Origin: Zootoca vivipara
Lineage: Eukaryota
Assembly: GCF_963506605.1 (NCBI RefSeq)
Contig: NC_083283.1
Location: forward strand, 39,742,001-39,806,000
Direction: 5' to 3'
Length of the DNA: 64,000 bases
The notes under the pieces were generated by a model that was given only the letters and a program-made list of their open reading frames with translations, searched no databases and was not told the DNA's origin. A program made the translations under genes and the position numbers. How positions within the stretch are numbered: the stretch's first letter is position 1; the number at the start of each line of letters is the position of its first letter. Below, one piece after another: positions 1-64,000 of this stretch.

Positions 1-2548
1 CACACACTTCCCTCTATTCACTTTCTCTGATTTCTGTCACTGGCCCCTTTCCAGAAGTTAACAGCCAGAAGCTGTGCAGCTTCTAAGAGGGGGGGGGGAG
101 ATACGTAAATCTCCTAATTACTCAAGATGTAAGATGTTAAATGTTACTCACCCTTATATGAACAATAGACAATTGCCCTTTACAATCATAGTTTCATCTA
201 CCTGTTCAATATGTTTTCCTGTAATTTGGTAGTAAAATAGATGCCTAACCTTAACCAACCTTCAGGCTTGAATCCAATACGTCATTTCCTGGAAGTAAGC
301 CTCACTGAACACAATAGGATGTAGTAATGAGTGGCTAAACATAGGACTGTATTTCATGAGCCAACTAGTAGTTTGTGATTTTTAACATTCATTTTTTCCG
401 CCGGACTCTTTTTGTCTGGAATGCAAAAATATACACATGCATTGAAAATAAAATAAAACAATACTGTCAGTCACTGATATGTCAAAATGTGTCTCCTCTG
501 CCCCTCCCATATCTCTGTCTTGCATAATAAGGGCAACTGTATCAAATTCTTCTGTATTGATGTCTAATTTGTAACATCTTTTGACATCCAAATGTCTGAG
601 AATAGACTCTCGGCTTTGACACTGAGGGTCATTAATAGCTGTGTGTCAAAGGCAGGTCGAACAGATATAGCTTTCCACATAAAAGTTAAGTTGTGATGGG
701 AGAATCTGTAAACTATACAGATTCTCCTTGCTGTTAAAGGCATAAGCATGAAGTTGAGACAGACCTGGGTGCTTTTGTTGATTTGGGTAAGATCTCAGAT
801 CCTGCTTCACCAAGCATAGAGTTATCCTTTATGCTCAACTTGAGGCTGCCTCCAAAAACAGTTTACCTGCGTTTCTTTCTCCTGACATCGTCCTTGTCCT
901 GACAACATTGTGCTGTGTCTTTCTCTGTCCTAGCTCTACATCACTGGCTATGGCCAGCAGAGCTGGAACAGTACGTACAATGTGATCATTTTACAATGAG
1001 AGAAAAGTGACCCTACACATCATGGAAGAAGAACCCATTTTCAGCGGCATTCTCATATTAACCATAGCATATAACTCTGCACTAAGATCCCTTCATTTCC
1101 TGAGATGCTCAGTGTTTGGCTACTCTGACAATGCACTGTGATGTTTGGCATTCCTATTCATTTGCTCGTTCCCCATCCATCTGTCATAATTAGCCAGCCT
1201 GGGTTAAAAGAAGAAGCTATGTCCCTTTACCCATAAAAATGGAGTTCTCTGCATTCAATTTAAGTGGAAGTCTAGTAGTTCACTATAGCCTACCCTCCCA
1301 CCTTCCAAGATAATCCAGTCAATGTGAGTTTATAAATGATGCAGCAGGTGAAGAATGGGGAGAGGGTTCTTTCTGCCTGCACAGGAAGGACTGTATTTGC
1401 AGTTTTCTCTTTGCACACCAAGCCCACTGGAAACTAAGCATAGACCCTGAGATCCCGGTTCCAATTCCTCCTTTTTCCTTCATCACTAGTGAAGAACAGT
1501 AGATCAAAAACAGCCACTGGCAATCGCTCCTGCTAAGGTGAAGTCAACCAACTGCTCAACTGGCTGAATTTAAAAGTTGAGAAATGTACACTGTCCCTAA
1601 CAGAGCATTGGCTGCTGCTGTCCAAGCTCAATCCACTGATAACACGATGGGTGGTTTGATCTCCGATTTTAAGGAAGCTGATGCAATGCTTCAGAATTAA
1701 AAGAGCAGCCTGATGGTCCATGAAAACGTTTCCTTCTCCAGCTTTCCGAATGAAAAGAGAGATCTGATTTCCCCTCTGATTTCCTCTCAACTGTGATCTT
1801 TTTCCTTCACCCTACTTCACCTTTCTGGCACTATGGTATGTATCTCTGGCCATCTTCATACAAACTCACCCCACTCAGGCAACAAGAGTCATGCTAATAC
1901 CATTTCAAAACCATGTAATGACATGCCTTGCACCCAGTGCCCGATGCTATTCGTTTTAGCCTAGCCACTTGGCTGACATGTCAAAACATTATGATTTATA
2001 CAGGAGTCTGAACAGGGGAGCCCAAGGGCCTAATTCACCAAAGCATTACTACACTGCTGTACTGGCGCAACTGCATTTGGCACAAGGCAATGGAAAATGA
2101 GAGCATTTATGCCTTTTGTGTGGCATGTACAAGCCTATCTCAGTGTTAGCTGGCATAACTGAACAGACTGGCACTTCTCTGGAATCGTACCCACAATGTA
2201 AAGTGGCTTGATCCCAGAGGTATTTTCTGCAGGAGAAGTTACTGCACTTTCCAGAATTAAACAGTTGTAGACATTCAGCAAAAGGGCAAGCTTTTAAAGC
2301 ACCCCACACAGCAGATACATTTTCTGAATGTATTTTTCTGTTTTTGGTAGTCTGCTGAGGATTTTCACACATTCCGTTAAGGAAGAAGTAAGTGACTGTG
2401 TCTTGAGGGGGGGGGGGGACATCAACAATCCTGCTACTTAATGTGTATTTAGCACAAGCCACATGGCAAGACCTGTGCCAAAGACAGAGGAGACACTATT
2501 CTGCCCAGTAATCTAACAATGATATTCAGAAGCTGCTTACTTTTGAAA

Positions 2549-2720
2549 GGGTGATAGCTCAGTAGGAGAACAACTGCTTTGCATGCAGAAGGTCCCAGGT
2601 TCCATCCCAAGCATCTCCAGGTAGAGCTGGTAATGTCCTCTGTCTGAAGCCACAGCCAGTCACTGTAGACAACACTGAGCAAGATAGACCAGTGACCTGA
2701 CTTAGCGTAAGGCAGCACCT
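2549..2720 (+). mobile_element. tRNA-derived SINE, degenerate (squamate type)
   Basis: A-box-like TAGCTCAGTAGG (2555), tRNA-like TTTGCATGCAGAAGGTCCCAGGTTCCATCCC with B-box-like end; related copy on - at ~42930-43100. Confidence 0.65.
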
Positions 2721-2794
2721 GTTTCATTTTGAAGGGATTTACCAAAAGAAATGTGGTTTAAATGGCAGGACTGGGAAACCTGTGCTGATCCAGA

Positions 2795-3310
2795 GGTATA
2801 GTGTTCAGATCAATGGGAGGAATAGTACCACTCCATTCTGCCTTGGTCGGAACCCACCTGGAATACTGTGTCTACTTTTGAGCATCACAGTTTAAGAAGG
2901 ATATTGACAAGCTGGAATGTGTACAGAGGAGGGCACCCAAGATGATCAAGGGTCTGCAAAACCAAGCCTTATGAGGAACAGTTGAGGGAGTTGGGTATGA
3001 ATAAAAGGAGACGGAGAGGAGATAACCATCTTCAAATATATCAAGGGCTTTTACATGGAAGATGGAGCATGCTTGTTTTGTCCTGCTCCAGAGGCTAGGA
3101 TCCAAACCAATAGAGTCATTGTTACAAGAAAGGAGATTCCAACTAAATATCAGGAAGAACTTTTTGACAGTCAGAGCTGTTCAACAGTGGACTGTCATGG
3201 AAGGTTGTGATCTCTCCTTCATTGAGGTTGGATGGCCATATGTCAGGGATTCTTTAGCTGTGATTCCTGCATGGCAGGGAGACTAGATGACCCGTAGGAT
3301 CATTTTCCAA
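2795..3310 (+). mobile_element. CR1-clade LINE 3' fragment
   Basis: Typical CR1 ORF2 end (CCACCTGGAATACTGTGT..., DIDKLECVQRRA, RRFQLNIRKNFLTVRAVQQW) and CR1-like 3' UTR, with frameshifts. Confidence 0.85.
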
Positions 3311-3402
3311 GGGAAAATTCACCTATGTTTCATTTACATCTTGTTGTCCTCCTGCAGTTATATGGTTCCATAATTCCAGGTGTTGTTGGACTCCAGCTAC
3401 TA

Positions 3403-3780
3403 CATAGCTGCCAAGTCACCCGTTTTTCGCAGGAAACCCCTGTATTTTAAACCGTTTCCCACTGGCAGCCCAGATTGGAAAAAATCCCTTAAATCCCCCG
3501 GATTTCCTACCTGCCAGGGAGGCTCCATTTGGGGTGCTGGCGCCGCCTGATTTCCGCTGCCCAGACATGGGTAGCGCGGCACCGGAAGTCGCTTCTACGC
3601 ATGTCCAGACATGCATAGAAGCGACTTCCAGTGCCGCTCCGCCCATGCCTGGGCACCGGAAATCGGGCGGCGCCAGCACCAGAAGTTGCTTCTACGCATG
3701 TCCAGACATACGTAGAAGCAACTTCCGGTGCCGCGCCGCTGCTGATCCTGCATTTTTCAGCGGGAGACTTGGCAGCTATG
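3403..3780. mobile_element. hAT-type non-autonomous element (CATAGCTGCCAAGT TIR family), 378 bp
   Basis: TIRs CATAGCTGCCAAGT / ACTTGGCAGCTATG; 8-bp TSD AGCTACTA at 3395-3402 and 3781-3788; internal palindromes. Confidence 0.9.
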
Positions 3781-5974
3781 AGCTACTATCAACTGCAGCC
3801 AACATGACTGGTGGTCATGGATGCTTGGAGTTGTTGCCTAACATCTGGAGGGCCATAGGTTTCCTAGCCCTAGTGTAAAACAAGAGAGAAAATGGTGAAG
3901 AACATGAGCCTAGCTTGAGCATGAAATTCTAAGTTTGGAGCAGAACACACACAAGGATGAAGCAATGGAGAAGCAGGGAAGCTGCTGCCAAAGAAGCAGA
4001 TTTAAAACTGAGATTTCAGGGGGGAGAGAGGCGTGCTGACACCCCAAAGTAATGTTGGGCTGCATGTGTATGCATATATACTTGGGAGTAAACATGCTTA
4101 GAACTGGGCTTTATACTTGCACCCCATCTCGATCCTGCCAATTGAACTGAATAGACCATAGCTTCTGTGTGTGTTTTAAAGTATTTTTTTTAATAAAATA
4201 AAAAACCTATGTACTTTGCTATAAAGAAAACACACTGACGGTTTTTCAGCATAGGTGTTCTTAAAGAAAAAAAAAATCAATGTAAACCACTCATGGATAA
4301 ACACCAGCCTTGGAGCCTGTTAACAGTTGAATTGCTACATGAAAGCAGATAACTTTACTTCTGCACTTGTTTTGGCATCTCCCAGATAAAGAAGTTATGC
4401 AGCTTGACAAAGCACTTTGCTCTTACAAGTCTTAACAGAACCACAGAGATTTTTTTTTCCATGTCTCCATTCCAACACCTGTTGCAGAGAAGGCTGGGGT
4501 GGTCTCAATGCAACTTCCCTACACACTTCCTTCATTCTATATATACACCCGTTTTATAGCCCTCAGTCTACTGGTACATTTTGTAGTACAGCTGGGTAGG
4601 AAAATATAGGTTTCAAGTGCACTTAGAAGTGAAAATACCCCCCCTCCCCGAATGAATTTTAAATGTTTAAACAGGATGAACCTGTGCTTGTGTTGCTCAA
4701 ATCCTTTCCATGCCTATAGGTTTGTTGGTAGTTCACAGAATCATACGGTAGAGTTGGGAGGGACCCCGGAGGGTCATCTAGTCCAACACCCTGCAATAGT
4801 TGAAGCTGTTGGCCCAAAAAAGCAGCAACAAATGAGACTGGTACTGTGTATATCAAGCTACTCCAAACTCGAGCATGAACCTTTGAATATTCTGTGCTGG
4901 CTAAAATGACCTAGGAATGATATCTTTCAACTGAAGCTAAAGAAAGTGGCTGTCTTAGCCATTCCTTTAGGAAAGGGGAGCTTGAATGTTCTGGGATCAT
5001 ATTCTTGCCTATCCTTTGTGAATTCCTCAGTCACTGTCAGCTAATCAAAAATGAGCACAGAATTAAATAATTTTCATTTATAGGAATGGCTCAATTTCCT
5101 CTAGAAAGGAAATGTGCAACATTGCACTAAGAAATTGGGAAAAAAAATCCCATGCAGCTTCACCCATTGCATGTTTACTCAGAAGCATGTCCAACTGAGG
5201 TCAACACAACAGTAATCAGCATGCAAATGGTTGCAGCCCTTTTGTGAATTCTGCATATCTCAATTACTGTCTTCCCATTTTGCGTCTGAGCTGTGTATAT
5301 GTTTTGTCTTGCAAAATGTCCCTGATCCAACTAAAAATTAGTGCACAATTACAGCAATGGGTCTTAAACAGAACTAACTTTAGTTGGATTGGGGCCATGG
5401 CGCCTCATTGCCAGTTCGTCAACAGCAAATACAAAATATTTCCTTAATCTATTAAACATCTCGGCTCAACTCCTCTTCACTTCCAAAAATAGCAACCCCC
5501 ACGTGACAAGCCAAAGACTCTCTCGTTAGTGTCTTTAAAAACTGGACTGTTTATCTTGGAATAACTTCCCCTCTACCCTCTGCCCTTTGCCCCTAATAAT
5601 GAACAGTTTGTCCTTAGCATTTTCATTATCCCACATCTGGGAAGCAGCCTTGTTTTTTGAAAGAATTAATTTTTACTTTGTTGGGATGCAACGTACTCCA
5701 GAGAGAGGTGAGGAAGTACAGTGAAATCTAAACTTATCCCTTACTGAACCTACTTAAATTAGCTCCACTAGTAGGCAGGAATTCTAAGACATTTTCTAGG
5801 CTCCCTCTGACAAGAGATTCTTCTTCCTCTGTTCTTCACAGCTATCCCAGTGGGAGGAGTTGAAACCTGACCCAAGTCCTCAGCTCCTAGAAGGGATTGG
5901 ATCCTCCTTGCGAAGAGCAAGGAATAAGTCTCTTGGCCAAACAGGCAGAGTTTGTAAAAGAACTTCAGCAAATC

Positions 5975-6045
5975 AGGAGTGATTGGATGAAAAGGAAACC
6001 CCTGACCCTCCCCTCCTGCACCTGACGAGTGGGTATTTACAGCAC
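5975..6045 (+). promoter_or_regulatory. Probable SNAI2 core promoter
   Basis: Reverse CCAAT (GATTGG, 5981-5986), E-box CACCTG (6019-6024) and TATA-like TATTTACA (6034-6041), about 190-240 bp upstream of the ATG. Function inferred from position. Confidence 0.5.
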
Positions 6046-6221
6046 TTTGCAAAGAGCCCTGCACTACACAATTTTACTGCATGGGGTGAGCAGAGAGGAC
6101 AATGCTGTAGAGGACCAATGTGCAAGCAGTGATTTTGTCTGCTGCTGCTGCCCAAAAGCTGGGGACCGTTATTCTGAAGCTGAAAGGAGGTTTCAGGAAG
6201 GAAGCAGCCCTGCATTTCAAG

Positions 6222-6300
6222 ATGCCACGATCCTTCTTGGTCAAGAAACATTTCAACTCTTCCAAAAAGCCGAACTATGGTGAACTGGATACTCACACAG
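6222..6300 (+). CDS. SNAI2: Snail family transcriptional repressor 2 (Slug), coding exon 1 (SNAG domain)
   Basis: ATG at 6222 gives MPRSFLVKKHFNSSKKPNYGELDTHT, the SNAG motif; 79 nt followed by donor GTAATC at 6301 (phase 1). Confidence 0.97.
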
Positions 6301-6416
6301 GTAATCCAAGGCTGAAAGCTGTATTCTAACTGCAAGTGCTGCTCTGATTGTTGTTGCTGAAGTGGGACTTTTCATAGTCTGGTGCAAACTTTTAACAAAC
6401 TTTTTTTTACAGCGTT

Positions 6417-6426
6417 TCTCTCTCCC

Positions 6427-6492
<66 letters not shown>
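6417..6492. repeat. (TC)n microsatellite in SNAI2 intron 1
   Basis: Visible TC dinucleotide run. Confidence 0.95.
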
Positions 6493-6495
<3 letters not shown>

Positions 6496-6881
6496 TAAAA
6501 AATGTCAGTGCCAACAGAATTAAAACTTCAACTTAGGAGTTTGCTTCATCGCTGATTTTTTTTTTTTTGCTCTCTGTTGCAAAATGAGTGACTTTTGGAA
6601 ATGTAAGAGAATGGTGTGGATTTTACTGCTGGATTTCCTCTGCCTGCAGCAGAGGCTTGGGGAGGAAAGCTGTGACTTTGAGCAGACCACCCAACTTATG
6701 TAAAGTTTTAACTAAAGTTACAGAATGTTATATTCATTCTGTATGTTTCATTGGAGCAGACTAATGTCAGTAGGATTTCATCACTTCCACTCCCCATGAG
6801 CATTGGATATATTGTACTGCTGTTATACAGAGAAAAATCTCTGTTGTCTTAAAACAATTCTCTTTTTTTCTTTTCTTCCAG

Positions 6882-7427
6882 TGATCATTTCCCCATACCT
6901 TTATGAGAGCTACCCCATGCCTATCATTCCACAGCCTGAGATCCTGAGCTCAGTTGCTTACAACCCCATCACAGTGTGGACTACAACTGGGCTGCTGCCT
7001 TCCCCTTTACCCAGTGACCTCTCACCTCTCTCCGGATACCCTTCATCTTTGGGAAGAGTCAGCCCACCTCCACATTCTGACACTTCATCTAAGGATCACA
7101 GTGGCTCGGAGAGTCCCATTAGTGATGAAGAAGAGAGGATCCAGTCCAAACTTTCCGACCCTCATGCAACTGAAGCAGAGAAATTTCAGTGCAGCTTATG
7201 CAATAAGACCTATTCAACTTTCTCTGGACTGGCGAAACATAAGCAGTTGCACTGTGATGCCCAGTCTAGGAAATCTTTCAGCTGTAAATACTGTGACAAG
7301 GAATATGTGAGCCTAGGGGCTCTTAAGATGCACATCAGGACCCACACACTACCTTGTGTCTGCAAGATCTGTGGAAAGGCTTTCTCTAGACCATGGTTAC
7401 TTCAAGGACACATCAGAACACATACTG
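6882..7427 (+). CDS. SNAI2: SNAI2 coding exon 2 (SLUG domain and C2H2 zinc fingers 1-3)
   Basis: Polypyrimidine tract and CAG acceptor ending at 6881; encodes [11 protein letters not shown]...[28 protein letters not shown] (SLUG domain, which separates SNAI2 from SNAI1) and zinc fingers to HIRTHT; donor GTAAGA at 7428; 546 nt. Confidence 0.97.
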
Positions 7428-9003
7428 GTAAGAGGGGAAATGTGATTGTGCATAACATGTATTGCTGCAATAATTCCATTTTTAAAAATCCATAGGGCTT
7501 TATGGTCAATTTCATGTTTTCCAGTTATACTGCTTGCTCTGCTAAATGTTCACCAGACTTCTTTTCTTTTTAAATCATTTATGAGTGGGTCAGCTTATAT
7601 ACTGGTGTAACACTTTTTCACTTTAGCGAACTTTAAAGTTTGCTTCAGCAAGCTGTCACAAGACAGGGATCCATTTGACCCTAAGAATTCCATGCTTCAA
7701 CAGGAGTGTTGGAACACGCTTTTGGAAGGAATGCAGGTGCAAGGTAGAAAAATCAGACAGCAAACAAGAGAGAAGGAAGTAAGCAGAAATACCAGGTTCC
7801 CTATGCAATAATCTGCAGTCAAGCATTGTATACAAGCAATGCACACCGTAAACCCCCTTAGTCAGCATATAGGCACAGAATTTTACACTCTGATCAAATG
7901 TGCAGTTCTTGGAAATGAGTTCCACAGAAAGCAATAGGTCTTACATGTAAGAAATATGTGTACTGTACAAAAGTCATTTAGAAGATCTGGCACCTCACTT
8001 TGCTAAACACAAAGGACCTGATCCCATGAAGTAAATCCCAGAGAAATAAATGAGAATTAAGGATTGTATTTTAAATAGAAGTTTCATTCCACTGACAGGG
8101 CAACAGGACAGATTAATGGGTTTGAAGGCATAGACGAATCTGCAAATTGCAATCCAAAGCTGGAATTTTATGTACAGTTACCTAGGAGTAAGTCCCACTG
8201 AACTTCATACAATATGAACGTCACTGTGAGCAACAAAAGTTAACCTTAAGACAAAAAACACTGTGATTCAAACACTTATCATAGAAAGAATTTCTGATTT
8301 TCTTCAATGGTACTAAACACCTTCAAGCTGCAGTCCTGTGCTTCATTCAGTAGGGGGAAGCTCCACAGCCAGCCTAATTTCCAAAGAGAATTTGGCTGCG
8401 TAGCCTTTAAGTCCCACTAAATTCGGCTGCACTTACTTCTGTGAACAATGCCTAGGGCCAGAGTGTAAGTCAAAAATGTTCACAGATTTGAGTAGCTTGT
8501 GCATTAATTGCAACCTTTTATTGATCATGTGCAAGTGAGTCCTCTTGCTACTCCTTGTCCTGCCTCTGTTCCAAGGAAGCAGAGTGCAATGCTGAAGCAT
8601 TCAATCTGATGGGAATTCTGCCATTCACACCAATGGCATGTAAAATACAGCCTTAGGCAGCAGTAGGCGTTGCACAGGATACAGTAAACGAATGGAAGGA
8701 ACATATGGAAATGCTGGGTGGAGCCCAGCCTGCAGGCACTGGCTGCACCTGCTGAAGCAGAAAGTGTCAGTGGCTTGTCATTTAATGCACCATGAATCCT
8801 GCAAACTCTGAAAAGTATGAAATAATGAATGGACAGCCTGCAGTGTAATGAATGGACCCTTTAATAATATATAGAACCCAAACACCATTTTCACCGGCAT
8901 GATGCTTTTTTATTCCTCTGCAAAACGACTTGTCCCATTTATACAGAAAGGTCCTTACTTGAGCTTTAAAACGATTAAACCTCTTTTGTGTATTTCTTTC
9001 CAG

Positions 9004-9185
9004 GAGAGAAGCCTTTTTCGTGCCCTCATTGCAACAGAGCATTTGCAGACAGGTCAAATTTGAGGGCCCACTTGCAGACCCATTCGGATGTGAAGAAATA
9101 CCAATGCAAAAACTGTTCAAAAACTTTCTCACGAATGTCTCTTCTGCACAAACATGAGGAATCTGGCTGCTGTGTAGCTCACTGA
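9004..9185 (+). CDS. SNAI2: SNAI2 coding exon 3 (zinc fingers 4-5, stop)
   Basis: Acceptor TTTCTTTCCAG ending at 9003; encodes [60 protein letters not shown]; exon sum 79+546+182=807 nt = 268 aa plus stop. Confidence 0.97.
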
Positions 9186-10065
9186 ATTTGCCTGGGCTGT
9201 GAACATTTCTCTACTCCTTTTCAACAGAACAGGAGGAACCCTCAGCCCTGGAGGTGGTTTATATTTTACTTCCCAACTCAACAACTCCACTGGAAGATGC
9301 AAATAACATCAGATTGCTTTTTAGTTCAATTGTTAAGCTTGACAATTGTGTGATACAAAGGAAATCAAAACATCTTAAATACGGGAAGATGGAAAAGCCA
9401 AATGGACGACTTTTTTTTTAAAAAAAACTAAAATTTACATTCCAAAACTAAGTTTTGCCAGATACCAAATATCACAGGTGCTTTTCAGTGTCTTCTATAT
9501 CAAGTCATTATGTGGTGAATAGGACAGGTTGCTATTATTTCTTAGAATAGTGTGCTTCTTGATCAGCACCCTGAATTGTCTTCAGATTTCATCATTAGAA
9601 GAGAAGAAGAATGTATGTCCAGTTGTCTTAACAGTATGTGCCTTTGTAAAACTGTCACTGCAGACATTCCTAGGCGCATGCTTGATACACACTTCTTTTT
9701 TTAAAAAAAACCTATTGTGATTGTTAACTTGTGATGTTGTTGTTGTTTTTATATAAAAAAAGGGGAATAAGTGCAAGCGTGAGGGTTAATGGGATTTTGA
9801 CAATGGATTTCTTAAGAGCTTTTTTTTCCTAAATGCACAAAGGAAATGCAATAGCCTAAGCAATGCCCTCCAGTGCCTTTTTTAAAAAAGAAAGAAAGAA
9901 AGAAAGAAAACGAATACCTTTGTTTATTGACATAATGTAAATAGTTTTATTTTTATATGGCTGAATGTGTTCTGAATCAAAATATTATCTATAGCCATGT
10001 CTATAGATATCTTGAAGAAAGTATGGATACAAATTGTATTGTTTTCTAGAAATAATTTTTGTATA

Positions 10066-10071
10066 AATAAA
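10066..10071 (+). terminator. Probable SNAI2 polyadenylation signal
   Basis: AATAAA at the end of an AT-rich ~0.9-kb 3' UTR-like region after the stop at 9185. Confidence 0.6.
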
Positions 10072-13000
10072 CATTTTTAAGAAATACTTGTGCAGAGTCC
10101 CATCTGCACCACTTCTCCCCACCACACACACACCAACACACACATGGACCCTGGTGCTGATTGTCAGTAGGAAAGCGCGACAAGTGGGGGGAGGGGAGAT
10201 CTCTGTGTACAGGCTGGAGTCAGTGTTAACTAGGTCTGTAGGTCTTAATCTCCATGGCTAAGGACTGATCAAAGAGCAAGACTCTGATAAAAGACTCTGA
10301 TAAAAACCCCATCTGTGAAGTTTAACAGAGTCATGCTAGTAACCAGTGAGGATACGATCTTAGAAACGAAATTTTGCACCTCTGGGTTTCCTGGAGAAAA
10401 TGCAGTAAAATATGAAAATGCAGTAAACTATGTAAGTGTCAATCTTGAAATCCATTCCGCATAATTGTAGCAAACTGATATGAAGTCCTTTGTTAGAAGC
10501 AACTAACCATTTTATCTTGATTACAAACATATTGTTGCATAATTAAGGATAAATAAAAGTATGCCATCTGGCTGTACACTGGTCTCAGTACACACCAAGC
10601 AGTCAAAGGACATATCAAGCCAATCTGATGGCTCCAAATGAACTGTGGATATAAATGCACATCCAGAAGCACAATTGCATTGACTGGTGTGCGTCTGCTT
10701 TCTATACTTGGGTTTCCATTGCTATATCAAAGCTCACTGGCCCTGAAACTAATTTCTTGCTGTGAATACTTGATTTCACATTAATCAGCAATACCCCCAA
10801 CCCTTTTAAAAAGTTTATTTCCAAATTTTTAAGTGTTCTTTCCAAGCAATAAATGTGACAATTTGAATCAAAATGTGGTCATTGTGAACATCACTCTGTT
10901 AGGCACCTTCATGAAAGGGACAGTATTTTTGTAGCCCAATGTGTCTGAAATACGGCAAATAAGCCATTTAAGTGGGATTGCAATGGATGCCCAGTAAGAT
11001 GGAACTCTCAGTTTCCCCATCAAATAATGCTGTTGTAGCAATGCTGTAATCTCATCTTTAGAGGTGATGACATCCCTCACATCTGCAGATATCTATAGGA
11101 TCAGGGAGCATGATACTTTGAATGCCGGTTCAGACTGAAGATGATTGAAAGCACCCTCCTGTAACCTGTACCTTTTATGCTTGAGACACTCCATGGCCAT
11201 CAAAAGCATTCTGATTGTGACATGAACAAAAATAACAACAATAATTCTCATTGTAGTGGCTGGCCTTCCGGATTAAATCATTAGAAAAAATGTAGTGTGG
11301 TTCAACGAAAATCATTAAGTTTTGTTGATTTCAAGCCAAGAAATTTAAACATGTGTTTAATTTTCCCATTTTAACCATTAGGACTTAAACCTTAGACACT
11401 ATATTTCATTCCCTAGTTGCAAATACATGCATGTTTTCGGCGACCCTTGATCCATATAACAACCCTGCATATCCCCATATTACATACAGAGAGCTGAGCC
11501 TGAAAGGTAACCACCTTGCTTGAGACCATGTAGATCTCAAAGTTGAACTGGGGGCCATCTATCTCATACCTCATGCGCTTAGCAACTCTGCTGTACTTCT
11601 GGTACAGCTGCAATCATTTCCAGTCATTCCCCCCCTGGCCACAAGTTCCAGAAGGCACACAATACTAGCAGTGGCTCCTGCTGCTGCAGCACAAGGAAGT
11701 GGCTGGTGGAACTTGCTCAAAGGTCCAAGGGGTTCCCAGGCTCAGTCTATGAGCTAGCATTTCATCAGAGAACTAGCCAGAGACACTAAACCACAAAGCA
11801 GTTATAAACACAGGATTTTTTTTAAAAAAAATTAGTGACTTGACTTATGTTTTCCAGGATTTGACTCTGTCATTGTGGCACGGTGAATGACACAAGCAAA
11901 CCCTGTATCAGAAGTGTGAATGACGCTTTTACGTGCCCTGGATCAAATGACATAGGCATGAGTCAGGGCCGCAGCATCTGCTCTGCAGCGCTAAGAAGAG
12001 TTAAAAAGTAGGTCAGTAAAGAAAGCAGATGAGACTGAACACAAAGCATCTGGTTTCTTCCATGAGATGTCATTTCATTACCATTGCGTTTCAGATCGCA
12101 TGGTCTCTGTAAGAGGACTCTGCAGCAGGCGGTTGCAACATCCCCATCTGTTACTATGTACATTAGCAGGTAAGGACGGAAGCAGGATTTTAGTTTTGAT
12201 CCACAACAAATAAGAACGCAGTACTTGCCATTCCAACAATGCATCTTAGCTCCGAGAAATAGTGGTTGAAACCCACAAGCCATTTGCACGGGCGTGTGAA
12301 CCAATCTCATCCCACTGCTGTCAGTGAATCCATGACAGTTCAATATGGCTTCACGTCTCACATAACAATGTTTGTTTTCATAAAAATTAATTTAAATATA
12401 CAGCTAATATCCCACCAGCAGGAAAGTTGCAACTAGGGTATGGTCTGAGAGCACATGAATCCGTTGCCTTGCTGAAGCTAAGCTGGTTTGGGCTGGTTAG
12501 TTACCTGGATGACAGACCACCTCTGAACCACATGTAAGTTGCCTTGGGTTTGATTATGGAAGAAAGGTAGGATATAAATGTAAGAAAATAAATAAAATCA
12601 ATTAAATACTGTTTGGTATTTCTTGGAGAGCTTCTTCATACGATTTAATCCCACCCCAGTACAAGAAGTAGTGTCCATGAGTGTAGAATGTCTATTTTCC
12701 AGAATTATTTTTAATATCATCTAAGTTTGCCTGGCACTTCGCAGCCAATCAATCATCCACATTAGTCAAGTTTGATGTCTTCCAATATTTAACATTGTTA
12801 AGTGTGAAGTGCAGTTAATGAATTGCAAACTAAACAAACACTGATGTTCTAGTTTTATAGTTTGTTAAGTAAAATCCACTCACTGGATTTTGGACATTCA
12901 TTCAGCCCAGCAAGGGTGGAATGAGACAGCAGAATATTAAAACGGCAAATACCCAAGAGCAATATGAATTTAGAAAAGTGTTGCTAGCATTTGATCCCAA

Positions 13001-13756
13001 AGGTGAAGAACAGGGAATGCCTTTTATCAGGCCAACTTCTGTTCTGAACTCTTCATTCATCAAGAAGAACGGAAAGCAATTGATTCTGAGCCGTAAAGTG
13101 AATAAGTCTGCCTACAATTACCATTCTGTTAGGATTCTAATCAAAAATACTGTTACCTCAAATGCACATAATATACATTGTTGGTTATTATTAAAATAAA
13201 AATCAGTGTGAAGCTACCCAAATTGTTTTAGAAATGTTAGATACTTTGTTGAGCTGCTCTACATGTTGGAGCTAATCACTTTGAAGTTCTAAGGTTTCCA
13301 ATCATTTTCTGTTTGCATCAGCTTTTCCTTTCCATGGCAGTTTCTAAATGATAAACCTGTGTAAAAGTTACAACATCGACAGATGCTCAATGTAGCATTG
13401 TTTCCTATCTGCTTTGGAGACATTTTGGTTTGCTTCAGTTCACCTGACTCTGCAAAGGCAATTTCCTGCTGTAGTTTGCGTAGTTTACTTCCAATAAGTT
13501 TTTTCTGCCACAGAAAACAGGGGGGAAATGAATGGGTGTGAGGGGTGGCAGAGAGGATGGTTCGCTGTTCTAGCGACATTTCAGCTGTGGCAATAGAACC
13601 ACATCCATTTAAAATCAGCCACTAACCTAAAATAGTCAAAGTACTTTAAAAAGTATGCCTACCAATTCCCATGTCGCCATTAGTTTCCTGTATTTTCAAA
13701 GGTGGGGTACATACGGTAACATTTTGAAAGAATTTGTATGAATATAGCAGGTGTAG

Positions 13757-14418
13757 GGCAGAGACATCACCTTGCCGACAAAGGTCCGTATAGTTGAAGC
13801 TATGGTTTTCCCAGTAGTGATGTATGGAAGTGAGAGCTGGACCATAAAGAAGGCTGATCGCTGAAGAATTGATGCTTTTGAATTATGGTGCTGGAGGAGA
13901 CTCTTGAGACTCCTATGACCTGCAAGAAGCTCAAACCTATCCATTCTGAAGGAAATCAGCCCTGAGTGCTCACTGGAAGGACAGATCCTGAAGCTGAGGC
14001 TCCAATACTTTGGCCACCTCATGAGAAAAGAAGACTCCCTGGAAAAGACCAGGGCCGGCTCTAGGTAAGGTCCCTGTGGCGTGGCGTGCCAGGGCGCCGG
14101 GCCGTGAGATGGGGCGCTGCGCGGCAAAGCCAGGCAAAAGCCGGGCGGGACGCTGCGAGGACAGAGGCGCCGGAGCAATCTCCGCACCTCAGCGCCAGGG
14201 CACCCAACCTGCTCCAGACTGCCCTGGAAAAGACCCTGATGCTGGGAAAGATTGAGGGCACAAGGAGAAGGGGACGACAGAGGACGAGATGGTTGGACAG
14301 TGTTCTCGAAGCTACCAACATGAGTCTGACCAAACTGCGGGAGGCAGTGGAAGACAGGACTGCCTGGTGTGCTCTGGTCCATGGGGTCATGAAGAGTCGG
14401 ACGTGACTAAACGACAAC
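13757..14418 (+). mobile_element. RTE/BovB LINE, 5'-truncated 3' end, interrupted by a MITE
   Basis: Homologous to the copy at 42010-42811 (DITLPTKVRIV..., LEKTLMLGKIEGTRRRGRQRTRWLDSV) with tail ...GACTAAACGACAAC. Confidence 0.9.
14050..14226. mobile_element. GC-rich hAT-type MITE (CAGGGCC termini) inside BovB
   Basis: Ends CAGGGCCGGCTCTAG ... CCAGACTGCCCTG; 8-bp TSD GAAAAGAC (14042-14049, 14227-14234); removing it restores the BovB sequence. Confidence 0.9.
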
Positions 14419-15903
14419 GGGACTCCCCATGTCACACCCCATCTCTATAGGCCACATTTATCCAGTCTGGCTTTCCACCCTCCTGAAGTACTTTTGCATC
14501 CAGCTGGTGCACTCACAGAACAGAGCCAAACTTGCTGCCACTTTGTCCCTCCCCACTTATCTCATGGTAAACAACAGCAGTGCAACTGACTAGGGGGCAG
14601 GTGAGTGGCTGTGCCCCACCATGCCACCCGCTGCTGTGGTATGTTTCAAAATTGCCAGTACCAATCAGATGGAGTGTTATAGCAGGACAAGGTATGCAAG
14701 TGGTAGGCAGCTGTCTTTCTGCTCCTTGAAGCCCATGACCAAACTGAGAAATTGTTTGAATTGATCTGCAAGCCCCTTGAAAAAGCTTTCAGGAAAAAGA
14801 TGACATAAAGTTAATACAATGGCAATGTTCTGTACACTTTGAAGAAGATATTTCCCTGAACATCACTCAACTGGAGACCTTGTAAACCGAGTTCTGAGGC
14901 AAGAATCCTGGAAGATCAGCTCTGGCACAGAAGTTTCAGCAACCTGTTTAAAGTACTCACGACTTGAGGGATGCCAGGTCACCTATATTCCTAAAAGCTG
15001 CAGTGCATGACAAGCTTTGCAGTACTAAAATACTATGATGGTGTCTGGATGCTTCCATAAAGTTGTGGCAAAAGAGGTCAGCAAGGTAGTTGCAGAAAGA
15101 GGCAGGAGCTGTTGGAACAAAAGCTTCCTTCCTTCACTACAAGAACAATTACAGGGTCTTTCTGCTTAAGTTAGTCCCAAATAACAGAGATCAGCTGGAG
15201 CACAGGCTCCCTGTTAGTTCATGTGTACATGGGCTGGCCAGGACTGCTCTGGCTAATTCCTCTCAGACAGGGCTGGAGACATCAACATCTGAGACACTGC
15301 TTGGAATGAAGATCTAGTTTGGGCATGCTGAAAGTAAGACTTTGTGAGTCATGCAGGCAAAAAATATTGAAGAGGCAGGTGGAAGCATGGATGTGGGTGA
15401 AAGGGGAAAGGTCATGAGGAAAAGAGATGAAGCTGTGTGTCACCGCCAATGAACAGGTGGCGGTGAAGCAAGCATGCATGCAGCACGGGTCAATGTTGCA
15501 AATAAATCTGTGAGCAAATTGAACCATGCCTGTGAAGTTTGCAGGGAAAGAAGCATGCTTAAGTGGAAGTGAGCTCTGGTGAAGAAAAAGACAAATGGCC
15601 AAAACGCCAATGTTACCACCAACCGAACTTTATACGAAATGTTCATTTCATTGGTCAGAGTTTGAAAGAAGAAACCGTCTTCAAGAGAATTTATCCCCTC
15701 TGCCACAATTACATCCCACCAATTTTTTTTTAAATTTCCATTTGTAGCTGCCCTGAATACACTCCCCTCAACTCCCCGCAACAGACCTGGAGGGTGAAAG
15801 ATGCTGTGTTATTATACTAGTAACCATCTTCACTTTTCTCCATCTCATGCAAAATATGAGAGAGATTCTGGCCATGAAACGTTGTGCTTGCATTATTCTA
15901 GGA

Positions 15904-16039
15904 CAGGCATCCCCAAACTTCGGCCCTCCAGATGTTTTGGACTACAATTCCCATCTTCCCAAACCACTAGTCCTGTTAGCTAGGGATCATGGGAGTTGTA
16001 GGCCAAAACATCTGGAGGGCCACAGTTTGGGGATGCCTG
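15904..16039. mobile_element. Palindromic hAT-type MITE (136-bp family)
   Basis: TIR CAGGCATCCCCAAACT / AGTTTGGGGATGCCTG; 8-bp TSD TTCTAGGA. Confidence 0.92.
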
Positions 16040-16101
16040 TTCTAGGAGTTCAGCAGGGAAACTGCTGTTGGATTACCCTATGTCAGTACTAGGCCTTAAA
16101 A

Positions 16102-16348
16102 CAGGGGTAGGCAACCTGAGGCCCAGGGGCCAGATGCGGCCCAATCGCTTTCTTAATCCGGCCCACAAATGGTCCGGGAATCAGCATGTTTTTACATGAG
16201 TAAAATGTGTCCTTTTATTTAAAATGCATATCTGGGTTATTTGTGGGGCATAGGAATTCATTCCCCCCCCCAAAAAAACAGTCGGCCCACCACATGGTCT
16301 GAGGGACAGTGGACCGGCCCACAGCTGAAAAAGGTTGCTGACCCCCTG
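16102..16348. mobile_element. hAT (Charlie-like) MITE
   Basis: CAGGGGTAGGCAACCT ... AGGTTGCTGACCCCCTG; TSD CCTTAAAA / CCTTAAAC (7 of 8). Confidence 0.85.
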
Positions 16349-17316
16349 CCTTAAACTATAAGTCAGTTCCTCCCCCAACCTCCACACCTTAAAAAACAAC
16401 AACTCTTTTTTGCACTGTAACAATTGCTCACAAATAGGAATGTGACATGATGGACGACAGCAGAGGAAGACAAATTTGTGGTGGAAAACTAATGCACAAA
16501 ATGACGAAAGAATAAAATGTCTGTTTATCTGTCTGCAATTTTGTTTTCTTCATGACTGCTTTTAGTGAAGAGACCGACTATAGGCTATGGCGTAACACCT
16601 CTGCAATAACTCATCATGACTGCTGTGACCTTTGCTGCTTCAGCCAGGCTGATTAGCTGCAGATTTCTCTTTCCTAACATCAGCTGACAAGTCAGCCTCT
16701 ATGATTCTGCTTTGTTATTTTTTTTTTTTTTTTTTTTGGTATATATATCTGAATCATACAAGGATCTTTTGTTTTCCCCGTCCCCCTTTCGTGGGGAAAA
16801 GAGTAAGACGGGAATGGAAAATTAAAATAAAATATCTTTCACAATTAACCTTTCACATATTTCTTTCTTTCTTTAAGCAAGAGATCTGTTGCAGCAGATC
16901 CTATTTCCTAGCTGTGATTTGTTTTTCTAAAAAAAAAAAATCTAATTTCTCAATAGTACTCTCTTTTTTGAAACTATACAAATACTTCTCTTGTAGGCTC
17001 TTTCACAGTATAAAGAGCAAGCTATTCCTAAATACCAAGTTGTCAATAGGGCCACATTATCTGCCAGACAGTAAATAAAAAGTGGGGCCTTGGGGGGGAA
17101 AGTTGCATTATGGCAGAGGCACCAACATGGTGCCCGTGGGCACAGTGGTGCACCTATGGTCTTTCCCTGGCACCTGTGAAGTCTCTGAGCCCCTCTCACT
17201 ACCCTATTTTTCATGTGTGGTAGAGTTGCCTACCTTTTTCTCCGTTGAAATGTACATAGAGCTGAAGGAGGAAGTTGAAGCAGTAGCACTCTTCCCCATT
17301 TCCTCTTTCAACTATA

Positions 17317-17490
17317 CAGTGGTACTTCAGTTTATGAACATAATCCGTTCCAGAAGTCCATTCTTAAACCAAAACCATTCTTAAACTGAGGCCCGCTTTC
17401 CCTAATGAGGCCTCCCGCCGCCAGTGCCCTTCCACCATTTGGCTTCCGTTCGTAGACCAAGGTAAAATTCTCAAACCAAGACACCAAATC
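17317..17490. mobile_element. Truncated Tc1/mariner (Tigger/pogo-like) MITE end
   Basis: TA followed by CAGTGGTACTTCAGTTTATGAAC, matching the TIR of the element at 24937-25347; no second TIR found. Confidence 0.6.
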
Positions 17491-17915
17491 CAGCTTTTAC
17501 CCAGGTCACTTGGAAAAGTGAAGCGTGTGTGTGCACTTTCTCTTTCTGTGTCCTAAGGGACAAAGGGTTGCTCCAGGCGAAAGGAGGGGAAATGGTGAGA
17601 GGGGGTGGAATATACAGTACCACTGTATATACAAGTAGGGACCCACAACAAAATGTTGCAGGATATCCCTGTGTGATACCTAAGCCTGTGGCTAAGGGAG
17701 TTGAAAAATCAAGTTAGTATCAAAGACCAGAAAGTAAGAGGATTAGATTGTGTGTGTGATACTACACGTAGTGGAGGATCGTCTACACATAGGTGCCACA
17801 GATGCAGGACACCAATGGGCAGTTTTAACCCCAAAGCAAATACAAATTTTAGAAAATGAATTTTCCTCAGGACCACAGCAAGGGAAACAGGATTTGTCTT
17901 ACCCCTTCATGCTAC

Positions 17916-18114
17916 CAGTGGCGGAGCTTCATGATCCGGCACCAGGGACGGAGAACAGGTGGGGGCGTGGCTGGCGCGCATCCTGGGGGCATGGCACGCT
18001 GCATGAGGGGGTGTGGCGCCCAGCGCAGATGGAGTGACAGCCATGATGACACCCACCGGGATCACGCTGTTGGGGGCGGTGCGCTCCCCCTGCACTCCTC
18101 TTCCTCAGCCAGTG
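17916..18114. mobile_element. GC-rich hAT-type MITE (CAGTGGCGGAG terminus)
   Basis: Starts CAGTGGCGGAGC, ends with degenerate CCTCAGCCAGTG; TSD CATGCTAC / CATGCGAC (7 of 8). Confidence 0.7.
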
Positions 18115-18431
18115 CATGCGACTCTGTTCTGTATTTGAATCATTAGTTGGATCCACCATCTGGCTCATGATGACTAGGCTGTGCTTCCATGGGTGAAGGC
18201 AGCAGTGCTTCTGAATACCAGCTGCTGGAAATCACAGAAGGGAAATGCACTCTTGTGCTTTAAAGCTGCTTGTAGGTTTCCCACAGTCACCTGGTTGGCC
18301 ACTGGGAGAACAGGATGCTGGACTCGATGGGCTAGTAGCCTATTCCAGCAGGCTCTTCTTACTCTCCAACATTTATCCAATGAAAATAGGGACATCCCAT
18401 TTCTTAATTATAATTTTACTATTTATACCCC

Positions 18432-19260
18432 TGCAGATGGTGACAGCAGTCACGAAATTAAAAGACGCCTGCTTCTTGGGAGAAAAGCAATGACAAACCT
18501 AGACAGCATCTTAAAAAGCAGACATCACCTTGCCTACAAAGGTCCGTACAGTAATACCTCGGGTTACGAACGCGATCCGTTCCGGAACGCAGTTCGTAAC
18601 CCGAATAGTTCGTAAACCGAACGCAATGGGCGCCGCCATTTTGTGCATGCGCAAAGCGCAATTTTCGCAATTTTCGCGCTTTGCGCATGCGCAGATTGCG
18701 CGATCGCGCGCGCGCCGCTTCTGCGCACACGCGCGCGGCGAAAACACTTCCGGGTTTGCGCAGTTCGTAACCCGAACTGTTCGCAAACCGAGGTGGTCGT
18801 AACCCGAGGTACGACTGTATAGTTAAAGCTATGGTTTTCCCAGTAGTGATGTATGGAAGTGAGAGCTGATCGCCGAAGAATTGATGCTTTTGCATTGGGG
18901 TGCTGGAGGAGACTCTTGAGAGTCCCATGGACTGCAAGAAGATCAAACCTATCCATTCTGAAGGAAATCAGCCCTGAGTGCTCACTGGAAGGACAGAGCC
19001 TGAAGCTGAGGCTCCAATACTTTGGCCACCTCATGAGAACAGAAGACTCCCTGAAAAAGACCCTGATGTTGGGAAAGACTGAGGGCATTAGGAGAAGGGG
19101 ACAACAGAGGACGAGATGGTTGGACAGTGTTCTTGAAGCTACGAATATGAGTTTGACCAAACTGCGGGAGGCAGTGGAAGACAGGAGTGCCTGGCGTGCT
19201 CTGGTCCATGGGGTCATGAAGAGTCGGACAAGACTAAATGACTAAACAACAACAACAACA
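18432..19260 (+). mobile_element. RTE/BovB LINE 3' fragment with (CAA)n tail, interrupted by a Tc1/mariner MITE
   Basis: ADGDSSHEIKRRLLLGRKAM...RWLDSVLEATNM; (AAC)n tail; 11-bp TSD ATTTATACCCC at 18421-18431 and 19261-19271. Confidence 0.92.
18549..18817. mobile_element. Tc1/mariner (Tigger/pogo-like) MITE, CpG-rich, 269 bp
   Basis: TA TSD; TIRs CAGTAATACCTCGGGTTACGA / TCGTAACCCGAGGTACGACTG; removing it restores BovB GGTCCGTATAGTTAAAGCT. Confidence 0.92.
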
Positions 19261-22200
19261 ATTTATACCCCACACATCTTACTGGGTTGCCCCAGCACTC
19301 TGGGCAGCTTCCAACATATATAAAAACATAATAAAATATTAAACTTTTTTTTAAAAAAACTTCCTTATACAGGATTGCCTTCAGACAGCTTGGGGGTTGG
19401 ATAACTGCATACCCTCCAACATTTATCCAATGAAAATAGGGACATCCTAAGAAAAAGTGGGACATTCCAGGATCAAATCAGCAACTGGAACGGCTTCTCT
19501 AAATCAGAGAAGTCCCTGGAAAATAGGGACACTTGGAGGGTCGGTGATTATTAAGTCCCACTCAATATGCAATTTGGATTTTTATCACATACACAGCCCA
19601 ATAAGACAATGACAAAAATCTACCAACAGCGTACAAATCAATATGGCTAACTTGATCCAAAACACCCACCCACCCCACTCACACATGAAACAAAAACCAC
19701 CACAGCCAACCACAAATGCATAATCATACCCTAGGCCAACCCCATCTCTCACCACCAAAGGAACACAAGCGAACAACAGAAAACCTGCACAAGTGACGGT
19801 GACAACTCCCCCTCACACACATATGTTCAGTAAAATAGAAACACCGTCACCCGAACCCACCCCCACCCACCTTTCCCCCATCTACCTCTTTTCCCCCTTT
19901 CCTTCCCAATGTCTCAACAAATGAAACTGATATGGAAAAATGTTTCGAGAGACATTGCACATATTTCTGTAAACCAAGAAAATCCTTAATAATTTTTAAA
20001 AAGATGCAAGTTGGATTTAAAATAAAAATAAAAATCTACCCATTAGATGCAAAGAGACATTTGACATCACATGCAGTTTCACATTAGTGCACCATTGAAC
20101 TTACTCTTTAGGCATAAAATCCACCACGAAGGCCTTGTGCATAAGACCAAATGAACTGAATGGAAGCTGTGCAACAGCTGCTTCTTGCTCTTTGCAGCTC
20201 CCACTTGTTGCAATGACTGGTTGTTTGTTTGTTTGTTTGTTCGTTCATCATGCCTGTTTTTGTTTTTGTTTAGGTTGTAAGCTGGTATGGGACCCAGAGG
20301 GTGAAAAGAAAAATTTATCCCAGGTAGGTTCTATACAACTCAATACCATTACACCATGTAATATATGCAAATTAAAGTTTCCTTCAGCACACCAATACAG
20401 ATCCTCATTATCTGGGATAATCCTGCAATGGCCTAACACAAATTAGTATTCTAACATTCATCATCTTGTAAGCATCCCCACTAGGTTCTTGCGGGACCTG
20501 GCTTTGAAATGTTTCCATCTTGCTTATCATTTCTTTGTTCCCAAGATTCTCTCTGGACTTAATGGCAGTGCTATTCATCTTCATAATCTATATCCTGTTC
20601 CTAAAACTCTGTGAACATTATCCAGGAACCACAAACAGGCATAATATTGGTTAGAAACTTTATAACTCAGGCCTTGGCCTTCCTTCTCCTTTGCATATTC
20701 CAGATAATGAAACACTCTCACATTGCAGCTTTTGACAGGAAGTATGCGCTGTACATGCATTAGGGTTGGAATGTCACACACACAGTGAATTTTAAAAGAT
20801 AGGCTGAGAACAACTTCCTCTGTTTCCAAAATTACAACAGCAAGTAATTAAAACATCCCATTTCCTTTCCTGCCTGTGCCCTTTCCCAAGTCTGTATATG
20901 AATTTCATCAGTGGGGAAACACAAAGGAATAGTTTCAGCTATTTCCACACTACTTCTCAAAGTCTCTGGATGTTTGGATTTTGTATCTCCTCCTCTGCAC
21001 AGTTGTCTCATGGGTAAGCCTGGAGCTAATGAAAATACACGTGTGTGTGTCCATTCCTCTATCTTTCTACATAGATATAGCTAGAAACAGACTTTATTTC
21101 AAGTTTTTTTTGGTTTGTTTTTTGTTTTTGCAATTACAAAAGAGCAATACATTTCATTCACCAACATTACATTATGGACCTGTTTCAAACTTAACCACCA
21201 ATTTTCACTTACATATTCTCTTTTCAGAGATGCCAGAGATCAAACCTATAGTTGTTTACCTGTGTTTGTGTGAGTTTATCTCAACATTTACCCAAAAAAT
21301 GAAAATCATTTCCCCAAGAAGTCATCCTTGCAATTAGGGTGCAAAGCAAACCACACCTTAATAGGAGATAGCTGGGAACATTTTCATAGACAGCTGAAAT
21401 TCAGCTGCCGTTAATAAAAGGCCTCTTAAGTCACACTGTGTACTTGGAAAATTCACTTTCTCTAAGTATATCAACAGAATGGTAAGTGGTTTCAACGGAT
21501 TGTGGAACCTGTAATGGACCATATAAAGCCCATTCATATAGCTGAGGATATGTAAACATGTCCCTCTGTTACCACACCTTTCCTGATGTTTATTAGGATA
21601 TTTACTAGAGTGTGGTACTATCTTATTACTTCAACAGTGCATTCCTGTTCATTTCTACTCAGAAGTACATCCTAATGAGTTCATTGGGGTTTTCTCCTAG
21701 TTAAGTGGGTATAGGATTGCGGTCTAAAAGTGATTTCATTGATATTGATTGATGGTGGAAGAAAGGAGGTATGAAAATTCCACATTATCCTTATCCTTTG
21801 TATATAATTTTCTGCCCCTCAGAGACATTAACGAAGAAGTAGCTATAGAATGCTTGCCCTTGTTTTAAAAAAAAAATCAGAATATTGCAAACGTTCCAGC
21901 CACTTTCAAACCTCAGCATGTGCTTGGAATGATCCGAGTTTTCAATTAAACAAAACCAAGAGTTTACAAGATTTAATTTTCTCCGGGTGTCACTGTCTAC
22001 CTCCTTCATTAACACTTTTGTCTTTATTTGCTGGTGGCGTTTCAACATTTGCCACACTTAAGCTGTCTGCATGCAAGAGATGTCCCTATTGTATCTCATG
22101 TATGTCTTGGCTGCAGAGAGCGCAGGAAGCCTCCAAGGGAGAAGATGCCTGGTGTCTCCTAGCTTGAACATTTTTCATTCTGGCCTAGCTACTTTGCCTG

Positions 22201-22622
22201 CAGTGTTGCAATCCACAGGGAGGCCTTAACCTCTGAAACCTGCTGACTTAAGAATAATTGGCCAGCATGATTCCACTGTGACCAACAAGTGGAACAAATA
22301 AAATTACCCACTATTTCAGTACTGTGATTGTTCTGTCTCACTGCATGACTCCATGAGTCTCTTAGAGGAATTGACCTGCTTATAATAAACAAATTGTTTT
22401 CTGGGCTCCATTTCCAGTGCCTGTAGGGTAACTACCAAAAGACAGTACCAGTCTGTGTTGACTATATTTGTGTTTCTAGTGGTAGGCCAAATCTTAAGAT
22501 GAAGCATAAAGTTGTTCAGTCTTCGGAGCTCAGATTTGCAACATCTTATGAAAAACTGTAAGCAAAACCTTTACTAAACCACGGCTTCAATTATAGAAAT
22601 TTGAACTAGCTAGTGAATAGTT

Positions 22623-22847
22623 ACAGGTAGGTAGCCGTGTTGGTCTGAGTTGAAGCAAAATAAAAAAAATTCCTTCATTAGCACCTTAAAGACCAACTAA
22701 GTTTTTATTTTGGTATGAACTTTTGTGTGCATGCACACTTCGTCAGATACACTGATGTATCTGAAGAAGTGTGCGTGCACACGAAAGCTCATACCAAAAT
22801 AAAAACTTAGTTGGTCTTTAAGGTGCTAATGAAGGAATTTTTTTATT
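22623..22847. mobile_element. Penelope-like element remnant (inverted pseudo-LTR pair)
   Basis: ~92-bp inverted repeat (22657-22750 / 22757-22848) with reptile Penelope-type sequence (GTAGCCGTGTTGGTCTG, AGCACCTTAAAGACCAAC) and hammerhead core; 16-bp direct repeat TAGCTAGTGAATAGTT at 22607-22622 and 22848-22863. Confidence 0.8.
22757..22794 (+). ncRNA. Minimal type I hammerhead ribozyme (Penelope-associated)
   Basis: Stem I GTAT/ATAC; core CTGAAGA; extra A; stem II GTGTGC-GT-GCACAC; GAAA; palindromic AGCT stem III; predicted cleavage after C22790. Confidence 0.75.
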
Positions 22848-22996
22848 TAGCTAGTGAATAGTTGTTAAAAAACCACTGGGACTTGAACCAGATGCCTTTG
22901 GATCTGCAATCAGCTGGCCATGCAGTGGGCTAGAGGTTCATGAGCAGAAGCTTCCCTGGTTACTGATACATAGTTATAGCTATCCGCTGCTTATAC

Positions 22997-23128
22997 CAGG
23001 AATGGGAAACATTTGGCCTACCAGATGTTGCTGAACTACAACTCCCACCAGCCCCAGAAAGCAAAGGCAATGACCAGCGATTATGGTAGTTGTAGCTCAC
23101 CTGGAGGACCAAAGGTTTCTCACACCTG
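22997..23128. mobile_element. Older copy of the palindromic hAT-type MITE
   Basis: CAGGAATGGGAAAC...GTTTCTCACACCTG with internal CCAGATGTT / ACTACAACTCCC; 8-bp TSD GCTTATAC. Confidence 0.8.
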
Positions 23129-24781
23129 GCTTATACCTACTTAACAAGCACAGTATTCTTTTCCCCCCTCACTGTGCACAGGTTTCTAGTGTCTACCCAA
23201 TTTGTTCCTAATATTGTAGTTCTCTTGCCATCCAAAACTATTGGACTGGCTTCATGTTGTCCATCTTAACAATTAACATTATATTGTGTACTACTTTTGA
23301 AATGGTCGCTCATTAACAATGCCAAAAAAATTAAAACTTATGACTATTAAAATCACAAATTGATGGCCTCTAAATACAAACACGTGCTTTCTGGATTGTA
23401 GATCAATGTATATTTTGAACTTTTCAAAATGTCTTTGGTGGCAGCATCTCAACAAAGATCCAAGGAAGCAGAACATTCATGTGAGTTGCTCACTGTCAGA
23501 TTGTGAACTCTCTGTCCATTTAGCATAAACAAGTGTACCTGTTTTCCTCTGCCCAATGTTGGAGGGTGTGATAAATTCAGGGTAACTTCAGTAGACCTGG
23601 TTTAAATACACATTAGGGAAACTCAAAGCAAAACATAAGAGTGCAGGCCAAGTATTCATTTATTGGGAGGGGACAGATACTTTCCATGTTTCACACAACT
23701 TTTGACACACTGTGTTACTAGGCAATAAATTAGGTGCTCCCCTAATGAATGCATTGCTTGTTGCAAAGCTCCATTAATTGAAACGTGATTCAGCAAGGCA
23801 TTTAATTGGGTGCTCTTTCTGAACACCAACACGTGGGTGACTACAAGCTTCTCACACAGTGAAGTCTTAGAGAAAGTATGTATATAAGAAAATATGATGA
23901 TATGGGGAAACGTATTCAGGTTTTACATGTGTCTGCAAGCTGCAGATATGAGACCAACAATTCCTTTTCTGTGACTTTATTTAATTATTATGTGACAAAG
24001 CAGTGCACAACTTGTGCACATTTATCTTGAGTTTCAAACTGTTTTGCTGTTCAGCTGAGACAAATAATGATTGCATTGGTTCCTTAATCGTAGGAAAAGA
24101 GGATGATGTTTTTCAAGAAGTAGGCAGAAGTACAGCATTGGCAGAGGTGCCTTTACATTGAAAGAGAAAATAAATAGCTACTTTTAAACAGTTTAATTAG
24201 GGTTATTCCAGAGGTGCAACCACATGGCAACTCCCATGAAGGATTCTGGTTTCAGAATATTTATGCACAAATATTTCTTGTGTGTCATAAAAAGAAATGG
24301 TGGGTGTTTCATTATGGCAAAGTCTCCCTACTGTATCTCATCTCTTCACTTCCTGTGCAAACGGCGTGGAACACACTTTGTGGTTGACACAAAGATGTAT
24401 ACATCAGATGTCTGTGTAAACATTGAAAAGCAACATAAGCACATTTTGAAGAGGTAAACAAACAAGTTCTGTTTCTAAAATTCCAAATGTTGGCTGTTTA
24501 CTCAAGTCAGTCAATGCTGCATAACAACCAATGAAATTTTGAAAGAATCAGCAATACTAAATAGCATAATTTTGATCTGCTCCCTTTGACCACTCATTGT
24601 CATCCCACCACCAATCCCCTGGCTCGGAGCCTTCTTGCCCTGGGGCTTCCTTTGGGGGTTCCCCAGCTGGTGCCTCCCACCACTCCTCTGTATCCTGCCA
24701 GTCTATGGCAACTACTCTCTGAAATCCTGGAAGGCTGCTGCCACTCAGTGTAGATGATACTGAACAACAGATCTTCTGGAT

Positions 24782-24917
24782 CAGGCTTCCTCAAACTAGG
24801 CCCTCCAGATGTTTTTGGCCTACAACTCCCATGATCCCTAGCTAGCAGGACCAGTGGTCAGGGACGATGGAAATTGTAGTCTCAAAACATCTGGAGGGCC
24901 GAGTTTGAGGAAGCCTG
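24782..24917. mobile_element. Palindromic hAT-type MITE (136-bp family)
   Basis: TIR CAGGCTTCCTCAAACT / AGTTTGAGGAAGCCTG; 8-bp TSD TTCTGGAT. Confidence 0.92.
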
Positions 24918-24936
24918 TTCTGGATGGTCCTGTTTA

Positions 24937-25347
24937 CAGTGGAACCTCGGTTTATAAATTTCCGGTTTTCGAATGCCGCGGACCCATCTGGAACGGATTA
25001 ATTCACTTTCCATTACTTTCAAAGGGAAAGTTTGCTTCAGTTTATGAATGCTTCAGTTTATGAACAGACTTCCGGAACCAATTACACCCATGCTTCGGGT
25101 TAAGTACGCTTCAGGGTGAGTACTCCGCGGACCCATCTGGAACGGATTAATCCACTTTTCATTACTTTCAATGGGAAAGTTCGCTTCAGTTTATGAACAC
25201 TTCAGTTTAAGTACTCCGCGGACTGTCTGGAACAGATTAATCCACCTTCCATTACTTTCAATGGGAAAGTTCACTTCAGTTTATGAACGCTTCAGTTTAT
25301 GAACAGACTTCCAGAACCAATTGTGTTCATAAACCGAGGTACCACTG
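24937..25347. mobile_element. Tc1/mariner (Tigger/pogo-like) MITE with internal tandem repeats
   Basis: TA TSD; TIRs CAGTGGAACCTCGGTTTAT / ATAAACCGAGGTACCACTG; three internal copies of an ~85-90-bp unit. Confidence 0.9.
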
Positions 25348-28300
25348 TATTGAGCTTTCATTTGCTTGCACAAAGCTTATGTGGAGGGTAGGGCCCTCCA
25401 AACATTTATTTTTATTGCACATTCATGGTTATTTTTGCTCATGACGCTATTGGGATAGTAATAGGTGATCTTGCTTTCAACACTATCTGTGCCTGAAAAT
25501 TTGGGGTGGCCATACTGCTTCCTTTCCAATCAATAGCTTCGCTGCTGAAATCCTGTAACTTTCATATACCACAAACATTGCACAAGCGTTTTGTCCCACT
25601 TCTGTTGCACTATAGCCCCTCCAGATAGCAATAACATGATAGCATTTGGGAAACATCGCAGAACAATGAAGAAAGCAGAATAAATCCACCACTAATGCAC
25701 TATTGTGCCAAGAACATGTTACAGAATACACCTGCAATAAGGCACCAGTCCAGAGGGGCCCCTATGTCTACGTCCAGGCTTTATTGATCAGTCCTTCTGC
25801 TTTGCTTGTGGGGAGAGTGTATAACAATGAGCATTCATTCTGATTTGCCTGAAGTCTTCCCATTAATATTTTGTTTGTCCTGTACATTTCAGAGCATTTC
25901 TCTGTCACTTTCCAAATCACAAAAAGTCAATCTTTTGCTGCACTAGGACAACAGGGAGCATTTAATTGTGCAAACCTAAATTTCTGATATATGCTTGAAT
26001 CCCTTCCACAAAATGCTGAACGTCTGAAGGCAATTCTGGATGGACTAATGATCTGACTTAGCATCAGGCAGTGCCCTATGTTCATGTATTTACTAGCTTT
26101 CTTCAGCAGGGATTCTTGCAGCAAGTACCTGCTGCATCATCTATAGAGGAAAGAGGTGTTCTATCTGCCTTTGTAACTGGTGTCAGGGAGCTTTAACATG
26201 TCTGAGTATGTGGCTGGTGTTGTGTTTTGCTTGGCAAGGTGACCTGGAGCCTCAGATAGCATTTCATACAGAAACGGAGAGCTTAGTGCCCACTTTAAGA
26301 CAGTTGGACAAACGGCCCACCCTCACCTAAGCTACTTGACATCTGGCTCGCCAGCTAAGCTGAAAAGCATCTCATGACACTTACATGATTGGATGAGATC
26401 ATAATCATATGCTAGAAGCCATTAGCCCAGAACTGGAAAGCAAAACAGAGTGCATTATGTTGCCTGCAGAATGTACCCATTTAATAGAACTAACAGAGCA
26501 GACCAGGTTCAAACACCAGGGAACATCTGGCTAGTATTTACATCTCCTGTTTAATTTGGATGCTGGAGTTTAGTTTTCAAGATGGCAGTAGAGAAACAAA
26601 TTGAGCCCATCACTCTGTTGCAGTTTAGAAAAGCAAGCTCTGTTTATACTTTCTCATATTAATACCTCATCCACTTAGCCAGCAGGCCCCCTGAAAAATA
26701 TACCTCAATCACACAACTCCCCTTCAATAACAAAGCCGTAATTCAGCATAATGCTTTGTTGATGAGAAGAGAAAGGGATTCAAGTAAACTGCAAGTATCG
26801 GAATGATGGGACAAAGTTGGTCCATGGGAAACTGAACTGTAATGTTGCACAGTTTTATTGGCGCCTGTTGAGAAAGCCAGTGGAAAGCGTCAGGGGTCCA
26901 GCCCTGCTTCCGTGTGTTACGAATGTCAAAGGCATCAATGGAATACATTTTCACTTTTTAAAAATGATGTCTAATTTGGGGAAGGTGAGGGCTTTGTACT
27001 GAAACTGCCGTTTTGAGAAGCTTCTGAAGCTAGGAAAACCATGTCTAGATAGAATTTCATTAAAATCTAGCATCTGAAAGCAAAGTTGGCCATGTGACAG
27101 TACAATGAGCTAAGATCCAGGATGCTCGTGTTTATAAACAAATGGCAGCAGACTCAAAATATTACACAAGATTTCCATTCCTGATGCTACAACCCGTTAC
27201 AAATTCAAGAACCTGGGCAGGGGGAGTGCAAAATTGGGGCAAGACGTAGAACACAGAGAAAAATAATAATTCTATGCAATCGCTGAAACTGCTTATGTCA
27301 AGGCAAAGGACCAAGGACAAAGACAGAGCACTTCTCTCACGTAAGTAACTACAGAATACATGAAACTTATATTTGGCCAATGGTTCTGGGTCAGTGGTCA
27401 TGGCCGTCTAAGTCTGCCATCGGGTTTGCTTTAAATCAGGGGTGTGGGGCCTCAGACTGAGGGCTGATGCGGCCCTCTGGGCCTCTCCATCTGGCCTCCA
27501 GAACTCTCTCCAGTCACACCCCTCACTATCCCTGCTTCAACCCCAAATAGGTTTGCCCTGTCTGGATGTGTCCCTGTGCTCTGACAATGCCTCCTGCTTA
27601 CCTTGATGAAGGGTGTGAGACTGTGTGCAGAAACCAGCCTATTATATACACAGCTAACATTTACATTTGTTGCCCACCACATTGCCCTGGGAAGAAGGGA
27701 AGGTGTCTCTCAGGCTGGAAGGGATTCCCTGCCACAGCTTTAAAATGTGCAAAACCCATGTCTGCCTTCCTTCATTCTGGTATCAGATATTATAGACATG
27801 TCACCGCTAAAGCGTACATGCAATTTACACAAAGCAGATAGTGAGGTGGGGTATATATGCTCCAGCAGGGCAAAACTCCAGGCACTCAAGCTCCAGGTGC
27901 CCTGGTGTGTGGAAAAGGCTTGTCTCATCATTGGCTGCCTTCTGGAATCCCAGGCTGGAATCCCACTGGGCTGCCCTTGATTCTTCTGCCTGTGCTGCTG
28001 CTGTCAGTAGCACAGCCCATTGGATGGGGACTTGGAGAAGAAGAACTGCCTCCTGGCCACTTTGCTCCCATTCTTCCATTTTATGTCCTGCCACGCATTA
28101 TTAGCATAAGAGACCTACTACGCAACCAGCGTGTTGGCTTATTTAAGATATTTACATATATCCTACCAATTAATGCTAGTTCTCAAGATGGCATACCAAT
28201 ATGTGTGTGCATGAGTGCATGCACAACAACGCACGGTGCTGCCATGTTCAGTGCATTAGTGACACTGTGTTCTTTCTGAAATGAGCTGGGAGGAACTTGT

Positions 28301-31300
28301 CCATCACTTTAGGGAATTTGGACAGACACTGAAATATAGCTCCATACTAGAGGGGCTAATCTGTGATCCTTCAAAGGTTGTTGAACTCCCATTAGCCCCA
28401 GCCTGCATCATCCATGGTGAGGACTGATGAAATTCAGCAAAATCTAGAAGGCCAAAGCTTAGCCACTCTTAAGAACATAAGAAGACCCTGCAGGATCAGG
28501 CAATGGCCCATCTAGTCCAGCGTCCTGTTCTCACAGTGGCCAACCAGATGCCTTTATGAAACACAAAATCGGATCCGAGCACAAGGCCCCTCTCCCCTCC
28601 TGTGGTTTGCAGAAACTGGTATTTCAAAGCACTGCTGCTTTCAAATGGGAAGGCAGAGTATAGCCATCATGATGAGTAGCTTTTGATAGCCCTCTAGTCC
28701 ATACTCTCCAGCAATTGCCTAAAATGGTGTTGAGGTTACGCTTTTCTAGTATCTCCCCCACAGAGATAATAGTGAAATGGGAAATTTGATGAGAAATGTT
28801 ATTAAACATATTCTCCCTATCCCCAATCATTTGAAATAAATATTAGGACAGGACAAATAATATAGGCTATATCATAATATGTAAGCAGGCCTTTACAAAT
28901 CAGCATGCCAACTCAGGTTTTTTTCTTGTGCATTCATGTTTATGTGGGCTCATGATGGTATTGGGATGGTTATATGTGATCCCACATTCAACACTATTTG
29001 CACCTGGAAATGTTTTGGGCTGGACATACCGCTTCATTTCCAGTCAGTGCATGTCCCATATTGTAGCTTCCTGTTGAAATTCCAAAACGTTTTAAGCTGC
29101 AAATGTTCCCAAAGGTGTCTCACTTTTGTTGCATTATCATGTCCCCTCACAACTGCAAAAATGTGATACCACAGAGGATGCACGGTAGAACAATGAATAA
29201 AGTAAAATGATGTGTGTGGACAGTCCAGTACAAACCCACCCCTAATGCCCCTTTAGTGCGTCAGTGACATGTTTCAAAAAACACCTGCCAAAAAAACCCC
29301 ATCAGTCTGGTGTGGCCTTTAGACTTCTGTATGTACCTTTCAAGGCTGTACCACAATTTTACTATGAAAGATAGAAGCGACAGTTTTAAAAAAGGTACCT
29401 CTCACTTAACCGGTTTCTTAAAACTTTCCTTTAATTTCTGGGCCTCATGAGCGCAAGAGGAGGAATAAATCTTTACAGGCTCTTCCTTCACTAAAATGGC
29501 ACTGGGATTACCTAGACATCCTGCCTATAAGGTTTGACACTTAATGTGCTTAACTGATGGGAGGAAAATCATTAATGGCGAACCTGGTGGATGTATTTGT
29601 TTTGGACTGAGTCTTGGGGGTTGATGCATCCAGGCTCTAACTGTTACCTGCTGCACACTCTTGACAAAGAGGCAAGGTGCTGCATGCTCTGTGTCAGAGT
29701 GACTAACAAGCCCTCTTGTCTAGGCTTGAGCGTTCATACCTGCTTGCAGCTCCTTACATACTTTTGGCTCCCCCCACCTCACCAGCCTTCCATTAGAGCC
29801 TTCTGACAGAGGTTCTCGGAGAAACAGGATGCCAGTTGGAGAATCAGCAGGAAACAAAGCCTGCTCAGAGAAGATAGCAGCCTCAGGGCCGTCTAATTAC
29901 AAGTCCCTGCGCTGCTTGAAGTTACTCAGCTGACATGCCTGAACTGTGCAAAGACCTTCAAGTGAACTGTTATACAAAGCTCAATGTATCACATGGTTGT
30001 GAAGCAGCTGCTAAGTCTCATTGTAAATGAGGCACAGAGATGATAAGTCACATACCCTCCTGCTCAAGGGGAGGGGAGGAACCTTCCTTAGGCTGTGGTG
30101 CTGGAGACTGGGATGGAGCTTGGGAGGTGGAGAGGAAGTCAGAATTGGGACACGAGGAAAGAGCTAGGGAAAGATGTTCTAGACTAGAAGCCTACTTTCT
30201 CTATGTCCCCGTCTGTTTGTGCCAAGGGATTTGTTTGATGCATTTAGGTTCTTTCAGTAACGTCCCCAAAGCTTGGCCTTTAAACAAAAACAGAAAGAGG
30301 GCTTTGCATGCAAGCTAATGGAGACCAAAATAATGAGTTAGGTATGTTTTCCCTGCTTCTCTTTTTCACCAAGCTAGTTGATAAACAAATATTCTTAGAG
30401 AGAGCATGTTGGAAAATCAGCCTTAATGCAAACAACACTCGAAAGCAGGAAGATTAGCCAGAAAATGCAGCATGATTAGAGAATGGACTCCTTTTATCAT
30501 GGGGTAAACAGAGTGGCACAAAGGAACAAATATGCTATTGAATATCATTTTAAAAACAGACTGAAGTGATGTTTTTTACTCTAAATGCAACTCTGGCTGC
30601 TTTGTGGGCTTTTGTACATCTGTAAAGGATACATGTGTAATGCAGAATTCTCTTTGCATACTTCTGAGATGCCTTTAAAAATTGGAAGTCAAGTTACTCC
30701 ACTGCAGGATATTGTAATATCCTCATTGTCACCATAGCAATTATTGTTTAAATAAATAAATAAATAACAATAGAGTGCAATGGGTGCATACAGAGACCCA
30801 TCTCAGCATACCCGTTTCTCCAAAATAAATTTAAAAATAGTGGATCATCTCAAAATTTACAGCCTAATCTGATGTATGTTTCACTGGAAGAAAGTTTAAT
30901 AGGGCTTGCAGCATTCACCAAATATTTTCAGAGTGATTTAGCACTGCATGCATTCAGGGGACCACACTGCTTTTGAAAAATCTACTTACAGGACTCATTA
31001 AACCTCTCCCTTTACAAGAGAGCAGCTATCAAGAAGCCATCAAATGGCTCACATTCCTAACAAGTGGATTGGGTGACTTCCCCTTTCATAAGTTTGGCTT
31101 TGGAAATATATTTTAGCAGGAGGTGGAGAGGAAACAGAGAAATGATCTATCGTCCTAAAGACTCTGGAAATATATGCTATCCTTGCACAGGTACAGCATC
31201 GGGATATCTCACTCCAATATTGCAGCAATTTTATGGTAGCGGTTAAACTGGATAAATCTTTAGGTTGAAAGAATATGGAAAATTGTTCAGAGAATATGAG

Positions 31301-33789
31301 ATATGTGCTAAGAAAATACATCTATCGCCTCCTGCATTCCCTTGCAAGACCTAAGATTAGCCTACAGCATTTCCTTACTAGTATCATCTATGTACCGTGT
31401 TTCAGCATCAATTTATAGAGATGTTCAGAGTGGCTGCCCCACAATTATGGTCAGACCACTTTTCCTTTGGAAGCTCATGAAAGCCAGAGCTTGAACATCT
31501 TTCTGAAGCCACATGAAGTCTTTTTTTAAACTCCTGGGATTGGCTTCAGGCAGGGGCAGATCTACTATGAAGCGAATGAAGGTTAAGCTTCAGGACCTCT
31601 AATCCTGGAGGGACCCCAGAAGTGATTTTGGGGTCTATTAGACCCAATAGGTGCTGCACAACTCAAATTGATTAATTATTTGTTGTATATATCAACAATC
31701 CCAAAGTATGAGAAGAAGAAGCACAGATTCTTCCTTTGAGAAGCTCAGAGCAGATTATGTGGGGCTCCCAGGCACAGGCCACAGAAGGCCAACTAAAGCT
31801 TTCTTTATTTGCAGAAGCCTTCGTAGGATGCTGTGCTGCTTTCCAGCTGTACTGCTTTACTTTTAAGTTCCTTATCAATACTGGACATAAATCTATATAA
31901 ACTCCCATCAGCCATAGCCAGCATAGCTAATGGTAAGGGACTTGTAGGTCAACAGCATCTGGAGGGCTGTCAATTAGCCACTCCTGGTTTAAGATGTTGT
32001 ATTGCTAATACAGCCATGCAAATCTATGCTTTCGATTATATTCAAGATCACACCTAAACCAGGCTTGACTATTCATTCAGGTTAAAAACCAGAGTAAGTC
32101 AAAGTGGCTTTAATTACTTGTTCCATAGGGTTCTTGACCTGCTACAGCACCTCAGAATATCATGCAAACTAGTGTTAGCCAACACTAGAACACTCTGTCT
32201 GGGTCACGTAGCCTCATCACATCCTTATGCAAAATAAATTTTGTCTTCCACTGGAGAAGATCCCTGTGTTTAATTATCTCACTCTTGCCTTGTGTTTATT
32301 TTACAGTGCTTGTTTTAATCTTAAGGATGCCATGGAACAAAGCTTTGGTTCTGATAGTAGCACCATATGGGAGCAGCTGCTTGGGGTTAGATGGTGTGCT
32401 GATCACGAAATGAGTTACATCTTCCTTTAAATGGAACAGCTTTTATGCTTTGCTCTTAAACCTGAAGTCAAGTCAGTACAAAATGATAATAAACATGTCT
32501 GGAGAGATGTCTCCAGCTCAAAGCTGTCCGTGAACTCTGCTCCTATTCCGTTTCCATTTCCTAAGACAGAATGTTGGCATCTTCCAAAGAATGGCTTTAA
32601 TGCAAAAGAACTACTGTCAGTTTTCAACAGTCTTTTCCTTTTGCAAATGTCGAGGGGTTTCATATACATCCAAAAAATTGTTAAATTAACTGGTAAATTG
32701 CATGGATCTGCCCATGTATTTCACTAAAAACCTAAATATGAAACAAAAGTGAATGTCAAGGCCATGATCTGTCCTCATTGCAAGCATAGCACAGACTGGG
32801 TTCCCTTCAGTCTGAATTTAATGCTCAGTAGGGCATTATGGAGAATGAGATGTTTGTGTGCTCTTCCAGCGACCTCCTTCAGCTCTGGAAAGAATGGAAA
32901 CAGGGCTTTACTATATGGAACAACATGCAGGTCCTGGACCTACAAGAGGGGTTGGATCAGGTTCCAGTTCTTTCTAGAGTTGGTGTCATTCTATTTGTCA
33001 CATAAATTCTTAAAAAATGAAACAGGAGTGCACATTTTTAAGATGGAAAAATAGTGCTTGCTTTAAGAAATTGAATATTTATTTTATTTTATTTTATTGC
33101 TATGGCAGCCACTGGTGCTGATTTTGGACATATTCTGTGTGATCAAGTTGTTTCGCATGCTAAGAAGTAGACAAATGCTGCAACTCCCATGAAGAGCAAC
33201 ACCATAAACATGCATCAGTCAGCACCCTAAATGTTAGGGTGGTAATACAAAAAGAAGGCAGGAAAGTGTGCTGAGTAAAGTTACAATAATAGCCCCGGGG
33301 TTATGCAGTAAAACAAAATGGAAAATCAGAATCTGGGTTTGTCCTGAAGCAAACACACAAGCTCTTCACCACATCTTCAGAAAGGGGGGTGGCGGAGTCA
33401 AAAGCACACCCTAATATCTCAAAACGTTCGTGTGAACTGGACCTCACTTGCACCAGTGCAGATAAAGGATGGCTACAGGAAACAGCTTTCAAAAATCAGG
33501 CACCAAAGGAGGATTAGGTACATTTTCACAACATTATTTTAAGCCTGTCAGTGGCATAAACAGGAAACTGGATGTTAGTCGCAAATTCATTTCTCCTTTG
33601 TGGAATCATACAGTGTGCCAGATAGTAAAAGCAAGGGAAAGTTTACATACGCTACATTACCATAACCATGTTGCTTCGTATCATTAAAATAGAAATAAAC
33701 TTTAGATGGAATGCAAACTAACCTACTGCATCAAGAAGTTAATACTAGTCTTTGTAACACGGTAACATAATTTGCTAATGCACCAACTA

Positions 33790-34143
33790 GGTAAAGGTAA
33801 AGGGGCCCCTGACCATCAGGTCCAGTCGTGTCCGACTCTGGGGTTGTGGCGCTCATCTCGCTCTATAGGCCGAGGGAGCCGGCGTTTGTCCGCAGACAGC
33901 TTCCAGGTCATGTGGTCAGCATGACATAGCTGCTTCTGGTGAACCAGAGCAGTGCACGGAAACGCCGTTTACCTTCCCGCCGGAGCGGTCCCTATTTATC
34001 TACTTGCACTTTGACGTGCTTTCGAACTGCTAGGTGGGCAGGAGCTGGGACCGAGCAACAAGAGCTCACCCCGTTGCAGGGATTCGAACCGCCAACCTTC
34101 TGATCAGCAAGCCCTAGACTCTGCGGTTTAACTCACAGCACCA
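33790..34143 (-). mobile_element. Sauria SINE
   Basis: On -: tRNA-like head with B box GGTTCGAATCC (34080-34090), typical body (+ strand CATGTGGTCAGCATGAC, AACGCCGTTTACCTTCCCGCCG), BovB-related 3' end and (ACCTTT)n tail. Confidence 0.9.
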
Positions 34144-34625
34144 TTTTTAAAAGTGATTTAGTAGTTAGGAACAAATGAAAGTAGCTGGAATTTATCCAAA
34201 CTGGTGAGGGTCTGGAAAACCAACAAGGAATGCTGAAAAGAGTTGGGCTTCTTTACCCCAGATTAAAGTGGGGACATTATGATGGTCTATCTGAAGGGTT
34301 GCCATACAGGCTCTTCCCTCCTTTCATCTCTTCTGGCAGGTTCCATTCTGCCTTGAAAATAATATATGATTCCCACAAATTCAAGCAGTTTACTACAATG
34401 TGCCTAGAACTGCTTGAATGTCCCAACAACTCTCTGCTAACTTAGACAATTCACTCATGTTACCCGATACACTGCACAATGTGATATAATGTAAGATTGC
34501 ATTGCATAATTACAAACAAAAATGCATTTGTTACAATAAACTGTCACAGGTGTTCCTTTTTGTAGGAAAAGTGTCCCTTCCTCTGAGAATAATCCTCAGG
34601 GAGGGAGGAACAAAAAAGCTGAAGG

Positions 34626-34810
34626 CAGGGCCGTCTTAAGCATATCGGGCGCCCGGGTGCCGTGGTGCGATGATTGCTCCGGCACCCCACCCCGTTTCTC
34701 ACCGCGGCGGGCGCAGCGCTGCTGCAGCAGGCGCAGCCGCGCGGCACCCCCCTGGCAGCCCGGCGCCCTGGTGCCCTGTGCCACCCGGGCTTGCCTTAGA
34801 GCCGGCCCTG
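34626..34810. mobile_element. GC-rich hAT-type MITE (CAGGGCC termini) inserted in an L2-like tail
   Basis: CAGGGCCGTCTTAAG ... CTTAGAGCCGGCCCTG; 8-bp TSD GCTGAAGG (34618-34625, 34811-34818). Confidence 0.9.
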
Positions 34811-34868
34811 GCTGAAGGCAGCCCTGTGCCACCCGGGCTTGCCTTAGAGCCGGCCCTGGCTGAAGGCA

Positions 34869-35001
34869 GCCCTGTTTAGGGAAGCTTTTAATATTTCATT
34901 AATTATTGTCTTTTTAAAAATTGTTGGAAGGTGCCCAGAGTGGCTGGGGAAACCCAGCCAGATGGGCAGGGTATAAATAATAAATTATTGTTGTTATTAT
35001 T
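34869..35001 (+). mobile_element. L2-like LINE 3' tail
   Basis: GCCCTGTTTAGGGAAG...CCCAGAGTGGCTGGGGAAACCCAGCCAGATGGG...TATAAATAATAA, matching 49350-49513. Confidence 0.75.
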
Positions 35002-38000
35002 AACCATTTGCACCCAACAGAGTTCTGATCCATATCGTGGACCTACATGCTATTTGCAGTGGGAGGGAAATGTCATTTGGAAAGCCAATGGGCATTTCTT
35101 CCATGTCTTCCCCCTAAAATTGCTATACCAAGTTTGCCCCACTATAAGTTGCTCTGATGCAATAGAAGGCCAAAAATTAGCCTGGAGGATTCAGTAACAA
35201 ATATCAGATAATCAGTTGTTTGTTGAAACATCATCCGTAATGAAGCGCATCATGCTTTCTGGGTGTGGACATCTACTAGCCTGAATACCATTTGCTAAGA
35301 ACAAACCTCTATTATTCCAATTTTGCATCCCGTGGTTCTCATAAATAGCCATTTTGGGCAGGGTTTCCAACTGCCAAACCTACACGGAGTCAGATTGTTT
35401 AATTAAAGTAGTTGATCAAAAAAGCTTCCTTTTTGAAAGAAAAGTGTCATTGCAACACATAAAGCAATGACTTGGTGGCCTTCTGTCTAAATACTAGATT
35501 ATTTTCATTCTGTTTCTGTGAGCTGGTTAACAGATCCCCTGCCTGTCTCAGAGTGTCAATGTAAACAAGTAAATGCAACATGTAACATGGGTGCTGGCGG
35601 TCATTGACTGGCAGCACTTTCTGTGGTCTTGGAGATTGGGGAAAGTATATTCAGGACTACAGAAGTTGCTACTTGACAATGACTCCAATAATTGTGGCCT
35701 CCCAACTCACAATGCAGTTCTTGCCTTGACAGAATGAGAGACTTTGTTGGATTCCGCCCACAAGCAGTAATAGCAGTGGTAGCGGTGGCAATAATAGTAG
35801 TAAATATATAATAATTTCATTTGTGCATCGCTTCCCATGAGGCAACTGTTTGAGAGTAGTTGGTGTAGTGTTCATTTGGAACATCCAGGGCTACTCACAT
35901 TAGCAAGGTATTGCCTAAACATCACTTGGTTCAGATGTAGGTCAGCCTACAAGAAGCAAAGTCAGTGCAGTGCAGTCAGGAAAACAGCATACAATTCAGC
36001 AACAATTCCTGGCAGGTCTTGCCTTTATAGAGCAGTTGCCAGGGCTGAGGCTCCTTTCCTTCTACCTCTGCTAAGGCTTCTCCCCTGTTAGACGTCTCCC
36101 ACAGCTTCAAACTGCATCTGGGCACCTGTGCTCTCTGTTCTGTTCTACACATCAGCCTGAATGTCCTTGGAGACAAGTGGGGATGAAAGCTTGTTGCAGT
36201 AGGAGAAGCAAACTCCTGGGATTCTTCTGCAGCCTCTTACCCCTTCCTCCTCTGCTTCAGTATCTGAGTATGAACTGCTCCCTGTCACAGGCTCTCCTTG
36301 CTCACTAAATCCTCTTCAGCATCCAACAACTCCCCCTACTCTTCTCCCTCTGACCTCTCCTTGCTGTCCCACCACCAATCTCCTGGCTCTGAGCCTTCCT
36401 CCTTTGGGGTTTCCTTGGCTGGTACCTCCCATCACTCCTGGTCATCCAGCCAGTCCCTGAGACTTGAAGCAAATACTATGTTCAACTGGTGACCATTTGA
36501 GACAGCCTCGTGGTTTTCATAGAAGCCATGAAGTTGGCCCAATAGCAGCCTCCACATGAACATTAAAGAAAACACAGGACTACTGTTCTGGGGTTCCAAC
36601 ACCCAGGAAAACACTGGGCACCAGGGTGGTCAGTGCACCAGCAGCATCCCCATTCTGGCCCAACACCAAATACAAATCCTCTAAGCCTGTCTCAAGATCA
36701 AGAAGTTTTCCAGTAGATGTGACTCCCATGGACAATGGTGACACTCCATCTGACCTTCTGGTATGGCCTGGTGTTGCACCAAGTACCTGGGTGGGCCAAG
36801 TACCTAAGTTAGGCCAGGTCAGGCTTGTACCTACATCAGTGTTCAAGTTGTTGATTAGCATGGTGTTATTGCAGACCAATCTGGCATTAGGTAGTAGCAC
36901 TGCCAGACCAGAGGGCTCAGCTGATAAACAGCCAGAGACTTCTGGAGGAGTGGAGTGAGGTGGTGGCTATTTCACTGGTGTAATGTCTATCTCTCAGCCA
37001 CCAAACAGAACTAGTGTGTAAGATCGTTCAGCAAACCATTTTAGCCATCTGTAAAACTCAACACTCTAAAGAGAACAGGAAACTTCCTCAGTACTCTGTG
37101 GAACCTGGTCCTCCTTACAGTGACTGACTTAGCTGCCAAGGTTTTGCATGGGAAACTAATTACAGCCTCCTATCATAGGAGGAAGCAGCTGAGTATAATA
37201 AGTGAAGTTTTTTTCCCCTTCTATCCAAAGAAAAGTGCTTGTCTAGTTTAACAGCCTTTTTCAGGCTGGGTCAAACATTTAAATTCTTCTTTCACTAGCA
37301 AATGTTTTGTGATACATAATGCTAATTAAGACTTCCTCCTCTACAGAAGCTTGCTCCTTGGCTGCCAATCAATTATGCAGATAAGGTGGTACATCCACTC
37401 CTGCAAATGAATGCAATATTTTGAGCCTTGTCAAAGTCTTCTACCAACAGAAGTGAAAGCCTGAATGTTCAAGATGGGGGCTGGAGTTCGAAACAGGTGG
37501 AGGGCACCAGTTTGGGGAAATCTGCACAATTGTATAAAATTTGTGAGCCACAATCCAACAGAGAGGTAAGCTTCCCAAAGACCACTGAAATCAAGGCTCT
37601 TGCACAAGTGAGTACCAACTAAGGAGAAATGGCTTCAACAGTTAATGGACTATGTGGAAATGGTGAAACTGACAGCAAAAACAAGAGATAAAAGAGACAA
37701 ACTGTTTATGGAAGAGTGGAGACCCTTTTTGAACTATCTGAAGAACTGTTATAGTCAAATGAGAATGCAGCAGGGTTCAAATTATGAGCAGCAGAATGAA
37801 AACATTGATAAGTGAAACAGAGTATAAGTGTATTAGATTAAAGTATGTCATATAAAGCTGGAGGTATAAGGTGGGAATAAAAAGATCATGGAAGTAAGGG
37901 TGGGAAGTCAAAATTTTAAGAAAAACGTTTATTGAAAGTAAAACTTTTGAAAATCCATTAAAAAAATTACCCATGCAGGAGCAATCCATGCAACTGCCCC

Positions 38001-39300
38001 AGGTCCAGTCAACATGCATCTTAGAAGCCAGTGCAATGCGGGCCCCAAATTAAGTGGAGATTTTCTTTCTAAATGGTTGGCTCTTTTGAGAGGCTGATTC
38101 CAGGAAGTCGTCTCTGTTGATCCTACTCTCCTAAGGTGGCTTTCCCTCCATCTGGGTTATAAAAACAAAAGGTAGATGAGATAGAGCCTTTCAATATGGG
38201 CCAATAAATGCCAGCTAAGGTGAGCTAGCAGCAGGTTAAGACTCCCGTTTGGATTTTGCAACTCAGCAGAGCATTTTTATATCTCCCTTGGCGTTTTGAT
38301 TCATTTCTAATTTACTCATTCATGCCCTTCTGTTGAAAATTATATGAATTAAAACTACTATGGAGGATATTAAAAAAAAACAGCTTGGCAAAGCTTCCAC
38401 TCTGCAAACCCCATGGCAGCAGTGCATCATCATTACAAATGTTCCTGCAAAACTTGCCACAAGATACATGCCTAGCAGTTGAATTCAGGCTCTTTCATGT
38501 TGTGACTTAACAGTTTAATTACACTGAAGAGTTCCATACATGAAAGAAAATGCCACGTGAACTGTACCAGGTAGGCTAGTAAAAAGAAAGAGAAAAATAA
38601 TTTTGATCATAGGAATATTCACTGGCTTTGCAATGTATCTGACAGATTGAGAGAACTGAGCAGTGGAAGTAACTCTCAAGGATTGTTCCAAATTCAAGTA
38701 ACAACAACAAAAAGAAAATCTTGCTGTAATTTATCTCTCCAAAACTAGAGGCTGAATTTGCATATAGCGTCTTCTTCCTCCTCTTTCATTTTATATCCGA
38801 AAGATTTATGAAATCCACAGTGATGTCACCTCTGTGCAGGGCCTTCAGCACAGGGCCTGAAGAATTTATGATGGATCATGGAGGAAGAATTGTAGCCCTG
38901 ACCTATGACGAGCCACCAACCAGAACCAACCAAGTGACAAGATGACAGTGCCTGCTCTTCAGACGATAATGCATATTATTGCGCATCAAAATCTGTCAAA
39001 CCAGCCATGCTGCATTGGGGAGCCTCGTGCTCATTCTGTTGAGTGGGGTCTTGGACTTCAGCCCTCAGAGTCATCCTCCCCCGATGGCACCACACAGAAG
39101 AAAGAGAAATCTGCACTGTTTCTATGCAGTTGCTGGCACTGAACACTATTCTCAATGATGGTGCAAGAGTCAACCATTAAAACAGTGTTTCCCCAATTAC
39201 GTTGCAGGAGCTAATTCTGCTTAGTGCAAGGCAAAGGGTGCATGGTTTGAAAAAGGCAGGACCATCACTGACATTGTGTGCAGAGATGAGCAACATTCCT

Positions 39301-39307
39301 ACACACA

Positions 39308-39372
<65 letters not shown>
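39301..39372. repeat. Compound (AC)n(AG)n microsatellite
   Basis: Visible in the sequence. Confidence 0.95.
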
Positions 39373-39375
<3 letters not shown>

Positions 39376-39964
39376 AATTCATGCTAGAAATTTGCTCAGT
39401 TATTTCTGATCCTAATGATGAACATGTTTAGATTCCACTGTGGTTCGGTGTGATGCCAACAGGTATGTAATGGGGTCTGCATCCTTTGCTCAAATGCACC
39501 TGCATCCCTCATTTAACCTACCTGCAAAGTGCCCATCTCTTTCCCCAATCCCTTCAAATATGGACTACCGGTATTGTTATAGAGTGACCCATGTGCTTGG
39601 CACCCTGGTATGTGCAACTTTTTCAAGCTGCCTAATGTGCACATCAAAGGAGGGAGCAGCCAGGTAAAGGGAAAGTGGGAGTAAAGTGGCTGGCTGGCTA
39701 AGTGAGTTAGGGCAGAAGAGAGTTAAGAATTCTTGCCTGAGTTGGCTCATCTTAATAGCCCTTCATACTGAAGGTTTGCATTATGGGATACATACTCCTA
39801 ATTATGAACTTTGGTGACATTGATAATTGTGTGGGAACCTTGTGCCAATCAAAGTGGTTCAGCATCTCCAGTGTGGTTGTTAAATATGTACCCAGGATTC
39901 ACAGCTCACCTCTAGCTCTAACTAGTCGCTTACCACTAGTCACTATGGCTAATAATGTGTAAAT

Positions 39965-40185
39965 CCATAAAGATCATAGAAACAAAGAATTGTAGAGTTG
40001 GAAGGGACCTCCAAGCGTCATCTAGTGCAGGAGCCATGGCTAAAGAATCCCTGACAGGTGACCACCTAACCTCTCCAACAAAGGAGAGTCTGCCACCTTC
40101 TGAGATCATCCATTCTGCCGTCAAAGGGCTCTTTCCCCTTAGAAAGTTCTACCTAATGTTCAGTTCAAATCTCTTTTCTAGAGAG
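39965..40185 (-). mobile_element. CR1 3' fragment, degenerate
   Basis: CATAGAA...GTAGAGTTGGAAGGGACC...TTAGAAAGTTCTACCTAATGTTC, the reverse complement of a CR1 3' end. Confidence 0.65.
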
Positions 40186-41189
40186 CTTCCGATATATTGA
40201 GTCAGTCCATTTTCTGCAGCCTAGATGAGCTCCTGTTTGCACAGGAGTTGACTTCTGGGGACAAATCTGCTTCACTGGATTGGGGCAACAGCCACTAAAC
40301 AAAGGTCAACACTATTAAACAGAAACTGGAGCAGGAATAGACTTTTCACTGCTGGTTGGGGATCAACCTATTCTTCCACTACAAAAAGACACATTATATG
40401 AACACTAGAAAAGTCTTGAGTGCTACCCAGGTGCACCTATAAAACAAATTTACCTCTCTCCTTAACACATCACAATCACGCCTAGAACCTCTACCCATTG
40501 CTTTGGACTGGACAGTTCAAGAATAATGGGCTAAGGTTGTTTTGCTGTTTTTAAATCATTCATTGTACATTGCTTCTCAAAATACAATGCAGTGCAGTAT
40601 TTTAGAAGTTATGATCCATGTGCAGCCCTTGATCTGGAAGAAGAACTGCTCTTGATCTCAGTGAGAAATATGAGCACCAGCAGGAAACTGACTAGAGGGC
40701 TGAACAGGCCTTTTCCATCTCTAATTTCCATGATTAAAGTGTAGGATCAAAGGCACTATAAGGCTCTAAGTATAACCACATTCATAGAATGAACCAGGTT
40801 CAAGGACTAACACATTTTAGGAAGTGAGAGGGAAATGCCATTATAAATTTATTCAGATACTAGCTGCTTTCCCCAGGATTTTTTCAGTCTTTTTGTTCTT
40901 CTGACCAGGTCGCCTATGAGCTGCTGAGCTGGCAAAACAGTTTATAGGATCTGGTGAAAATACTTCTGTGATTGTGATTCATAATTCTGTAGCACAGGGA
41001 ATGTGAGCTGACCAAGGCCAAAGTACCAGAACAGAAATGTGTGCTGATTCTGCATTACAATCATTTCCAGATAAAGTGTAAGGGACCAATTTCAGGTTTG
41101 AAACTGAGAGTAAGGTTCAAATATGCACATGCTTTTAGAAGTGTTAAAAATTAAACATGCCTTTCTGAAATATTTCTTTAAAAAAATGA

Positions 41190-41620
41190 TTTAACCACTT
41201 CATGCTGTTGAAGATAGAAGGAACAAAATGCAGGTTTGTGGTCATGATCATAAAGAAAGGCCTCTGGAAACACATTGTAAATGCTATCAAAGATATACCA
41301 GAAGAAACAATATCTTTCAAAACTGAAGCTTTGTTGCTGGGACTGTTTGAACAACCTATTAAAAAAGGAACACCAGCTTTGGTTATTACAGCAGGCATAA
41401 GTATTGCAAAAATTAAATTAAATTGAATTAAATTAAGATGGAAGAAACAGAACTTACCAAAACAGGCTTTGAAATGCTTGACAGACTTTGGTAATGATAA
41501 AAAAATTCCTCAGTTAAAGAGCATCAGTCCACACTAATGGGACAGTTGGAAGCTTCTTGTGACATATTGGAACAGAACTTTAATTTATGAAGGACAACAT
41601 CAGGAAATATTGAATGTTGG
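41190..41620 (+). mobile_element. Possible degenerate L1/Tx1 ORF2 C-terminal remnant
   Basis: Translation FKTEALLLGLF...LVITAGISIAK...RWKKQNLP resembles L1 ORF2 C-termini; heavily decayed. Confidence 0.4.
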
Positions 41621-42009
41621 CATGTCAAGACAGATGTACTGTATATTGTGGGATTGGTGCTCCAACTCATGCACACTTTTCACAGCATCCACGTGACATC
41701 ATTAACAATAGAAATGCCAACCCATATCCCCCCCCACTAATTTCATCCAGATTTACCCGTTCTGCAGAAAATCTGATTTAAAAACTTCTCTGAATGACCC
41801 GTTTGTGATATCTGAGTGACACGTTTGCGGAATTAAGCCCCCATCTGGAAGCACCCCAACTATTTTTATTGATATAAAATGTAACATCTTTTCTGGCAAA
41901 AGTAACCACAGATGTCTTTCCTTTTTGTTTATTATTTGTTCTGTTATTTGTTGCATTTTACTAAAATAAAAATCGTTAAGGGAAAATACGTAACTGAAAC
42001 AACTGAAAC

Positions 42010-42811
42010 TGAAATATCAACAACCTCAGATATGCAGATGACACAACCTTGATGGCAGAAAGCGAGGAGGAATTAAAGAACCTTTTAATGAGGGTGAAAG
42101 AGGAGAGCGCAAAATATGGTCTGAAGCTCAACATCAAAAAAACCAAGATCATGGCCACTGGTCCCATCACCTCCTAGCAAATAGAAGGGGAAGAAATGGA
42201 GGCAGTGAGAGATTTTACTTTCTTGGGCTCCTTGATCACTGCAGATGGTGACAGCAGTCACGAAATTAAAAGACGCCTGCTTCTTGGGAGAAAAGCAATG
42301 ACAAACCTAGACAGCATCTTAAAAAGCAGAGACATCACCTTGCCGACAAAGGTCCGTATAGTTAAAGCTATGGTTTTCCCAGTAGCGATGTATGGAAGTG
42401 AGAGCTGGACCATAAAGAAGGCTGATCGCCGAAGAATTGATGCTTTTGAATTATGGTGCTGGAGGAGACTCTTGAGAGTCCCATGGACTGCAAGAAGATC
42501 AAACCTATCCATTCTTAAGGAAATCAGCCCTGAGTGCTCCCTGGAAGGACAGATCGTGAAGCTGAGGCTCCAATACTTTGGCCACCTCATGAGAAGAGAA
42601 GAATCCTTGGAAAAGACCCTGATGTTGGGAAAGATTGAGGGCACTAGGAGAAGGGGACGACAGAGGACAAGATGGTTGGACAGTGTTCTCGAAGCTACGA
42701 ACATGAGTTTGACCAAACTGTGGGAGGCAGTGCAAGACAGGAGTGCCTGGCGTGCTATGGTCCATGGGGTCATGAAGAGTCGGACACGACTAAACGACTA
42801 AACAACAACAA
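42010..42811 (+). mobile_element. RTE/BovB LINE 3' fragment with reverse transcriptase C-terminus
   Basis: NINNLRYADDTTLMAESEEELKNLL (YADD RT motif), one in-frame TAG near 42175, ORF 42196-42801, (CAA)n tail. Confidence 0.93.
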
Positions 42812-42929
42812 GAAACAAGTAGAGTGTTTCTAGCAGGCTTGTTGAACAATTTTGAGGAATAATCATGTGTGGCTCCCCTGAAGAACATTGTGGAGTTGAA
42901 GCCTGTTAGGTAGCACTGAAGTGGGCGGA

Positions 42930-43103
42930 AGGGAGCATAGGCCTTACACCAAATCAAATCAGTTCATGAAGTTCAGGATTGTCTGCATTACTGGCAGTGG
43001 CTCTCCAGGACTTCCCAAGCCCTACCTGGAGACGGCAGAAATTGAATCTGGGACCTTCTGCAAGCAAAGCAGATGCTCTGCCATTGAGCCGTGGCCCTTC
43101 CCC
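42930..43103 (-). mobile_element. tRNA-derived SINE, degenerate
   Basis: Reverse-complement similarity to 2549-2720 (TGGGACCTTCTGCAAGCAAAGCAGATGCTCTGCCATTGAGC). Confidence 0.6.
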
Positions 43104-43440
43104 AAGCTGGCAACAGAGACAGGGCTGGAGACACCTAAGCAACTAGACAAGAGAAAAGGGAAGCTATACTTAGCTCCTCCTGTGCATGCCACTCTTATCC
43201 TACATACCTCTTCCCATTTTTGACCCCTGACACATCAAGCAGTTGCTTTCTCCTATTTTATCCTCATAATAATCATGTGAGTTAGGATAGACCGGGGGGG
43301 CAGGGAGAGGGGTCCCAATATTATCTAGAGAGATTTATGGCTGCATTAAAATTTGAAGCAGGTCTCTCCAGTCAGTCAATCACTGAAGGCACACTGGTTC
43401 TGATAACTGTGATTTCCCCTCTGCTTTCTATAGTCCCTTA

Positions 43441-43618
43441 GGCTGTGTACACACCACACATTTAAAGCACTAGGCATCCCCTAAATAAACCTGGGAACTG
43501 TAGTTTGTTAAGGCTTCTGGGACTTGCACCTCTGAGCAGGGTAAACTATAGTTCCCTGGATTTTTGGGGGAAGACATGTGCTTTACTTGTCCTTCAAATG
43601 TATGGTGTTTATTCAGCC
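43441..43618. mobile_element. PIF/Harbinger-type MITE
   Basis: Imperfect TIR GGCTGTGTACACACCACACATTT / AAATGTATGGTGTTTATTCAGCC; 3-bp TTA TSD; internal palindrome. Confidence 0.7.
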
Positions 43619-44452
43619 TTAGTATAAATGCAAGAGAATATGAAGTGGAATCCAGTCACATTAGCTGTAAAGGTTCCTGCTCTCTCATATAACTGTTGTG
43701 CAGAAGGAAGAATTGCAGCAGGTGCAGCTTTCCTTGTCTCTTTCACAAACTGCTTTTCCCCTGCAAATCTGTGCCACCTTTGTATCCGGGTTGCTCTGCT
43801 GTAAGCGTAGGGATGATGATCTGTCCAACTCCACGTTAAATAAGTGGACCTGTGTACAGTGCAACAAGCATAGCACTTCATTGCTGTAGATAACACAGTT
43901 GCAAACTACTGCTGCAGGCAATATGAATGCACATCTACATATAGGCGTAATTATCTACAGCCTTCTGGATTATGAAATGCTATAATTAGTCTCCCTATTA
44001 GTCTGAGCTGCTGTAATGCTGTGATTAAATCTATGAGCTGGAAATCTAGGGCTCAAACCTCACCCTGTCATCAGTTCACTTGTAGCTTTAGAAAGCCCCT
44101 ATGATTCAGCCTAATAAGAATGTAAGAAGAGCCCTGCAGGATCAGGCCAATGACCCACCTTGTCCTGCATCCTGTTGTCACAGTGGCCAGCCAGATGCCC
44201 GTGGGAAGCCTGTATAGCAGGACATGATTGCAACAGGACCCTCCTCACTTGGGTTTTCCAGCGTTTGGTATTCTGAGGCGTCCCACCTCTGGTACTGCAT
44301 GTAGTATACAGGCATCATTGCCAGTAGCCATTTGTACTCTTAGCCTCCACTCCACCCCCACAATAGGGGCACAATAATACTGGCCTGTGTTGTGCAGGTG
44401 TTGAAAGAATTGCTAAAATAATATTGAAGAGACACTGTGGGATAGTGTATAA

Positions 44453-44588
44453 CAGTGGTCCTCAACCTTGGGCCTCCAGATGTTTTTGGCCTACAACTCC
44501 CATGATCCCTAGCTAGCAGGACCAGTGGTCAGGGATGATGGGAATTGTAGTCTCAAAACATCTGGAGGCCCAAGGTTGAGGACCACTG
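44453..44588. mobile_element. Palindromic hAT-type MITE (136-bp family)
   Basis: Perfect ~34-bp TIR CAGTGGTCCTCAACCTTGGGCCTCCAGATGTTTT; 8-bp TSD GTGTATAA. Confidence 0.92.
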
Positions 44589-44841
44589 GTGTATAAGACT
44601 TCTGCTCCGCACCTGGAATGAAGACCCAAGAAAGGGATCATGGTAAGAGGTTAGTCATTAAACGCTAGCACCAAACCAAACCACACCAAACAGAAATGTG
44701 GGCAGGCATAGCCTGTGCTAGCAGAAAGTCTCGACCCTACTGCTAAGGGACAAACCACCCTAGAACAACTTCCTCACCCCAGCTGTCATGAAGGGAGGCA
44801 AAAGATAAGCCATAGGTGTGTGGCCTGACAGGTCCCAGGTG

Positions 44842-44931
44842 CATAGCTGCCAAGTTATCCCTTTTTTTAAGGGATTTTCCCTTATGCTGAATAGGCTTCC
44901 TCGCGAGAAAAGGGAAAACTTGGCAGCTATG
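44842..44931. mobile_element. 90-bp hAT-type MITE (CATAGCTGCCAAGT TIR family)
   Basis: TIR CATAGCTGCCAAGTT / AACTTGGCAGCTATG; 8-bp TSD CCCAGGTG. Confidence 0.92.
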
Positions 44932-46637
44932 CCCAGGTGTCTCTCACTGCTCAGCATTCAGCAGGTAGCACATGCCAGGCCCTGAGAGCCCCAAGCTGGT
45001 TGACAATAGGAGGTAGTTCGTGGCATGCACTCCACCCAGCTATCAAAGGCAAATTCCCCCCACTCTACCTTGTTGTTCCAAACAGACCACATGCAGAAGA
45101 GTGGTTTCAAACCCTTGTTTATCACTGAAGCTCATTGGGTGATCCAAGAGCAGCTATAATTTCTCAGCTTGACCAACCTCATTGAGTTGTTGTGAAGATA
45201 AAATGGGCAAGCTGTGTGTACCTTGGATGAATGGCAGGGTATTCATTTGACATATAAACCAGATAGTGAGAAGTGTTGAGCACTTTTTAGATGGACTATA
45301 TCAATGCTAACTTTTTTATGATGCTCTCGGTGCCAAAATACAAGCAAATATATGCATAAACCTTATGTATTTAGATGCTCATTAACTTCCCACAAAACTT
45401 GTCCACAAGCTGTACTGCATACACTCTTGGAGTTTTAGATACAAGGTGCTGATTCATATTATATTTGCATTGGATCAAAGTGCTAATTTAAGGTTTCTGT
45501 GAAATACTGTCTTGTTTTAGTGATACATTCCCTGGACTTTTGGGGTAAACCCTAGGCACACTGGCATAAACAAAATGTAAAAAAATAAATTAAATTATGA
45601 AAAAGGCAGGTAAACTTCAGTTGCAACCACACCATAAAACATATAAACAGAGAATCTGGACTCTTTTTTCTTTTTCTTTTTTGCTTTCTTCAGCAATGCA
45701 TATTCATTTGACTTACAATCTTCCATAATTTTTCATTACTTTCAATTAAAGTATTGCTTTAGAGACAAGACATTATTGAGACTTTCTGCCACTTGATGAA
45801 TTACAGATGAGTACAGATGTTAAAAATGTCAAATAACTAATTTTAAAACATAGTATCTTGAAACCAAATAGATCAGCCTGACGGAATATATGGGGGAGCT
45901 TTGACACTAAATATCAGCAGAATCAAGGGGAAAATTATGGGAGCTTTAGTAGGCTTTTGAATAAAGCCTACTAAAAATTATACATGAGAGTTTGCACAGC
46001 TTTTAAAAACCATTAGAAAACAATTCTGGGGTCATTGGAGAAAACACTGGATGTTCATTGCTATTTACAATCTTTGAGGTTTTCTACAATCAAATGGTAT
46101 TTAACTTTTAGGAAATAAAAATAAATTAGACCCACCAGCTTTTTCACTATATTCCTGATGTAGATATTCACTCATCCCTTCTTTTCTGGCAGGGGGGTGG
46201 GGGGAATTGCCATTTTGCACTTTGCCTCAGGTGTCAAAATGTATTGGGCCGGCCCTGCTCATTGCCATAGTATTTTTCCAATCTCCCCACCACCACCACC
46301 CTTGACAAGTATTGTATTTCCCTTGCACTACTATGTAAATTGCCTAGTCCCTCTGCTTAAGGCAATGAAAATACACTGCTCTAAAAATGTAAGGGGGAAG
46401 AGAAGAATCAACCCCTTAGTCTGTTTAACTAGGTCAATGAAACCATTTGTAAATACCGAGATCTGCAGTCCATGCCAAGACTTGTGCAGCCAAAAAAACA
46501 CAACCAGTCAGTGATACCACAAAGCAGCATGGAACCACTCTGGAAATGAAACACTAAGGAATCAACTAGATGCACATGGAGGAAATAAACATTTAGATCT
46601 CAGGACATGACTCACAACAATTTTTTGGCCATTAGGA

Positions 46638-46708
46638 TACTATACTACAGTATACTATACTATACTATACTATACTATACTATACTATACTATACTATAC
46701 TATACTAC
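46638..46708. repeat. (TATAC)n pentanucleotide microsatellite
   Basis: Visible in the sequence. Confidence 0.95.
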
Positions 46709-49070
46709 TCCTCACTCTCTTAAATTTCCATTACCCTATGTTCCCTGCAGGTTACAAAAGAAAACAGAAACCCAACATCTTGGCACATCAGGTGAAGAAA
46801 CAGAGAGTATTCAGCCCAGAGGGGCTGGAATTTTGGATTTCAGTTTCCTTCTGTAGCACTAGTATACAAGAAAAATAAAATAATGGTAATCTAACTCCAT
46901 TGAGTGAATAAATGAGTTTGGAAAGCATAATCTAATTTGCTTTTGGAGTGCCTAAAGTTATGAATGGTTATTAACCAGTTTTTGAAAAGGAATGAGAAGA
47001 GAATCCCTAGGGCAGCCTGACTCAAACAGATTTATCAGTGAAAAAACAAACTAAGTATAAATAGTAGCAAACTTTAAGTGCTGTTGTTAATTCAAGGAAG
47101 ACAGAACTCATTCTGCAAATCCTCAGTCCTATTAATAAGGGCTACTCTAGAGTCTTTCCCAAAGAAGAGAAAGGCAGGTAGTCAGGCTCCAGCAGACTCA
47201 GAACAAGAATCAGTTACGCAAGATCGATGAATCACGGACAGTTGAACAGAGGACAGCAAAGGGTTGCAGCAGATCACTGCTTAAGAGCTACACAGGAATG
47301 CACAGAGAGCACTTTGGAGAAATGGGTTTGTGTAGCGTCTGAGCACAGTTTGCAATGCATGCAACAATTACTATGGTATAAAATATAGCAAATCCATTGG
47401 CCAACTCTGCCACCTAAGGTTTTAGGTCAGGTCAGACCAGGGTTTGGGTTCACCATACAAGTTCAGAACCTGAAGCATAAATGTTTGAAATATAAAAAAA
47501 TGATCAACAAAAGAATTAGGTAATACAGTATTGATGTGTTGATATAAGAAATAGAAAGTATTGTGCAGCGGAGGGAGGAAATTAAAACACCATGGAAAAT
47601 GGGGCAGGAAGGTGGGAAAAGACAAATTTATCATGTGTTGAAGTATATGTGTAAAACTTTTGAAAATTCAATAAATTTTTATTCTAAAACAAACAAACAA
47701 TGCACTGAAATGAAAACATGAAGGGTGAGGACAGGTACGCAGAGACCTCACACAGACCAAATATCTCCAGAAATTCACAAGGGCCCTGAAAATGAGGGAG
47801 AGAAAAAATTGAAGCCTGTTTTGCAGAAGAAGAAAATGCTCTTTGTACTAGGGGATAGATTTTGGCACAGTACTGGAATAAATGGCCAATGAGAGAATAT
47901 TTATTGTCAGGAAAGAAGCGACCAGTGATCTTTCACAGGCTAAATATGATTGATGGGTCTGCCTGAATAATATTGCAAGAGCCACTGATTTAAATGTAGA
48001 AGTGGCCATATAATTCCCATAAGACTTTTTCCCCCTGTACTCACTTTTTACTGGATAGGAGCCCATGAAAAGAAGAGAATCAAAAGATTTCCAGTGACTC
48101 TTGATGTCTTCAGGACTATCCGACCTGGCAGGTTAAGACACTCACATTTTCCTAAAGGGTGGATTCATGATCTGCTCTATTGTTTTAAGATTATATCATG
48201 GAAAATGCTTTGCCTTCACATTTGCAATAAAACTCTGCAATAAAACAAATTTAAGAATAAAGGCTTTTTGACACACAGATGGACAAATAAAAAGATATTT
48301 CTTTCTGGGCTGACATCATAATGTATATAAGAATAGATTATGGTAGGGCAAAATTTGGGAGGAAGAGATGGGAGCCTGTGTGTGTGTGTGTGTGTGCGCG
48401 CGCGCGATTTGAATAGAATAATATACAGATGGTTGGATGGTCATCTGTCATGGTTGCTTTAACTGAGATTTCTGCATTGCAGGGGGTTGGACTAGACAAT
48501 CCTTGGGACCCTTCCAAATCTACAATTATATGATTCTATGAAACCTTCATGACTATATGAAGATATATGTATAACCTAGCTTTTCCTAGCCTGTTGTTCT
48601 CCCAGATGTTTTGGACTATAACGTCTGTCATCCCTGACCACTGACCTGGCTGGCTGAAGACACCTTCTTGGGGAGGCAGACCAGGCCTCGGTCATACATG
48701 TCTTACATTGCAATCCCATGTAGGTCTACTCAGAAAAGAGCCCCAATGAGTTCAATGAAACTTACTGCCATCTAGAGATATAGATATAGATACCTGGGAT
48801 GATGAAACTGAAGCCCTCCAGATGTTACTGGACTACAACTCCTATCATCCTCCACCGTCGTCCATGCTAGCTGGGGGTTAGAGTCCAATAATGTCTGAGG
48901 GTACACAGGTTCCCCATTCCTGATGTATGGGTTTGCAGCCTGCATCACTTCCACATTAGATTACAGAAATGTGCTCTGTGTGTGGCTGCCTTGGAAGATA
49001 TTGTGAAAGCTTCTGTTGGTTCAAAATCCAGCTGCCAAGATTTTGCCTGCAATTTGCAAATTATATCACA

Positions 49071-49463
49071 CCAGTATGTTTCCGAGCACAATTCAGTGTT
49101 GGTGCTGACCTTTAAAGCCCTAAACGGCCTCGACCCAGTATACCTGAAGGAGCGTCTCCACCCCCATCGTTCAGCCCGGACACTGAGGTCCAGCGCTGAG
49201 GGCCTTCTGGCGGTTACCTCACTGCAAGAAGCTAAGTTACAGGGAACCAGGCAGCGGACCTTCTCGGTAGTGGCACCCGCCCTGTGGAATGCCCTCCCAT
49301 CAGATGTCAAGGAAATAAACAACTACCTGACTTTTAGAAGACATCTGAAGGCAGCCCTGTTTAGGGAAGTTTTTAATGTTTGCTGTATTTATTGAGTTTT
49401 TTATATTCTACTGGGAGCCGCCCAGAGTGGCTGGGGAAACCCACCTAGATGGATGGGGTATAA

Positions 49464-49513
<50 letters not shown>
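49071..49513 (+). mobile_element. L2-like LINE 3' end with (TTA)n tail
   Basis: VLTFKALNGLDPVYLKERL...RTLRSS...FSVVAPALWNALP...FRRHLKAALF, the typical L2 ORF2 C-terminus, then a short 3' UTR and (TTA)n at 49464-49513. Confidence 0.85.
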
Positions 49514-49515
<2 letters not shown>

Positions 49516-52500
49516 CATTCTCTATGCTGGCTGCCAATTCATTCCTGGGTTCAATTCAAAGTGCTGATTTTTTACCTTTCCAGCACAATCCTATACAGGT
49601 CTAAGTAAGTCCTCAGTGAGCTCAGTGGTGTTTACTGTTTGGGAAGTGAGTAAAATCTTACTGGCCAGAGTCTCTCAAGAATTCCCTCCTGATTCCACCT
49701 CTAAGGAGTTTTAGTCTCCCTGCCGTCAAACACTCAGTGGTTACGTCCAACAGAGAGGTTTCAGGTGGAGTAACCAAAGCTATACGCAGTATTCCAAGTC
49801 TGGTTGCACCATATATGGCAGGAGTTTTATGTTCCATCTCCTAATGATCCCAAGCATGGATTTTGCATTGTTCACAGTTGATGCACCCTGACCCCATACG
49901 TTCACTAGCAGCCCTAAACTCACAGCCACCCTCCTTACCTTATGAAATGAGAGCTTGTCCTCTGTCTCTCTTTTAGGCTCTTCCCTTTTAGTCCCTTCAT
50001 ATATATCACATGGTGCACCCAATCATCCCCCAATAGCACAAACCTGAATTGATATTCATTTTGATAAATATGGTCTTACTGTCAAGAAATACCTATCTAG
50101 GAACATTATGGAGATACACTTGCATATATCTTCAGATGCCAACACTGAATTATATCTGATATATTCTACAACTTCATTTCTTGAATAAAGTCACAGGCAT
50201 ATACTCTCTGCATTCTAAAAAGCAAATGTCTGGCAGCCAAAGCTTATTCTTTATATTTCTGGATGCAACAGAGCAAACATAAATTTCATGTCCCATGACT
50301 CTTGTTTTGCTCCAGAAACATGATGAGTCCTCTTAGCTAAAGATGAAACATAATCTGGCAAAATCCCAGTTTCAGAGCTAGCAAACAGCAAGGATGCATC
50401 CTCCTCCCGTTGCTATTAAATGCTGGCTCCTAAGGATTAGTAAGTGATGTACACTTTCCTAGGGAGTACAAAATCAGAATGCTTTTTCTTTTTTTCAAAA
50501 AGTCTAACTTAAGGATACTAAAAAAAATTTGTTTGGTCCACATTTGAATTGTCCTGATCTGCACTCTCTGAACTAATATGCAGATCAGAATACAGTTATC
50601 CTTTGGTTCTTGTACTTCTCTAAATTGAGTGAAACAATTCTCAACAAAGCATATAAAATATGTGTTTTAGGTTACAAAGTGTTCAAAAATTGCATATTTT
50701 AAAGGAAAATGTGAACCAGAACTGCAAATGTTCGTGTTTGTTTTTTAAATCACTCGATGATGCAGAAATGGGATGGAGGGGCTTCTATGAATAAACCAAA
50801 GTTAAGCAAACACTGACCATCCCTACACCCAGCAGGAATGTCTATGTCAACCTGAACTGATAACATGCAAGTAACAGAATAAGCCTGTGATTCTATTAAG
50901 ACTGAGCTAACCAGGGCATACTTCTAGACAATTATGGCTAGGAATGGGCTGCAAAACTGCTAATGAGTTCAATTAAAACAGGTTTGTAGCCACAGTATCC
51001 AAGAAAGTCTGTAGTTCCTGGCACTGGAAAGAGCAAAAGACAATCCTCCATTTTGACAATTAACAAAATATGCTAGCATTCCTATCCTCTGTCTTCTGCT
51101 GGAAAAGGAAAAACAATGTGAAGAAGGGTTGATTCCTTAATTATCGCTTTCCAGGAGAAGGATAATTCCAACAACCAGAGCTACTCAACCAAGTGTCCTC
51201 AGCATTGCCAGAAGTTATTGAAACCCCCTGGTTCCAGGTTTGGATCACTTGGTAAATGTAACTGTTACAAGCTAATTTGGTTGTGTGGAACAGTTACTGT
51301 TTCCTTTCACACAAATATAGTATATAGGAAGCACATTTTTCATCTGATGACTCTATCACTATAAAACTACCATCCCAGCTGGTCAAGGATGTGCATAATC
51401 AAAGTTTCTGCACATTAATTATTTTTTTCATTAAAACTAACAGGCTGTGCAATCAACACAATCAGGTCTCCGGCAGAAATATATTCATTTCTACAGGGAA
51501 CCCCATTTTAATAAGTGTAGGAAACACACAAAGACTGCTTGCTGCATTGGGGCCTAGTATACATACATCTAAAAATATTAACAGGTCAAACCTTAGCAAA
51601 TTTACTTTGATCAAGTTTCTCCAAAATAAATGTGCATGGAATTGTAGAGTTGGAAGGGACCCCAAGTGTCATCAAGTCCTACCCCCTACATTACAGGAAT
51701 ATTGTTCCCAACATGGGGCTTGAACCCATGGCCCTGAGATTGAGAACTGCATGCTCTACTGACAGAGCTATTCTAAGACTGCAGCCATACAGCACAGCCA
51801 TATGCATGTTAACTCAGAGTTAAGTCCCACTATGACCATTCCCAGGCAAATGAGTTCAGGATTGCAGCCTTAGGTATTGTCACTTTTTAAAAAAAACAGT
51901 GGGTATGAAGAACATGCCCAATGATTATCTAATACCATCATTATGACTAGGTTAAAACTGTGATACCTTTAAGATAGTAATTTAAAATCTTAAAGGTTTG
52001 TTAAAACGTCAAGATGCTCTCACTGAGGGTGGGGGAGGATCAAAAGTCAAACTAAAGTAACGAAGCTAAAATGCTGAAATTGCTAAGATCTGTCTATCTG
52101 GGATTTAACCTAGAGATGTAATGGATTTGCATTAACACCTTCCATGTGAGCATTGGAGGATTTTGTGAAATTCAAGATTTAAAAGCCTGCAATCGTCTCT
52201 AGATAAGAATGGACTGCAGTCTACAATTTATAATGTTTCATGAGCACTAAAACCAGAAGAATTTGAAATAAATAAGAGTTTTTTTCTGTGATTTAATGAT
52301 AATGTGTGTCTGTGGCACCTTTTAAAAATAGATAGATAGATAGATAGATAGATTTATAGAAAGCTTCTGAGAACTTTTCCAGGACTCTGACCTTTATTTT
52401 CTTGTGTTACTTCTCTTGATGCTTTTCCTGGCAAGCTGTGATATGACATCATGGGACCTGATCATCTGAGACCTTGCTGTGATGGGTTCAGTCCTTTTGT

Positions 52501-55500
52501 CTGAGAAATGCCTGTGTGAACCTATGCAGCTCTCACAGCAAAATACATCTGAATTGGGCCACTGAACAAGCCAAATTACAATGAATCTGAGTTCTGCGAA
52601 TTGTCAGTCTAGCTCTACAATAATTGAGAAATGCCATTGTGTAGGCATGTGTGTGTGGTGCCCACAAGCTTAAAAAGGTTGGTGACCCCTGGTGCAGTGG
52701 CTAGAGTAATTCCTGGCTTAACATTTCCAATCGGCTACAAGGCTCACCACACCTTTGCAGTTAAAGGGGGCTACATTCACATACAATGTTATGCATGTAA
52801 GCTCTTTCCCACCATCCCATTTGGGGTCCCTGATTGCGTGTACCAGGCCTTGTTGGAAAACGCCCTGGGGGTGCCTGCAAGCCCCCGGAACTCTGAGCGT
52901 CCTCTGGTATGTGCAGCTCTGGAAAAGGCATCTCCCTTCTCTTCCAATGCGCTTCTAGCGACATACATCATATTGATATATGCACACTAAGCTTCTGGCA
53001 GAACACAGCAAGAAGCGTGAGACATCGTAGAACCAATCTACTATTTATTTACACACTATGTACAGACAAAAGCATAATGGTGTCCATTCTCTCCAGCTCC
53101 AAGAGAACAAACAGGCACAAGTAAAAGTGAAAGTGTGTTACAAAGTACATACAGCGGAAGAGATAAGACTGTCTTCCGTTTCCCACACTCTTCTCAGATA
53201 GGCATGTGATTTACACCAATCAAAAATGCAGCATCGGAGGAGTGAAATTGCTAACAGGCCTATGTACATGACATACATTTAACGCACAGAGCCCCTTTTG
53301 CACCTTCCTCTGCAACCATTGAGGTCCGGGTCTGGGGATGTGGTCACACTTCCCAAGTGTACATGGAGAGAAGCTGAAAACAAGACTTGGGTGACCATGG
53401 GCCAATCATTACTTCCCCCCGCTTCTCCATCTCTTTGCGAAGATAATGTTGTGGGTCGAGGGAGAATCCTCCTGAGCACCTTAGAGGGAGGCTGCAATAT
53501 ATATTTTTTTAAAAAAAGTCCACAAAATCCATATCTTCAATGTAAGAAGCTCAGGGGCACCCAAGGGCTTTGGACATTTGGCATGCGCTGGGGGGGAGGC
53601 GAGCATTCAAGAAAAAAATAACCTCAAAGAGCTCCATGGGTGCAGAGTGCTACCCGCAGAGTTCTTTCAATCAGTCCCATCCAAGAATAATCAATGCCAG
53701 TTTTGCCACTGCCAATCAAATGCAAACAGCAGGGTTGTGACACCTTCCACAGGTACTTAGGCAGACAGAGCACTTCTTTTCCTAAAAGGCAAGGGCTTCC
53801 GCTTTTCCTGCATCTGTATCCACATTGAATCAGCATCTGCTGCTATCATACGATACAGGCACAGACCCCCTCAGAAAAAGACTGATTTCCATCACATCAT
53901 CTGGCCTCACATTTGTCTGCCATGCTGTGGCAGGGAATGTGATACTGAGCTGACAAAAAGCAGCACACATTATGCCTGCAGAGACCTTTTGTTCTTCTGC
54001 ATCTCCCCTGCTGGTTTTCAAATTCCAAATGGATTCCCCCTTTTCTCTGAGTCTCCATCTCTCATGCATACAGACTCTCTCTCTCTCTCTCCCTCCCTCC
54101 CTCCCTTTGAGCCTTTCAAGCCAAATGGCCTGGTCAGATCACAAGCCAGCAGGTGCTCTTCTGCTCCACATTTGCATCTCCCAATCCAAACACACACCTC
54201 TCTCTTTCAGCCTTAAAAATAAACCAAGGGAGACTTATCAGTTTGTTTAAGGCTTTGAAGTTTGGTTGGGCTCTGTTCATATATTAGCCTGTTTCTGGGA
54301 GGATATACTTGACATGTTAAGGTTGGTAGCAATTAGAGGCAAGAAGAAATTGCTTGAATAAGGTGCAAAAAGGAGAAGTGGAAAGTGCCTGTGCCTGGGA
54401 GAGTCAAGTTTTTTGCTCGTTGCAGTATTGTTGCTTGGGTGGAAAAGATAACCGCAAAGAGAAATTGCAATAGCTATAAAGCCAAAAGTACATCTTGTGG
54501 GGGGTGCAATTTACTCCTAGACTTTTGGATGCACCTTTTTGCAATTATGTGAACTTATTTTTCCACAGAGAATTCAGCTCTGCAATGTTTCAGCAATCCC
54601 TGCAAGGTGGCCAGTTTCCTCATCAGTCAAATGCTTGATAGCATATAAAAACACATCTATAACCTGGAGACACATTAGGCCTGGCCCAGCAGTAAGGGCA
54701 AATATCCAATATGGTGATTTCAATAGGACTGGGGATGCGTTAGAGAATCACACATAGGACTGAGTCCAAAGAGCATAATAACAAGATGAAGTAATGCTTT
54801 GCTGAATTGACTGCGAAAGCTTCATTGTCCATTCATTCTACTCTTGACTATCATCAATCTTGCATCTCCAAAATACCTACTAAAGATCTTCCACCTACCT
54901 GAGAGTTTGACACATTTAAAAGCATCATATTTGAGGAAACTCTTTCTGACAAATGTTGTATCCCTGCCTTCCATCCAATGTATTCAGTCTGCACTTCCTT
55001 TTTCTGTGGGGCAGGAGAGCAGAACCCCCATTAGCACCAGCCAGCACACCCAGATGGTCAGGGGTGATGGGAGCTGGAGTCCAACAACATCTGGAGGGCT
55101 GCACAGATTCCCCATCCCTGATGTAGGATGCCAAGTTGTTAAGCTAGGCCTGCCTACTTTTTTCAGGCCTTGCTTCTGTGCCTATAACAGCAGCATGAAA
55201 TGCGGAAATGAAGCTTTCCTGACTTAATTTCCCTGCTGGCAAAAACTTCTGCAAAATGTCAGTGCATTGCTGTTGTTAAAAACACAGGAGCAAGGTCAGA
55301 GAAAAATGATAGTTAATTCTAAACATAATATATCTCTATTTCCCATATGTAAACCTATATACTTCTATTTAGAAGATAGCTGAAGGAGACATTGGCCAGT
55401 GAACTACCATAAGGCAGTTCTTTAGCTATCAAGTCCAGCACCATTTAGAGCTTTAAAGAGTTTACAAAAACAGCACACTGGTTAGTCAGTGTAGCTCCTT

Positions 55501-56239
55501 GAGTACTGGTGCGATGCGCTCTTTGTTCAACCCCCGTTAATAATTTGGCCACCACGTTCTGAACCAGCTGAAGTTCTGAATATAATGCAGTGAAGTAATC
55601 TAGCCTTTGCCCTAAGGCAAAATAGAATCACCAGCACAACTCTAACATTTTCATGGACTTCCATACCTTACAGCTGCATGAGAAAGAGGTACAAATGATA
55701 GAAGAACCCTCCACCTTCCAGAAGCAACTTCTGAGTTGAGCATTCACATTCCTTAAAGCACACAGAGAAAGTTTGCCAAAAAGGATTTGTATTCTGTTGT
55801 TCTAAACTTCCTTACTCCAAGTCACTTAAGGAGTAACTCAGCTCCAAGGCTATATAATGAGCGCTGTGTCTACATAATACCCCTCCCACAACCTACACAT
55901 ACAGTTGGAATCCTCCCCTTCCTTCCACTTTAGTAACAACCCAGTTTGACCACAAATCTGGATTACAAACCCACTTCAACACTGGGTTGCAATCTTGGTC
56001 TGTGGACAAGGTAACCCCAAAAATTATTCAAATAGCAGCTAGCATTGACATCACATTGGAACCAACCAATCACATATTGCACACTTCACACTTTGGTTAT
56101 AAAGATCTCTGGATTCTAGCTCAGGAGTAGCCAAGGTACCCTCCAGACTTCTGTCAGACTCCACCCAGCAACTCCAACTTCTGTCAGACCCACCCAGCAA
56201 GGCCAATGATGAGGAATGATGGAACATCTGGAGGGCATC

Positions 56240-57004
56240 TGTGACAAATTGAAGCACTTTTAAAATGTTTATTCCTGCCCGGCTGGCAAAGAGTTAACCC
56301 ACCTCCAGCCTGACTGGCATAGAACTCTGATGGGGGCGGGACTGTGCCCGGTTTTAAAAAAGGAGGGAGTGTCGGTTTGGTCAGTTAGGAGGGAGAGGGA
56401 GGAAGGTGTGGTGTGGTGTTATGTGGTGGCTTATATGAAGACAGTTAAGAGGCTAGGAAAACTTAAAGTTAAATGTTTGACTGAGTTTATTTTGTACAAC
56501 TGGAACAAAGCTAATTAATAAATGACACGTTAAAGAATCACTTATGTTTTTAACACAATAAAACTTCATCTCTGTTTTTGCCAACAAGAGGTCCGTTTGT
56601 ATTTTTCCAGCGAGGTACCAGGACTCACAGCCGTGGTGACTCAAGAGAGGGCCAAACTCACCTCAGGCAGGGAGGTGGTGGTTTGTGTCCTGAAGTTACA
56701 CGGAGGAGGCTTAGAAGGGTAACCTGAGGTGCCAAGAAGTTGCCAGAGTGCCTAGGGCAAACTTCTACAGTGGGGGAATCCAACTGAGGGAGACCCTTTA
56801 CAGGAGGCAAGAGGTTATTCCTGGGGGACAGCCTAGAGTTTCTTAAGGTACCAGGCCACGTAGGCTGGAAGGCTCTCCTTACTTAGAAACCCATTAGGAA
56901 AAGGGGTTTATTTTTGAGGCGGCAGGAGAAGAGGGTGGGTGCTTTCCCCTCTGGATTCCTGTGTCGCAGTGATAGTAAGGCAGAGTGGGACACGGGTCGT
57001 CACA
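56240..57004 (+). repeat. 5' LTR
   Basis: TGTGACA...CGTCACA, direct repeat of 61643-62407. Confidence 0.96.
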
Positions 57005-57008
57005 TTTT

Positions 57009-57026
57009 TGGTGGCAGCGTCGTGAT
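57009..57026 (+). other. Primer binding site, probably tRNA-Leu
   Basis: TGGTGGCAGCG(TCGTGAT) starts after a 4-nt spacer following the 5' LTR; the first 11 nt complement the 3' end of vertebrate tRNA-Leu (...CGCUGCCACCA). Confidence 0.75.
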
Positions 57027-57088
57027 CGAAATTCAAAGCTCACGCGCCTAGTTTGGTTTGAGTCTGTCAGGATTTTCCTGTGAGGAAA

Positions 57089-60000
57089 ATGACTCACGTA
57101 AGAAAACCCAGAGAGGCAAAAGGAGATGAAAGAACGGAAGGGGCTGAGGGAAGCCCAGGTTCTGAGGTAGAACTGATGAAACTACGAATTGAGATGGCCC
57201 GAATTGAAGCTGAGAGGGAAAAGATAGCATCTGAAAGTGAGAGGGAAAAAGCTAGAATTGAAGCTGAGGAGAGAATGCAGTCCGAGAGGTTAAGGGTTCA
57301 ATTAGAACAGGACAGAATGAAGCTTGAAGAGATACGTTTGAGATCAGAATTAACTCGGAGTCCAGTTAACAATGATAGTATCGCAATTAATTTAAAAAGG
57401 TTCCCCAAATTTGGAAAAGACGATAATGTCGAATCGTTTCTATTTACCTTTGAACGCGTTTGTGTGGAATTTCAAATACCTGAGGAGAACTGGATGCTTT
57501 ATTTAAGACCTCAAATTTGTGGGATACTAAGTGAAATTTATGCTGACCTGAGGGAAGAAGAGCTGTCAAGTTACCAAGTATTTAAGCAAAGAGTCAGGGT
57601 TCGATGTGGACTCACAGCTGAACAAAGCAGAAAGGCTTTTCGTGAGGCAAAAAAGGAACATAAAGAGACTTATGCCCAACTAGCTAGCCGCTTAGATAAA
57701 TTACTTGACAGATGGATTCAAGGGAGTGGAGTGAAGGACTTTGATGAGTTAAAACAATTAATTTGTTTAGAACAATTTTTTAAGCAAATCCCTAGCAATT
57801 TACGTTGGTTCTTGAGGGATAAAAAACTGAAAACTGTGGCAGGGGTTGCCGAGGTCTTAGACGAACTACAAGGAGATTTCAATGAAATAGCATTCCCAAA
57901 ACACTCACAGAAGGGTAATCCATGGAGAAACAGAGAAAATAAAGACAGGCAAGAAAATTTTCCTGTCAGGGAATCAGTTTCTGACAAGACAGGTTCTAAG
58001 AAAATCACTTGTTTTTTCTGTAATCGTGAGGGCCATGTACGTGCCAGGTGCCCCCTGCTGGTTAAGTCGCAAACTACACCTACTGCAGCTAAACAAGTAA
58101 AACTGGTAATGCAGTCACAGGAAAATAGCTCGCCTCAGACAGAAGGCTCAGAGAAAGCAGACAGTTCAGCTGAGACTACTTCTAAGGTCTTACAGGTCTG
58201 GAGGGCTGAGCAGGAGTGCAACCAAGATTACATGGAGCCAATTGAATTAAATGGTCAGTCTTTTTTAGGTTTGAGGGACACAGGAGCAGAAGTCTCACTT
58301 GTTAAATCCCAATTTGTTCCAAAGGAGCAGTACCTCAAGGGTCAGTCCTATAGTTTAAAAGGCATATGGGGCCCACATTTTGAAGTACCATTAGCTGAAG
58401 TTGATATTACCTACAAAGGATTTTGTGGCAAGTGGAGAGTAGGAATCCTAAATGAATTGGAGGTACCCTTTTTAATAGGGAATGACCTAGCTAGTCAGAA
58501 GCACCGTATTCAAGTGATAACTAGGTCACAGTCTCAAGTCACTGAGAGTAATCCTCCTGCAGTTATAGAGTCACCCATAGAGCCTGGTGAGGATGAAGGG
58601 CTGATTAGCGTGCCAGTGGTCCAGGAGCACGGTGCCCAATTCTTGAGTGATCAAAAAGAGGATGAAACTATAAAAGAGCTGTGGGGTAAAGCACAAAGTC
58701 CTACTGCAGAAGTAACTGTGGAGAACCCCTGCTTATTTACCACCATTGAGGGAAGACTGTATAGAATTTCTAGGAGGAGGAAAACTGCTGCTGTTTGGGA
58801 AAGGAAGAAACAGTTAGTGTTGCCAAGAGCTTACCGGTGGCAAGTGCTACAAATGGCACACGACGCACCCTCAGCAGCGCATCTAGGCATTAGAAAAACT
58901 AGTGATAGAATCCAAGCAAGATTTTACTGGCCTGGGATGGGCAAGGACATCAAAGAGTATTGCAAGTCCTGTGTGATCTGCCAAAAAGCAGGCAAAAGAG
59001 CGGACAAAACGCGAGGCTTGTTACAGTCTATTCCCGTAATTACTGAGCCCTTTTCCAGAGTAGGAGTGGACATCCTCGGGCCTATCTCCAGAGTTACAAA
59101 AAGGGGGAATAAGTTTATTTTATGCCTCGTAGATTATGCTACGCGCTATCCAGAAGCAATACCTCTAAAGGACATTGATTCCAAGACTGTAGCAAAAGCC
59201 CTCATGTCGGTATTCTTAAGGCTGGGATTCCCCAAAGAAATTATAACAGATTTAGGGACATCCTTCACGTCCAAGACCATGGAAGAGCTTTTAACTCTTT
59301 GTGGGATTAAGCATGTTAAAACGACGGCTTATCATCCACAGTCGAATGGCTTGACGGAGAAATTTAATTCGACCCTGAGCCGGATGCTAAAAACCTATTC
59401 CATCAATCATCCTAACGACTGGGATGAGAGGCTGCAACACTTCCTATTTGGTTATCGCGAAGTGCCGCAGGAGAGCACAGGGTTCAGTCCTTTTGAACTC
59501 CTATTTGGACGACAGCCACGAGGACCCCTAGACTTGATGAAAGCAGCGTGGTCGGGGGAGGAGCAGATCGACAGCCCTGATGTTGTGACGTATCTACAGG
59601 AGCTGCAGAGCGACCTTCAAGAGCTACGGGAGCAAGCTGCTCACAACTTGCAGCAGGCACAGCGTCGACAGAAGCAGTGGTATGATGCACACGCAAGAGA
59701 CAGAACTTTCCAGCCTGGTGACAGTGTGCTCGTGTTAAGAACAAGACGTCGAAAGAAGTTGGAGATGTCGTGGGACGGTCCCTTCAAAGTGGTCGAGAGG
59801 ATATCGGCGGTGAACTATTTGGTAGAGTTAGATGGGGAAGGGAACCGATGTAAGAATTTTCATGTAAATTTACTTAAGCCTTATTTTGACAGAAATAAGT
59901 TGGTGTTGCAAGTAAAGGGGAAGGTGACACAAGGAATTCATTTAACTGGGTGGGGAGAACTAAGTAAGGGCACAACTCTAGCAGAGGTGTCATTCGATGA

Positions 60001-61385
60001 AAGTCTGACCCCAGAGCAAAAGGAGCAGTTAAAATTAGTCCTTGCTCAGTTTGCTCAGATCTTCTCAAACATCCCAGGGAGGACCAGCCTAGCAACTCAT
60101 AAAATAGATACGGGGGAAGCAAGACCCATAGCTACCCCTCCTTACAGAGTGACGGGGGAGCACGCCGACTTGGTCTCTTCAGAGATCAGGGAGATGCTTG
60201 CACTGGGATTGATTGAGCCCTCTTACAGCCCCTGGTCATCGCCCCTGCTCTTGGTCAGGAAGCCAGACAATACCTTTCGTCCCTGTGTAGACTTCAGAAA
60301 GTTGAACCAGGTGACCGTGCCGGACGTTTACCCCATGCCACGGGTGGACGACTTGGTTGAGACCATAGGAAAAGCGAATTATATATCTACACTTGACTTA
60401 ACAAAAGGGTACTGGCAAGTGGAAATGGATCCCTTAGACAAGCCCAAAACCGCTTTCATCACTAGAGATGGGTTGTTTGAATTTAAAGTGTTGCCTTTTG
60501 GATTAAAGAACGCGGCAGCCACGTTCCAGCGACTCATCGATAGGATGCTAAGGGGTCTGCAAACGTTCGCCCTTGCTTACATTGACGACATAGCGGTATT
60601 TAGCCCATCGTGGAGAGATCACTTACAACACCTAAGTGTGGTTTTCCAGAGGATAAAAGCGGCAGGTTTAACAGTAAAAGCGGCTAAGTGTCAGATGGGG
60701 AAAAGACAGGTTAAATACTTAGGCCATGTTCTCGGAGGGGGAGTGATCAGGCCAGATACTAACAAAGTGGAAGCCATCAGAAGCTGGCCGGCTCCCAAAA
60801 CTAAGAAGCAGGTGCGTGCCTTTATAGGAGCTATAGGTTATTATAGGCGTTTTATCCCCCAGTTCAGCACTCACGCGGCTGTGTTGAGTGACTGCACGAA
60901 GAAAAGCCGCCCGGATAAGATTATCTGGACCACACAGTGTCAACAAGCTTTTGAACTTTTAAAGGCTGCTCTGATGACAGAGCCCATTTTAAAAGCACCT
61001 GATTTCTTTTGCCCTTTTAATTTAATGACGGACGCATCAGGTGTTGGTTTAGGTGCAGTACTGGCACAGGAGGGAGAAGGAGGTTTTTTTACACCCAGTG
61101 TTATATATCAGCCGGAAGCTGTTAGAGAGGGAAAAGCACCTCTCTACCATAGAACTCGAATGCCTAGCGATTTTGTGGTCCGTAGGTAAACTGAAGCCTT
61201 ACCTGTGGGGCCGAAAGTTTACCCTATATACCGATCACTCACCACTGAAATGGTTAAACCAAATGAAGGGTAACAACAGTAAGTTAGTCAGGTGGAGCAT
61301 GCAGTTACAGGATTACACTTTTGATGTCAAACACATAAGTGGGAAGGAAAACATCATAGCGGACGCCTTATCCAGGTATTTTTGA
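57089..61385 (+). CDS. Gag-Pol polyprotein: coiled coil, SCAN-like capsid, CCHC, protease, integrase, RT, RNase H; one +1 frameshift at 61084-61090
   Basis: ATG 57089; CFFCNREGHVRARC (~58010); LRDTGA (~58277); HHCC and D-D-E integrase (~58850-59400) with GPF/SH3-like tail; RT LDLTKGYWQ...YIDD (~60578); RNase H TDASG, continuing in another frame (HPVLYISRKL...ELECLA...TDH...ADALSR) to TGA at 61385. Confidence 0.92.
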
Positions 61386-61626
61386 GAGGTATAGGATGGT
61401 GCAAATTATTATATGAAACGGTAATAACCCTAGCAGAACATTTGTGCTTAGGCATTATAGTCTGACACATGCCAAACATGGTTTATCTGTGTACAAGTTT
61501 ATGAGATGTTAATTTAGTTGACTTTGTAATATGAATGTTATAGAATGCATTGAAGTATTTTTAACCCCAAGCCCATTGCTTTGGCATTGCTCTAGTTAGT
61601 TAAGAGCAAGCCGACGCAATGTCTTT

Positions 61627-61642
61627 GTGGTGGGGGGAGATA
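61627..61642 (+). other. Polypurine tract
   Basis: GTGGTGGGGGGAGATA immediately before the 3' LTR. Confidence 0.8.
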
Positions 61643-62407
61643 TGTGACAAATTGAAGCACTTTTAAAATGTTTATTCCTGCCCGGCTGGCAAAGAGTTAA
61701 CCCACCTCCAGCCTGACTGGCATAGAACTCTGATGGGGGCGGGACTGTGCCCGGTTTTAAAAAAGGAGGGAGTGTCGGTTTGGTCAGTTAGGAGGGAGAG
61801 GGAGGAAGGTGTGGTGTGGTGTTATGTGGTGGCTTATATGAAGACAGTTAAGAGGCTAGGAAAACTTAAAGTTAAATGTTTGACTGAGTTTATTTTGTAC
61901 AACTGGAACAAAGCTAATTAATAAATGACACGTTAAAGAATCACTTATGTTTTTAACACAATAAAACTTCATCTCTGTTTTTGCCAACAAGAGGTCCGTT
62001 TGTATTTTTCCAGCGAGGTACCAGGACTCACAGCCGTGGTGACTCAAGAGAGGGCCAAACTCACCTCAGGCAGGGAGGTGGTGGTTTGTGTCCTGAAGTT
62101 ACACGGAGGAGGCTTAGAAGGGTAACCTGAGGTGCCAAGAAGTTGCCAGAGTGCCTAGGGCAAACTTCTACAGTGGGGGAATCCAACTGAGGGAGACCCT
62201 TTACAGGAGGCAAGAGGTTATTCCTGGGGGACAGCCTAGAGTTTCTTAAGGTACCAGGCCACGTAGGCTGGAAGGCTCTCCTTACTTAGAAACCCATTAG
62301 GAAAAGGGGTTTATTTTTGAGGCGGCAGGAGAAGAGGGTGGGTGCTTTCCCCTCTGGATTCCTGTGTCGCAGTGATAGTAAGGTAGAGTGGGACCCGGGT
62401 CATCACA
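61643..62407 (+). repeat. 3' LTR
   Basis: TGTGACA...CATCACA; matches the 5' LTR except at 62384, 62395 and 62402. Confidence 0.96.
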
Positions 62408-64000
62408 GCATCCCATTGACTACCATTGTTCTACCTGATAGCAATAGGTCTCAGGATTATTGTAAATCTTCAAAACATGCCATCATTTTTCAAGTCCCTT
62501 TTTTTAAGAATGGCAAGTTGCTATGCTGGTTCAACTTAAAAAGAAACACAGGATATGTTTTTAAACATATCACTTCATTAGAATACAGTAAGGCCACAAC
62601 CTATGCACATTTAACTTCTGCACATTCAGCTTTACACACTTCACAAAATTGTTTAATTTGTTTTTTTAAGGGGGTGGGAAGGGGCTGGGCATCAGGGGGG
62701 AAAGACTTTTGCAATCCCACCTGCTATTGAACCCTGTTCTATTTTGACTATACACAATTTTGGCTTTAGTCACAATCTCTGGAACATAATCCCCACATAA
62801 GTTGCAGCCTATTTTCAGCAACTATCATTGGCCCATTAAGACTGCAATCCTGTGCACAGTTCCTAGGAAGGAAGACGCATTGAACTCAGTAGGACCCACT
62901 TCCATGTAAACATACACAGGGCAGAGCCAAGTAGGATATCTTCCTTACATTTTCTCTTCTTCTAACTTTAATTATTCAATACCTATGTCGCAAAAGGATT
63001 AAAGCTCTGAAGCAGGATGTTGTGAGTCACTGAGCTGGAGAAATGAATCAAGGAGGAAATTGCCTGATTTCTGATGACATTGTTTAGTAGTACCTGTTGT
63101 GACCATGTCTGCTTGTCATACCATACTCTGCCTTTTCTTGGAAATTAGACAAGTAAACATGCCAGGCACACTTCAGCTATAAACCACTACAAAGGGACTT
63201 AGCACTGTTTGTTCTTTTGCTCCGCCTTTCACTGCTGACAGCTCCCAAACTAGACGTGTGGTGCCAGCTATGCCAAGATACTTGAAATAAATTGATTGAG
63301 AAGAATTCTGCAGGGGGGAAAAATATGAAGACAGAAAAAAAATTGCCTGGAATGATTGATCTCTTCTCCAGATATTTATTCCTTTACGTATTCATGAGTC
63401 ATCTACTACAAATGAAGTTTGCTTTCTTTGACAGAAGGATGTGCCTATTGGGGCACCCAGACCTGTTGTAACTCTAACCTCAATCAGGAAAAGGAGTGGG
63501 CCTGTAGGAATTCATTCAACCCTGATTCTCATTCCAGATGTGCCGCTTCCTTCCTGTGTGTCCTTTTGCCAGTTTCCTTAGTTCTCTGCCTCAATATCCT
63601 CTCATGGGGATTCTGCTAATAGCATCACTGAGACTTTGTGGGATAAATGAGCTTCACTAAAGCTACTTAAACCTTTTACACCAACAGCAGTGGTGCCCCC
63701 CCAAAAGCTCCTCCCCTTTTCAACAATTTTCAGCAACCATGGGGGGATGGACTGTCTACTTCTTCATCTACATTGCCTTCATACTACTTTACCAGCAATT
63801 GCATCAGTGACGTCACAAGTGTCGGAATCTGATTGGCTGTGTAGCACTGTGGCATCGTCCCATTCACTCCTTGATTCAGTGGAATTGGGTATTTGATTAT
63901 TCTGGGAAGGAAAAAGCAATATGGGAGAGGGAGGTATAATGGTGCCAAAACGATGGTGTGGTGGGAAAGAGGTGTCTGACCTCCCGGCAAGTAAATCCCA

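Follow-up and report, generated by a model that had tools for sequence, protein, structure and literature searches.

Predicted catalytic silence of a Penelope-like hammerhead motif in a 225-bp mirror-image stub of the Zootoca vivipara genome

Results

The window analysed here is a 64,000-nt stretch of the Zootoca vivipara genome (NC_083283.1, positions 39,742,001 to 39,806,000), and all window coordinates below refer to it. The gene next to the motif encodes 268 aa, which we take to be SNAI2 because of its five zinc fingers and its SLUG-type segment; the best PDB match of exon 2 is SNAI1. The hammerhead motif is part of a 225-bp insertion at 22623-22847, made of Penelope-like element (PLE) ends joined head to head, and sits in its right arm. 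As the earlier note had stated, it lies 13.6 kb downstream of SNAI2 on the same strand, the stop codon preceding it by 13,572 bp. The features are as follows.

6222-6300, 6882-7427 and 9004-9185, + strand: the three coding exons of SNAI2 (268 aa), a neighbour only
22607-22622, no strand: target-site duplication, left copy, 16 bp (12-16 bp), a flanking direct repeat
22623-22662, - strand: one-sided PLE tail of 36-40 nt, the stretch that separates the two common 3' end positions of the copies
22663-22751, - strand: left arm, antisense pLTR (the PLE end repeat), together with the tail 92.6% identical to the full-length parent L078
22713-22750, - strand: second hammerhead copy, broken (GAAA changed to AAAA with loss of G12, AGCU changed to AGUU)
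22752-22755, no strand: head-to-head arm junction, a site that takes 27 forms in 30 similar copies
22756-22847, + strand: right arm, sense pLTR, 97.8% identical to L078
22757-22794, + strand: minimal type I hammerhead motif with intact core, predicted cut 3' of 22790
22848-22863, no strand: target-site duplication, right copy, a flanking direct repeat

Elsewhere in the window, a 1,375-codon frame at 57062-61186 (+) carries Pfam SCAN, protease, integrase, RT and RNase H matches with the integrase before the RT, and presumably belongs to a Gmr1-type gypsy retrotransposon. A weak Rfam tRNA match (34.1 bits) at 43027-43096 (-) may be the head of a SINE.

In the letters of the + strand, the motif has stem I at 22757-60 and 22791-94, the core CUGAAGA at 22761-67 and an extra A at 22768. 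Stem II pairs 22769-74 with 22777-82, and GAAA (22783-86) and GCU (22787-89) lead to C17 at 22790, after which the cut is predicted. Helix II carries the G10.1-C11.1 pair, the AGCU is palindromic, and position 22775 in loop II holds one change that the other copies lack. The letters had been read correctly before, including all core nucleotides, the extra A after A9, the 4-bp helix I and the palindromic AGCU; the 6-bp stem II with a 2-nt loop is replaced in the ViennaRNA fold by 5 bp and a 4-nt loop. A hammerhead search had been proposed earlier as a check. A loose hammerhead pattern has its sole match at 22757-22794, with no second intact hammerhead on either strand of the 64-kb window and no match in 100 dinucleotide shuffles of it. 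An Rfam search of the locus returned no hammerhead family at E<=10 or at gathering scores. The stability of the isolated 38-mer was discarded as support for a ribozyme, as it is no better than chance (z = -0.21 against shuffles). Rfam microRNA matches at the stub were also discarded; all score below the gathering threshold and are due to the hairpin alone.

The inverted repeat and the broken minus-strand hammerhead copy had escaped the earlier note. The repeat pairs 22663-22751 with 22756-22844 at 85 of 89 bp around a 4-nt centre. The hairpin energy is -75.8 kcal/mol, with z = -15.6 for the fold of 22700-22810. In the left-arm hammerhead, the stem III palindrome is disrupted and G12 is lost. 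The right arm ends 57 nt past the predicted cut. The arms also differ at core position 7 (C on the left, A on the right), and the same pattern recurs in copies L008 and L024. The flanking duplication is counted as 12-16 bp because up to 4 of its 16 letters also match the element ends. An inverted 5'-truncated pLTR, a one-sided tail (a concept taken from PMC11167929 and PMC8557442) and a target-site duplication, which together characterise insertions of EN+ PLEs, are all found at the stub.

The profile of the copies comes from a search of the animal's own genome (1.44 Gb, 48 contigs), in which 40 of 3,174 candidates were scored and 29 copies besides that of the window were fetched. Flanking repeats of 11-15 bp accompany 21 of these 29 best other copies. 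The 3' ends are bimodal. One class lies 55-62 nt past the cut (14 of 30) and the other 93-103 nt past it (12 of 30), and the window stub has one end of each. Longer copies extend upstream into the GIY-YIG coding region. Since the 30 copies have 27 different centre junctions, they were built one by one. This bears on a different reading, that of a non-autonomous family of MITE- or retrozyme-like type in which the whole 225-bp hairpin would be the unit of copying. Genome-wide, 1,665 head-to-head pairs of intact cores lie with at most 30 nt between them and many copies are of near-equal length, as such a family would have it. However, apart from the diversity of junctions, four copies that do share a junction differ in subfamily variants, arm lengths reach more than 1 kb and enter the ORF, and the window locus has no tandem units, which makes copying as a unit very improbable.

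Rare variants are often common to both arms (17 shared and 44 private, in 29 copies). Position 7, at which the arms of L001, L008 and L024 differ (C vs A), is a subfamily site; one possible reading of this arm difference is two RNA templates per insertion.

A full-length parent, L078, was found as 3,030-bp tandem units that are 100% identical (G000:C2:103027500-103037400). Its ORF of 901 aa has Pfam RVT_1 and GIY-YIG matches above the cut-off, and each unit carries one hammerhead, in the pLTR, with 103 nt from the cut to the ATG. The link to PLEs drawn earlier is right: the motif is a PLE-like hammerhead of minimal type I, and this parent is present in the genome. The 901-aa ORF is intact in two L078 units. 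With many more 925-codon open frames listed besides, the family looks recently active. The 901-residue protein of L078 has a CX4CxxC linker at residue 761, ahead of the nuclease, with EN from 799. According to PMC8557442, a CX2-5CxxC linker between RT and EN occurs in Neptune and Nematis and is absent from Penelope and Poseidon. The L078 element therefore appears to be Neptune-type by its protein sequence, the choice of Neptune over Nematis coming from the vertebrate host; assignment to the Penelope/Poseidon clade fails on the presence of the linker. Another candidate for the full-length parent, L057/L061, was rejected as a short partial tandem, and an ORF that begins within the hammerhead, like that of the anole element, was rejected by the position of the ATG.

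The intact-core pattern has 23,086 matches genome-wide, one per 62 kb, and its reversed control has 1. Among 84 ungapped copies at loci picked by a tail word, the core is intact in 70. The stems show no compensatory pairs among the 84, copies too alike for covariation to be seen. Apart from CpG decay at G12 (7/84), variation in the core is highest at the free position 7 (14/84). A separate array, L191 (G000:C1:2775720-2779900), repeats the element 3' end and its first bases with a 598-bp period. Each unit carries an intact hammerhead (four among the matches listed), and this retrozyme-like tandem could form dimers in cis.

For the places where arms stop, we used a tail word outside the hammerhead (15,816 matches genome-wide) and took the arms lying within the first 4.5 Mb of contig C1, giving 91 arms at 90 loci. 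Four arms (L114, L131, L189 and L206) were dropped as self-matches or discontinuous alignments. Of the remaining 87, 33 stop in the 5' half of the hammerhead, beginning at most 12 nt from core C3. The arm-end rate in this zone is 0.019 per nt, against ~0.002 at +34..+97 and -50..-499, so that arms stop near C3 about 10 times as often as further up- or downstream. The adjoining bins reach 0.006-0.009 per nt, and the excess has a binomial p of 3e-10 against the higher flanking rate, for arm ends accurate to a few nt in a sample from one genome region. Only 1 of the 87 arms begins near the cut.

Reading through the cut was measured in words that start directly past it (n = 14,899). Of these, 13,832 (92.8%) continue 7 nt upstream, and in the control 14,305 (96.0%) continue 7 nt downstream. 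Therefore, cut RNA is rarely the template, unless it is re-joined. Both the word counts and the arm sample reject the cut site as the 5' end of the copies.

Even a perfect ribozyme core is uninformative before the sequence around it has been folded. In + strand read-through RNA of the window locus, the antisense arm is transcribed first. ViennaRNA pairs the core with the left arm at a mean probability of 0.84 from 22770 on. The hammerhead fold lies above the ensemble by 48.8 kcal/mol here and by 3.1-4.9 kcal/mol where the motif sits in the parent. The motif is therefore predicted to be catalytically silent, its core trapped by the antisense arm. An RNA that starts inside the junction would lack this arm, and its hammerhead fold is computed at only 4-6 kcal/mol above the ensemble; at the window stub there is no pointer to such an RNA. 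In the assays of PMC4209133, a monomeric minimal hammerhead showed no cleavage and dimers cleaved at a low level.

The RNA data come from three runs of one study under the same species label, of which ~6% each was used. Ribozyme ends are poorly represented in ordinary libraries. Within this scope, the unique flanks of the stub have zero depth in all three runs, and at 22790/22791, where the earlier note had suggested looking for RNA ends, no pile-up was seen in any of them, nor did many molecule ends gather at any other place. Matched reads number 3,219, 1,591 and 1,003 per run, and 96-97% of them continue into different sequence. The left junction of the stub is present in run X2. A repeat just right of the stub, at 22978-23119, collects RNA reads from other copies.

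The earlier note had gone further, proposing that read-through or enhancer transcripts of SNAI2 could be cleaved here, so that the hammerhead would affect the gene. The core is intact and on the strand of SNAI2, and the hammerhead of the anole PLE cleaves when protein is added (PMC11167929). But the predicted hairpin traps the motif, the window offers no cis-dimer partner to a monomer of the kind found inactive in PMC4209133, and four AATAAA signals stand between the SNAI2 stop and 12,600. In 3/3 runs the flanks have no reads and no ends pile up at the cut. About 10% of genes are expected to have a core at most 13.6 kb downstream on their own strand; with an intact core every 62 kb, the position near SNAI2 is unremarkable. 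An effect on SNAI2 is extremely unlikely, and the motif is likely an ordinary passenger without a role there. What stands of the earlier interpretation is the minimal hammerhead of PLE type; the cleavable SNAI2 RNA finds no support.

The same hairpin invites the suggestion that the stub, if transcribed, matters as long dsRNA, a substrate for editing or small RNAs, and not as a ribozyme. The hairpin is very stable (-75.8 kcal/mol, z = -15.6), and other copies of the family are present in RNA at the read counts given above. However, no RNA from the window locus was seen in the three runs and the Rfam microRNA matches stay below the gathering score, and we regard a role as dsRNA as improbable.

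Discussion

We conclude, with a probability of roughly 0.92, that the window holds a PLE end-repeat hammerhead within a 225-bp mirror-image stub, likely the product of a single insertion, and that this hammerhead is predicted to be catalytically silent. The arms, the tail, the target-site duplication, the identity to a parent with RT and GIY-YIG domains and the number of copies can be read directly from the DNA. For the steps of insertion at the stub, we draw on the analogy with the anole PLE biochemistry in PMC11167929. There, the protein of the PLE cuts into AT-rich sites by nicking and extending each of the two strands, reverse transcription begins at two internal sites whose spacing equals the tail, mainly uncut RNA serves as template, and the hammerhead cleaves only with protein added. 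By this analogy, the element protein would make two nicks in an AT-rich site, one per strand and 12-16 bp from each other, and each nick would prime cDNA from uncut element RNA. The cDNAs would start at either of two internal sites, ~57 and ~95 nt past the ribozyme cut, and the use of a different site by each would leave the one-sided tail. Both cDNAs would halt just beyond the hammerhead and then be joined head to head. RNA crossing the resulting locus would form a hairpin of 89 bp in which the core is hidden.

Two points speak against a simple transfer of this scheme. The steps in PMC11167929 come from an element of the Poseidon clade, whereas the parent here is of the Neptune type, and one RNA template does not explain the position-7 difference of the arms without a later change. 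In addition, PMC3846280, which reports this head-to-head arrangement too, puts forward an alternative route to it, self-priming on an antisense template.

Known minimal type I PLE hammerheads share with the window motif a short helix I, a long helix II, an extra nucleotide between 9 and 10.1, the G10.1-C11.1 pair, a palindromic 15.2-16.2 and a site in the pLTR. They are mostly single truncated copies, with opposite-strand pairs and reptile examples among them. The window motif differs in a helix II of 5-6 bp, against 7-8 bp in the Schistosoma set. Its family consists of very uniform copies, as of a young family, unlike the known sets, and the 23,086 intact cores compare with ~9,000 in Xenopus. 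As in the EN+ PLE insertions described in PMC8557442 and PMC3846280, the pLTRs are inverted head to head, a 30-40-nt tail lies at one end, the target site is duplicated and the parent occurs as partial tandems; different from those insertions, both window arms are too short for any ORF. The Poseidon element PAc of the green anole, as reported in PMC11167929, likewise has two RT start sites, an AT-rich target and mainly uncut RNA, and that report gives no RNA reads ending at the cut. Poseidon lacks the CX2-5CxxC linker present in the L078 parent, and the ATG of PAc lies 26 nt before the cut, compared with 103 nt after it in L078. Animal non-LTR retrozymes (bioRxiv 10.64898/2026.07.22.740005) also carry a type I hammerhead from a PLE end. 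As described in that preprint, they are tandem units, at least two, with a full hammerhead in each, while the window locus is a single inverted pair.

The clustering of arm ends, together with a share of at least 92.8% of copies made from uncut or re-joined RNA, leads us to suggest, tentatively and with more doubt than confidence, that in the active PLE family the hammerhead fold acts as a stop and turning point for reverse transcription and not as scissors. A TATA/Inr-like stretch, of a kind known from PMC3846280, lies ~7 nt before the core. A sharp run-off at such a start as the sole cause of short arms is not favoured, as the ends spread over 25 nt and 14 of them fall inside the hammerhead. 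Pausing or joining at stem II, which is palindromic, would account for the broad end zone better than run-off from a single start. Among the papers that our search covered, none reports 5' ends clustering at the hammerhead. If the hammerhead is such a stop, the mass of mirror-image stubs would be explained, and PLE hammerheads would have a role without cleavage.

By itself the window locus matters little, as one of ~23,000 intact cores and a likely silent one. The PLE family is more useful than the single copy, with many tandem units that are intact and identical. The ends of its copies record PLE insertion, and by counting them the purpose of PLE hammerheads becomes approachable.

Follow-up and report, generated by a model that had tools for sequence, protein, structure and literature searches.

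The element at 56240-62407 of the window (the whole 64,000-nucleotide stretch of Zootoca vivipara DNA analysed here) is read as a recent, RNase H-broken copy of a Gmr1-like LTR retrotransposon, whose relatives lacking reverse transcriptase (RT) likely borrow that enzyme through co-packaging with full-length RNA. We put the probability of this reading at roughly 80%. Borrowing is likely because the RT-less copies have lost RT but keep capsid, protease and integrase open. What is new here is likely the RT-less deletion class in a Gmr1-like family; the enzyme-borrowing lifestyle is already known in mice and wheat.

Structure of the element

The complete LTR-PBS-ORF-PPT-LTR element described in the initial annotation lies at exactly the coordinates given there, with all its parts located (Table 1). 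The perfect 5-bp target-site duplication (TSD) stands on both flanks, Gag and Pol are fused in a single frame with no gag/pol shift, and the RT, RNase H and integrase motifs that had been named (LDLTKGYWQ, YIDD, TDASG and GPF) are present. The two LTRs differ by 3 substitutions, all within the final 24 bases. A Pfam scan of the element returned 12 families at E<=0.01 (PF00078, PF17917/17919, PF17921, PF00665 and PF24626 among them) in the order SCAN, CCHC knuckle, protease, integrase (H2C2, rve, SH3/p58), RVT_1 and RNase H, so that the PR-IN-RT-RH arrangement is seen directly in the hits; in the ORF, protease lies at amino acid 385, integrase at 579-932, RT at 1056-1214 and RNase H from 1280. 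Env, chromodomain (both already said to be absent), RVT_2 and copia-type Gag or integrase families are not among these 12 families.

Table 1. Features of the element, in window coordinates
Feature	Position	Strand	Remark
5' TSD, GCATC	56235..56239	.	single GCATC in empty allele
5' LTR, TG...CA, 765 bp	56240..57004	+	
PBS for host tRNA-Leu(AAG/TAG)	57009..57026	+	complementarity 15/18 bases, first 11 perfect
Gag-PR-IN-RT-RH single ORF, 1366 aa from ATG	57089..61189	+	frame lost inside RNase H
Charged repeat at Gag N-terminus	57197..57275	+	length-variable between copies
SCAN-like capsid domain, aa 178-263	57620..57877	+	Pfam PF02023, E 7.9e-12
CCHC zinc knuckle	58010..58051	+	Pfam
Aspartic protease core, DTG at 58277	58241..58375	+	Pfam
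Integrase: HHCC finger, D-D-E core, GPF/SH3 module	58823..59884	+	5' of RT
RT and most of RNase H, segment missing from RT-less copies	60122..61328	+	
RT core, Ty3/gypsy type, YIDD at 60578	60254..60730	+	PF00078 E 7.3e-38, PDB, tree
RNase H, split over two frames	60926..61385	+	break between ~61075 and 61100
Polypurine tract	61629..61642	+	directly before 3' LTR
3' LTR, 765 bp	61643..62407	+	
3' TSD, GCATC	62408..62412	.	

Three other assignments were tried and rejected. An errantivirus or endogenous retrovirus would have an env gene; only 257 bases separate the RNase H stop from the 3' LTR, and that interval holds no transmembrane-like stretch (top 19-residue hydropathy, 1.16). For a chromovirus there is no Chromo hit in the Pfam scan. 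BEL/Pao elements have the order PR-RT-RH-IN with the Pao peptidase A17; the order here differs and that peptidase is absent from the Pfam hits. No tRNA gene was found within the window, and weak inverted matches at 54109-54225 failed blastn at E 1e-3.

The ORF had been called almost intact. It does have a single break only, but that break disrupts RNase H, the second half of which continues in another frame (ORF 61053-61385). A programmed frameshift is rejected because the frame runs without interruption in 44 of 50 RT-bearing copies and the window's 30-mer spanning the break occurs in 0 of 49 other RT-bearing copies. The break may be real, or it may be an artefact of assembling low-complexity sequence.

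Place among Ty3/gypsy elements

Judged by its sequence, the element is a Gmr1-like Ty3/gypsy (Metaviridae) LTR retrotransposon, and domain order, Ty3 hits in the PDB and the RT tree all bear out the initial annotation on this point. Its RT, RNase H and integrase are gypsy-type, integrase lies between protease and RT, the capsid is SCAN-like, and LTRs, a tRNA PBS, a PPT and a short TSD are all present. The alternative that it is a Ty1/copia element, to which the PR-IN-RT-RH order and the single ORF would point, has a negligible probability and is already refuted by the domain families (RVT_1 and not RVT_2, gypsy-type integrase and RNase H families, a SCAN capsid); the best solved relatives of the RT are Ty3 (E 4e-105), and it is 44-63% identical to gypsy-type proteins. 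A quick RT tree (67 of 121 rows used, the cod Gmr1 type element not among them) joins the window on a branch of 99% SH-aLRT support with 42 of 42 integrase-before-RT proteins and with 0 of 16 proteins of canonical order. Its closest neighbours, with 88% support, are the Anolis carolinensis proteins P0014, P0015 and P0020, at 60-62% identity in RT and 42-45% over the whole ORF.

A SCAN-like capsid followed by PR, IN and RT-RH is reported for Gmr1-like elements in three sources (10.1101/2025.03.03.638093; PMC8220671; PMC4131045), two of which also treat that capsid as a marker of the clade (PMC4131045; 10.1101/2025.03.03.638093). The lizard family has both features; it differs from other Gmr1-like elements as a distinct family of ~200 very young internal copies, two-thirds of them without RT. 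The clade had been described as one of deuterostomes, which is contradicted by a member in an annelid (PMC8220671), by flatworm Gmr1/Osvaldo elements (PMC12801592) and by the sponge protein P0091, in which integrase precedes RT. The element's kind is not new, because full-length Gmr1 elements are already reported from tuatara, squamates, turtles and crocodiles (PMC3670739), the clade being called depleted in non-turtle reptiles in 10.1101/2025.03.03.638093. The literature searched yielded no account of the lizard family, nor of any Gmr1 partner without RT; one may exist in Repbase, in subscription journals or in supplements. File S2 of PMC3670739 is a listing of reptile Metaviridae that could include the lizard family. 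In short, the element adds an unremarkable but useful member to a clade already described. That clade, the source of the amniote SCAN domain, has undergone a burst in this lizard, leaving ~200 copies that are young and polymorphic.

Age and polymorphism of the insertion

The insertion in the window is recent and polymorphic within the species. In run X17 a 1635-base contig bridges both flanks across a single GCATC, matching letter for letter the empty-site sequence that had been predicted. Four further conspecific samples are apparently filled, their contigs (4 runs) reaching just 20-26 bases into the LTR, below the 31-base threshold. Only about one-quarter of the flank's words were found in the related species B-E. 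Dating by all 3 LTR differences was discarded: 2 of them segregate among other copies and only 1 is private to the window's copy. For the family as a whole, the proposed check by LTR divergence found LTR pairs without any substitution in 18 of the 38 RT-less copies that have two LTRs and in 8 of the 16 such RT-bearing copies, which, with the insertion polymorphism, agrees with the earlier view of a recently or currently active family.

Two classes of copies

Copies were counted in the genome by exact words (a 22-mer for the LTR, for example), carrying out the suggested genome-wide count: 465 hits for the LTR, 196 for integrase, 64 for RT, 59 for the full-length IN-RT junction and 114 for a deletion junction. 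The family comprises ~64 RT-bearing and ~130 RT-less copies, about 2 RT-less per RT-bearing. A reciprocal integrase-less class is not indicated in the genome (64 RT words against 59 full-length junctions). The initial annotation, made from the letters of one copy, could not reveal the loss of RT in most of the family.

The RT-less copies have in common one 1.2-kb deletion of RT/RNase H, and their Gag-PR-IN frame is closed by a stop at the deletion junction. That stop is present in 12 of 12 copies selected without use of the junction pattern, and a junction with another base at the stop position has 0 genome hits. The junction is a short microhomology, not GT-AG, and an origin of the class as retrocopies of spliced RNA was rejected. 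Since 36 of 38 RT-less two-LTR copies have their own 5-bp TSD, they transposed as such. Class counts were made after 5 of 108 copies without an anchor and 1 fitting neither class had been dropped, by a retrieval that mostly passed over tandem arrays. The ORF is open in 41 of 52 RT-less copies and, in the RT-bearing class, in 44 of 50 (Fisher p 0.29), and length changes of the Gag N-terminal repeat are in frame in 89 of 89 measured copies, 42 of 42 in the RT-less class. What is found agrees with non-autonomous partners as set out in PMC11302176: an enzyme is lost yet the copies make their own insertions, and PBS, LTR termini and body are shared. PBS classes are alike in the two kinds of copies; the full 18-base tRNA-Leu complement occurs in 10 of 103 copies, on 5 leader haplotypes, and ends exactly at base 18.

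Recombination, selection and the fate of the RT-less frame

RT-less and full-length copies are recombinationally mixed except beside the deletion. Between-class Fst is ~0 in Gag-IN, <=0.02 in the LTR and 0.60 over the final 60 bases before the junction, a peak that is partly circular because the classes are defined at the junction. The class label is unclustered on Gag/IN trees (27-28 changes, against 29 when shuffled), 83% of the pairs of sites lying 1 kb from each other show all four gametes, and linkage decays within ~150 bases. Gene conversion, or assembly chimeras of near-identical repeats, could alternatively produce such mixing.

The RT-less Gag-PR-IN may be under purifying selection. 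Variants private to the class and present in >=2 copies comprise 18 synonymous and 15 non-synonymous changes, for an omega, in open-frame copies only (42 of 52), of 0.31-0.38, with p at 0.0008-0.004 across the two mutation spectra applied; RT-bearing copies (45 of 50, open frames only) give 0.12-0.15, that is, stronger constraint. Edge misalignment inflated the end bins of the LTR-variant tally and the transversion count of the omega test, and a harsher mutation spectrum was therefore added. The frame may perhaps be refreshed by recombination instead, because "private" variants may stem from RT-bearing copies outside the assembly.

The pathway that we envisage would begin with LTR-driven RNA translated into one polyprotein, which would assemble into cytoplasmic particles; priming by tRNA-Leu would lead to reverse transcription, and the cDNA would integrate with a 5-bp duplication. 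The RT/RNase H deletion would have a single origin, in a template jump at the short microhomology. Mixed particles would then provide RT in trans to RT-less RNA, and template switching would keep the two classes similar. In the least certain step, the RT-less ORF would be retained because its translation or its product aids packaging or integration of its own RNA, a step that we consider only slightly more probable than not.

It is distinctly less probable that RT-less copies are plain parasites, with a Gag-PR-IN useless to them and kept open through youth and recombination from autonomous copies. The vanishing Fst and short-range linkage are what such parasites would show, the family is very young, and the RT-less frame is both less constrained and more often broken (11 of 52 copies, against 6 of 50). 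Yet the shared class-private variants favour synonymous changes, the junction stop is fixed, Gag repeat changes stay in frame, and the ~3 kb of Gag-IN, which a parasite could shed, is retained; no subclass with a shorter or broken frame has expanded among the 52 copies.

A further possibility, which we consider improbable, is a two-part element in which RT-less copies would give surplus Gag and integrase, which an element with one ORF and no frameshift would be unable to make, and which RT-bearing copies would need for efficient spread. The 2 to 1 ratio, the single ORF without a gag/pol shift and the constraint on the RT-less ORF would suit it, as would the Gag supply proposed for wheat RLG_Quinta in PMC11302176. 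Relatives, too, have deletion classes with open frames: of the 26 proteins examined from the bearded dragon, 21 have one common in-frame loss of RT, and 44 sea-turtle proteins have one common in-frame loss of integrase. However, these sequences are protein predictions, in which introns may account for the gaps, and the turtle class retains RT and so would not raise Gag over RT. RT-bearing copies moreover encode everything, and an element with a single ORF has splicing or degradation as other means of adjusting Gag relative to Pol. Wider still, and comparably doubtful, is the proposal that Gmr1-like elements, by virtue of a frameshift-free single ORF in which integrase comes before RT, would divide time and again into a full-length RT donor and a commoner capsid-protease-integrase deletion class, co-packaged and recombining, such that the lizard family would be a bipartite retroelement and its RT-less copies living models of intermediates towards host SCAN/integrase genes.

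Comparable systems

The borrowing of RT that we favour has precedents. Mouse IAP 1-delta-1 is, according to PMC6466679, a non-autonomous internal deletion with an open ORF containing integrase-side sequence; it exceeds its helper among new insertions, and its fusion protein is reported to act in cis. The lizard RT-less class is likewise a non-autonomous deletion form with an open ORF. IAP, however, is a betaretrovirus-like ERV whose deletion fuses gag to pol, whereas the lizard frame ends at a stop and, because integrase precedes RT, leaves Gag, protease and integrase whole; cis action is proposed for the lizard and reported for IAP. PMC11302176 describes RLG_Quinta as non-autonomous, with an intact Gag ORF and the PBS and LTR ends of RLG_Cereba, from which it split 28-35 million years ago. 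Quinta has neither RT nor integrase, whereas the lizard class retains integrase and, unlike Quinta and Cereba, the lizard classes are indistinguishable except beside the deletion. RLG_Sabrina is a further wheat comparison beside that pair. The lizard family, with copies that number in the hundreds and can be dated, and with one deletion as marker, lends itself to asking in nature what role is played by a non-autonomous retrotransposon whose structural genes are retained: that of a parasite, of a freeloader acting in cis, or of a contributor. Its polymorphic insertions are also usable as lineage markers.

Genomic setting and annotation

The insertion had been placed about 47 kb downstream of SNAI2. 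The distance holds (47.05 kb), as does a Snail-family gene on the same strand (6222-9185, three exons, five fingers); its PDB hit is SNAI1, and the name SNAI2, for which the five fingers speak, is presumptive. No consequence of this proximity for the gene is claimed.

No RT-bearing protein of the lizard family is among the best 120 RT hits. An RT-less protein of the family does stand in RefSeq: 'uncharacterized protein LOC132591526' [Zootoca vivipara] (P0121; 1018 aa) matches the Gag-PR-IN of the window's element at 97-99% identity and terminates at the RT-less junction. By these sequence features this supposed host gene is a copy of the RT-less class, the entry being an automatic gene model that carries no element annotation; RT-less copies in this way enter annotation as host genes.

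Structure and affiliation of the element

The element lies exactly at 56240-62407, where the initial annotation had placed it, as its LTR ends and a GCATC target duplication on either side confirm. The order PR-IN-RT-RH in one ORF, also proposed there, agrees with the order of the Pfam matches (see table), and the catalytic motifs DTG, HHCC, D-D-E, GPF, YIDD and TDAS are all found. "Almost intact", as that ORF had been described, stands for one long ORF with RNase H split over two frames. The break, located at ~61075-61100, is private to the window copy (its 30-mer is in none of the 49 other RT-bearing copies); if it is real, this copy would have to be supplied with RNase H in trans as well. 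The 3' LTR begins only 257 bases after the RNase H stop, which leaves no room for an env gene, whose absence had been noted. A charged repeat near the Gag N-terminus (57197-57275) varies in length over ~280 bases among family copies, in more than 20 length classes that are always in frame.

Features of the window element, its neighbourhood and host tRNA genes (window positions unless marked; G000 is the 1.44-Gb lizard genome searched, C2, C13 and C14 its sequences)
Feature	Position	Description
Snail-family zinc-finger gene	6222-9185	three exons, five fingers
5' LTR	56240-57004	765 bp, TG start, CA end
Primer site (PBS)	57009-57026	3' of 5' LTR
Single ORF	57089 (ATG) to 61189	
SCAN	aa 178-263	Pfam, E 7.9e-12
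CCHC knuckle	between SCAN and protease	Pfam
Retroviral protease	after CCHC knuckle, before integrase	Pfam
Integrase	aa 579-932	zinc finger, core, SH3/p58 module; Pfam
RVT_1	aa 1056-1214	Pfam
RNase H, first half	ORF end, 3' of RVT_1	Pfam
RNase H, second half	61053-61385	separate reading frame
Polypurine tract	directly ahead of 3' LTR (61643)	
3' LTR	61643-62407	765 bp, TG start, CA end
Host tRNA clusters	G000 C13:44.46-44.47, 49.31, 50.52 Mb; C2:17.92 Mb; C14:44.3-44.4 Mb	with tRNA-Leu(AAG/TAG)

The closest solved structures are Ty3 Gag-Pol and Ty3 RT. Integrase comes before RT in 42 of the best 120 RT homologues; another 16, of which 13 are tandem gene models, follow the canonical order, and 62 are without a full integrase match. 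A quick maximum-likelihood tree of the window RT, the 58 order-assigned homologues and eight of those 62 (a reference set without cod Gmr1 or copia) places it within a 99%-supported branch that takes in every one of the 42 integrase-first proteins and excludes all 16 of canonical order, adjoining three Anolis proteins (88% support). Gmr1-like elements are defined in 10.1101/2025.03.03.638093, PMC8220671 and PMC4131045 by SCAN, then PR, IN and RT-RH, which is the order seen here. The gypsy-type, Gmr1-like assignment of the initial annotation stands: the element is a further, new member of an established clade, full-length squamate members of which are already reported in PMC3670739. A RefSeq protein labelled Zootoca vivipara is 97-99% identical to the Gag-PR-IN part of the element. 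Restriction of the clade to deuterostomes does not survive: there are an annelid Gmr1-like element (PMC8220671) and flatworm Gmr1/Osvaldo (PMC12801592), and the sponge protein P0091 has integrase before RT. SCAN itself is considered to derive from retrotransposon Gag (PMC11011659). A literature search, with supplements and repeat libraries outside its range, yielded no description of the family, nor one of any Gmr1 partner lacking RT.

Recency of the insertion

The predicted empty site exists. In X17, one of five conspecific sequencing runs compared, a 1635-base contig spans 56012-56239 and continues directly into the letters after 62412; the record covering the empty site also spans 62408-63300, with GCATC present once. 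From the left flank, contigs of X1, X15 and X18 enter the LTR by 24-26 bases, and from the right flank a contig of X16 enters it by 20 bases, overlaps that fit a filled allele and fall below the 31-base threshold applied; one of these filled samples may be the window's own source. The X17 flank differs from the window at 7 of ~1120 bases, and therefore the insertion may be lineage-specific.

The LTR pair differs at three positions, all in the terminal 24 bases; two are letters segregating among other copies and one is private. If neutral sites change at 1-3 x 10^-9 per year, one to three differences put the insertion at about 0.2-2 million years, with wide error. The youth claimed for the element is upheld by both the empty site and the LTRs, and the insertion is polymorphic.

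Two copy classes

Counted by exact words, which sets lower bounds, the genome holds at least 465 copies of the LTR, 196 of integrase and 64 of RT. The gap between the last two is due to one deletion, of 60122-61328, which removes RT and most of RNase H. It is present in 12 of the 16 two-LTR copies fetched first, by LTR likeness, and its junction has 114 exact matches as against 59 for the full-length form. In all 12 copies that were chosen independently of the junction pattern, the RT-less frame terminates in TAA at the junction, and the assembly nowhere has a junction with a different base at the stop position. Both anchors were found in 103 of 108 copies examined (52 RT-less, 50 RT-bearing, one other); the entire ORF is open in 41 of the 52 and 44 of the 50. 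The family holds an RT-less partner class, which is in the majority.

A second set of two-LTR copies, taken in list order, comprises 38 RT-less and 16 RT-bearing copies, with 5-bp target duplications in 36 and 13 and substitution-free LTR pairs in 18 and 8, respectively. With target duplications and unsubstituted LTRs of their own, RT-less copies must have moved recently as RT-less elements; the family, as had been suggested, is recently or currently active. Forty-nine target duplications average 68% G+C (the window ~42%), with a loose C/G-C-N-G-G/C pattern. Tandem and inverted arrays with shared LTRs lie at C4:43.03-43.05 Mb, C8:86.37 Mb, C1:44.35-44.37 Mb (L027), C14:38.37 Mb (L013) and C1:72.0 and 88.44 Mb; one array links an RT-bearing to an RT-less unit.

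Constraint and exchange

Among open-frame copies (30 RT-less, 14 RT-bearing; broken copies excluded from all codon counts), pairwise pN/pS for Gag-PR-IN is 0.17 and 0.13, and for integrase 0.09 and 0.06, respectively. Variants private to a class and present in at least two copies (42 RT-less compared with 45 RT-bearing) number 18 synonymous and 15 non-synonymous in the RT-less class and 12 and 4 in the RT-bearing class; under a mutation spectrum derived from the LTRs the former give omega 0.31 (p 0.0008), and under a harsher spectrum 0.38 (p 0.004). Between classes, Fst stays within -0.01 to 0.012 across the first 2.4 kb compared and does not exceed 0.02 in the LTR; it climbs to 0.60 in the final 60 bases ahead of the junction and is 0.25 just past it, a junction-side signal that is partly circular. 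Class labels change 27-28 times on Gag and integrase trees (29 times when shuffled); r2 declines from 0.11 below 50 bases to 0.013 above 400, and of pairs of sites lying 1 kb apart 83% show four gametes. The classes are not two separate lineages: the RT-less class recombines freely with its helper. Its Gag-PR-IN frame is constrained. Co-packaging with template switching would be expected to give such mixing, and part of it could stem from gene conversion or from chimeras in the assembly.

Since integrase precedes RT in this clade, a single 3' deletion drops RT and RNase H and spares Gag, protease and integrase. One polyprotein would be produced and cleaved by protease, two RNAs packaged per particle, reverse transcription primed by tRNA-Leu and the element inserted by integrase with a 5-bp duplication; RT-less RNAs would likely receive RT from full-length partners inside mixed particles. 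That the RT-less class depends on its helper for RT we hold to be about 90% probable. That its ORF confers a benefit in cis is somewhat favoured, given the constraint on its private variants. Pure parasites whose frame is refreshed from full-length copies are less likely, although free exchange would allow them and the private variants may have arisen in RT-bearing copies absent from the assembly. That full-length copies in turn truly depend on their RT-less partner is improbable.

Comparable systems are mouse IAP 1-delta-1, a non-autonomous element that dominates among new insertions and whose ORF reportedly acts in cis (PMC6466679), and wheat RLG_Quinta, which retains Gag and is its proposed supplier (PMC11302176). 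The lizard partner differs from both in keeping integrase and in being indistinguishable from its helper except near the deletion. A majority RT-less partner with a constrained Gag-PR-IN frame, freely recombining with its helper, is a novel form of a known lifestyle. In Pogona vitticeps, 21 of 26 proteins examined (among P0151-P0209) have in common an in-frame gap that begins in the C-terminal module of integrase, ends beyond the RT catalytic motif and leaves RNase H in place, which suggests an independent RT-less class. Forty-four predicted sea-turtle proteins of several species (among P0024-P0102) share one in-frame gap, residues 640-1022 of the Gmr1-like polyprotein P0051, that takes the entire integrase, the reciprocal of the lizard deletion; it may be a genomic deletion or a predicted intron. 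Judging by these predicted proteins, deletion classes with an open frame seem to recur within the clade.

Primer site

Fifteen of the 18 PBS bases fit the 3' end of tRNA-Leu(AAG/TAG) as encoded by the host genes in G000; this tRNA is the probable primer. The full 18-base complement occurs in 10 of 103 copies, on five leader haplotypes, and the match ends exactly after base 18. Such a stop is the expected footprint of a primer that is recopied in plus-strand synthesis. The form with three mismatches is retained in 87 of the 103 despite these reversions; it seems to be held by something, perhaps escape from tRNA-fragment silencing.

Neighbourhood

The Snail-family gene, likely SNAI2, ends 47.05 kb upstream of the element; the distance of ~47 kb given initially is right. 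The present data provide no link between the insertion and its expression. A non-LTR reverse transcriptase fragment (YADD) at ~42013-42174 is presumably an RTE/Bov-B-type LINE. At ~62590-62800, in the element's right flank, lies a short dispersed repeat with deep contig coverage in all four runs compared there.
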